Assembly (NCBI GenBank): GCA_009103225.1
Contig: RHPI01000026.1
Span: forward strand, 553,210 to 617,209
From: Chlorokybus atmophyticus
Lineage: Eukaryota > Plantae > Mesostigma and Chlorokybus algae
Direction: 5' to 3'
DNA length: 64,000 nt
Positions 1 to 64,000 of this stretch are shown here, piece by piece. Each line of letters begins with the position of its first letter. Positions within the stretch are counted from its first letter, which is position 1. Made by a program: the position numbers and the translations under genes. The notes below the pieces were generated by a model, which saw only the letters and a list, made by a program, of their open reading frames with translations, was not told the origin of the DNA and searched no databases.

Positions 1-506
1 TTAATAAAAACGGTTCTTTTGCAATGCTAATAGACGTGTGTATGTAGTCATAACAATGGTTGCATGCTATGTGCAAGCCTGCTACTTTCTGACTTTAAAG
101 TTATCAATCATATGTGAGGCGGGGCCCGATGACAAACACATGCATGTGGGGAAGTTGTAAGATAGATTCGATTCTCAAAAAAGGGATGTGTGTGCAATCT
201 ATGCATGACGGCAGTTTATATGTTATGCAGCACCTTTACCATACAACGTGCTTTACATGTAGGTTGTTTACATTGTACATGTAGACAACCAATCAAAGCA
301 ATGCTAACCTGAGACCGCATATAACTTAATGCATATATGTCTATGTTTATGTACACGTACGTGTACATAGACATATACATATACCTTGGCATTAACGTCT
401 TCACCTCTATCGGCTGCGTTGTGCGGCATGCTATGTACATGTTGAAGTATATATCGTATATGGTAAAATATAGGGCTTAAAATACAATAAAGCCCCCCCC
501 CCCCCC

Positions 507-776
507 NNNNNNNNNNNNNNNNNNNNNNNNNNNNNNNNNNNNNNNNNNNNNNNNNNNNNNNNNNNNNNNNNNNNNNNNNNNNNNNNNNNNNNNNNNNNNN
601 NNNNNNNNNNNNNNNNNNNNNNNNNNNNNNNNNNNNNNNNNNNNNNNNNNNNNNNNNNNNNNNNNNNNNNNNNNNNNNNNNNNNNNNNNNNNNNNNNNNN
701 NNNNNNNNNNNNNNNNNNNNNNNNNNNNNNNNNNNNNNNNNNNNNNNNNNNNNNNNNNNNNNNNNNNNNNNNNNNN
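507..776. other. Assembly gap (N run) flanked by a poly-C tract
   Basis: N run 507-776 directly after a C homopolymer (493-506). Confidence 0.99.
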
Positions 777-1493
777 CCCAAAAAAAAACCTTTGTGCAGG
801 TAGTTCGGCAGATCGACGCTAATTGCCACTGCGTGCTTGCATGCACATAGATCCAGCCCTCATAGTGTAGCTGGCTGCATGCTGCTTGTTGTGGTGTGAT
901 TATATTTGCTTTATTATTGTTGCCTTGCTGCTTGTTTACACCATTGCTTGCGGCCCCTTTGCTGTGACCCTATGATACCAACACGATGTGCTCATCAAAC
1001 GGCCAGCAACATGTGTATTACTCAACTTCAAGCCAGTCCAAGCCTAACCATGTGCCAGAGACCGCTGTGAGTGGAACCTACGCCAGATTTATGCAGCACG
1101 GAGCTTGCCACCTGACACAAGCGTGGCTCGGGTGCGGTACCAGCCATGTTTGTGTCAGAGATGCCACATCAAGTAAATCAACACGCGCAGGCAATATTTT
1201 CCTGTGGAATCAGCCAGCGGCGTCGCAAGGCACTAGGTCTACGACGTCGTCCTGACGCCTGCTATTGCTAGTGCCAGTGGCACCAGCTTTTATTGAAGTG
1301 GCACCAGAATTGCTGCATGCTATTGATGGCAAGCATCAGCAGCTGTATGCTGTGAAGCAGCATGCTTCACAGCATACAGCTGCTGATGCTTGTTCTTTGT
1401 GCTGATGCTGATGAGAGGCGTATGGTATTAGCCACTTACACCTACTGCGCTTCCAAGTGCAATTGGCGTTGAGGGCGTATGCAGGAGTGCTCT

Positions 1494-1496
<3 letters not shown>

Positions 1497-1523
<27 letters not shown>
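1497..1523 (+). repeat. (GGC)9 microsatellite upstream of SUT copy A
   Basis: Nine consecutive GGC units; a degenerate counterpart lies upstream of copy B near 31165-31185. Confidence 0.9.
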
Positions 1524-1524
<1 letters not shown>

Positions 1525-1762
1525 TGTCCCGCTCTTTGTTGTCGTCGTTGTCGTTGTTGCTGCTGGGAGAGTGTATACTTGCATGTCGTCGTCCTGACGG
1601 CTCTTTGCATGTTTTGCGTCTCAGCCGCAGTGCGTAGCAAGCTGGGCATTATGCCGTCGTCTGCGCCGTGCAAGTGCAATTAAGGCATTGACACCTTGCT
1701 TGCTGAGACGGCATGTGGTGAAGCTATACAATAAGAGTAGCAGACCGGTCGAAATGCTGGGA

Positions 1763-4700
1763 ATGTTTGCGAGGAGACGGCCAGATGTACACAGCTTGCA
1801 AGGTGAGAGCTGCTTCGCTCCGTGCTGGTGCTAAGCCGTGAAGGTGTTGCATGAAAAGTGCTGAGCTCGTCCGGCTTACGTATGGTTTACCAAAGCGCTC
1901 CTCAGCTTGTACAGCTGTTGAGCATGCACCGTTTGCACTTTTGCAACTTTGGCTCAAGTATTGGTATCGGCTATAGTGAGTAGCATGTCGATGTTATTCC
2001 ATTCGTCTTGACAACAGTTGTTTTCGGCACACGTTTTGCCGCAATATATGCTTGTATTACCATAATTTGAGTAGGTCTGCTCTGGCGGTTGTGCTTGCTG
2101 CGGTGCATGCAAGTTTTGTGCGGCTAGTTGACATGACACAAAGCCTTGTTGCCAGCACATGTTGATGGTGCTAATGGCTGCAAATTTTACCAGCTGGGTT
2201 GTGTGGTAAAGGCAGCATGCAAACCTCTATGGTACACGCGTTTTGCAACAGCGGTTTGCAGTGGCGCACTGGTTGTGTTATGGGCTTCGCCAAGTATACC
2301 GTTCCTGTTCAGGTGCTGACAAGGGGCAGTATGAACGGGTTAGCACATCAACAACTAGCTTCAATGTGGGGAGTTCCGGCAGCAAAGCGGGTGCTTCACT
2401 ACTCACTTTGGCAGCCGCTACCATGGTGGTAGCTGGTGTGCAGTTTGGGTGGGCATTGCAGCTGTCACTTCTCACCCCTTATGTACAGGTTTGTTTGGTG
2501 TGCAGTGCACATACAGCTTTGCTTGACACATGACATGCCGCATGCATGCATTGCGGACTGGTGCCTTGCAGACACTGTGGCTTGCACCCCCGCATGCATG
2601 CGTGAGGGTGTGCAAGTCATGGTGTCTGCACAACCGTTGCATCCGCAACTCCCTGAAGACAGTTGGCAGGAACTGGGCATTCCTCACAAATGGACGTCTT
2701 TCATATGGCTTTGTGGACCAATGACGGGAATTGTGGTGAGCTGATGCCTCAGTGGGGATAAGCAGCTTGTACAGGCCCCAGCTCTCGTCGTAACAGTAAC
2801 TATGCCTTTCTGCTGTGTCCCACCATTGCGTGCCTTTGCAGGTTCAACCGTATGTCGGCGTTTGGAGCGATAGCAGCCGACACAGGTGGGGACGACGGAG
2901 ACCATTCATCCTGTCAGGGGCAGTCATGGTCCTGTCAGCGGTAAGTGATTGAATCAGTCCATCTATATATCACTTGTCATGACAATCAATTGTCATTATT
3001 GCCTGGTTGGGATAACAACGCATGCAGTAGTTATAGCGCTTAACATGTGTACTATGTTGTATGGCTTTACAGCAAATGTCGTCAAACAACTCAATATGTC
3101 ATTTCTGCAGGTGCTGCTCATAGCCTATTCTGCTGATATTGGCTATGCTCTAGGCGATGATGTCGACCAAAAGTAAGACTATATGCAGAGCTCGATTTGC
3201 CGCTTGTTGGTAGTCAATGCAACGTTGATCATGCAGCCGGCGGCCATGGGCGATATTGCTGTTCATTCTTGGGTTTTGGTTGCTGGACGTGGCCAACAAC
3301 ACAATACAGGTATTCATAAGGGTGCCTAGCATGTTTGTGCCCGCTACTAGGGCATGTTTTGCCTAGATTAGCACGGCTTTGACAGTGCCTATGCTGGTCA
3401 GGGGCCAAGCCGAGCCCTGATTGCAGACCTCTCAGGTCTGAGTGGTTTATTCCCTGGCCTGACAGCTTCGCACACACGGAAACTTTGTGCTGCTGTGAGC
3501 AAGCAAAATGCATGCATTCTAGCTCAGGTTGTTGACAAGTTGTGTCTCACAGGCGATGAGGGACAGGAGCTGGGCAATGCTTTGTACAGTGCATGGATGG
3601 GGCTTGGTAACATTCTGGGGTACTCTGCCGGCGCTACTTCACGCTGGCACGAATGGTTCCCAAGGTTGCAAACTGCCTCATGTACTGTCGCTTGTGCAGA
3701 TCTCAAAGGCGCCTTCATAGCTGCCACAGTGCGTAAGCTTGATGGCCAGCTGGCATTGCCAGTGTCTGTTCAACTGCTTCTGCTCTCAATCTGCTTTGTA
3801 CTGTGCTTGTCATCACTTCGCATGCTTGGCAGGTATTTCTGGCTGTTTCTACGGGAGTGTCAATATGCAGCGCCAATGAAACACCGCTGCCAGAGCTGTT
3901 AGCTCATAAAAGCGAGGAAGAAGCGGATGAAGAGGCGGAGTTGAGGGCGTCTGAGCTCCCAGCCCTTTTCGTTCGCGGAGGCACCATACAAGAGCGCTTC
4001 AATAGAATGTTGAAGAGGATGAACTTATCACCAGCCATGCGCGCTTGCCTTATCGTGCAGGTAATGCATGTGCTGCAACACGACATGGGATCGTGGTGCA
4101 GTGCCTTGTTGATTCAAACGTTAACCCTGTTCTTCGCACAGGGGCTGACATGGTTTGGTTGGTTTCCATTCTTGCTATTCGACACCGACTGGATGGGTCG
4201 ACATGTATTTGGCGGACAGCCAGCAAGCGACTCGCATGATGGCCCTGCTCAGGCTGCACGACGAGCTGCCGCTTACCGCGCCGGTGTGCATGCGGGCTCC
4301 CTCGGCCTGCTGCTGAACTCGGTAAGCCAGTGGATTTCAGTCAGTCTGTATGAAGCAGTCATGGTTTGCGTGCGGACTGCAGTAGCTCCGCTTGCAACGA
4401 TATGATTGGCGTTGAGCAACCGTGTGTGAAGTGGTCAGCATATGTACCACATGACAGCAAGGTTCCAACGATGCCAGAGGAAAACATGGCAATTGTCAGG
4501 CAACATGTTTTGCACTTTGTGTCGTGTAGGTATTGTGTGTGGCTTGACATTAAGTGCAGGTTGCAGCTTTGGTGTTCTCGCTGTTTCTTAAGCCTATCTG
4601 CGCTCGTTTTGGGAACCGTTTGGTGTGGGCATTCGGGAACTTGTTGTATGGCGTCCTTCTGGCTTGCACATTGCTCGTAGCGCAAAGAGACGGTTCTCCT

Positions 4701-5465
4701 GCCTCCGCGCTGGCCAAAGTGCTCGCTGTAACTATCTTTGCATTCCTCGGGATATCATGGGCGGTATGTTGCGTCCATCGCTTGGCCTGTTGTCACCCAT
4801 CTCACATGTGCTGTTACTGCAGACTAATAAGGTGCTGTTGACTCAGATTACGATGGTAGTGCCTTACGCACTGACTGCTGAGTACACGGCAGAATCTGGT
4901 GGCGGACAAGGTATGTAAAAATTCAGGCATGTCTGCACTATGTGACAGCAGCTTCGTGTTGTGGCAATCCAATGACCACTTCTGAGCTGCATCGGAGGCA
5001 ACTCCCTCTTAGATTCATACCGTCCAACTCTGTAATCGGAGGCAACTCCTTTGCAGGTTTGGCCATGGGCGTGCTCAACTTGGCCATCGTCTTCCCGCAA
5101 GTGAGTGCTGAACGCTGCATGCACACTTAAGGATGTTGCTTTAATTGAGTTTCGCTCGCATGGGTGTGCTCACTCCAATGGACTCTTTCTGTGTTCAGGT
5201 GCTAGTATCAATGTATGCCGGCCCGATGGACTCCCTTTTTGGTGGCGCTAACGAGCCGAGCTTCGTTCTGGCTTCGCTCTGGGGTTTTGCTGCTGCAGCA
5301 GCAGCAGCATACTTGTTACCGAGCCCAAAACAAGGCTCGCTGAAACAAGTGGACGGCTTAACCATTTCCAACCATAGACGGACGAATACCACACAATACA
5401 GTCACAATAACAGCTACATTCAAGTGCATAGCGCCCACGTGGTGCACGTGCAGAAAGTGCAATAA
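1763..5465 (+). CDS. SUT: Sucrose/H+ symporter (SUT/SUC, GPH family of MFS), copy A, 14 exons
   Basis: Spliced by eye with consistent phases, e.g. exon 1 1763-1802 ([14 protein letters not shown]; alternative ATG 1754) joins exon 2 at 2313. Family motifs: [83 protein letters not shown]. Stop at 5465. Confidence 0.93.
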
Positions 5466-7500
5466 TCGTAAGTGATAACTTGCTCACAATGCGCAACAAG
5501 ACGCACATGTCCAGGTGACTGTAATTGCCATGCTTGTATGACCAACAGGAGCGCAGTAGTGGTACCCTGCCATTACGCGTAGTGGCAGGGTTAGAGGTAG
5601 TAAATAGATAGCACTACAGTACAGAATTATAGTACAGGCGATTAAGATGATTAAGTTGATGAGTGGTTGTGAGACTGCACGTTCACATAGAATCAAATAA
5701 GCGTAATGCCCTTTGCATCTCTTGTACACATAAATATGATATTATGCACATGCCCATTAGGGTACAACCCATATGCAATTACAAGCACATGCATGCCACA
5801 ATCCTCGCATATTATATGTTGTATGGCGATGTTGAACATTGCATAAATTGTAAACAATGCACAACCAGTATATGCATGTGCATGTGGTATATAACAACGG
5901 GCTAGTGCCCTTACAGTTGTTGCGTTTGCGCACTGTATTGTGTTATTTAAATATTAAAGAAGGCAACATGTAAGCACGTGGATATCAAATGAACCTCTAT
6001 TACAGCTTGCGGGCATTGCAATGCTTGACGCGCAAGTGGCCAACCAAGCATGAATGCAACTGACGGCGTTTGATCACGAGAACCATTGCCAATAGCATCA
6101 ATGCCATCGTCGTCGTCGCGATAATGTGTTTATAGTCATAACGCATGCAAGAGAGAGAGCAAGTGGTTAGCTCTTTATCCTGCGCCCTTTCTTGCCCCGT
6201 TATCGCCCTCAGGGCGTAGCAGAAAAGATGCTAATGAAATAACCTTGCGAAAATACATCGCATTTTTCCTTACGTGCACAAAGATTACGTGCAATTGCAT
6301 TGCATATCCCGTCACGCCATGCATAATGGATGCCACAATCATACACGTGACGCATGATGACTACCGGCAGTGCTAAGACTATTCCATACAAGCAAATATA
6401 AGTTCAAGCAATTGAATGCGGACATCGCAACTTCAATAGCAATGCACCGCTTTTGCATTCGCTTGCATGTCGGCCTCATAAATCTATATACAAGCCTCAT
6501 GACATCTTGAAGGAATCGATAACAAGTTAACTTTGATGTTTAGCAGTTGTGAGAAAATTTGGTATTTGACATAAACTGCATTGCTATTGTTATGGAGGCC
6601 GGATATATAGGCTTTTCGGTAGTACGAATACAATTAAGCCAGGGTGCACAAGCAACTTTAAGGACTTTGTATTGAGTTAATGCTGATGTTTATGAATTGC
6701 GAGGAAATTCGGTTATTGACATAAACAGCGTTGCTACCGTTACAGGGGCCGGGTACATAGATTTTCCGGGTGGTACAGATGCAGTTATGCCAAAGTGCAT
6801 AAGCACAGGCAACTTGAAAGACTTGGTAACGCGTATATTCCGATTAACCTTCCGGTGGTTCAGATGTAGTCATGCCAGAGTGCACAAGCTCAAGCTCAAG
6901 CACACGCAAAGAAACAGCAAACCGAAACAGTGGCAAGGGCAAATTATCAAGGCGATGGTGTGGGCATGCTTTGTTATGTGCTCATAGCTAAATGCACGAG
7001 CGGGGTGGTTGGGGCGTCGGGCAGCAACAACAAGCAGGACAGACCTGAGCAACATGTGGTTATACATGTTTCATCACACGGCATGCGCCAGTCGATCTTG
7101 CCCTAATGTCACATTGTATGTTGGCAACGTAAACGACAAAAAAGCTGAGGCAAGTGCAAGTGCATCATGACTCAAAATCACATCCGTTAAGTAACTTAGC
7201 GAGGTGGTCCGAACACCGTTTCTCCAAGAGCATGCGAGCGCTTTCCGAACGTGGCTCTTACAGCGAGGGCAGACTGTATTGTTGTCCGCGGCGCGGCTAG
7301 AGGTTTCTTCGCGCAAGCTGACTTGGCTCAGCTGAGCAAGCAGCTGCCGTCCAGTCCCAAGCTAGTGTCACTTGCCGTGGCCTAAGGCGGCGGCGGAGGT
7401 GGAGCAGGCGGCGGCGGTGGAGGAAGGGGCAGGAGAAGAAGGAGGTGGTGGAGGGGAACGTGGAGGAATACGCAAGGGGAGGCAGGCTAGCGCGCCAGCA

Positions 7501-10500
7501 ATGGTTGCGCTAAAGCTTCTGCTGCAGCTGGTCGCCATGGTGCTGCTGGCGGGCATGGCGGGAGCGCAGACAAGCGCACTGGAGAGTGCTCTGGACGTCC
7601 ATGAGAACGTGCTATTGGCGCTCCGCAATGCTACCCTTGAAGCTTACCGTAACCGGCAAGGTATGGACGTCACTTCATCAGGCTGTTTGGTTTCTGCTCT
7701 GCCATGCTTGGTCAAGCAAGTGCAATGCGTAGATTGCAATGTGGGGCTTCTGTTTTATATGCTCGTGCCAACGCCACTGCCGTTGGTCTACTGTTATGCT
7801 TAACACGGTGTTGGAACGTCGCGCACGCATGACAGTCAGTGTCGCCTGCAGCCTGCAGCACTGCTTGTGTAATGCTCTCTGCTGCTGCATTGCTGTGTCC
7901 ATGCTGTCTCCAGCTGCAATGTGCTAGGGCTTAGCCTTGCACTTCTGGTGATATCAGAGTCAGAGAAGCATTCTCTGACCAAGTGCGCATGATGCTTGCT
8001 TTATGCTGGAAGCTCAACATTCACTTGATCAAGCTGAGTGAAAGTTAATGCCACTGCGCCTAAAATTTTTTGTAACCAGTGTATAAGCTGGAGCAAGCAA
8101 AGAGTGCACATCCAGCATCTGTTTGCATACATGCAACTCATTACCTTCAGCTGGCAGCTACCACCAGAGAAACGTGGATACTTATGTTATTCTTGGTTGG
8201 CAGCTTCGACAGCAAGCTGCCAGGCCAATTCCCCCTTAGCATTCTCCTCAAACTCTTCCTTCTTCTTGCCGCTGGCATGCGACGTTGCGAACATCAACAG
8301 CAACTCCGTGGTCTGCACCGACGTCTCCGGCAGCTCATGCACCAGCACAAGTAACCCCCAGTGCAGCACTAAAGAAATGGTCAACACGCAAAGATCCTAT
8401 GCCAGGTTCGATGTGACAATGACACCGTCGTAACCACCGTTGTTTGTAAGTTTTTTCTGTCCCTAACCGATGCTGTTGTTGTCATCATCACATAGGATTC
8501 CGGCAGGCCAGTTGCAGGATCAGACGAGCGCAGTTCAGGTGTTGTGCATGAGATTTTTTGCAACATAGCAAGCACGTGTTCCTTGCCAACAGCACAAGTT
8601 CACAACGATCCGTATGTTTAAATGTAAGCTTAAGTTCAATATATCAGGGGGCGCTGTGCTGGTTGGGTGCGGGCTTGGACAGCGCACTTAGGAGCGAGTT
8701 CAATAATGGCAACATCGCCTTTTTGCTGTACTTTGGATCCGCCACGGGCGCTTTTATCTCCTTCCCGGGACGGGTATGGACCTCCCCATACCTGACTTAC
8801 CTTGAGCTTGATTGATGACGGTTGTAACGGTGTTGGTCATGCTTGTTGCAGCAAAACAACTTGTGTGCTTGCGGGACGACGGATCCAGCATGTCTCAACT
8901 ACGACCCCCGCCAGCGCTATTGGTATGCTCAGTCATAATAACGAGTGTTATGATCCACTGCTGCTTGCAGCAACCATGCATCAACCCCTCAATCATGCAC
9001 CACACATACAGGTATCCTGGCGCGAGCTCCATTGCAAAGGACCTGGTGGTTGTCCTGGACATGGACGGGCAGATGGGCAGCGACTTCAGCCAAACCTTGC
9101 GCAATGTCACAAAACTTGATGTACGTACTGATCATTGATGGTGACGGCAAGCACAACATGGTCACGTCATGAACGCTTGTTCATCACCCACTCATCACCA
9201 GGTGGCCAAAAGCGTCATAGAGAACCTGCTCCCGACGCTCTATCAAGGGCGAGATCGGATGGCAGTGGTGATATCCACGGCAGATGGCGATGGGGCCCAA
9301 ACACTGCCAGACAGCAACTCTGACCTGATAACGGTAAATCCATTGCAAATGACTAGATTGATTTGTATATTCTGTTTGTCCTGTGTGACAAATCTTCAAT
9401 CATGCACTCGCGCTGCAGGCCACAGATTATCCAACATCGAGCTTCGCAAGTCTGCAGCAAGCAGTGGCAAGTTTGAGTGTCACAGACCAGAAAGCAAATA
9501 TAACTGCTGCCATACTTGAAGCGCTTGACATCGTCCAGAGCAGTCGGTCGGAAGCGGTCCAGAAGATTGTGCTTGTGTTGGCGGGTGCGGAGACCCAGGA
9601 TGATGCGCTGGCCGCAGTGAATAGCACCTCACTCGCGTTGTCAATTCAGCAGGTATTTTTGTGTAGCAATCGTTACAAAAAAAGCCTGCTATGGGTCCAT
9701 TTTGTATATGCTGCCAGCATAAACACACAAATGAATGCACGCACATACGCACTCATGCTCGCACGCATGCCAGCGGTTGCGCACACGCGCACGAACGCAA
9801 ACAAGTTCTTGCTGATGCTCAGGCTCAGAACGCGGTGAACGCAATAGGAGGAGAAGAGAGCCTTGTCACGGCTATATATGCCATAGGGTCCAGGGAGGAT
9901 CCTGTCGAGAGCTTGATAAAATGTAAGATTGCCCAGTGGTTTGACTCTCAAGCGATGATTGCCCAGTGGTTTGACTCTCAAGTAATGATAGTTGTCGTGT
10001 CTAGGAACATTTGACAATGGCTGTATTCTGTTCTGCGCTGCGCAGCTGTGGCATGCAACACAGGTGGGTTTTACGGCAGCATCACCAGCAGCAACAACCC
10101 CCTTGGCGACATGCGGGTGCGTGTGCGCGTACGCATGCGCATGCATACCACATGCATGTGCTTGTGCCCTTGTACACATCGCCATACGTGACGAGCGCAT
10201 CGTGTCGCACACATGCATGTGGTAAGGTTGGTTGTCCACCAGGAGTACTTCAATTACCTAGGCAATGCCATGGCAAGCGCAACAGGGGCGCAGTGGAGCT
10301 ATGGTGTAGCCTTCACGGCTGTTGGCAGCGAGGACAACGCCACCCTTGCGGCCTCCATGCCAGGTATGTTGCACTGTGTTTTGTGCCTCTCTTTGGCAAA
10401 GACGCACACTGTAACTTTTGGTTGCTGTGGTTTGCAGTGTATGATGACCAGACAGACACTCTCGTTGGCGTTGTGGCCCTCGACCTGCTTTTGGCAGATC

Positions 10501-11234
10501 TCGGCAGAGTAAGCAAGACAGTTTTTTTTTTCTTACAATTTCTTTCTTGCCTCGCCATTGAGGCCACAGTACTTCATCTTCAGACACCTGACCGTTGAGT
10601 CATTCAGACACCAGGCGATCCTGAAGTGGATGACGCAATAAAGACCCGCAACACGGCCCGCGCCACGCAAGCGGCTGCCAACCTGGCTGCGCCCTGCTTG
10701 GGTGAGAGGGTGATGGACTTGACCGACGCATGCGCAGCCTCCCAATGCGATCCCGCATCGCGCCAGCCCAAGTCCTACCCGATCCTCACAGACGCTGCAC
10801 GCGGAGCTCGGGAGCCCGCACCGCAAAATGGCCTTAGCTTTCAGGTTGGTTGCCGTGTGTTGTCTTTGAATTGGTTTGGTATAAACAACGCAAACCAACA
10901 TGTGTCTTGTATGCCAGGACCTGGTCTGCTGTCCCGAGTGTGCTGCCAAAGGCACTCAGGCAGCAGGTGATGGAGGGTTGTCCACTGGCGCGCTGATCGG
11001 TATCATTGCTGGAGGTGCAGTCTTCTGCCTGATCCTCCTCGCTGTCATTGCTGGGCTGCTGTATCGCAGGCAAAGGTGCGTGTCCACGCATGAGTGCGCT
11101 ATGAAGCACATTTGCGCGTGATATTACCTTATGCCAGCATACCAATCTCGTCCTCTCATTGCAGAGCGGTCATCAAGGCGCGCAAGCAGATCGCACCCCC
11201 CAAATTGATGGGCGAAAACATCGCTGACCTGTGA
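7501..11234 (+). CDS. alpha2delta (CACNA2D)/CACHD1-like type I membrane protein: signal peptide, dCache_1 split by a VWA domain, TM helix, short tail
   Basis: Signal peptide MVALKLLLQLVAMVLLAGMAGAQ. Spliced motifs ALCWLGAGLDSALRSEFNNG, LYFGSATGAFISFPG, YDPRQRYW|YPGASSIAKDLVVVLDMDG, VACNTGGFYGSI, EYFNYLGNAM, QWSYG, PVYD..LVGVVALD. These parallel animal alpha2delta-1 [86 protein letters not shown]; last exon 11165-11234. Confidence 0.85.
9927..9986 (+). repeat. 30-bp tandem duplication in an intron
   Basis: gattgcccagtggtttgactctcaagcgat followed by gattgcccagtggtttgactctcaagtaat. Confidence 0.9.
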
Positions 11235-12066
11235 CACATCTGATCTGATCTCTCAGATATATATAAGCGTTCAGACGTGTACGTCGGATGGCGAAGGAAG
11301 CTGGGTCCTGGTCTCCTAAGTGTGTGCGGGACCCTCCACCTAACCAGCTGCGATGCACAGCATCACAACAAGCAGGAGGCACTGCTGCAGACTACCACCG
11401 TCAGAAGGTGTTGTCGGTATTGCTCAGTCCTGCCACTAAATAAGCGTAGAGATATTCTTAACCATAGCGGTTGTGTAGTGACACACTCTGTACATATTAC
11501 CCAGTGCACGGTGAGTATGCGTGCACTGCATGGCATGTGCGCGTGCAAGTACAGGAAGCCACGGTCATGTATCTGCATATGTGTGTGCGTGTTTTGGATG
11601 ATAGCAGAGTGCGTTGCATGAGCAATAGTATGAATGTGCAGATGTGTATGTTTGGTTGGTGCGCAGGCTGCTAAGGGCGTGACACAACGCACACTCCACA
11701 CAGGTAACTTCAGTAAGTGTTTGCCGGGAGTGCGGGGGGTGCTTGAAAGACGAACGAGAGGGTCAGAACTGATTGAGGTCGCGTGCTCTGGTCTCAAAGT
11801 AGTCAATACGATGCATCAATGGCAGGCAGATGATTGCCAAAAGTATCGCGCTTTGCACGCAACAAAATGAAGCATGGTCGAAGATGAACACGACAACCAA
11901 CCCGCAAACAAGCAAACAACTCTGAGGTTCTGGTCTATGGTAAATGCATGCAGCGTCATACTCCTGCAGGTCATGCCAGATCTCTGCCGGCATGACCGTC
12001 ACAGTTGTCAATGCAGTGCTGGTGCGCTTAGGGTGGACTAACCGTGCCCCGGGGGGGGGCGGGGGG

Positions 12067-12123
12067 NNNNNNNNNNNNNNNNNNNNNNNNNNNNNNNNNN
12101 NNNNNNNNNNNNNNNNNNNNNNN
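12067..12123. other. Assembly gap (N run) inside a poly-G tract
   Basis: N run flanked by G-rich runs on both sides. Confidence 0.99.
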
Positions 12124-12878
12124 GAGGGGGGAGGGAGGGGGGGATATCAGCACAGCAATGCACCTGCGTTGCTCCCTTCAAGCCTCTGGACTCACTCGCT
12201 ACTCCTCTACCTCTACACCTTCCACTACTACCTCTACCACCCCGTCAGTCATGCATGCCAGTCAACCAACGCATTCATAAGCGTTACCTGTGCAACACTT
12301 GTTGCAGTCAGTAGGACGTTAATGCGCATGCAGTGGATGACATGCAGTGCGGTGCAGCGCAACCCGCTCTCTCCCTCCCTCTTCCTCAGTGCCCCTCTCT
12401 GTCTCCGCCCCTCCTCTCTCGCTCTCTCCCTCACCGCATCCACCTCCTTCCCCTCTGCCGCCACCCTTACTGCGCAACCCTTGCTTGCAGGGCTGTGCTC
12501 ATCGAGTCCGCTGCACGCACTAACAAACGGTACATACATGCACACGCCACAACAACATTAAAGTCGCCGATACAAATGAGAGTCGTTTATTATCAAGAGG
12601 ACAAGCAGCAGCAGCGCTACTAACCATAGGCTACAGCTTCATACAGCACATCAACACATAGCACCAACTACCAAGCCCCTACTAAGGTGGCTTACCAATA
12701 TCCCTTGCTACTCAGCAGTATGCAACAGTGGATGGCTGCTGTCAGCTCCCCTGTTGTCTAACGCAAGGCCATGCACATGAGGTTCAACTAGTACCCTCTG
12801 TGCCTTTTATTGTTGGATTCCTTAATTTGGCAGCTGTACCTGCCTTCAACTCCCCTGTTGTCTAATGAAAAGGTGTAT

Positions 12879-15800
12879 TTACACGAGGTTTATGTACACG
12901 ATTTTGGAAAATAAACATGATCGCAGAAGTGTGATGTAAGCTTGTGTCCACCCCTGGCCAACGCTTACCAAACGCGTTGCTTGTCGAAGTAATCGGAACA
13001 CAAGCGGCCGCTGTTCCTGCTTAGCAACGGAGGGTGAGAATGAAAACACAAAAGAAGCAGATAGGGCACGAAGAACATCTGAGGCAATTGACCTGCTTTG
13101 CGTGCCAGATAGAGCAATCAGCTTTTGCACACAAGCCTGCATGTGGCACTCCTGCAGCTCCTTCTTGATGCTGCTCCTGGCAGCGGACTTCTGATTCTTT
13201 GGGAGGCTATCAAGCTGAACATGCACCACCTGCATGAGCAAATCCACTGCGTAACACCGGCCCCGATCATCGCTCAAACCCATCCCGCGAGCAAGGACTT
13301 TGAATAAGAGAGGCTGTGCAAACAGCAGCAGCATTGAATTCTCATCCTTTAGCTCCTTGTGTAGAATAGCGAGCACGTACTCAGCACCAACAAGAGGATC
13401 GTTGGTAGCACGCGGCGTGTTCATGAGCAGCTGTGCAAGGCGTAGCATGACGTAGAAGTAGAGCCCCCCCATCTCCGCCTTGTCGATTATAGCCCGGCGC
13501 ATTCTTGCCAGGACGGATGGCTGGACTTTGATCAGTGAATACAGAATGCCGAGAATGCCACGCAGGAGCTGTCCACCATCAACGCTGCCGTAAACTGAGT
13601 CCACACCAAACTGTAGCACCCGCATTAGGGATTCAACGCCGCCTCCCGCAGCAATGATGCACTGGTTGCAGGTGGCCGCCTGCATTGCACAATATAGACT
13701 GAGCACCAACCTGACCATTCCCCTTGTCAGCATCAAGCAAGGACATGACCTTCTCTTCATCTCGGCAGAAATGCAAACATGACAAGTCCACTGCTTGGAC
13801 ATCGTGCGGCATGTCAAGCAGTGGACAGATTGCATACATGTCCATACCCTTTGTGCATAGTTGGCTTGTTGATCTGCCCCATGGTCTTGGTTCTGTATCG
13901 CTGTCATGACGTACAACACATGAACGGCTAGCCCCACTTGTTCAGGGATTGCTGATGTTCCTTGGCTGAGGCTGCTGCTCGAGAAAGCGCTGATCTTGTC
14001 CAACAAACGTGGCCCGCCCTCTCGTGCGTTGAACATGCTCCTTAGGAAAACCATGCCCTGTGCATCGCTCTCACACGCCAGTTTTAGGAAAACCCTCATG
14101 GCCAGACAAGCAGTCACGTCCTCCGCCCTGAAAGCATCCACAAACAATCCTAGCACACCTGCATACAAAAACCATTTGACGATGAATTCGTCTGGCTGCC
14201 AACGGGCGTGATGACGTTCAGCCACCAGGAAAGTACACTGAACTGACCTGAGTCTTGGCGCATGCAATCTGGTATGTAGTTGTTTGCAAAAGGCATGCTC
14301 AAGCCTTGGTGATGGACAAGGGTTAAAAGCATGGAGAGCACCATTCTCCGAGTCTCAACACTTATAGCAGCATGGTAAGCTCTGGCACACGCTTGCAAGA
14401 TGTTACTGCTGCTCGCGACGAGAGCAACAGCTTCGCTCCGCTGGTCCATGCAACTATGCAGACAGTACACGGCATCACTGGTCGTGCCAACATCAACCGC
14501 ACTGCAGAGCACGTTGATGAAGGCTGACACGGCAACTTCAGGATGCACCGCAAAGACTTTTAGCGCAGAGTTGTTTGCAAGCAACGCCCGAAGAGCGGCA
14601 CAGGCCAGTGCAGCGTGAACAGAGTTTAGAGCTTGGAGCAGGAGTAGTTCATCCGACAGCTGGACTGGAACAGCAAAGCTCGGAATCCGTGAAAGATTGC
14701 AGGCTGACTCCAATAGCATGGCTGAGGTGTCCTCATTGCCGGCGAGCTCCATGTCGAATACAAGCATCCGCAGTGCGTTGATGGTAGCATGGTCGCAGCT
14801 CTCCAGTCCCAGAGCAGCATCTGGGCTGCGAGTCAATAGGCAGAGCGATTGGGTCACCTCGCATGGATACGCGCGACAGACTGCCCAAGCCAGTTGCAGC
14901 ACAATGCGCAAGTGCTGCGTGACAAGCACTCGGCAAAGGCTGTTGTGTGCCGACAACGCTTTCAGCAACTGCACGGCTGCAAACTTGGCCTTGCTGTCTG
15001 CATCAGCTGCTGCGGCCTGCAGATCATGGCCAGCCATTATATATTAGGTGTAGAATCGCGGCACTGGATGTTTAACTAAACAACACAGGCATTGAGCAGG
15101 TACCTGGGTGAAGAGGCCAACAATGGGTCTAAAATCCAGGTATGCCTCATCCACAAAGTCCAGACGAGCAACGAGCTGCAGGACAACGCTACGGTCCATG
15201 TCTCTGTCAGATGGGTGCAGCGAAGCCAGCAGGTTGAAAACGGCCTCTGCTTGCAGGTGACGTCCGATGCCAGCTGCTTGCGGATCCTCGCCAATTGCCA
15301 CAAGCACAGCCGCCGTAGCCATCCTCTCATCAATGTGGCGGTTGCTGTTGAGCAGTCCAATAAGCACTTGCAGAGACTCTCCTTCCAGAAGAAAACTCCT
15401 GTCGTGTAAACATGAAGAGGGGCTCTTCGCCAGTTGTACGATTGACTTCAGGGCATCAACTGCGTGTGCACCACCGGTATGAGCACAACTCAGCAGCAGA
15501 GGAAGTCCCGAGAAGCACGGCACGCCAGATATGCCCGTCATTGGACCTCTGCACGCATTGCACGGTGCAAGGTGCAGCAACCCTCGCAGCAGCCATATCT
15601 GACTGTCAATGCAGCACAGAGACCAGTGCGCTGTTATGGTGTCAATTGCGCCAAGGATGCACAGCTCTTGGCGTGTTGCATCACTACACCGCTCCACAAT
15701 CTTGGCAAACAACTGCACTGCATCTTGGGCATCCATGACAATCAAACGCAGCAAAGGTCTCCTGTTCTGCAAGCCCTCGACAGCACGGAGCACTGCATCT

Positions 15801-18100
15801 GCATCTGCTTCAAAAAGCAGGCACAGGGCGCTGCACAGAGCTTGCTGAACAGCATCAGCTTGGCTGGCTGCTGTGCTTCCGCATAGAAGCTGCACGAGCA
15901 GAGCAGCAGCACTTTGAACATCAGAGCGGTCGCAACCTGATTTTCTCAACTCCTGGCTTAATGTCCTTATCGCTGACGTGCGTGCATCCACCTTTCCAAG
16001 GTGCGTCAGCTGCATCAAAGCCCGTATGTAGCCATCTCCGGAGCCTCCGCATTCTGCAAGCACAAAAATAGTTAAGTCCCGCGCTTTTCAGCAAACTCCG
16101 GGCGAATCAGCAAACTCATCAGCTTGCTTAGCAAAGCGCACGTATGTGCGTGCATGGGTACACCAAGCAGAGAAGCGCAGCGAAAGCTAGGGATACTGCA
16201 ATGTTTGTCATCATGTTGGATGCAAAGTGATTACCTCCAGGTGGAAAAGCAAGGGCTGTGAGCGCGTTCTTGGCTGCCTGGGTCTCTTCAGCAGTTGCAG
16301 TGGAGACACAAAGGCGCATGCAGCTCTCAATAAGGCTTGACTTTTCTAGAAGCATGCTTCTTATGTCGTTGAAGCGGCACATCTGAAAGAGCACTCCGGC
16401 AGCCGCAATCCGTATGCGGGAATTGCGGCCGGTTTCAACTGCTGACAGAAGTGCTGAAAGCTTCTGCCAGTAATGCGACGAAGCCTGTGCGTACAAGCGG
16501 GGTTGTCAAGATGACACGTAGTAAACGGCTGGTAATATTCTGATGGCTTACGCAAAGTTTGCCTTGAGAGTTACCTCTTCCAGAAACATTGTTTTTGCGT
16601 CCTCTGGAAGATGCTCAGAAAGAATAGCAAACAAGCTGGCACAGCTCTCAACAAAGTCTCCAAAGCAGTCGATGGATTGGTTTGGCAGTTGCTTCCAAAT
16701 CATGGTAACAGCCTTTCTGTTCTGCTCAGAACTAGCAATACTCTCGAGTATCACCGTGTTGCCGCTCTGCACACTCATGCTCACGAGATTGAGGAGCTTG
16801 TTGACGCCACGACGCCGTCTAGCGTCACATCTGGAAGCGACATTTGCGATAGCATGACTGAACTCAACCAAAATGTCCGACGAGGGAGGTCCGCTGAGAT
16901 TGCTGTCTTGCGATGTGCTACTAAGCGCCGGAGATGGAGGCGGTATCGCAGCCATGGAGATGTCGCCGCTGTAGCTTCGTATGCTCAATGGTGACAAGGG
17001 CGGCATCATCATTGGCTCTGTGCCTGTTAACACATTCGCTTGTTCTTGTGCTGGAACGGAGCTCACATCTTCAGCATCCGACTGACCCTTGTCACTGACA
17101 GGTAACTGTAACACCTGTGGAACAGGCTTTGAAACAATGACATTCGTACTACAAAGCCATAACAATTTTATATTTGCGCGACAGATGCACACGTGGACTG
17201 TGTGCTAATGATATCTCAAGACTGTATGTGCTGTATGTGTACCTCAATGCTGTCGCTTTCAAAGGACCGAAATGTGGGCGGTGTCAACTCATACTGCAAA
17301 GGTTGCTGACTTGCGTCCACTTTGGCATGCAGTTGTTGCAGTTGCTGCGTCACCATCAGCAGCATCTCTTCAACGTGCTGCATGCGGGCATCAGAAGCAG
17401 GCTGTTGGCTTTGCTGTGTGGACTGTGCTAGGACACCCGACAGCGACCGGTCAATCTGGCTGAGAGACCTCTCAAGCCTGTGGATGTGCCTTGCGTGCAT
17501 CTGCTGACACACAGATTGACCTGCTTAGCATCGTAAGCGGGCACGCTTAGCATGCAGGCCTCAGGTCAGTATGGCATTACAATCAGAGTGACATATCCTG
17601 TGACCGGACAAGCCAATCCAATGTCACATTGTGTTTAAGTACTGAAACCAAGCAAAGGCTTGCACAGCCATAGGTGCATGCAAGGGTGCTGTTGGCAGAT
17701 TGAGAAAGTTGTTAAGCTTCAGGCCAACGAGTTAATCATGCCGTGAACAAGAAAAGCCCATAGATCACCTGCATATGCGCAAGGGACAGGCTTGCCAGGC
17801 AGCTGGTGATTTCACTCTCAATTGACTGCAAGGCAACCAGGGAGGCCATTCCGTTTTCAAGGGACGTGCAGCAGTTGTGCAACACGCCCTGCAGCTCATT
17901 CAGAGTCGGCTGCACACTTATGTCCACTGGCTTTGGAAACCCTTCCATGGTGCTGCGCAACAGCTCCACCTGCACGACGGGAATCATTATGCATGATTAA
18001 CACTGCCCCAACACGCAGGCCTAAGCTAGCCTGTGCAACACAACCGCACAACAAGCTCAGCTTTACTGATGGCAACGTGCAATATGTCAAGGCCTAACAT
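12879..18100 (-). CDS. Large ARM/HEAT-repeat protein (roughly 1400 aa) with N-terminal helical/coiled-coil region; start uncertain
   Basis: Long consecutive minus ORFs (12879-14267, 14150-15037, 15044-16063, 16128-16496, 16548-17192, 17216-17512, 17736-17987) are joined by GT-AG introns, e.g. HMQ|QMH and LEE|ASS. Amphipathic ARM-like segments include AAGGGVESLMRVL, GAIDTITAHW and IAAAGVLFQMC. Exon 1 (MLGLDILHVAISKAELV, ATG 18100) is inferred. Confidence 0.7.
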
Positions 18101-19909
18101 TTACAGCACCGCATTGTACAGCTACGCACTTCAACGGCAACGCAAAGTGACACATGCAGCTAACATGCTTAGAAACAAGCGGGTAAGCTCAAGCATGCAG
18201 TGGTTTGCACAAGACAGCTGTTGCCAGCGGCGAACACTGTGTTTGCAATATCTGTCTGGCACAGTATCTCATTGCAGGCGCTGAGAGCTGTTGCTGGAGA
18301 GCTCGCAATTGCATGTGTGGTCAGCTGTTTGGCACACCGTACCATGCCGCTTCGCCAGGCTTAGAGAGCCCAAACCCTGCCGCTGGCCCTTTTGAGCAAA
18401 GTAAAAATGACTAAAATGGCTGCATTCGTAGCTAGTAAACCACGTGCCTCAACACTCATGAGCACCTCTGTTAGTGCCTGCTTTTAATCAGAAGGGCGCT
18501 CAGTGGGTGCCCTTGCCTTGGGCACTAGCATGATTAAGCATGGGTGCAACCGTCCTACATGGGTCCACGCAACGAATGAATGGAGCCTACCTGCGTGGCA
18601 ATCCTGTCGCACATGTACTTGTGCTGCTTGTTCTCACGCAGCATGCCCGCCAATGCCTTGCAAGCGCCAACGACCAGAAGAACAATCTCTGCAGTGGCAA
18701 CCACAGTGCCGACCGCCATCTTGCTTCCTTCTACCCCGCAGCCACCCAGAAGTCAACCCTCTACACCAGTGTCTACACTAGCTCGACCAAGCTTCAGCTT
18801 AGCTGCCCACAGCAGACAGCCAGCAGTGCCAGTCAGCTGCTAAGCGCTCCCTCAGCCAAGTGTGCTGCTTTCCTAGCCATGGAGGACGTATGCCCAGACA
18901 TCAAGGACACCGTCGTCATGCCGCGCGCCCCTGTCATCGTCCACCATCGCCGCCGCCGCTAGCTCATGCGCTGGAGAACCAACTTGCTGAGCAATGCACT
19001 GGACCTGCACCGACCGCCGACAGGTGCTGTTGTCGATGGATGACTCACAGGCGTCAGAGTTGGAATATGCCACAACACGTGGCCAAAGACATGTCCCCCC
19101 GTCCTTGGCCTTTCTCGGCAACGCTGCTGTGGGAGTTGTGCAGCATTTCCCATATCCTGGCGTGCGCTGGTTTGGTAGATCAGCGGGTTTCATTAGATTG
19201 AACGCAGGGGGTTCCAATTGTGGCGAAACCCTCAAGTTGAGAAGTTGAGGGCCTCCCCTCACAGCTGTGTTTCCGCTAGCGCAAGGTCAGATTTTGGTAA
19301 CAATGAAACCTTGAGAACGTGCATTTTTACATAGGGTATAGCTTTACAAACATATGCTGCTTATTTCCGTTGTTGCGTGTGTTACTTGCATATTTTGCTT
19401 ATTGTAGATAAGGTAAGAGCTTCAAACTCTTCCACCGTCAATGAAGCATAAAGCCATTCAACAGCTACCTGATATTAATAAGCATGACAAAAGTAAGCTG
19501 TGGTGAAGCGTGCATGTAAGCCTATTCTTGAATAAGGTTGCAAGTCCGCACTTCATATGTTTGCACCTTTCACAAATTGGTCTACTCAGTACTACTGATA
19601 ATTGTCCGCGCGTCGCGCAAGCACCAACATTCTGGCGCGTTCGCAAATGCACACAACATGCATTGATCCCGTGAGAGTTGACTCAGAGAACCTGTGTGCG
19701 AGTATGGCAAGCAATCGCACCAGCAAAGGCGTCAATCAGCCAGGGGCCAAGGCAAAGCTCATGGCAACTTGTGCTAGACTCTAAAACACCGATCCTAAGG
19801 TGAACACGCATCAAGCGCACCGCAATTGTAAAAAAGCGAAGATCCATGCAACACCGCAACCATGTAGAGCAATACAAGCCAGTCTGAACTGGTGCATAAC
19901 GTGGCGGCA

Positions 19910-22658
19910 TCAAGCATGCAGACTGCGCCGCAGCAGGTTATGCCTGCTCTTAATAGCGGCAGAGCCGCTTTTCTCTGTAGAGATGGACTCGTCATTCAGG
20001 TATGGATAGCAAAAGTCTGCGCTGCGCAATAGCGACGATGGCAGCTCCAGACGGCCGCATTGCAGCACTGTGCACTGCTGCAGCTTGTCTTGCGCCACTG
20101 GAGTCAGTATGTAAAGCAGCTTCTGGCGAGGATCAACTGCGCGCACTATGCCAAGGCCAAAGCACTCTTTCGTGTCGGACGCTAAGCCCACAAGCGAGCC
20201 GTTCAGAGCTCGCAGCTGTTCTGATGGAGGCACCTGGTGCAATGACATCTGTTACATGCATGTCAAATGGTTATGTACAACGCAACAAGTCACACCTCAC
20301 AGTAGAACTCCAAGCGGACAGCTGAGAGCGGGACAACATACGGCACTGCGCAAGCCAGGCTTTGCGCACAACCAGAAAGGGTATCCGTGATTGAGGGGGG
20401 TGAACTGCTGTTGGCTGCGCTCGTACTCAAACAGTCTGGTTGGAAGTATGCCGCAAACTGTACTGCTCTGCTTCTATAACTTGTTGATGTCTTCAACTGG
20501 CTGCCAAACCAGTTTCACCAGTTGATTGTCAGTGATGCATTCTGGTGTTGCACTCGATTTAAACGGAGTGCAACATACCTGTACCTGTCGGGGACAAGTG
20601 CCCTAGGAACAGTATGCAGTGCAGTACTGTTGGACTGCATGTTTCCGTCCTGCAGCCAGAACGTCCCTTTGAGTAAGGATTTGTTGGCGGCCTTGCTCCC
20701 GGACTGCACTTGCACAACATGCGATGGCTGAATGTAACGCAGTAACTCAATCAAGATGTCCAACCCAATGCCTGCATGTGGCATTGACACGTTTAGCGCA
20801 GGCTGTTTAAGTCTGTCAGCTGTGAGCAAGCGAGTTTTCATTTGAGCAACCACAATTGAAAGTGACACACTTACCCTTGACCCAGCCATGAGTGTTAACC
20901 ACCAACGGCACGCCCTCTGGAAGGTAGTGATCACGGAAGTAACCATATAAGTTGCAAGTAGTCTCAAAACATAACTCAGGGTCGCTTTTGGGAGTGATAT
21001 CGCCAATGAAGTATGCTCTGCAACAGCATTAGAGAGTTCAACAGATGGTCTGAAACGCCTGGCTTGGGTTGTGTTGATAGAACGCTTTGAAAACTTATTT
21101 CGTTTGCATGCATGCTCTGTTGCGAACCAGGCACGGCATTGGTTACCTTACAGGATCTCGCAAATGACAGGAGGGTGGCCCTGTTAATAGCACTAAAATC
21201 AGTATCACGCATGTGCGCGCAAAGTCAGGACTTTGAAGTGCGTCTCCAGTGCAAGCCATACCGTGCACAGGGGTTGAAAGGACATGCAGCGCAACCATGC
21301 CAGGTGGCGTAAACTCGCACTGACCAACATCAGTCTCCAGATAAGCTACTCGACTATGCCTGCCACAGAACACCATCATCATTGCTCCCATACATCATTG
21401 TATGAATGTACTTTGCAGACATAAAAGCTCACCAACACAGGAGTTTATTTACAAGTAGTCGAGCGAGCGTCGACTTGCCAACGTTCGTGCTTCCGTACAA
21501 GACAGCGACGGGCGCCGGCTTGCCTGTTCGAGCAGCTTCGTGGTTTGAAGCAATGCTATCAACAGCCGCCTGCCACTGGTGGGATATGACTGTCGCTGCC
21601 GGGTTCACCCCAAAAGGCGCTACATCCTGTCATCATGTGCATGCAAATCACTCGTCTAGCATTCACTCTCTAAGCACTCTGTTGGCAAGCAGGCTTGATG
21701 ACAATGATTGAGTCACAGATCACGTGAGTGATTACTTACCAAAGTGAACGTGTCTCCTCGAATGCAACTCTCCTGAGTTGTAATGCAATCGCCTTCGCTG
21801 TACGGGGAGCATCTCAAGTCCAGCACAGCAGAGCCTGTCAGGTTAGTCTCATCAACATGCATGTGGCAAGTCTGATGAGGCACTAAGGCAAGGGTTTGAT
21901 GGTGAGAGAAGAGTTGCTCATGTCCAGCTTACTTGATTGAGCACACCTGACGGGCAGTTGATTGTTGTCCCGCTGCCGACCCGCAAGTCCGAACGCAAGT
22001 CAGTCCACTTTCTGAGGGGCAGAGAGGCGCCAAGTATGGAAGCTTCACCTTCATGCAAGCGCACGGACACTCTCCCGTCCAATACGGCACACTGCACGAG
22101 AAACCTGAATGAGCGCGTGGCGGGTGCGGACACATGTGCTTGCATGCACGCATGTACGAATTGCATGGCGCATTCCCAAGAAACAGCATCTTTAGGGAAG
22201 GCTCAGGTGCCATCAATTGCCTAAACGCAGTCACAGAGTACTCACTGGCTTGCCGCTCACTGTACACTCTAAGCTGTCGTAAGTAGCAAGCACTCGTACC
22301 TTGTCTGCAGACAAGCTGACTCTGCATTCAGCACCACTGCTCACTATTCCAGCTTCCTCCCTGCCATCGGACATTGCATGCTTTGTAAGGTACGCTGTGA
22401 ACGGCACAGGGCCAATCTCAACAAGCACAGCTTAAAATGACGGTACTGTCAACTAACTGCAGCTCTACCTGCAACTTGAAAGCAAAAAGCACTGGCATCA
22501 GCTACTGACCCTACAACTACTCACGGCTTCGCGTGGTCTTCATGCTCAGAAAGGACAGCCTGCGGCTGCTCCTGCTGATTGCCAGCTCCGGCAGCAGCAC
22601 CGACTCCGGCACGGACACCGCCGCCGCCGCCGCCGCTCCCCCGCTTTCGCTTGCCCAT
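19910..22658 (-). CDS. NOL9: Polynucleotide 5'-hydroxyl kinase NOL9/Grc3 (Clp1 family, pre-rRNA processing)
   Basis: N-terminal NLS MGKRKR. Walker A GSTNVGKS near 21470-21500, AYLETDVGQCEFTPPG, VVNTHGW..GIGLDIL, C-terminal CFGLGIVRAVD..LYILTP. Confidence 0.88.
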
Positions 22659-22690
22659 GCTTAATCAATCGATGCTGATCTTGCATAGTC

Positions 22691-22697
22691 TAGGGTT
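22691..22697 (+). promoter_or_regulatory. Telo-box-like motif (TAGGGTT) in the 165-bp NOL9/PBF1 bidirectional promoter
   Basis: TAGGGTT between divergent ATGs 22658 and 22824. Telo-boxes (AAACCCTA) are known in plant translation and ribosome-biogenesis promoters. Confidence 0.45.
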
Positions 22698-22823
22698 GGC
22701 TTTGTCAACGTGGTTGTTGGCGACAACAGCGGCGGCGTCAAGAGCGGCGGGCGAGTCGTTCTCGTTGGGGCTGTTGCTGGTGTAGGAAGAGCTGTAGTGC
22801 TGCCTGCCAGGGCTGTCTGAGCT

Positions 22824-24740
22824 ATGGCGCTTCGGGTCGCCCCGATGAACTGCGCTGCCGCTGTGCCTGCCGGAGCAGCAGGCGGCTACAAGGTCGGTAG
22901 ATGATTACGAGCTTGTTTCAGGCCATGCTTGTTTCAGTCTTGTGATTAAACAATGTTAAGTATCGTGTCGTGTATGCTGTGGTGAAGGGTTTGAGCTTTA
23001 CAAGCTGTCGTCGCTGATTATGCTCTGAGTCAAGTTGAGCTGTATGTATGTATGCATGTTCGTGCGCCAAGGTGAACTGCTGCGGCTGTACATTCAAAAT
23101 AACAATTAACGCGTTGACCTGTTGTCAATGTGTCGATTTTGATTTGCATGCTGTACGCGTAGGTCAGATTAACACTTGTCGTAAGCAGTATGGTTGTATT
23201 TGTCGAAGAGTATCACGTTCTTGTTAAAGGGATTTCCCTGATCTGCGCTACATATACTCAAGCATTAAGTGTGATAAGTTGCGACAGTTGAACTCAAAGG
23301 CAACAATAAACAACAGACGCTGACACAACACCATGACACGTTGCCGTCCAGGTGCATGGTGAGGTGAGCCATGCCGACTGGTCTCCATATGACAACAATG
23401 GCGGCACATGTGTGGCAATCGCGGGTGCTGACTACGTGGTCATCGCCGCCGACACGCGCATGTCCACTGGTTTCAGCATACTCACACGCCACGCTTCAAA
23501 GCTCTTCCAGATGTAAGCTTTTGTTAGAAATTTCATGCAGACATTGAAAACTGATATGCGTGCGTCAGCAATTGCATATGCGTTGTGGTGCGAGTTGTAT
23601 GCTACTCATTGCATGCGTTGGTTGCGCATCAGCTCTCGAAGCTGTTGGCGTGTGGGCAGCATAGCAACTGACAGCAACTGTGCTGTTACACAGCAATCCA
23701 GGTTGCGTCATTGCAACATCAGGCTTTCAAGCAGATGAGAGGACCCTGCAGAAGCGGTTGCAAACGCAAGCCGTGCTGTACAAATATCAGGTGCACCATT
23801 ATGCGTCGGAGCATGCAGACTATTCAGACCATGCATTCACCGTGCAAGCCCTGGTATTGCTTGCTGATCATCATCGCCTTGCAGCACAATAAAGAGATGA
23901 CTTGCACGGCAATGGCGCAACTTCTATCCAACACGCTGTATTTCAAACGCTTCTTCCCGTATTACACATTCAACTTGCTGGCGGGACTCGACGCTCAGGT
24001 ACTGGACCATGCTTGTGTGCTTTGTGCAAGATGTTCACTCCACAGTGGGTTGAAGCTCTCATGTTGTGGCTGTTTCAGGGAAGGGGAGCTGTGTTTACAT
24101 ATGATGCGATAGGCAGCTACGATAGAGTAGGCTATTCTGCTCAAGGCACTGGCCAGTCACTCATCATGCCTGTTCTCGACAACCAATTGAAGGAGCCTTC
24201 GCCGCTGTTGCTCCCTGCACAGGTATCTTTTCAGCACCAGCCCTCATGTAGTGCTGATGCGCACACAGTAGGTCAAGAATGTAACAAGCCACTCCATGAG
24301 CGTTTTGTGTGCGTGTGGCACAGGCATTGTTTGCGGCATGTGTTGCAAATTGCGCACTTGCATATCCCAACACTATGATTGGTGTATACATGGTGAATCA
24401 GAAAGGCACGGCTGACATTTAAATATTAAGTGTCAGCCGTGCCTTTCTGATTCACCATGTATACAGCACCAGCAAAGTTGCCCTAATGCATCTTGCTTTG
24501 CAGCCGGCCCTTGCGCCATTGATGGAAATGGAGGCAGTTGATTTGATCAAGGACTGTTTTGCTTCAGCCTGCGAGCGTGATATCTATACGGTATATGTCC
24601 GCACGTACAGGTGTTGGCAAAAACCTCATTAAACAACTGGCTGACACTCGTGGTGTGTGTTGCAGGGTGATGCTGTCGAGATATGCATCATCAACAAGGC
24701 TGGTGTCCGTATTGAAACGCAGGCATTGAAGCTGGATTGA
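22824..24740 (+). CDS. PBF1: 20S proteasome subunit beta type-1 (beta6)
   Basis: Exon 2 [38 protein letters not shown] matches the plant PBF1 pattern. Later exons [35 protein letters not shown]. Ends LKLD* at 24740. Confidence 0.95.
24383..24465. repeat. Perfect 35-bp inverted repeat (hairpin) in a PBF1 intron
   Basis: Arms 24383-24417 and 24431-24465 are exact reverse complements around a 13-nt AT-rich loop. Confidence 0.95.
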
Positions 24741-25261
24741 GTTGCTGCCTAGAGCTCATCTGACTGGTGTACATGTGTAACATGTGTTGAACATTGGCTA
24801 CTACTTGCTGCTGGTGGCACCACCGGGTCTGTGGCATCTCCTTGCAGCAACGGATCTACGCAAAGCACTGCGTATGGTGATTAAGCAGCACATGCGACAT
24901 CGAGGGAAGTCGTCCATATGTGGCCCACAAGCCATTCACCCACTGTGATGGCACAAGCTAGCCAGGTGGTGTTGGGGGCTGCGTGCGCTGCAATGCATCT
25001 ATGTCAGTATGTAACTTGTCGTTGTATGTTTTACTTTGCATTTGTACTTGTACAAAAATCTTGTCCTCGATGGCGAAGTTACACAAGTGGGTGTATGTAA
25101 TGGGTAAGCTACTGTATTTGGAGACACAATCACAGTGGCAGAAGGCAGAACATGCACTATTATACAACCACAGCTACATGCTCCGTAGCAGTTTCTCCCG
25201 AGCAATATATTCGTGCAAACGTCCATTGATAGTGTACAAAAGATGCAAGGTACAACTAATG

Positions 25262-25780
25262 TTTGTATAAGTACAACGCATTAGCATTCGCATGGGCAAC
25301 AACGCGGGCATTTACCTAGCCGGCAAAACACTGTTCGCATAAGAGTTGGACTTAATTCATTGTGTAAAGACGTTGGGTAACCTGGAGTTGTCGATGCACT
25401 TTACGACAGGCATTATGAGATACGTGGATGATTTATTTACGGTTGGTGAGTTGCAACATTTGTTGTACTTGTCGCCACATTTCGTTGGCCAGAGATATAT
25501 AAACGGAGCACATGCTGACTGTGACCAAGTTAGCAGCGGGTGCTTAGGCCTCCTCTTGGACTTCTGTTTGCAGATGAAGGACTTGGGCGTTGATACTAAG
25601 GGTGTAAGGGTGTAATAAGCGCTTGCAACCAGCCTACGACAGTGTCCCAGCAGCTGCAGGGCGCCTCACCTGCACTTCAACATGGCAAGATCCAAAAAAC
25701 AGGGAGTTTTGGTGTCGCAGTGCATTTGTTTCCTTCGCATATGCACTTATCGCTCTTATTTCCTAGCGGAAATGGTGGGG
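25262..25780 (+). mobile_element. Degenerate Penelope-like (PLE) reverse transcriptase fragment
   Basis: Frame reads QRISIRMGNNAGIYLAGKTLFA*E...IMRYVDDLF, like the PLE Q..GIPMG...LANL.L...E and RY(I/V)DD motifs. A frameshifted NKRLQPAY resembles the YDKR motif. In-frame stops, no introns. Confidence 0.55.
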
Positions 25781-26837
25781 TTGTTGCAAGCCATGTGTCA
25801 TGAAGGACACAATCAAATACACTCGTTGTGAAGGTTGGCATATGCTGCACAGCTTGCAACCTTTACAACGAATGTCTTGCTTGCATGCATGGAAAAGCAT
25901 GCGACACGGACTACAAGCAGTTGTACAACATCGTGGCGCATCGGATGGGGTCCTCGCACAACGACAACAGGTAGTGCAGGTAAGTTTAAGGTAAGCACGG
26001 TGTGGGGAGCAATTCACTGCCCGCATACATGTCAGGTCCCTCATGGCTATGTGCTTGTATGCCACATGACAGAAAACCTTCATTATCTTCATGACAGTCT
26101 CTCAAGAGAAAGCTTGCGAAATGCCTGCACTGCCGGCATTGCCTGCCATGCGATGCCATGCTGTGCGCTTCACAGCGACCTTACTGTGCGCGTTCAGACC
26201 TTAATGCTAACATGGTTGCCGTTGTGAGTGCACGCAAGATTGTGAAGTCTTTAGCGGGCGCATTACATGGGGGCCGTATCTGTTGTCGACTTGTGCTTGC
26301 TCCTGCGCGGCGGGGACTTGGCCAATGTCCTGCGCGGTTCTGGCAAGTGATCTTTGGCTCATGCTGCTCCCTCCTCTCTTTGGTCTAGCTACAGCATTTG
26401 ATGAGTGTGGAAGGCCCCCCACCCAGGTGTTGGTTGGTTTGCTATTATTTTGTTTTTTCTTTTATTTCTTTTTATTTTTTTTTATAATGGTCACTGCAAT
26501 CTCTACATGCGCTCGAGCATAGCATAGCAATCAATGGCGCTTGCAAAGTTCGTGCTACCACCTGGTAAGAGTGTGCTCAATTGGAGGGCAGGGGCAAGCT
26601 GCTAAAGCAGTCACAATCCAGTAATCAGTGGGTAATCCACTACATGCTTGCACAAGGCCAATTCCCTGGCATAGTCAAATTGCAAGCAGGTGCAAAAACT
26701 ATACATAGTGCCCCTCTAAGGTGCCCAACCGTGACAACTACAAGTCAAGATGCTCTGCAGCAAACCCAACTCTAGCGCGGTGTGCGCAGCCTAAACACTC
26801 ATTCACTGCTGATACCAATGCTTCACAGCTCCCAAGC

Positions 26838-29800
26838 CTATGGCGAGTGGACCTTCAGATCCTTCTCAAGAATTGACACCGTGACCCTATCTCCTTTCTT
26901 GGATCCCGGCTTTATTCGCACGGCTACGCCGGCTTCTTCATCCTGGACGAGGCGTTCGCTCGACATGTTCAGCTGATCAGCAGGTTTGAGCCTAGTTTTG
27001 ATGGGCTTCGGACTCTGGCGAGTCAGGCCTTGCGTGGGCTCGCTGTCACGCTGGCCATCCAGTTGTGGCGAGACTTGTTTAGGGCTTGGCAGCAGGTACA
27101 CTGCTGCTGCGGCCGCAGCGAAACCCCACATAGATGCAAGCACAAAACTCGGCTCGTTGCCGCCGCCGAAGAGGGAGTCCATTGGACCGGCATATATCGA
27201 CACGAGCACCTGAATACAGCAATAGTCGTCAGCACACAAGCCAGTGACACTGTGTGCGTGAGTAGTGCAACAGCCCAAACTATGCACGCAACACTGGGCC
27301 TCACTTGCGGGCAAACGACGGCAAGGTTGAGCACGCCCATCGCCAAACCTGCAAAGGGAGTACGGCGTTGTGTGAGTGCAAGTGGCCAAAAGTGGCTGCC
27401 ACAAGAGTGGCTCAACCAAGTCTCAACATCGTTTGTTGGATTTGCTTCCAACTGCTGTTGCAGGGCACAGGTCATGTGTAAACTTATACTACAAGGAAGC
27501 CAATTGTTGACAAACGCCAGACAGCAACCTAACAAACATGCCTTGTCCACCACCAGACTCAGCCGTGTACTCAGCAGTCAGCGCGTACGGCACCACCATT
27601 GTAATCTGCAACAATAGCACCTGTTCAATCCCAACAACAGCAAACCAAGATGAGTAACAAGCCCAACTGTTGGATGCAACATACCGCCCATGAAAACCCA
27701 AGAAACGCAAAAATGATCACAGCGAGCATCTTGGCCGCTGCAGAGGCTGGTGCGCCGTCTCGTTGCGCTACAATCATTGTGCCAGCCAGAAGAACCCCGC
27801 GCAGCAAGTTCCCAAATGCCCACACAGAGCGGTTACCAAAGCGCGCGCAGATGGGCTTCAGGAACAAGGAGAACACCAAAGCTGCAACCTGCAACATGTA
27901 AGCACTTGAGTGAAGCTACAGGTCCTGCCCACAACAGGCACAGAGGGGTCTGCTGCCTCATACAGCCTTCAACACCTCGCCCACATGAAGCACAACCAAT
28001 GTGGTCGTATGCTAAGCAAACGGACCACAACAAGTCTGCAAATAGACTACGCAAACAAGGACTGAGCACAATGCAAACTGAGCAAGTTCCAATGGCTTAC
28101 TGAGTTTAGCAGTAGGCCGAGGGACCCCGCATGCACGCCGGCGCGGTAAGCGGCAGCTCGTCGTGCAGCTTGAGCAGGCCCATCATGCGACTCACTTGCT
28201 GGCTGTCCGCCAAACACATCCCGACCCATCCAGTCGGTGTCAAATAGCAAGAATGGAAACCAACCCAACCATGTCAACCCCTGTGTGATGACAAAGTGTG
28301 GAGTTTGCATACGCAGGGCACTGCACGAACACCATCGCCACACGTGCCTCATACCACATGCTGCACCTGGACGATAAGGCAGGCGCGCATGGCTGGTGAT
28401 AAGTTCGTCCTCTCCATCATTCTATCAACGCGCTCCATTACAGTGCCTTCCCCAGCAAAGAGGGAAGGGAGCTCGGACGCGCTGGACTCCTCCTCCTCGT
28501 CCTCCTCCTCCTCCTCCTCGTCCTCCTCTTCCTCAGTCTCACCAGACGACTCCTCCAGCTCCGGCAGCGGGGTCTCATCGGCGCTGAATATCGAAACTGC
28601 CGTGGTAATGGCCAGGAATACCTGCCAAGCATGCAAGGTGACTACAAGCACATTGCTAAGCGGGTTGAGAGCAGCGGCAGTGGAACAGACAATTGCAATG
28701 CCAGCTGTCCAACAAGCTTACGCACTGTAGCAGCTATGAAGGCGCCTTTGAGATCTGCACAAGCAATAGTGCATGAGGCAGTTCGTAGCCTTGGGAACCA
28801 TTCGTGCCAGCGTGAAGTGGCGCCGGCAGAGTAGCCCAGAATGTTCCCAACCCCCATCCATGCACTGTAAAAAGAATTGCCCAGCTCCTGCCCCTCATCG
28901 CCTGTTGAACACAACTTGTTACTGAAGTTTGACCTGGTATGCGCTTTGCTTTGCAACAGTGCAGAGTCTGTGTGCGGAATTGCAGGTAGATCACTTGCCT
29001 GAGAGGTCTGCAATCAGGGCTCGGCTTGGACCCTGACCAGCACAGGTACTTTCAAAGCCATGCTAATTTAGGAACAACGTGTCCTCATGACGTGCACAAA
29101 CATGCCATGAATTTTTCAGCGCATACCTGTATTGTGTTGTTGGCCACGTCCAGCAACCAAAATCCAAGAATGAACAGGAGAATTGCCCATGGCCGCCGGC
29201 TGCACGACGCCAGAGTTCCATCAGCTCAGCCACCAACATTCACTGCATCTTATCTAAACTTACTTTTGTTCGACATCATCGCCTAGTGCATAACCTATAT
29301 CAGCAGAATAGGCTATGAGCAGCACCTGCAGAGATGCGCATTGAGTTGGCAACATGCTGGAATACCACACCAAAATGTACATGTTACCAATAAGTACTGT
29401 AACTACTGTATGGGTTGTTATCGCGACACAACAAAAAATGTTCATAACAAATTGGCAGCAATAGTACCACAATGACCCCGGAGCGCATCCATTGTCAAGT
29501 GTAACAAGACTAATACACTGCATGCCTGCGATCTCCCCTCAAGTCTGCACATCAGTTGCATGTGCCATCATCACACCCGTTTTCCAGCAATCAACCAGCC
29601 GCACTGCATAATTCTGCATAACTTCACTCACCGCTGACAAGACCATCAGTGCCCCTGAGAGGATGAATGGTCTCCGCCGGCCCCATCTGTGTCGGCTGCT
29701 ATCGCTCCAAATGCCAACGTATGGTTGAACCTGCAACAGCATGCAATGGTGGGACACAGCAGAAGGCGTCATGACCAACAAACCAACTTAAGCTGGGGAC

Positions 29801-30900
29801 TGTACAAGCTGCCAGTTCCCAACGCACAGGCACCAGCTCACCACAATTCCCGTGATGGGTCCACAAAGCCATATGAAAGACGTCCATTTGTGCGGAATGC
29901 CCAGTTCCTGCCAGTTTTCTTAAGGGATTTGGGGATGGAACAGCTGCTCTGCAGACACCATGACTTGCACACCCTCGCGGGGTGCAAGCCACAGTGTTTG
30001 CAGAGCGCCAACATTACATGCAGCAGCTCATGTGTCAAGCTAAGCTGTGTGTCACACAGTGTGTCAACACATTAAACAAACCTGTACATAGGGTGTGAGA
30101 AGTGACAGCTGCAATGCCCACCCAAACTGCACACCAGCTACGACCATGGTGGCGGCCGCCAGAATGAAGGGTGAAGCACCCGCTTTGCTGCCAGAGTCCC
30201 CCACATTGGGGCTAGCTGAAATACCAACCCGCTCATACTGCCCCTTGTCAGCACCTGAGCAGAAAGTGTAATTTGTGAAGCCCATTGCAAGCAACAGAGA
30301 ATGGACTGTGGTTAATCAGATTGTAGGCACTGCAACACAGTAACCAGTGTGCCACTTGTGGCAAATCAACTGCATGCAGCGCCTTACAGCAAACAGGTGT
30401 TGAAACGCATGTGTGCTACACAGGGCGGTACGCTGCCTTCACAGATGTTTCAACTGGCGCTGCATGCAGCCATTCAGCACCATCAACATGCGCTGGCAAC
30501 AACGCTGCGTGTCGCATCAACAAGCCACACAAACCGTTGTTCCAGGCACCGCAGCAACCAACCGTGCGAGCAAGCTTACACAAACATTATGTCAACGTTA
30601 TGTTAACAGAGGTATGTAGTGAGGCAAAACATGTACTGAAATGCATCCTGTCAAGTCACACTGAGTTGCATGCAACTGGGCTTAGGCAAGACCGACACTT
30701 ATGCCTTGGCTGGAACAGCGCAAACGGTGCATTATCGACAGCTGTGCAAAGCCCAGGAGCGTTGGCAAAACTTACACAAGGCAAGCTAAACAAGCTGAGA
30801 GATCTTCAGGCAACACCTTGGCGGCTGAGCACCAGCAAGGAGCGTAGCAACTCTCACCTTGCATGCTGTCGGCCACATCTGACCGTCTCCTCGTCAACAT
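26838..30900 (-). CDS. SUT: Sucrose/H+ symporter (SUT/SUC), copy B, 14 exons, inverted paralogue of copy A
   Basis: Same exon structure and motifs as copy A (exon 1 30858-30900 [15 protein letters not shown]; [16 protein letters not shown]; [17 protein letters not shown]; [13 protein letters not shown]). Long Glu tract in the central loop and a longer C-terminal tail; stop at 26838. Confidence 0.93.
28487..28535 (-). repeat. (GAG)n coding microsatellite giving a poly-Glu/Asp tract in SUT B
   Basis: Encodes [16 protein letters not shown]; much shorter in copy A. Confidence 0.9.
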
Positions 30901-31454
30901 TCCCACCCTCTTCACACAACAGATATATACCAACTTCACAGCTTCTCCACACGCCCCCGCAGCAAGCAAGGCATCATCGCCTCGTTTGCGCACCCGTTTG
31001 CACTAACAAGTGCGCAATGCCAGCTTGCCATACAATGGCTGAGCCCCCGAACACACTGACAGCAGTCGAACAACGCTACTTCACAGGATCCTCTCAGAGC
31101 AGCGACGCAGCGAGATTGACGACGACGACAACGACGAGCAGCACCAGACGACGTCGACGACGACACCGCCGCCGCCGACGGCCGCGCAACCCTAGATTCA
31201 CACGGAACTCTGACGCCAAGCACAGTGTGGTACAGCAGCTGCAGCAGGTGAGTCAGCTTGTGTCACATGTGGCGCATTGTGGCATGCCACTGTGGCGTGT
31301 GGCAGGGCCACATGCCAGTACCAAGGCTTTACAGGCGGTACTACCCATCGGTTCAGTCGCTTACTGGCATGCTCTCAAGAAGTGCGGCAGATTGATGAAT
31401 GGAAAGGCACTTTGTTCGGCGACACTGCCACTTCAGATTGACACTGCTAGCGAA

Positions 31455-31507
31455 GTGCCATCAACTACGTTTCTGGCGTGCCATCAACTACGTTTCTGGC
31501 GTGCCAT
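31455..31507 (+). repeat. 23-bp tandem repeat (2.3 copies) upstream of SUT B
   Basis: gtgccatcaactacgtttctggc x2 plus gtgccat. Confidence 0.9.
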
Positions 31508-32926
31508 AATGCCGCTGGCACTGGCAGTGGCAGGCGTCGGTATTGGTGGCAAGCCGGTAGCGAGCCAGCACTGCCAGTGGTAGATTTTGCCACCTGCGCG
31601 TGTAGATTCGATTGATGTGGCATCAGAGACATGATTCATGTCTCTATTGTCACATGAAGGCCTATTGATCAGGCCATTCGGGTTTTCAGGGTTGAAAGCT
31701 GCGTGCTGCATGAAGCTGATTCTGGCGTGCGCTATGGATTCCACGACAGCGGTCGCTGGCACATTACCAGTGTTGACGGACGGGGTCCGTGTCGAATGAT
31801 GATTCCTCCTTAGCGGAACTGGCGAATGCTGGCGAAACCTGGTGAAGCCTGCCAGCTGCTGTGGTTGTGCTTGAAACACTATTTGCAAGTATTTTACTAA
31901 ACATTTGCATTAATTGCAATGCCTACGATTTGTGTTATTGTGTAAAACCTGCTATTTTGTCTGATCATTGCCTTGTGCACATGTAGGGTTATGCAATGCT
32001 ATGTGATGCGTAACGCGTACGCGCATGCGTGACGCTTCCATGACGCATGCAACATACAAAAAGCAAAATTTCGGCAAATCACCATGCAACAATCCTTTTT
32101 TATGTGTGTGTTGTAAAACATAGCGATACCGCTTGCGAAACACACATTGGCAAATGTCCAAGGAAACTCCGTTTACACTGCACTTTACTACAAGTAGTGT
32201 CCGTCTGTCATTTGACGTAAAAAGTAGTTCAAGGTGCCACATCAAGTTGATTGTTTGGATCCATACTACATGTGCCAAATTTTGTCAAATACCCCCCCCC
32301 CCNCCCTCTCTTCACCCCCCTTTTGCACTCATTTCGTCCCTTAATAAATGAAACACCCCCCATCAATTGTACAAGGGGGCTTTGTTTGGAAGGGAGGTTT
32401 TGCGCGACAAATACCGTATTTGTCGCACAATATATACCCTATACACGTAACTGGGTTATGATATGGGCTACCATAGCCTATAATAATGATATGGTATGAA
32501 GTATAGTATTTCATGCATAAGCATGCGTGCACATGCAGAGATGCATAGCAGGGCACGAAGAGCAGCACAATAAGCAAAAGATGTTAATAATACACCAAGG
32601 TGTATATTGAATTATAGCAACATGCATTTAAATATTAGCGCATCAACACATAACGTCTACTGTTGTCAGTATATTTAACCCCCCCCCCCCCCCCCCCTTT
32701 TCNTCGCATGCACGGGCACATATAAAGATTCTCATGATTATTGCTAAAAGGGAAACACTTACACCCCCTTCCCGAGGAGGGGCCCCTCAATTAATCAGCC
32801 TCAAATGCAGAAGACATAGTGTACATGTGAATACGACATGTAGACTCTACGTATTGTATTTACCTGAACGCAATGTCATTATTCATGTTGTTGTGAATTC
32901 TGCATATGTCACATGTAACACGTAAG

Positions 32927-33464
32927 TGTAACGGGGAGCAATAATAATAGGGGTATTATTGCTACATAAATAACAAGTTCGGTGTGAATAAATATCTAAA
33001 TATGCTTATTGATATCTATTTTCTACGGTTCCTTGCTTATTAAAGGCTATGATGCTTTGTCATAGCTTAAATAAGTCCCAATGGGTGTGAAACCGCTTAT
33101 TCAAGCCTATTTAGTGTCACATTTGATGAAATGTGATCGCTATCTCGCTAGGTACCTTATAATAAGTATTTTTCGTTAGGTACCTTGTTGATAGGTACTT
33201 TATATTATATATCTGAGCTGTGATTGGCTCACGTTTGATTTCCTAACTACCCTATCTGTAGGGTCAATGTCTAGTTGTGAGTTAATTATACCAAGATATA
33301 TATTTGATATACTCTTGATATAAAAGGTCACATCAAACTGATGTGACATCACTTTCAGTTCTCTGCTCAGTGGCGGCCACGCCGCTGAAAGGCTTGTCAT
33401 AGGCGGTGTGGGTTTTGGGGTAGAGGATTGAAGGGGCATCACCGGCGACGGTGGTGATGTGACA
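32927..33464 (+). repeat. 5' LTR (538 bp)
   Basis: Starts TGTAAC after the TSD and ends GTGACA; 33103-33464 aligns with 38784-39136. Confidence 0.85.
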
Positions 33465-34359
33465 TGGGTATCCAGGAGTTGGGGGGTGATGTGGGTACTT
33501 ATAGAGGTTGGTGACCTGCTCTCGGCCAATCAGAAGGCAACGGCGGCGGCCTCCTTTTCGTTCACGCAGCCCAAGCTTCAAGTTAACTTCCCTGCGCTAC
33601 CTCAACGTTGAAGCCACCCATCAAAGAGGCGGCCTCTCCACATGTGAGGTACCATTACACACGTCAGCGACTTGCCTGCTTGCCAGCTGCTTGCCAGGTG
33701 TTTGCCAGGTGCACGTGTGTATTTTCATGCACATCATTCAGTGGCTTGCCAGTGCATGAGTGCGGCCTTGCTAGTGTGTCATCACTGCTTGTCACACTTG
33801 GTGCACTATCATTGCTTGCAGTGATTGCCTGTCATTGCATGCGGTGATTGCTTGTGATTGTACTTGCCAGTGCATGTCACAGTTGGTCACTGTACGGCTT
33901 GCCTGTTGCATGCATGTGGCTTGCCTGTTGCATGCCTGTAACGTACCTGTGACCTGCCAACTGCTTTTATTGGGTCGCTTGACCCGGGTCCGCAAGTTCC
34001 GAACCAAGCTGTCCCCAAACCCTCCCCCTCCGGCTTCGGCCTGAAGATCGGGACTTGGTTATGACAGTTTTCGGGAAGTTCTAGGACATTCTGTTCTCAA
34101 ACTCTGTTAGTCTGAAACCCTCCCCCTCTGGCTTCGGCCTGGAGATTGGGACTTGGTTGAGGAAAACACAGGGTTAGGACATTCTGGTCCCATTCAGACT
34201 TGTTCTGTTTGGTGACACTTCAAATTCAACATTTCCTGTTTTGGGACTAGTTTTAACTCTGTTTGGGACTTTTACAACTTGGGGTCATTTTGATCCTCTC
34301 GTTGAACCTGGTGCATTGGTCAGGTTCTCACCATTCCATTTTGCCTGTTTTGCAGACAA

Positions 34360-37300
34360 ATGGAAGAGAACACGGTGCCCACCTCAAAGGGGGAAAGCTC
34401 ACAAAAAGAGCAATTATCCCGTGAGGAGGAGTTTCCATCTATGGAGGATATTTCCATCCGGATGATGCAGCTGATGAGTCTCATGCTGCTAAGATGTGGA
34501 TGGCTTGGTGGAACTAGACGGGCCACCACCACCACCATTATTCGTGCAGCCAGAAATCTTAATTCGCTTGACAAAACAGGAGTTGATGGACCACTTTCTT
34601 GGCACCTATGATGAGGAGCCTCGTGAGGCTATTGTCTCGCTCGTCAACTTCCTCTTTCATGTGGTGTGAAAAAGGAAGTTGATTTCAAAGCTCACCACCT
34701 TTATGGGGCGAGATTGGGAGGGATGGATGGGTGAAAGCAAACGTGTTCTGAACATGATCAAGCGCCTTCAACTCTCTGACAGTGGTCCACCTGTTCAGGC
34801 GCTTGCTCGACCTGCCGAGTTTGTTCCCAACAAACAAGCGGCAAATTTCGACTGGCTCGTGAAGCTGAGACACTATGTCAACTCCCTTCACATTTTTAAA
34901 GAGGGGAAGTTGCGTGTAGCTAAGTTGCTGATCCCAAACGATGCTATGTCAAAGTGGTACCGCCGTAAGCAACGCAATACGAACCTCGGGTGGGAAGTGA
35001 CTTAATTGTGCTCTTTTATGGAGCAGCGTATTGGTGGCGCAGATCCCGCCCAGGTTGCTCGCAACCAGCTGCACAATCTGCGTCAGAACGGGCGTCCGGT
35101 TCAGCAGGATATCAAGGACTTCCAGTCTTTTGTCAGCAAGATTAATGCTGGCAAACTACCCATAAGTGATGCTGATCAGCTGGATATGTTCAGGTATGGC
35201 TCGGACATAGATCTCGTGCAGCATGTGGCCGTCAACCCCGCGAGTTTGCAGGAGTGGGCCTCGACGGATTTACCAATGCTGATGTGGATGGTTGCTGCTG
35301 TGAACAGTGTGAAGCGCTCTCACGCAAAAATGCAAACCACAGCAAAAGAGGCAGCCCCGGCTTCAGTATCTCAGCCTGCTGGCCCCTACAACACGGCCAC
35401 ATCCACCATCACTTGCATATTCTGCAAGAAGACGGGTCATGGGGAGGCCAAGTGCTATGCAAAGCATAATGCACAGAAGGCCAAGCAGCAAAAGGACAAG
35501 AAATAGGGATTGTCCGTAGTCCGTAGCTTAGTCGAGCAGAACGACTTTAAAAACTCTGTACTTCTTGATAGAGTTTCCGCTCTTTGTGATGTATCAGATG
35601 TATGGACTGATATGGGCACACAACTTGTGTTGACAAATACAAACGGTTGTTTTAATCAATGTTTCATGCTCTGAATTGGTAACTGCTGTTAAGCACTTAC
35701 ACGAGTTGCAATTACAACATGCTATCACTGCATGTGTGGTAATCCCGCGATATCATGGCCCGTGGTCGCGATTGCTAAACGGGGAGAAGTAATTATGCAA
35801 CTCTCACGCAAAGATACAGAAACTTCACTGTTACAAGTGTTCTTTATCAAGCCTGCTACCAATCACGGCACTCCGACATTAGCTACATTTAATGGTAACT
35901 CAATGCCACGCAAATGGAGATTTGTTAGTCAACTTATGGGTACACCATGTACAGCATTGAGTGATACTGGTGCAAACCATAACTTTGTTGAACATGCTTG
36001 GGTGAAACGTAATAACATACCTTTCACACCAGTCACGTCGTATGTACGTGCTGCTGGTTCCACCCTCAATGCAATTGGGGAGGTGAAGGGGCGTTTTGTT
36101 ATTAACAGCCACAAGACTCGACCAGCTTTCATCATGGTGGATATAGGTATCCCCGGGGTGGATGTTGTTTTGGGTGAACAGTGGCACACCAAAGCTGGTT
36201 TGCAATTGGACTCTCGAGCAAATACGTGCACCCTTCGTAAGGGTAAACATAAGGTGACGTTAATCGCACCTGTACTCACACGTGTTGCTCGCGAAAATGT
36301 TCCGCTCCTCTCTGCTATGCAACTGAAACGTTGCATGCGTAAACGTGAGGAAGTATGTTTTATGCACTTACGACAGGTAGAAACACTTGTTAAACAGGCC
36401 GTTACTGACCCTGTGGTGCAATCACTTGCGGAACAATACGCAGATGTATTTCAGGATGAACTCCCGGAGTTGCCTCCTGATAGAAACATACATCATACCA
36501 TTCCGCTGGAAGAGGGGGCAAAGCCACCTTGGCGGCCTATCTATAGGCTGAGCCCCTTAGATAACCCGAAAATGGAAAAACAGCTCGAAGAGTTATTGGA
36601 CAAAGGTTTTATAACAAAGAGCATATCTCCTTTTGGTGCACCAATATTGTTTGTGCCAAAAAAAGAATGGCAAGCTATGCATGTTTATTGATTACCGTGC
36701 GTTGAACAAGGTAACTGTGGAAAACGGATACCCTTTGCCTCGGATTGATGATTTGCTTAATAAGCTGTCAGGTGCAACGGTGTTCAGCACACTGGATTTG
36801 ACCAATGGTTATCATCAAATCAAAATCCACCCATCAGATATACTAAAAACTGCATTTCGAACCCCACTAGGACACTTTAAGTATAAAGTGTTACCATTTA
36901 GGTTTAACAAATGCACCAGCTACATTTCAGGCAGCGATGAACGCGGTATTTGCTGATGAAATGTACAAGTTGGTTACTGGTATATTTTAATGACATTATT
37001 GTGTTCAGCAAAACCCGCGAGGAACACCACAAGCATGTGGATATGGTTTTAGCGAAGTTACGCGAACACAAATTCTATGCCAACCTGTTTAAATGCAACT
37101 TTGCAAAGGATAAACTACCCTTTTTAGGGCATGTGATTGGCAAAGAAGGATTGGAACCAGATCCTCAAAAGGTGTGTGCGATGAAGGATTGGCCACCACC
37201 CAAGGATGTACATCAGTTACGTGCTTTATTGGGGCTAGCCAATTATTTCCGCAAGTTCATGCGAGCATATTCTAGCATGGCAAATCCTTTAACATCTTTC

Positions 37301-38795
37301 TTGAGAAAGGATGTTAAATTTGTGTGGACGGAGGCACACGAGGTTGCTTTTACATGCATTATAGATGCATTAACACAAGCCCCTGTGTTAGCCTTCCCCG
37401 ACCACACCAAGCCTTTTGTGGTGATCAGTGATGCTTCCACCATTAGGTGTGGGGCAATCCTTCTACAGGATGACAGACCATGTGCATATAAAAGCAGAAA
37501 GTTCATTCCTGCTGAACGTAATTACACAACCACTGAGCAAGAATTGCTCGGGGTGGTGCACGCGCTGCACACATGGCGTTGCTACTTGGAAAGTGTGTGG
37601 TTTTCAGTGATTACTGATTACAACCCGCTCACATTTTGTCATACGCAACAAAACCTGTCGAGGCGGCAGGCTAGGTGAAATGAATTCATTTCTCGTTTTA
37701 CTTTCACTTGGCAATACCGTGTCGCACCAATGTGGCGGATCCACTAAGTCGTAGCCCTGCTTTTTTTGGCACTTACGCGCTTTCGAAGTACGCGTAATGT
37801 ACAACAGCCTGAAGATCCTGACGAGAGAGACCTTTCCTAAAGTGTCCATAGGTTTTAACCCAAATGATTGGTTTAGCAGTGAAACCAACTTGCAACAGCT
37901 TACTGCTGTTAGCAATCCGTGGTATAAAGGGGAGCAGTTGGCAATTCCCAACTCGGGCGACTTGCGTAAGCAATGCTTACAATCAGTGCATGACCCGCCT
38001 TATGCTGGACATTTGGGGAAACAGGAAACACTCAACGCTGCGCAACAGTTATACTGTTAACCGTCAATGTCAGCTGATGTGGATCAATATATTCGCACAT
38101 GTGACGTGTGTCAACGTAATAAGCCACTACGACAAAAACAAGCACGATTGCTTAAACCATTGGTAATTCCGGAACAAAAGTGGGATAATGTCTGTATGGA
38201 TTTGATTACTGACCTACCTGAAACAGCTGCCAAATACCCTGCTATTGTGGTTTTTATCGACCGTTTGATTAAAATGGTGCATTTTGCCTCGTGTTGCACA
38301 ATTGTGAGTGCACGGGACTTAGCACATTCATTTGTGTCGACGGTCTTTTGAGTTCACGATGTACCGCGTGAGCTTATCACAGATCGTTATCCTCGGTTTG
38401 TCTCCAAGTTTTGAAGGGAAATCTATGCATTGTTGGGGGTAAAACAAGGCATGTCAACTGCTTTGTCTTCCCGCGAAACGGATGGACAAACTGAGCGAGC
38501 AAATCAAATACTGGAAGAAATGCTTCGCCACTATGTGGCTCTTAACCATGCTGATTGGGACAGGTATTTGCCAATGGCAGAGTTCGCTGTGAACAACGCG
38601 TGGCAGGAAAGTGTAAAAGAAACCCCATTTTTCTTAAATTATGGGATTCGCCCGAACACATCAGCGTCATTGCGTGTACCTCGCAATGCCCTGACTGTAC
38701 CAGCGGCAAAAGAATTTGCCATTGATATGCAAAAAACTTTGGCTCGAGCCAAGCTATGTCTGTTAGAAGCACAGGACAGGCAAAAGCCTATTTAG
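34360..38795 (+). pseudogene. gag-pol pseudogene of the Gypsy element
   Basis: Zn knuckle CIFCKKTGHGEAKC (35414-35455); protease ALSDTGANHNF. RT YRLSP, SPFGAPILFVPKK, IDYRALN, YPLPRIDDL, with catalytic YxDD mutated to YFND. RNaseH SDAS; integrase HDPPYAGHLG..CDVCQRNK, MDLITDLP, DGQTERANQ. Truncated at AQDRQK. Confidence 0.93.
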
Positions 38796-39136
38796 TGTTA
38801 CATTTGATAAATTGTGATCACTATCTCGTTGGGTACCATACGATAGGTATCTTTCGATAGGTACCTTATCGATGGGTACCTTATCTGAGCTGCGATTGGC
38901 TCATGCTAGATTTCCCAACTACCCTATCTGTAGGGTCGATGTCTAGTTGTGAGTTAATTATTGAGAGATATATATTTGATATACTCTTGATATAATAGGT
39001 CACATCAAACTGATGTGACCTCACTTTTAGTTCTCTGCTCAGTGGCGGTCACGCCACTGAAAGGCTTGTCATGGGCGGTGTGGGTGTTGGGGTAGAGGAT
39101 TGAAGGGGCATCACCGGCGAGGGTGGTGCTGTTACA
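38784..39136 (+). repeat. 3' LTR, missing its first ~176 bp
   Basis: Diverged copy of 33103-33464 ending GTTACA before the TSD; fused directly to integrase sequence. Confidence 0.85.
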
Positions 39137-39362
39137 GTAAGACTCTTACGGGACACATGTGACATTGAGTTGCGCAAATGACACCTAAGGGCGTGTTTGC
39201 CAACATGCAAGCAATGTCATACTATTAGCATGGGCCAAGATAAAGCTCACAACTTATCAACCTGCCTTCAAGACTCCGAAACCGAGGCTCGCAACCTAAC
39301 CTCTATACTCATAAACATGTGCGTATTGTATGCCTGTGCTGAACCATGCCTACCCGCACACA

Positions 39363-39520
39363 TGTGTGCCTATCCGCACACATGTGCGGATAGGCACACA
39401 TTTGAACCATGTGTTCCTATCCGCACACATGGTTCAAATGTGTACCTATTTACATGGTTCGATTTTAGCACACATTTCAACCATGTGTGCCTATTCAGGC
39501 ACACATGGTTGAAATGTGTG
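39363..39520. repeat. Cluster of three perfect short-loop palindromes built from shared units
   Basis: Arms 39363-39380/39383-39400 (18 bp), 39397-39414/39425-39442 (18 bp) and 39469-39492/39497-39520 (24 bp) are all exact inverted repeats. Confidence 0.92.
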
Positions 39521-41079
39521 TCTGGCGGATACCTGGTAGGCACATGTTTGAACCATGCGTGCCTGGTTCACGCTGCGAGCGCGGATGTGGCCACAGGACC
39601 TCTACTTGTATGACACCTACCCACGACAGCTGTATATGATGTTGGCGGCGATGATGGGGGCAAACACCGTATGCATGGGGAGCAGACTCTGCCCATGCCA
39701 ACACCGACACAGCATACAGCATCGACACAGCAAGTACCACTGGCACAGCAAGCAGCTGTCAGTCACGTAGTGGTCTTGAGTGCATGTGACAGCGCTCATG
39801 GACCTGCAGCGCTGAGCGACTCTGACGGCGGCTGCCAGGCTGCTGTGGCCCAGCAGGGTTAGGAGACGGTGCACACGGTTGTGCAGGGGCAGGGCAGAGG
39901 GGCGGGGCAGAGGGGCCCTGTCCGACCGGCAGCAACGAAGGTGGCGCGGCCACAACGGAGCCAGGACAAGGAGGGGCAGGCTGAGGAGACAGAGGCGGAG
40001 GAAGAGAGAGAGGAGGAAGAGGGAGACAAGGGAGGGAGGGAGGGAGGGAAGGGGGCGGGCACATGGATCTACTGCATGTTCGTGCTGCTCACACCGCTGC
40101 AATCAGTGACAACCGTTGTTGACGCTGCCATTCGGTAGTGAAGCTAGGATGCTAGGAGGTTAGCCCGGTGGTAAACTATTAAACAACAATGACTGCCTGC
40201 ATGCTGTATGTTGCCTACACTTGCATGTTCTTTGCATGCGCATACATACGCCACATTGTATGTATTGTACAGCGAGCGGCATGGTGGTGGCGGAGAGGGA
40301 GGAGGGAGAGGCGGAGGGGGGAGTCCATTTGGGCTGCATGTGCGTGTGTGCTCGCCAGCAACAACGACACTAACATTGACCGCCATGTGAAACAGGTAAT
40401 GCAGCTGCTGCTCATTGTTGGGGGCTGTGCATAGTTTAGGCTGATGGAGAGTAGACACATAGCCTGGCAGTAGTAGATGTAATGGTATGGCGTTGCTGTA
40501 TGTGATAATGGTGTGCATGCATGTTCAGCAATGCAGCAACACAGTGCGCATGTCAACACGGTTTGCAGCATGGTCACCATGCTCCATCACGGTGATGGAG
40601 CACCCTGTACACATAACACACGTCACATACATACAAACCTAGACCCACACTCACACGTGCATGGCTTTATGCTACGCCAGCGCCGCGTCCCCCTCGGTTG
40701 TTAGAGGGCCCTGGGCCACCTAGACCCTCAGGCAGCAAGGCAGGGTTAGGCAGTAGCAAAGTCAAAATCTGCAGAGCGCAAGAGGCCACATCCAATAACA
40801 TGCTTTTGCAAACATTCAATAATGCTACAGTGCTGTCAGTGGTGCATCCTGCGTGCACTCGCAACGCGAGCGTGCATGTGTATGTGCGTGTGGCAGCTTA
40901 CAATTCCCAAGTTCTGATGGCTACATGCGAGCAACCAAAGCGAGAAGTGCGAGACCACTATCCCTGAGCCTCCGCTACACTACGCTTAACCCCGCACATG
41001 GTTCCGGAAATGTCATGAATTCTTCGCGCACTTTGAGAGCAACCAGGCAAAGGCAATCAATCACCAACGGCTAGCTGTA

Positions 41080-44000
41080 TCAGTGCATTGTTTGATTGTT
41101 CAAGACGGGGTGCCCATTAACATTATCTTCATCTGTGCGTATCTCCGTCCATGTGGATGCTACACCATCTGACGCACTATGCGAGCCTTCTGTTTGTGCA
41201 CGCCCCAAGTCTTCTGCAACCACCCCAAGCGGTGCTGGCGAAATTGTGGGGCGCGCGTAAAACTGGCTGGCTCGCTTCTCGATATGGAATCGCTCCGTTG
41301 CAGCAAGCAGACCCCTCAACTGCACACGACCACAACTTTCTGCTCAAGCTCAGCTACCCAAATAGAGTGCGAAACGAAATGAGGAGTGCACTCTATAAAT
41401 TGCTGACCTTTGCATAACCGTAATCGTTGGGCTTGAAATCAGGTTGCTTGATACGCAAATGATTGGCTATGTCGCTTATCTCTGCCCAACCATCCTGCCC
41501 CGCATTTAACTCTACAGCAGCATAGAGCAGCTCCATCAAAATACTGTCTCTGCGCAGCTTCTTGCCAGTGGCTCTGTAAACAGGTGCTGCAACAAACTAG
41601 ATCATCAGCATGTGTGATTGCCGGGGTGATACCTTACAGCCCTTCTGCTTGGTTTCAACAAGATGTGTCGCGTTTTCAATAAGATACCTGGTATGGGTGG
41701 CGGCGTTTTAAACTCCACTACTGCAATCTGCACCTCAGATGCAGTATCGCCGGCAGGATCAGGTGAAGTCTCCTCTGGTGCAGATGCCTGCTCTAGCATT
41801 GGAGAGGCGTCTGCTGCAAAGGGCTCCTCCGAGCCACCCTCATCAGCCTCTTCTGGGACTATCAATCGCACTGACCAAAATGTGTTCCCTCTTCTCTCAA
41901 CATCAAACAAGCCGGTTAATGCTAAAAACTGCCGGAACTGCAGATCAACAGTGGGTCAACACCAGGCAAGCACTTTAAGGACAGTGGACAGCAGCCTGAC
42001 CACCTATGATGGCATCTTCACTTACGCGTACAAAGTAACAAGAAACAGTTGAGTGTGTAAGTCCAGGCAAGCATGCTCATATGCAACCGGGCCAAGTCAA
42101 GTTAGCGAGTGTCTTACCGTAGGGAACCCGTAATCCTTGCTTCTAAATGTCGGCAGCTCATGGCTTACGTATTGTGCAATGTCATTGATACTAGCCCACC
42201 CTTCACTGTCTGCACAGGTTGCAGCGCAGCTGCGAAGCATCGCTAGCATTGTATCATCAACCCGACTGCCTCCTGCAGAATGCACTTCTGATAATGACAT
42301 CTGAGTATAATGCACATTGCAAGAGACACCTTCAGAATGACTCAGTGCTTGCAGATGGAAACCATCACACTCTCCCAATATCCATATTTGCATTTATCTT
42401 ACCAGCAAGGATAGGCTCTTCAATGGCTCGCTTGATATGCATAGGCTTCTCTCGGGTAGCTCTGTCCAAGTCATGTTCCAATGCGCGCTCTTTGTGCGCA
42501 AGGGATATGCGGTCTGGACCTATGTAACTACGCTTCTGAACATTGCTGTGGTTCCCTCCAAGCTCCCGTACAAAGTACACATGGTCTTTGCGTTTCAACT
42601 CAAACAGCCCAGCCGCTTTGAGAAGCTCTCTCAGCTGTATCATTGACGGTCAGTACCACTGGACAGAAATGCGCAAGCACTCGTAAAAAGCAACACACCT
42701 TCTCGAACCCAAAGTCGCTGGGTCTGACGTGCGGTGCATACTTCAAGACATACTGCGAAATTGCGTACACACTTGCCCAACCATCTTCGTTTGCAGATGC
42801 CCTGACTGAGGCTCGCAGCAGCTCCAGGCTTTTAGTATCATCGCGCACATTCCGCTTTTTGTCACCAACAGCTGCAACATGTACACTCAGCGCCTTGCAA
42901 GCCACAACCTTCAGCATTACACACGCATCCATTCGCATGCAAGCACGCAGACACACTCATCCGGCCACACGTGCCCGCCCTCACACACATGCATACCTAT
43001 GGTGCTACTGAGCACGGGTGAATCCGAGGAATCGCACTCGGGCAAGTCATCGAACAATATGAAATGGTCACACGCAGCACGAAAGGCCAAAGGAGAATGG
43101 GCAGCTCCACTGCCAATAACCAGTTTTCCAGCATCGCGAAGCTTGGCTGCTAAGGGTGTGAAATCGCTATCACTTGAAACAATGCAGAAACCATCAAAGT
43201 CTTGAGTGTATAACAGACTCATGGCGTCGATGATCATCGACGCGTCTGTAGCATTTTTCCCTAGATAGTGCCAACGAGTCAGTCAGTCACAAGCCAATTG
43301 TGATCTAGTGGCAGGCAAGCGCAGTACATGGCACAACAATGCTTGCCTGTTGTATACTCGAACTGCTGTACAGCTTGAATGTTGTAGCGTATACAATACG
43401 ATTTCCCTGCGAGTCACAGTGATAAGCAGGACACCTCAGTGCGCTTTTAGTCAACATATGGCTGCTATCCTGCAGCTCGATGTCAGACATGCATGCGAGC
43501 ATGCATGTGTGCTGCCACGTACAGACTCTCAATGTGGGCTTCATCCAATCCCCATACACGCGCTTGGTTGCGATCGTGCCATACGCTTGCAGCTCAAAGA
43601 GCAATCTGGCAACCATGTCTGCGTTGGCGTTGTCACCATCAATGAGTACTGCAATCTTCTGTGCGGTTGCTGTGCTTGCTCCCAAGGAACGTATGTGGGA
43701 CGCGGGGGATGCTGCTGCGCTTGTAGTTTTGCTCGTTTTGATGACATAAGATGCTGAGACCGCTTCAGAATTGCCGTACCTGACGGGAAATCCAAAGAAC
43801 TGCAGATGCACAGGGATTAGCCAAGAATGACCAGTACTGTGTAACTCTGCGCGCTACAGCTGCAGGGGTACACCTCTCAACTACATCAAGCATGGTAGAA
43901 CCATGCATGCAACCATTCATGCCCAATTGCTTTCAACAGCATGAGGTTACGAGGAAGTCACACAGTCGTCCATACGAAGAGCTGGAAAGACGATTGTGCA

Positions 44001-44219
44001 ATGTGCAGCACGTAGCAACGAGCTTGAGATGGGGCCAATAACAACCTGTCGGCGTACCGCAATTTGGCGAAGGGATCGCCTGCGCAACCTGTCATAGTCC
44101 CTTGCGGTCGCAGTTGCAACAAACGCAGCACCAGTGCCCGACACTGCGTAAGAACAAGACGCTACAGGAGGAGGCAGCAGCAGCACCGCTTGCGCGGCCA
44201 GGAGCGCAGCTGCAGCCAT
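41080..44219 (-). CDS. NYN (LabA/DUF88-type PIN-fold) ribonuclease with three OST-HTH/LOTUS domains and a probable N-terminal transit peptide
   Basis: KIAVLIDGDNA, KRVYGDW, QQFEYTTG|KNATD, MIIDAMSLLY, CIVSSDSDFTPLA, AFRAACDHFI. Three repeats of the type DGWA..I..Y....P.F...DYGF.KL..LL.A..LFE (about 42890-42540, 42260-41890, 41560-41250). Exon 1 is Ala/Ser/Thr/Arg-rich (ATG 44219, inferred). Confidence 0.88.
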
Positions 44220-44527
44220 GCCCACCAACAATCCCTGTACGTACCTAGCTAGCTACCTACCTACCCAATGGCCACCACTTAGGGTGGTAAGACAACCAAT
44301 GCAACAGGCCCCTGACCTCACGGCCGCCGCCGCCCACGCCGCCACCGCCGGCAACCCTAGCCCGTGTACTGGAATGCACTTGGGAAATTTTTTTGATGTT
44401 GAATGCCAGCGTTGGCGTTGATATCACAGATCGCCGTAGCTAAGCCACATCTGTCTTATCCTCCTTGTCGCCGGCATTGTCGGAGTGCCTGGGAGTGATG
44501 ACGTCGTCGTCGCTTTTGTCGACTGCG

Positions 44528-46700
44528 ATGGAGGACTTAGCGGCGGCTGACGACGTTGGTGACCCCGACGCCTACGCCCTGACCATCGTGCAGCAGTACC
44601 TCAAAGAACACGGCTACTACGACGGTGAGCGCTCAGCAAGCAGCTAGGGTTTGGGCCTTCATGCACGCTAGTGCAACCCCCGTCTGCATGCGTTGCAAGC
44701 TGCACCCCGTAGCAGCTGATTCAACCACGATATCGTAGTCAGCTGCTACGGGGTCAATGTGCAGCTTGCACAGTATGCATTGTCAAGCATGCTTGTATGC
44801 ATGTTTGGCAAGGTGCATACTGACCCTAGAAGCTGATCTGAATTGGTCAATTCAACTCTACTCGTGAGCTGACCTGTTCTGTGTGTCCTTGTGCATGTCC
44901 CGGATTGCACAGTTCTGGCTGCGCTGGAAGCCGCGAGGTGACAATTGCACGTTTTTGTGGGGCTTACAGTTTGTGGGACTACTGCTGTACTCATGCAGCA
45001 ATGATGCCCTTCAACTTTACAAGTGCATGCATTTCAACTTGATTGTATGTAACCGTTAGCTCTAATGGCAGCGGGCAGACGTATCAAGATGATGTGCTCG
45101 GACGAGGCTCGCAGCTGTTGCAGCTGGTATATGATCACATGGAGCGGCAAGCTCAAGGGCCTTCTGATGGAGAGATAGCTGCTAGACACGAAGAATCTCA
45201 ATTGGTAAGCCTCATGTTTGGTACTTGAGCATTGCAGACTGTGTGCATGGTGCCGTGTGTGCTGGCGTGTGTGCACTTCCCTGCGTGCATGAACGCAAGA
45301 TTTGAACTTGCGTTAAACATTGCAGTTGAGGCCTGGTTCAGGAGGGTTTGCAGAACGCCAGCTGTCGTCTTTAGACAGTCTGCATGTCGTCAATATACTC
45401 ACTGTGCGTTGGTGCCCAGGTGAGAGAATGGTTGTTGATGTTACTCTAAGCTGCTTGCCATGTTGTCTTGTGTCGTCTCTGGCATTGACTGGTTCCAGTC
45501 GTGCAGGAACCTCCCTTATAGCCACAGGGGCTGCTGATTCCGTGCTGCGGCTAATAGACACGGCGACCGGGACAGTTGTACTGGCGACCATTGCCGGTGC
45601 GGGCGGGCTTCTGTCAATGGACTTTCACCCCAAACCAAGGTATACACACAGGAACATGCATGCGCTTGCTGGTTGCATTCTGACAAGGCTATCTGGAGTG
45701 GTTGCTATGTGAGCTTTCAGTATCTGCTCATGACCATGCATGTTCTGACATGGCCACTGGCAGGCCCGATGACCGTCGGGTGCTGGTTGGTTACATGGAC
45801 GGGTCTCATTCCATTGTTGACGCCAGCAGCGGCAGCGTCTTGCAGCAATTTCGAGTGCACCGAAAATATGTTGCTCGGGTGCGCTGGTCGCTGGACGGTG
45901 GATGCTTTGCAACTGCCAGCTATGACAATACTGTTGGTATTTACGATAGACCGTCGGGTGAGTAAAGAGCATTTCTGCAAGCTGACTCGTCACTACTTGC
46001 TGAGACTGTACAATGCAGATGAAAATGAGTACAAATTGAGCAAGCAGTTGACTTTTGAAGGCATCATCGATGGCATAGCTTTTCTTGAGAACAAAGTTCT
46101 TGTTGTGGCCGTGCGAGCAGACAACCGCTTGCACTTTATCCATGTCACTGAGCAGTTTCGCGACGAAACTTTCAACATGAATGCCAACAACGATGAGCAT
46201 GTCTCTTTCAATGTGAGCGACATTTCCGTCAGCCCGGATGGCCACCTGTTGCTGGTGTCCACTGATGGACCCCGTATGATCCTGTTCACAATTCAACCCT
46301 GGAAACAGGTACGGTGGTAGCAAGTTAAGTCGCTCTACGTGCACGTTGTACTCGCTATGCCACCGCATAAGATGCACGCAGGCACACACGCAGTAGCATA
46401 CGCTCACTATGTTGTTGTGCAAGTTAATGTATCGCGCATGTTTCTTAGGTGCGCAACTTCTACGGGTATGTGAATGAGCCTTTGACACAACATCGACATG
46501 CCTGGCATCCAGATGGTCGGTATATCTACGCGACATCCTCGGACTTGTCGGTGTACGTGTACGACATCGGGACACAGAAGCTAGTCCACAAGCTGGCTGG
46601 CCATGCGGGCATTGTGCGCGATCTGAGTTGCAACCCCGACACTGGCATGCTCGCCACTGTCAGTTTTGACAAGACCGTGCGCTGTTGGGGTGATAAGTAG
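44528..46700 (+). CDS. LisH + WD40-repeat protein
   Basis: N-terminal LisH-like ALTIVQQYLKEHGYYDVLAAL. WD repeats IATGAADSVLRLID, FATASYDNTVGIY, HAWHPDGRYIYATS, LATVSFDKTVRCW; stop at 46700. Confidence 0.85.
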
Positions 46701-47284
46701 TGAAAGTACTGCCGTGGAATGCTGACAGATCACTAAAACACCAGCTGAAGTTCCTTGTGCGAGACCAGACAAGAAGGTGAGATGAATCTTTCCTTTTTGG
46801 TGCGCGTGTGTGCGTGCCTGAGGTGCAAGTGTAGCGTCTGAGGTTGGTGTGTCAGTGAGGCAGCGTCCAGCTTTTGCTTTGCTGCTTTCAGCACAGGCAT
46901 GCAAACATCACACCGGACGGCTGAGCTATGGCAAACACGTCCTGCGCAAGTGCCATGCCAGAAACTGTCGTAATTATCGCGGTCGTTTGTAGTCGTTGTT
47001 AGTTTGGCTGCTTTAAGAATTTAAAAGCAAGCGAAGTACTGGGGATTAAAGTCTCGTTTGCGCTAGTCTACGGATGTCAGCTATACCTCGGTTGTTGACT
47101 GTTCTGGCAGGCGGTTGCTTGCAACTGCGTCCATACCATAGCAACTCATTTACAACAGCAACCGACTTGTGCATGCCACAGGGCTGCAGTCTGTCAAGTC
47201 ATTAACACTGTTGTGGTGTTATGTAGGTGCCAGTTGACAGAGACTCTGCGAAACCCCAAGTTACAACTCACCCTACCTCGCGCT

Positions 47285-47600
47285 GCATTGTGGTCTGTGC
47301 TTATGTGACCGCGGCGGAGACGCTGGGCACGCTGGGTGGGGCGTTCCACGCCCTCATCGCCAGGTGCGCCCGGCAGGCGGTCTACACGCGTGGCCTCACC
47401 CTGGGGCGTCTGAGCGGGTTCGTGGCGCTGTATCGCCAACGCATGGCGTGCGCCCTGCAGCGGGCGCAAGGGATGGCGCTGCTGGAGCGAGGTGCGGCCG
47501 CCGTGGTGGCTGCACCGGGCTGGGCGCCGCTGCAAACGGTGCCACCAACGGCGGAGGAGGATGCGGTGCTCGCTGGCTACGGGCCCCATGTAGGCGTTGA
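47285..47600 (+). mobile_element. Possible 3' remnant of a CRE-like non-LTR retrotransposon (restriction-like endonuclease C-terminus)
   Basis: Intronless GC-rich island encoding AAETLGTLGGAFHALIARCA...FVALYRQRMACALQRAQG. It resembles the recalled CRE-clade C-terminal pattern ETxGxLG...(R/Q)R(L/M)SxALQRxN. Confidence 0.45.
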
Positions 47601-49428
47601 GTTGTCTCCTGTGTTTGGGTTACCTGCTGTGTGTGTTAGGCATGGACAGAACCCGGACCCTCTTGTGTATTGCGTGCAATCGATATAAGTTGTGCTTACG
47701 TGACCTGTTGCAATGCGCATGTTCCTTGAGACATCTTGTTCTCTCTCAAATCCTGGTAGAGACGAGAGAGCAGCGTGTTCATCAGTACTTAATGGTACTT
47801 CATTGTCATTCTCTTGCTACCGCTTCCGCTTCGCTGTCTACCACAACAAAGCTGTACAGAGATGGTACTTTCATGTGTCTGCTGAAGGTTAGGGCTTCTT
47901 TGCCATGTTAGTTATATGGCCAGTGTGGCTGACTGGGATTGATCAGCTGGCTGGAATGTGATTGACCCATGCAAGAAAAGACAAGGTAGCTTGCAAGCAT
48001 GCGCGCAAACAGGTCCCAGCAATCAGGACGTTTTTCGTTTCAGAGCACAGCAACGTTGAGCACATGCCTAACATGGTTGCGGATATGCTGCTGTTTGGGC
48101 AATGCATGCTCGTAGTTACTCTGCGCATATTCTGTACACTGCTGCTGTGTATGGGCATGTGCATGTCGACTAACTGAGTGCGCATGCAGACTCGTTTTGA
48201 GCATGTATGATACAGCACCCAGTATACGCAAGTGCGTGTCTGCATCTGTTTGTGTGAAGCGTAAGAATGCCAAGGTGTGCAATGTCAAGCCAACAACACC
48301 AATGCACAAGTTACACAAATTGGGGGGCCCAGAACAGCGCTAGCTACAGCTAGACCAGGAAAACATTGATGAGTCGTCAATAGGCAGGGCAGGGCAGGGC
48401 ATGTACACAGTGCATGCTGCATTGGCCCCGCAGACTTGCACATTGCATCTACATATCTAGGCGTTCCAGTGCCACATATCTGTATAGGTTGTTTATTATG
48501 CAGACCCTGACATCCTTGAGCCGAACTGAGCTCCGCTGCACTCCCGATTGTCAGCTTTACAACAAACGCAGCACCAACAGTACTGCATTCACAGTATTGT
48601 ACGCGAAGCTGATAGGACATGCGAACGCTAAGCTGTCTGTCTGTCGAATCATGCCCACATGACTGCTCAGAGGACACTGAATTGCATCCTACAGCAGACG
48701 TAGACATTGTACTTGCACAGTATGTGCATGGCCATCCATCACTGGTATGGACGACCAACAAGCAACAAGTTGCCTCACGCACGGCACAGCAGCCCATGTG
48801 GGCAGGTAATGACAAAAGTGTGCTTGTGCATGCATGTCTGTCGGGGAAGGCTAGTTGATGTAGAGTAGCGAAGTAGCACAGCCCGGGGGTAACAATGGTG
48901 ATGTGTACCAGTGTGGGTGAAATGCTTGAGTGATGTGCATATTGCATGCGTGTGCACAACAGCACGTCATAAATAGCCTGTACGCAGTGTTGGTCGCCTT
49001 CATCAGCATTCACCACACACCGTACCATACCCTTTATATACACTGAGCCCAATGCGCAGTGATGGAAATAGCATGACTGCCAAGTGGCAAGGCCATCTGA
49101 TGTCACGGCAAGTTCTTCCTGCAAGTGGTCAATACTTGCTAGAACTGGGACATACACATTAGTCCATTGATCGCACAAGCATCTACAATGCACGACCAAA
49201 GATTCGTCTACTTTTATACTTATAGCTTTGCACTTTCGTAACCTGAGCTGGAAACCCACAAACCTGCCATATGCAACCTTGAGTCAGCGCAAGGCCGGAA
49301 CATATACATCAGTATACAGAGAGTCTGACCTCCAGTGCAGGCGACATCCTTGAAGATGCATATTTTGAAAAATATGTGTGAAGAACAACCGTGTCTTCAA
49401 CTGTGGTTTGCAGGTGTGTAGGGCCATG

Positions 49429-50719
49429 TCATTCACAGAAAACAGCACCAAGTACGGTATCCTCATCGACATATTGCGTGCCATCATCCAGCAAGTCACT
49501 GTGCTCTCGTTGATCTTGCCGCTGTTGCTGCATGTTCTTGGCCTGTTGTGCATCTAGTTGTTCCTGCCAAGATGGCCGGCTACCAACCACAAACTTGTTG
49601 CCTTGCCTTTGTCGCTCCTGGAAGCCAGCCCACACTGCACAGACAAAAAATGACCTGTAAGTTGTTTCTGTGAGTAGATATGAGGAGTAGATATGCTGCT
49701 GGCTCACATGCAAAGTGGTGGAACACTATCGAGGCCGCTACAGCCACATTTAGTGAAGCCGTCCCGGAGCCATACTGCTGTATGTACACAAATTCATCGC
49801 ATATCGCCATCTGCTTGCTTGACAAACCACTCCCCTGCAAGTAATGCATGCATTCAATGCTGCAAGTCCTGTGTAAGATCTTGTATGACCAGTGGTGCTA
49901 CCTCATTGCCAAGCAGAAAGGCTGTTGAGCCTTGGAAGGGGTGTTCTTGCACTGGTCTGCATACACAATAAGGTGGTTTCTACCACTACGACTGCAGCTT
50001 TGAACACTGCATTGAGCATGCCTACCTGGCGCTGTCAACTATCTCTATTCCACAGATTGTGCAACCCAAGCGTTTCAGGTACTCTCTGGCTTCATCCAGG
50101 CTGTGAACGTGCCTAAATTTGACAAAGTCTGCTGCTCCATGACTGCCTACAGAGTTATGTTGGCACAAGCTGAAGGGTTAGGTAAGCAGCGTTGTAGCCT
50201 TCACAGTAAATGACGCGCAGTCCTTGTGCAAATGCACACGCATGCCCAATGCTTGCATGCACACCGAGCATGCTGACAAATGCACACCAAGACGCATTGG
50301 TAAGAGAACGAATTGCTCTCATTGATTGCATGGGGGATGCAACCAGCGTACCAAAAGTGTTGAAGCGCTTTTCTCCCACTACCAACACCTCAGAGACGCC
50401 GAATGCGCTGCAGCAGCGTGCCAAAGTGCCCAAGTTATGCCTCTGTAGACACAGACGAGATCAACAGCTTGAAACCCGATACATTGCGTGCTATCTCCTT
50501 CTACCCCAATCACATGCATGCACTTGAACCACTCACCTTGCCAATGTTATACACCACGAGATAGCTTCTGCTTGCCGTGTCCTGCGCCACAACCCCGAGC
50601 CCCTTTACTGAGTCAGCCACAATCCCACTGCTCGCTCCTCGTTCAACAACCTCCTCGTCGCCGTTATCGTTCTCCTCCTGCTCCTCAGCCTGCTGCTCCG
50701 CCGCCGCCGGAATTTCCAT
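49429..50719 (-). CDS. SpoU/TrmH-family (SPOUT) tRNA/rRNA 2'-O-methyltransferase; start uncertain
   Basis: YLVVYNIGK|RHNLGTLARCCSAFG, GSHGAADFVKFRH, GSGLSSKQMAICDEFVYIQQYGSGTASLNVAVAASIV (SpoU motif 3). Confidence 0.88.
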
Positions 50720-51035
50720 TGGCACCTAAACAACTTCCAGCTTGCAACGCCAGCCTTGAAGGTTAGCGTTTGAACTTGGAAGTTCGTTCGCCTTAGCATT
50801 CAATGCCTGTGGCTTTATGCGTACGGCGAACGAAGTCAAGCCTTCGTACAAGTCGCCTGCAGATCACTGATCTGAGATCAGCACGAAAAGTTGGTACACA
50901 TGGGTAGAGTTATTTCCTCTGCCTACTTGCCATCGTCCGACGTGGCGTTGCTTCGGTTTGCGCTTATCTCCTCGACGAGGACGTCAGTGTGCGCGTCATC
51001 GTCGAGCTTATCCGCAGCGGCGGCGAGGCCAAAAT

Positions 51036-51059
51036 TAGGGTTTTGAAAGATTAGGGTTT
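51036..51059 (+). promoter_or_regulatory. Two telo-boxes (TAGGGTTT) upstream of AlaAT
   Basis: Exact TAGGGTTT at 51036-51043 and 51052-51059, about 100 bp before the ATG at 51160. Confidence 0.5.
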
Positions 51060-51159
51060 GCCAGGGAGTGTCGCCTGCGGCGGCGGCGGCGGCTGGAGGG
51101 GAGGAGGACAGGGGAGAGGAGACGGGGTTTGTGGCCTCTGTGTTGGTGGTTGTTTGGTC

Positions 51160-54189
<3,030 letters not shown>

Positions 54190-54997
54190 CACCTGTCCTG
54201 CGTTGCACAAGATGCAAGTGTCAGCTTAACTGGCATAGCAGCATCAAGAACGCTGGCGTCGCAGCGCTTGTGTATAGCAGCTGATGTAGTATGTAGACTG
54301 GTAGCAGTGATAGTGCATGCCGTCTGGCACCAGAGATGTTGAGGACAGGTGTGGAATTGAATTGTGCTCTCCTTCGTCTTTCGCATGTATGCCTGTACAG
54401 ATCTGAAGCCATTTCAGGGCCGGTGATAGCAGCATGCAATGCATTGCACATGGGTTCAGTCCGCGCCATACACCCGCACACAGTCATGCACTAGCGGCGC
54501 TAGTCTAGCGCGCGCAATCGTGTGTGCCTGCATGTGCGCACACGCACTCGCGTGCGTGTGTGCCAATGCACGCACACACGCATGGACACACGTGTTTGTT
54601 GCTTGGCAGATGTGTCTTGTGAGCAGCGTCTCGATGTTCTTGCGCCAATAATGTGCTGGTTGTCAACCGAAGCAGGAACAGCTGCAACAGGGCACAGATG
54701 GCAGCTGCTGCGGCAGTGGATCTCTCTCTTAGCGTTGAAAAAGCAGGTACTGATGGGCCATACGCGAGACTGTCAGTGGCTTGCTAATACTGGCCATGCA
54801 CAGTGCAGGCTGTTCCTCTACTCGCGCACTGTCTAAGCAACATGCGGAACCGTGATTGTGATTGTAATGACAAGACAGGAAGTAGACTGGACTGAAGTAA
54901 GGGATCTCAATGAGAAGGTCAGCATGGACCTGTGCAAGCAAGTTGTGCATCGAAGTAGCATATTGCTGTGCTGTGCAAGTGGCAGTGGGCGCGATTA

Positions 54998-58207
<3,210 letters not shown>

Positions 58208-58598
58208 CTACACTCCCCTAATATTACTAACTGAAAAACCACAACAAAGCCTAGCAGATATGCTGCGGTACTCTACAAGCAGCAGCAGACATGACACCAG
58301 CCCAAGCATGCGCAGCAAGCTAGGAAGAGGCAGCGCCACACACCACACAGGCGGCCAGCAGCTTACAAGACGGCGTACGGCAACCAAACAAATATACCGA
58401 TCAAACAAGCAAGCAAGCCAGCAAGCAAGCAAAGAGACAATGAGCAGCAAGAGCCAGCTAACGCCTCTCCCGCCCAATGCACCAGCACTCAGCTGAGAAC
58501 TCTTCAACGTCAAGCTTGCAGCTTTGTAACGACCGGCGCGGGTAGATTACAGCCGTCGATGGCACCAATCGGACGGCTGAGAAGCAAGCTGCATACGC

Positions 58599-60946
58599 AT
58601 GCACTGTGGCGCAGCTGCCTGCTTGCCTGGCTTGCAGTGCAGCAGCACTGGTGGGGGCGGCGGTGGCGGTGGTGGCGTTGTCATGGGTGGGGGGGATGAT
58701 TCAGGTACGGGAGTTAGTGATGGTCGGAGTGAGGCTGCCGCTGATGGCTGTGCGCCGGGGCAAACTACGTCATCGTCTGCTCCGTCGTCGTTTAGCATGG
58801 GGTTGGAGACGCACGTCGTGCCCATGAGCATGCACGCGGAGCACAGAGCCAAGCTGCGGAAGGCGCTGCTTGAGGCCATCCATGCGCAGGATAATGGATC
58901 GCAGGGGTCTGCTGTCGTCTTGCTGCAGGTATGTGCGTGTCACAAGTTCAGCTTGTCCCACGCGTGCTCAAAGCACGTGCCATCACCTCGCATTGCAACA
59001 CATGGAAGCAACATGAACTGCATTTTGAACCTACTGCAGTTTCGTATGAAGGTGCTTTGGACTCATATCATGGACAGCACGCATGGGTGGTATTGTGTGC
59101 ATTAGCAAACAGCCGCGCATTGCCGATAATTATGCATGGGCAATTGCAGTAGCTTGTTGCAGTCACATTCGCACGTGCTATGACTTTAAGCTGCACTGCA
59201 TTGCACGCATATTTTTGATCCCTCGACTCAACTGCTTCAGGTTTACAGTATCGCCTCATGCCATCAATTTATTGATGGTTTGGATGTGTAAACGCTTGCC
59301 AACATGGTGTTTGTTAATCGCACAGGGTGGACAACAGCTAACGAGGCATGAGACGGATCACGAGCCGCTTTTCAGGTGGATTGACTAGCAAAGCATCTTC
59401 GCCAATCAGTGATGCAGTCATGTTAGCAAACCGTATGCGCTTGCAGAAACCGCTGCTGGTCCTAGTATTAGACCTGCTTCTGTCTCCCAGGCAAGAGAGC
59501 TTCTTTGCCTACCTGTTTGGCGTATCTGAAGCGGACTTCTATGGTGTTTTGGTAAGCACACTTCCACTTCTAAGCAGTCACTAGTGTCATTGCTGTCGTT
59601 ATCACTGTTGTTGGCATCATAGCTGTTGTCAACAACTGGTGTTCTCATGTGCAGGACCTAACAACGGGAAGGACATTTCTGTTCATCCCGCGTCTACCGT
59701 CACAATATGCTGTCTGGATGGGTGCCATACATCCGACAACCTTCTTTCAGGTAGGAGTAGCCAACGACCACACACTGCAACAGCTGCAACATTGTGTAAC
59801 GTGAAGACATCACGTGTGCAGGAGAAGTATGCTGTGGATGCAGTGCATTATGTGGATGAACTGGCGACAGTGCTGCAGCAGTTGAGCTCCGGCAGCAGCA
59901 CAGCAACCGTCCTTTACAGGCTTCACGGCAAGAACAGCGACAGCGGGCTTTTTGCACAGCCTGCTTCTTTTGATGGCATTGACTTGTTTGCAACCGACGA
60001 CAGCCTTTTATACCCCGTATTAGCAGAGTGCAGAGTAAAAAAGACTGCAGAGGAGATACAGGTTATGCGCTACGTTTGTCGGATCAGTTCCGAAGCTCAC
60101 GTATCTGTCATGCGGCAAATCCAGCCAGGAATGATGCAGTATCAGCTGGAGAGCCTCTTCCTTCACTACATTTATACCAAAGGCGGCTGCAGACACGTCT
60201 CATACACATGCATATGCGGGACGGGTGCAAGTGGGGCAATACTTCATTATGGCCATGCTGGCGCGCCAAATGACCGACTGGTCAATGATGGCGACATAGC
60301 GTTGTTAGACATGGGCGGGGAGTATCACTGCTATGGAGCTGACATTACATGCTCGTACCCTGTCAACGGCCGCTTCACTGCAGACCAAAAGTCGGTCTAT
60401 GAGGCTGTTTTGGCCGCACAATCCGCCGTGATTGAGAGTCTTGAGCCTGGTGTCTCCTGGGTGGATATGCATCGCCTCGCTGAACGGCAAATATTGGAGC
60501 ACTTGTTGCGCGCGGGTTTTCTTAAAGGCTCAATTGAGGAGCTTGTGAGTAAACACATAGGGGCGGTGTTCATGCCACACGGGTTAGGCCATCTCCTAGG
60601 CATAGACACGCACGACGTGGGCGGGTATCCAGCTGGCACAGAGCGCATTGATGAACCTGGCATTCGCCACCTTCGCACAGTGCGCAAGCTGGAAGAGGGT
60701 ATGATCATCACCGTTGAGCCCGGCTGTTACTTCATTCACGCGCTGCTGGAGCCAGCCATGAGCAACCCTGAGACTGCTCATCTTTTTGTTGAGAAGGCTA
60801 TACGTCGGTGTTGGGACTTTGGTGGCGTTCGCCTTGAAGATGACGTGCTCATCAGAGCAGATGGGTGCGAAAATCTGACCAAGTGCCCGCGTACAGTTGC
60901 AGATCTTGAGGCTGTCATGGCGGGTGCAACATGGAACTGCATGTAA
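58599..60946 (+). CDS. PEPD: Xaa-Pro dipeptidase (prolidase, M24B)
   Basis: FRQESFFAYLFGV, HYGHAGAPND; metal-ligand motifs LDMGGEY, ADIT, PHGLGH, TVEPG, RLEDD. Gly-rich N-terminal extension; start uncertain. Confidence 0.93.
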
Positions 60947-61824
60947 GCTGACATGTGTTAGGCACAACGCATGCACTACTGTTGGACAAAAGACCGCATG
61001 CTGCATATGTGTTTAAGAGATAGTGTGCTAGATTGTGCTCGCAGTTCAGCAGCATTCGTTGATATGAGGTGGTGATAGTCCTACCAGGCGTTGCTGTCAC
61101 TCAGTATATAGATTTTACGTCAAGCAGTCACAAGCCATGCTCTAGGTGCAACGCTGTAAGCAACATGTAAGCAGGAAATACAGGGGCGCAAACATATGCA
61201 AAGCACATGCATACACTCAGCACATTGCAGGAGTGGCGCAAGACTGCAGACTGTGGTCATGTGGTGACCCATATAACGTAAACATCCTACTAATCTCACA
61301 TATGCAAACATGTGTGACATGTCATGAGACTTGTAGCAAGAAGGGAGGCGGTCAGCATGTAGTCAAGCCTACCCGTGCCCTTGTTTTGGAAGTTATGCTA
61401 ACCTGCCTATTGCGTGCGCTCGAGTGCTGCTGTGCTTGTGTGCTCTCAATTTTGCATCAGCACTGTTGAAAAGTGTATGTAGTTATAGCACATAGACAAT
61501 AAATTGTTAATTTCATTGTGTGGACATCGTGCCAGCATGTTCCCTATTATGAGTCAATCACTCTACATAGCGCGGTATGTACAGCACACTCAATGCGAGT
61601 AGTGAAGCGTAAGAGACCTTCGTGAGCCGCATGCGCTACTAGGAGCACACACCTATGAATAAGCACTCACACAAATGAAGTAGCCTGTGTCACCCCAATC
61701 CCCGCTCCTTGCATTATAGGTTACACGCAATGTTTGTTGCTTACACCCTTCTCCCCTTTCCTCTGCCTCTCCGTATTCTGCACACACGTAGCCTAGCAGC
61801 CCTTCTAGGCGTGTGCGGTGGTAA

Positions 61825-61860
61825 TTAAATAGTAGTTAAATAGTAGTTAAATAGTAGTTA
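61825..61860 (+). repeat. (TTAAATAGTAG)3 minisatellite
   Basis: Three exact 11-bp copies. Confidence 0.9.
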
Positions 61861-63297
61861 AGTACAATGTGATGTTATGGTTGTTACATTGGCACATGCA
61901 CACCCCCGTATCACATCACATCACTTACGTGCACCAGAACATGTGTCGTGCGGGGCAGCGAGGCCATATCCTTCAACAACATTGGAGCAAACACACCGGA
62001 TGGGCTCGCAAACACATGCTCGCGGCGCTAGCAGTGGCAAAGCTCGCACGCGTTGAAACGCATTGATTAACTGTACGTTGTGATGACAACAGCCAACATT
62101 TGGCTAGCATAAGCATGAAGGGTAAAGCTATGTGCCATTACCCGCAACTTCTATTAACGTGAACGCGTACATGTTGGCTGTCAGTGCTTCACCATGCCTG
62201 TCCGCACACATTGCATACATCACATACAACCCCAGACCCACATTAACTTACACATTTTCGGGCTTTTATATACAGTACGCTCTACACGGGGATACACATG
62301 CACCACCAATAAGCTGTCACGTAATGCAAACCACACATCATATCATTCCCCACCAGATTGCTTGGCCGAATAAGATATGGTCCGCGCAAACTACCATTTG
62401 AATTGCATTTTTAATAGATACAACTTCTACGTATATTAACTTGCCAACTCGTTGCGTTTATAAAGCATCAACCCTTACCATATCGTACCGATAATATGCA
62501 CACACGAATACAATTACTAATAAAAGGGGGGCATGTCACTTATGCAAGCTTTACAACATTTGGGTTTAAAATAATACTTATTTAACCATTGAGGTGAGAT
62601 GCGCGTACAAAGTGGAAATGTGTTTTGCATTTCTTGCTTCTTGCAACCTGTTATCACACAATGTTAAAAACTCACTATATCAATGTCTTACATGTCCACT
62701 GCAATTATACAATGCAACTTTTCAACATACATCGCTTTTCGCAGCTGTTTAACATCCCGTTACCACACGATGTGCTCAAATCTATAATACAATACAAAAA
62801 CATATTGTAACGAGGTACATAGAAAATATGCATGTGCGTGAAGCAACCATGCGGTAACCAAGCCAACCACATGTGCAATGCTTCATATGATGCAGATCAC
62901 TAAATGTGATCTCATTTGATGCTTAAGTGTTGCATGGGCTTTTGTAACCACGTCATGTAATAAAAGGCGCTCACATAATGCCTCCAGAAATCCCTGGAGT
63001 GTATAGGTATTCAGCCCCCGCACTTAAGGGGCGACGTAAAATCAAATGTAAAGTGAAAATTTGCATTACATGGGAACAATGTGATTTTTCGACACAAGAG
63101 TATTTTTATAATGGCATGTCGCTTGTGTTATTAATCACTTACACTTTGGATTGTATCCCTCCAACATATATTTCATTAGTTAAAATGTCAATCGATGACG
63201 GTGAATACCTTTGTACCCTGTAGTGCAAGTAAACGATGAAGCTACAATATAATACAGCGTTATATGTATATTTAGTTTTGCAGGCTTTGTGCGTGAT

Positions 63298-63313
63298 GGG
63301 GTAGTAGCTCAGA

Positions 63314-63346
<33 letters not shown>

Positions 63347-63370
63347 AGGGATCGATACCCTGCTGCTCCA
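63298..63370 (+). tRNA. trnA-CGC: tRNA-Ala (anticodon CGC)
   Basis: 73-nt cloverleaf: acceptor GGGGTAG/CTGCTCC with the G3:U70 Ala determinant, D arm GCTCAGATGGTAGAGC, anticodon stem CGCGC/GCGCG around TTCGCAT, T arm CAGGG/CCCTG. T5 Pol III terminator at 63375-63379. Confidence 0.96.
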
Positions 63371-63379
63371 GGCGTTTTT

Positions 63380-63770
63380 GGAACGTACCTATCTAGCACT
63401 TCTTGGCCAGAACGGCGTCTTCTGAATGCGCCGACCGGCGAGGGTTTTGTTGCCTTGGCTTCCCACATTAATAATTGGAACATACATGTCTAACACTTCT
63501 TGGCCCTAGAACGGCGTCTTCTGAATGCGCCGACCGGCGAGGGTTTTGTTGCCTTGGCTTCCCACATTAATAATTGGAACATACCTATCTAGCACTTCTT
63601 GGCCAGAACGGCGTCTTCTGAATGCGCCGACCGGCGAGGGTTTTGTTGCCTTGGCTTCCCACATTAATAATTGGAACATACATGTCTAACACTTCTTGGC
63701 CCTAGAACGGCGTCTTCTGAATGCGCCGACCGGCAAGGGTGTTGTTTCCTTGGCTTCCCACATTAATAAT
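63380..63770 (+). repeat. Four-copy tandem array of alternating 97/99-bp units (ABAB)
   Basis: Units start at 63380, 63477, 63576 and 63673. A units carry cctatctagcac..ggccagaac; B units carry catgtctaacac..ggccctagaac. Confidence 0.95.
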
Positions 63771-64000
63771 CAGGCATGTTTCATTAGCGGTTGCCTCACG
63801 TGGCCCATGAGGCAGCCGGCAGGAGAAACGGAGCAGGGCCCTTTGGATTCCCGGACAGACAAGCGTTTCGTGATCTTGGAGGCCGCTCTTATAACGGGTG
63901 CAGGATCCTTACTGTACAGAACGTGACGTCGTTACTAACGTCACCAACGTGTGTTTTGGTATCGTTTAGGAACGTAATACGAGAAGGTGCGAAGTGTCCT

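Follow-up and report, generated by a model that had tools for sequence, protein, structure and literature searches.

The gene located at positions 7501-11234 of the + strand of the window, a stretch of 64,000 nucleotides of Chlorokybus atmophyticus DNA, encodes a 634-aa protein that belongs to a short branch of the alpha2delta/CACHD1 superfamily, in which a VWA domain is inserted into a single predicted Cache module. The two functional sites of this family are naturally separated in the protein, as the amino-acid pocket is retained with all six of its residues (Y194, R199, W201, Y202, Y436 and D472), whereas the metal site of the VWA domain (MIDAS) is, judging by the family alignment, gone. 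The eukaryotic Cache+VWA family, to which the gabapentin target alpha2delta-1 belongs, gains a member that is verified by transcripts and comes from a lineage among the deepest of the streptophytes, and the gene model in public use is corrected.

According to the survey of Gumerov et al. (2022, PNAS, PMC8915833), single-dCache_1AA + VWA proteins are found in most eukaryotic groups, Archaeplastida included, and they share with the Chlorokybus protein one Cache unit and a VWA splitting the YxxxxRxWY ... Y ... D motif. They also share a length of about 600-800 aa, a signal peptide and a membrane anchor at the C terminus, features likewise seen in the 39 metagenomic homologues. The original prediction, that such a system is not characterised in this lineage, is thus true for experiments only. 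In other respects the 2022 survey would lead one to expect this biology, and the Chlorokybus protein adds to a known class. Searching the literature on Chlorokybus calcium channels, or on dCache_1 + VWA in algae, returned nothing. To our knowledge, none of the single-Cache + VWA eukaryotic proteins has been studied experimentally, and the non-animal members are without known function.

Gene structure and transcripts

The protein is the single open frame of a 15-exon gene in which every intron is GT..AG. Coding exons 1-8 (7501-7660, 8204-8405, 8496-8538, 8648-8773, 8852-8922, 9012-9120, 9202-9333 and 9419-9652) and 9-15 (9823-9922, 10046-10116, 10243-10363, 10438-10508, 10608-10844, 10918-11075 and 11165-11234, with the stop at 11232-11234) are present in two runs from two independent studies, whose spliced transcript contigs back all 14 introns. 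Run X1 (study P1) gave a contig of 2344 nt and run X2 (study P2) one of 2195 nt, both with zero mismatches to the window and 14/14 joints. The longer contig sets the transcribed region at 7404-11573 (+), with a 5' UTR from 7404 and a 3' UTR to 11573. The gene is real and expressed.

The pocket motif's N-terminal portion, YDPRQRYWY (aa 194-202; 8900-9015, +), is split by the intron 8923-9011, and its Trp codon is completed by the join. Its reconstruction by splicing, proposed from the genomic letters, passed the RNA-seq check, as the joint between 8922 and 9012 (read as 8921/9011, cut +1) is found in the transcripts of both studies. Regarding the size, the original prediction of about 600 aa gives way to 634 aa, while its single transmembrane helix and tail of about 25 aa stand, now placed at aa 583-607 with a tail of 27 aa.

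The public model P0001 (Chlorokybus, JGI Chlat1 7163) has 604 aa and skips aa 387-416 (VESLIK...GDMR; 9904-10116, +), encoded by the end of exon 9 and by exon 10 and present in the transcripts. This model is wrong, as 30 conserved residues are left out, including the family-conserved A395, C396, G400 and M415. Structure prediction and the database searches needing a protein id were run with the 604-aa public model, and the local alignments and the tree with the 634-aa product. Within the 64-kb window no paralogue of the gene was found, and the long ORFs adjoining it have no Pfam match.

Family membership and domain layout

When the whole protein or aa 105-240 served as query in word-indexed searches, nothing but the protein itself was matched, and the same outcome was obtained by phmmer with exon 8, a poorly conserved piece, against 1.84 billion representatives. 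Scanning metagenomes with a degenerate DNA pattern yielded at least 120 homologous loci, versus fewer than one expected by chance. The family profile and alignment comprise 39 full-length homologues and the Chlorokybus protein (40 rows); since the homologues were selected by the N-terminal motif, conservation of its nine positions is by construction. The protein aligns end to end with these 39 ORFs, with an identity of 18-27%, and keeps 25 of the 38 unforced conserved columns, including six of the eight conserved Cys, those at aa 328 and 499 being lost. It matches the traits of the short branch, whose members measure about 550-900 aa, begin with a signal peptide, have the VWA between two Cache halves, and carry a conserved Cys set and a C-terminal membrane anchor. 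Among the homologues, 15 have a Pfam MCP-like_PDC_1 match and 10 a dCache_1 match. The Chlorokybus branch is very long, with 2.3 substitutions per site versus a median of 0.34, and identity to any homologue does not exceed 31%. Its placement in the tree beside L081 and L104 was given no weight, as this is a point where three long branches come together.

The kinship with alpha2delta/CACHD1 proposed originally is borne out by profile and structure alike. The family profile matches alpha2delta-1 with an E-value of 3e-67, CACHD1 with 2.6e-37 and, over the motif region, the bacterial sensors PctA, PctB and PctC with 4e-9 to 1e-5. With the sequence alone against the PDB, the top 13 matches are all alpha2delta-1 (E 0.016-0.04), in the register FGSATG...YDxRxRxWY...KD, and a language model places the protein near protist VWA proteins, CACHD1 clusters and alpha2delta. 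An AlphaFold model was built from the 40-row alignment with the 604-aa version, lacking 30 VWA residues (pLDDT 70.9, pTM 0.69); a single-sequence model (pLDDT 38) was set aside. The top 14 Foldseek matches are alpha2delta-1 and CACHD1, and VIA-align superposes the model on alpha2delta-1 with Z 27.6 (rmsd 3.3 A, 374 residues) and on CACHD1 with a lower Z of 22.6, compared to about 15 for plain VWA domains. In the Atlas, the best structural match comes from a diatom cluster of 699 aa, with a TM of 0.60 across residues 22-603.

The protein starts, like its homologues, with a signal-peptide-like segment that is hydrophobic by hydropathy (aa 1-22; 7501-7566, +) and would be cleaved. It is followed by a stalk helix and the N-terminal half of the PAS-like Cache module (aa 23-193; 7567-8899, +), a weakly VWA_N-like region of predicted helices and strands that includes YFGSATG and is aligned with alpha2delta-1 158-268. 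The VWA domain (aa 210-416; 9037-10116, +) lies inside the Cache module, an insertion already noticed in the original prediction and on which Pfam, the PDB alignment, the family profile and the superposition agree. The Pfam VWA score is 23.9 bits against a cut-off of 23.8, the VWA_N match is weak, and Pfam on individual exons gave nothing beyond the weak VWA match. The C-terminal half of the Cache module (aa 417-480; 10243-10508, +) carries Y436 (10300-10302) and D472 (10482-10484) and is modelled as three strands (pLDDT 81-93). Then come a post-Cache helix, whose counterpart in the superposition is the delta-side part at the C terminus of alpha2delta-1 (to about chain residue 1071), and a Cys-containing juxtamembrane linker modelled with pLDDT <50 (together aa 481-582; 10608-10986, +). 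Hydropathy places the transmembrane helix (10987-11061, +), also a helix in the model (pLDDT 80-92), and the basic cytosolic tail (aa 608-634; 11062-11231, +), split by the intron 11076-11164. We infer a type I topology and a signal peptide from this arrangement.

The claim of one dCache is not supported by the model, which predicts one Cache module and not a double Cache: a single PAS-like module is followed by the helix, the low-confidence Cys-containing linker and the transmembrane helix. After aa 474 the AlphaFold model has no strands, a region modelled only within the whole 604-aa protein. The spacing from the Asp to the transmembrane helix is about 68-77 aa in several homologues, which is too short for a membrane-proximal module; in Chlorokybus it is about 110 aa, counted from D472.

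Alpha2delta-1 (CACNA2D1; 8hlp_F, 8fd7_D, 5gjv_F) shares the stalk helix, the first Cache distal module, the inserted VWA and the C-terminal helix, and its C404 aligns with C396. Besides these similarities, alpha2delta-1 has a second dCache_1 (VGCC_alpha2), an intact MIDAS, a GPI anchor and about 1100 aa, whereas the Chlorokybus protein, of about 630 aa, has a predicted transmembrane helix and cytosolic tail, no predicted GPI signal at the C terminus, no VGCC_alpha2 match in Pfam and no predicted membrane-proximal module. CACHD1 (8s7c_A, 9eq6_A) differs in having two dCache domains, with the amino-acid motif in the second, and CACHD1_C, none of which is present in the Chlorokybus protein, for which Pfam gave no CACHD1_C match. 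The known partners of CACHD1, namely CaV2.2, CaV3 and FZD5/LRP6, are animal proteins. PctA, PctB and PctC from Pseudomonas aeruginosa (5ltx, 5lt9, 5ltv) share the pocket motif; however, they lack the VWA insertion and possess a membrane-proximal module and a cytoplasmic signalling domain.

Amino-acid pocket and VWA metal site

A match of the YxxxxRxWY type is expected by chance at about 8e-5 in a protein of the same composition. In PctA numbering, the motif that defines dCache_1AA comprises Y121, R126 and W128 on the N-terminal side and Y144 and D173 on the C-terminal side. YDPRQRYWY aligns with YDVRRRPWY of alpha2delta-1 (Y236, R241, W243 and Y244), and the profile aligns Y436 and D472 with Y450 and D491 (chain 8hlp_F numbering), so that the pocket residues correspond one to one. 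The distal columns are not forced by the search pattern, and Y436 is conserved in 38 of the 39 homologues and D472 in all of them. The distal Tyr, left ambiguous in the original prediction, is thus resolved as Y436 (WSYGVAF), in a near-invariant column to which the WTNVY Tyr of alpha2delta-1 aligns; the Asp expected after the VWA insertion (GVVALD) is the invariant D472, and a motif described as largely intact is present with all its pocket residues, making the qualifier too weak. Pairwise sequence alone could not place Y436 and D472, since phmmer with the post-VWA piece against the PDB gave only chance matches, such as calmodulin and designed Kelch proteins. The model has the PAS-like fold of the ligand-binding distal module, with about 220 residues aligned to alpha2delta-1 beyond the VWA.

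The preferred reading, to which we give about an even chance, is that of a single-Cache + VWA type I membrane glycoprotein whose pocket binds a free amino acid and is read out without a metal-bridged VWA contact. The ectodomain would consist of the stalk helix and one PAS-like Cache module, whose ligand pocket is divided into two halves by the VWA. The ligand would be a free amino acid or a closely similar compound, its carboxylate held by Y194, R199 and W201 and its amino group by Y436 and D472, as in PctA and alpha2delta-1. As the 27-aa tail has no enzymatic domain and the MIDAS is destroyed, occupancy would be read out by lateral association with another membrane protein, a putative partner, or by altered trafficking. 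The very long branch and the changes at two positions next to the pocket speak against this reading. Should the ectodomain prove to bind amino acids, the alpha2delta pocket could be studied experimentally in a small protein with a single module.

Regarding the MIDAS, four of its five residues are replaced (S219 to D, S221 to Q, T307 to A and D337 to G), with only D217 kept. The degenerate loop reads DMDGQ (9058-9072, +) instead of the family DxSxS, and the other changes are A307 (9494-9496, +), a T in the family, and G337 (9584-9586, +), where the family has D. The MIDAS string is DSSTD in 34 of the 39 metagenomic short-branch homologues, compared to DDQAG in the long-branched Chlorokybus protein. 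The metal-mediated contact used by alpha2delta-1 is consequently not available, and an alpha2delta-style channel contact is weakened.

The original prediction of a partner for a Cav-like channel is therefore not supported. It is rather unlikely that the protein acts as a genuine auxiliary subunit of a putative four-domain voltage-gated calcium-type channel of the alga, having a trafficking or gating role and the amino acid as modulator. In favour of this role, homology and fold are shared with alpha2delta-1 and CACHD1, and CaV2.2 is enhanced by CACHD1 although the MIDAS of the latter is disrupted, an effect that does not depend on D122 (PMC6231325); such a mode of contact may also apply to the Chlorokybus protein. 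However, the action of alpha2delta-1/-2 on CaV channels requires the MIDAS, the second dCache, another channel contact in animals, is absent, and alpha2delta proper was found in animals alone (PMC4202318). This role is compatible with the amino-acid pocket explanation. It is very doubtful that a MIDAS-less alpha2delta relative couples amino-acid binding to this four-domain channel through a CACHD1-like, MIDAS-independent contact. If true, amino-acid sensing would be directly linked to calcium signalling outside animals, suggesting that ligand control of channel partners is older than the animal alpha2delta subunit.

As the residues around the core motif have drifted, the pocket might instead accept a ligand that is not a proteinogenic amino acid, such as GABA, polyamines, quaternary amines or organic acids. 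Two otherwise conserved pocket-adjacent columns are changed, P200 to Y (P200Y) and the position two after the distal Tyr to V, where the family has D/F (D438V). In addition, Y436 and D472 are spaced by 35 residues, and 30 remain once a 5-residue insert at aa 443-447, peculiar to the Chlorokybus protein, is taken out. As described in the survey by Gumerov et al., dCache_1 domains bind many types of ligands, GABA being bound by some motif-bearing bacterial domains (PMC8915833). Nevertheless, such a ligand is improbable, as the five defining AA_motif positions and Y202 are intact and, according to the same survey, this motif predicted the binding of amino acids in bacteria (PMC8915833).

A fast-evolving surface or adhesion protein with a structural or wall-associated ectodomain, keeping the pocket residues by descent and not sensing, would be consistent with the very long branch, the low identity to any homologue, the loss of the MIDAS and of both Cys columns and the lack of a close orthologue in the large databases searched, but is decidedly improbable given the intact 15-exon frame, the transcript contigs of two studies and the uneven conservation of the two domains. 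In the Cache part, 13 of the 14 unforced family-conserved columns are kept, versus 9 of 20 for the VWA (Fisher p = 0.009); such a contrast would be expected from selection acting on the pocket rather than on the VWA face.

Exon structure and the public gene model

Translation of positions 7000-11800 in the three forward frames gives a chain of 15 exons on the forward strand (7501-7660, 8204-8405, 8496-8538, 8648-8773, 8852-8922, 9012-9120, 9202-9333, 9419-9652, 9823-9922, 10046-10116, 10243-10363, 10438-10508, 10608-10844, 10918-11075 and 11165-11234), with GT..AG at all introns and a single joined frame of 1905 nt, or 634 codons. About 0.38 of the sampled words of the stretch are present in the public runs that contain it, which fits the expectation for spliced RNA. 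Two contigs, one of 2344 nt (run X1, study P1) and another of 2195 nt (run X2, study P2), match the window without a mismatch, and all 14 modelled joints are found exact in contigs from X1 and X2. Although the RNA label of these runs is a guess, intron-less contigs in two studies are hard to account for otherwise. The 8922 to 9012 splice, proposed originally to build YDPRQRYWY (residues 194-202), is therefore borne out by transcripts from two studies, and only ~8e-5 chance matches to a motif of this type are expected in a protein of such composition. Taken as a whole, the original prediction held in its observation and, in part, in its interpretation.

When exon 8 was searched by phmmer against 1.84 billion representative proteins, the single match was P0001, a public 604-aa model of the same protein (source name eukprot jgi/Chlat1/7163, Chlorokybus). 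This model lacks residues 387-416, encoded at 9904-10116 by the end of exon 9 and the whole of exon 10. As these 30 residues are present in both transcript contigs and include the family-conserved A395, C396, G400 and M415, the public model is wrong there. Intron 9 carries, at 9927-9982, two copies of a 26-nt unit, gattgcccagtggtttgactctcaag, spaced 30 nt apart; they follow closely on the exon 9 donor and adjoin the mis-splice site of the public model.

Homology, fold and domain count

Queried singly, the protein is almost an orphan: word-indexed protein searches returned no relative beyond the protein itself, and VWA is the sole Pfam family at the gathering cut-off (23.9 bits vs 23.8), VWA_N (E 0.17) falling far under it. 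The 13 best phmmer matches in the PDB are all alpha2delta-1 (E 0.016-0.04), and the alignment keeps register from FGSATG, across YDxRxRxWY, as far as KDxxxxxD. The protein's neighbourhood in a language-model search consists of protist VWA proteins along with CACHD1 and alpha2delta.

The shared fixed-spacing pattern YDxRxRxWY-x7-KD-x5-D was then back-translated and run over metagenome contigs, giving at least 120 loci, with fewer than one expected by chance as estimated for a pattern of ~41 bits. All 120 loci listed are translated in frame and share further conserved residues on which the pattern placed no constraint, YFG, GPKD and SGSM among them. Among them, 39 distinct full-length ORFs (539-976 aa), with a signal-like segment at the start and mostly a TM helix and tail at the end, were aligned with P0001 at 18-27% identity (alignment A1).

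The profile from this alignment matches alpha2delta-1 (E 3e-67, profile 124-459 to residues 146-498), CACHD1 (E 2.6e-37) and, in the motif region, the amino-acid chemoreceptors PctA, PctB and PctC (E 4e-9 to 1e-5), as well as other bacterial Cache sensors across the post-VWA half. Pfam recognizes VWA in 38 aligned members, MCP-like_PDC_1 in 15, dCache_1 in 10 and VWA_N in 2. With the same alignment, AlphaFold modelled the 604-aa version at pLDDT 70.9 and pTM 0.69; the single-sequence model (pLDDT 38) was discarded. The first 14 PDB matches of the 604-aa model in Foldseek are alpha2delta-1 and CACHD1, and the superposition on alpha2delta-1 proposed as a check gave Z 27.6 in VIA-align (rmsd 3.3 A, 374 residues), compared to Z 22.6 for CACHD1 and ~Z 15 over ~150 residues for isolated VWA domains. 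In the ESM Atlas, a 699-aa diatom cluster ranks first by structure (TM 0.60), with alpha2delta fragments next. Membership in the alpha2delta/CACHD1 superfamily is secure.

Past the last Cache strand, the AlphaFold model (P0001 residues) has a helix (455-476), a low-confidence Cys-containing stretch (481-548) and a TM helix (552-586); in the superposition, helix 455-476 overlays the C-terminal region of alpha2delta-1 on its delta side. Because no further strands are predicted in this model and the Asp-to-TM-helix gap is only ~68-77 residues in several homologues, the family can tentatively be read as one Cache module plus VWA rather than a double Cache.

Among the scan loci, the long superfamily members L039, L046, L051 and L082 (ORFs of 1316-1393 aa) group tightly in the tree with good support and are probably of the double-dCache alpha2delta/CACHD1-like type. 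On a metagenome contig, the 2689-aa open frame L110:2776-10842:+ has hydrophobic segments and then, near residue 503, a YDPRxRPWY...KD...DxSGS block, and would be a very large relative or a fusion of the Cache+VWA unit. In the short members L020:304-2493:- and L070:75-2066:+, the C-terminal hydrophobic stretch has only ~2 residues after it and resembles the GPI-anchor signal of alpha2delta; most other short members have a TM helix and a 13-160-aa tail.

Amino-acid pocket and VWA domain

The alpha2delta-1 motif (8hlp_F numbering) consists of Y236, R241, W243, Y244, Y450 and D491, of which Gumerov et al. (PMC8915833) mutated R241 and D491, and its Chlorokybus counterparts are Y194, R199, W201, Y202, Y436 and D472. 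The distal Tyr, previously ambiguous, is settled as Y436, whose column holds Tyr in 38 of the 39 homologues and Phe in the other; the family consensus there is W-x-Y-x-D, whereas alpha2delta-1 has two extra residues between Trp and Tyr. The D472 column is invariant. As the scan pattern did not include these two columns, they are conserved independently of how the homologues were selected. The nine N-terminal motif positions were forced by the pattern and offer no such proof. Position 200 is Tyr instead of the family Pro, position 438 is Val instead of Asp or Phe, and a five-residue insert (residues 443-447) is unique to this protein. The protein combines a predicted secreted-type ectodomain, anchored by a single predicted TM helix, with the full amino-acid motif and an alpha2delta-like fold.

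The MIDAS, the metal site of the VWA domain, reads DSSTD in 34 of the 39 homologues vs DDQAG here (S219 to D, S221 to Q, T307 to A, D337 to G) and is not usable; the nearby conserved G305, F334, G338 and T377 are also replaced. The Cys columns at residues 328 (9557-9559) and 499 (10662-10664), which hold Cys in 38-39 of the 39 homologues, are Val and Ala here, suggesting that one family disulfide was lost as a pair. Of the unforced family-conserved columns, the Cache part keeps 13/14 and the VWA part 9/20 (Fisher p = 0.009), consistent with a pocket under selection and a MIDAS face freed from it. The branch is very long (2.3 substitutions per site vs a median of 0.34), and the tree does not place it firmly.

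The predicted ligand of the pocket would be an amino acid or one of its close analogues. As the tail has only 27 aa, action would need a partner membrane protein or the protein's own trafficking. Regarding the proposed partnership with an algal Cav-like channel, an alpha2delta-style metal bridge is ruled out by the DDQAG site; however, CACHD1 works on CaV2.2 without MIDAS and without D122 (PMC6231325), and by this analogy a channel partner is possible.

Place among known proteins and neighbourhood

Moran and Zakon (2014) did not find alpha2delta outside animals (PMC4202318). Gumerov et al. (2022) described VWA-insertion dCache_1AA proteins across almost every eukaryotic group, Archaeplastida among them, and single-dCache_1 proteins in diverse eukaryotes except vertebrates (PMC8915833). 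The Chlorokybus gene consequently joins, as a new and divergent member, a group so far only catalogued, and is distinguished by a pocket kept with the MIDAS lost, extreme divergence and a mis-annotated exon.

Just downstream, at 12879-16063 on the minus strand, lie three successive long open frames (462, 295 and 339 aa), none with a Pfam match; they probably belong, as exons, to a large gene that is unannotated or specific to the lineage.
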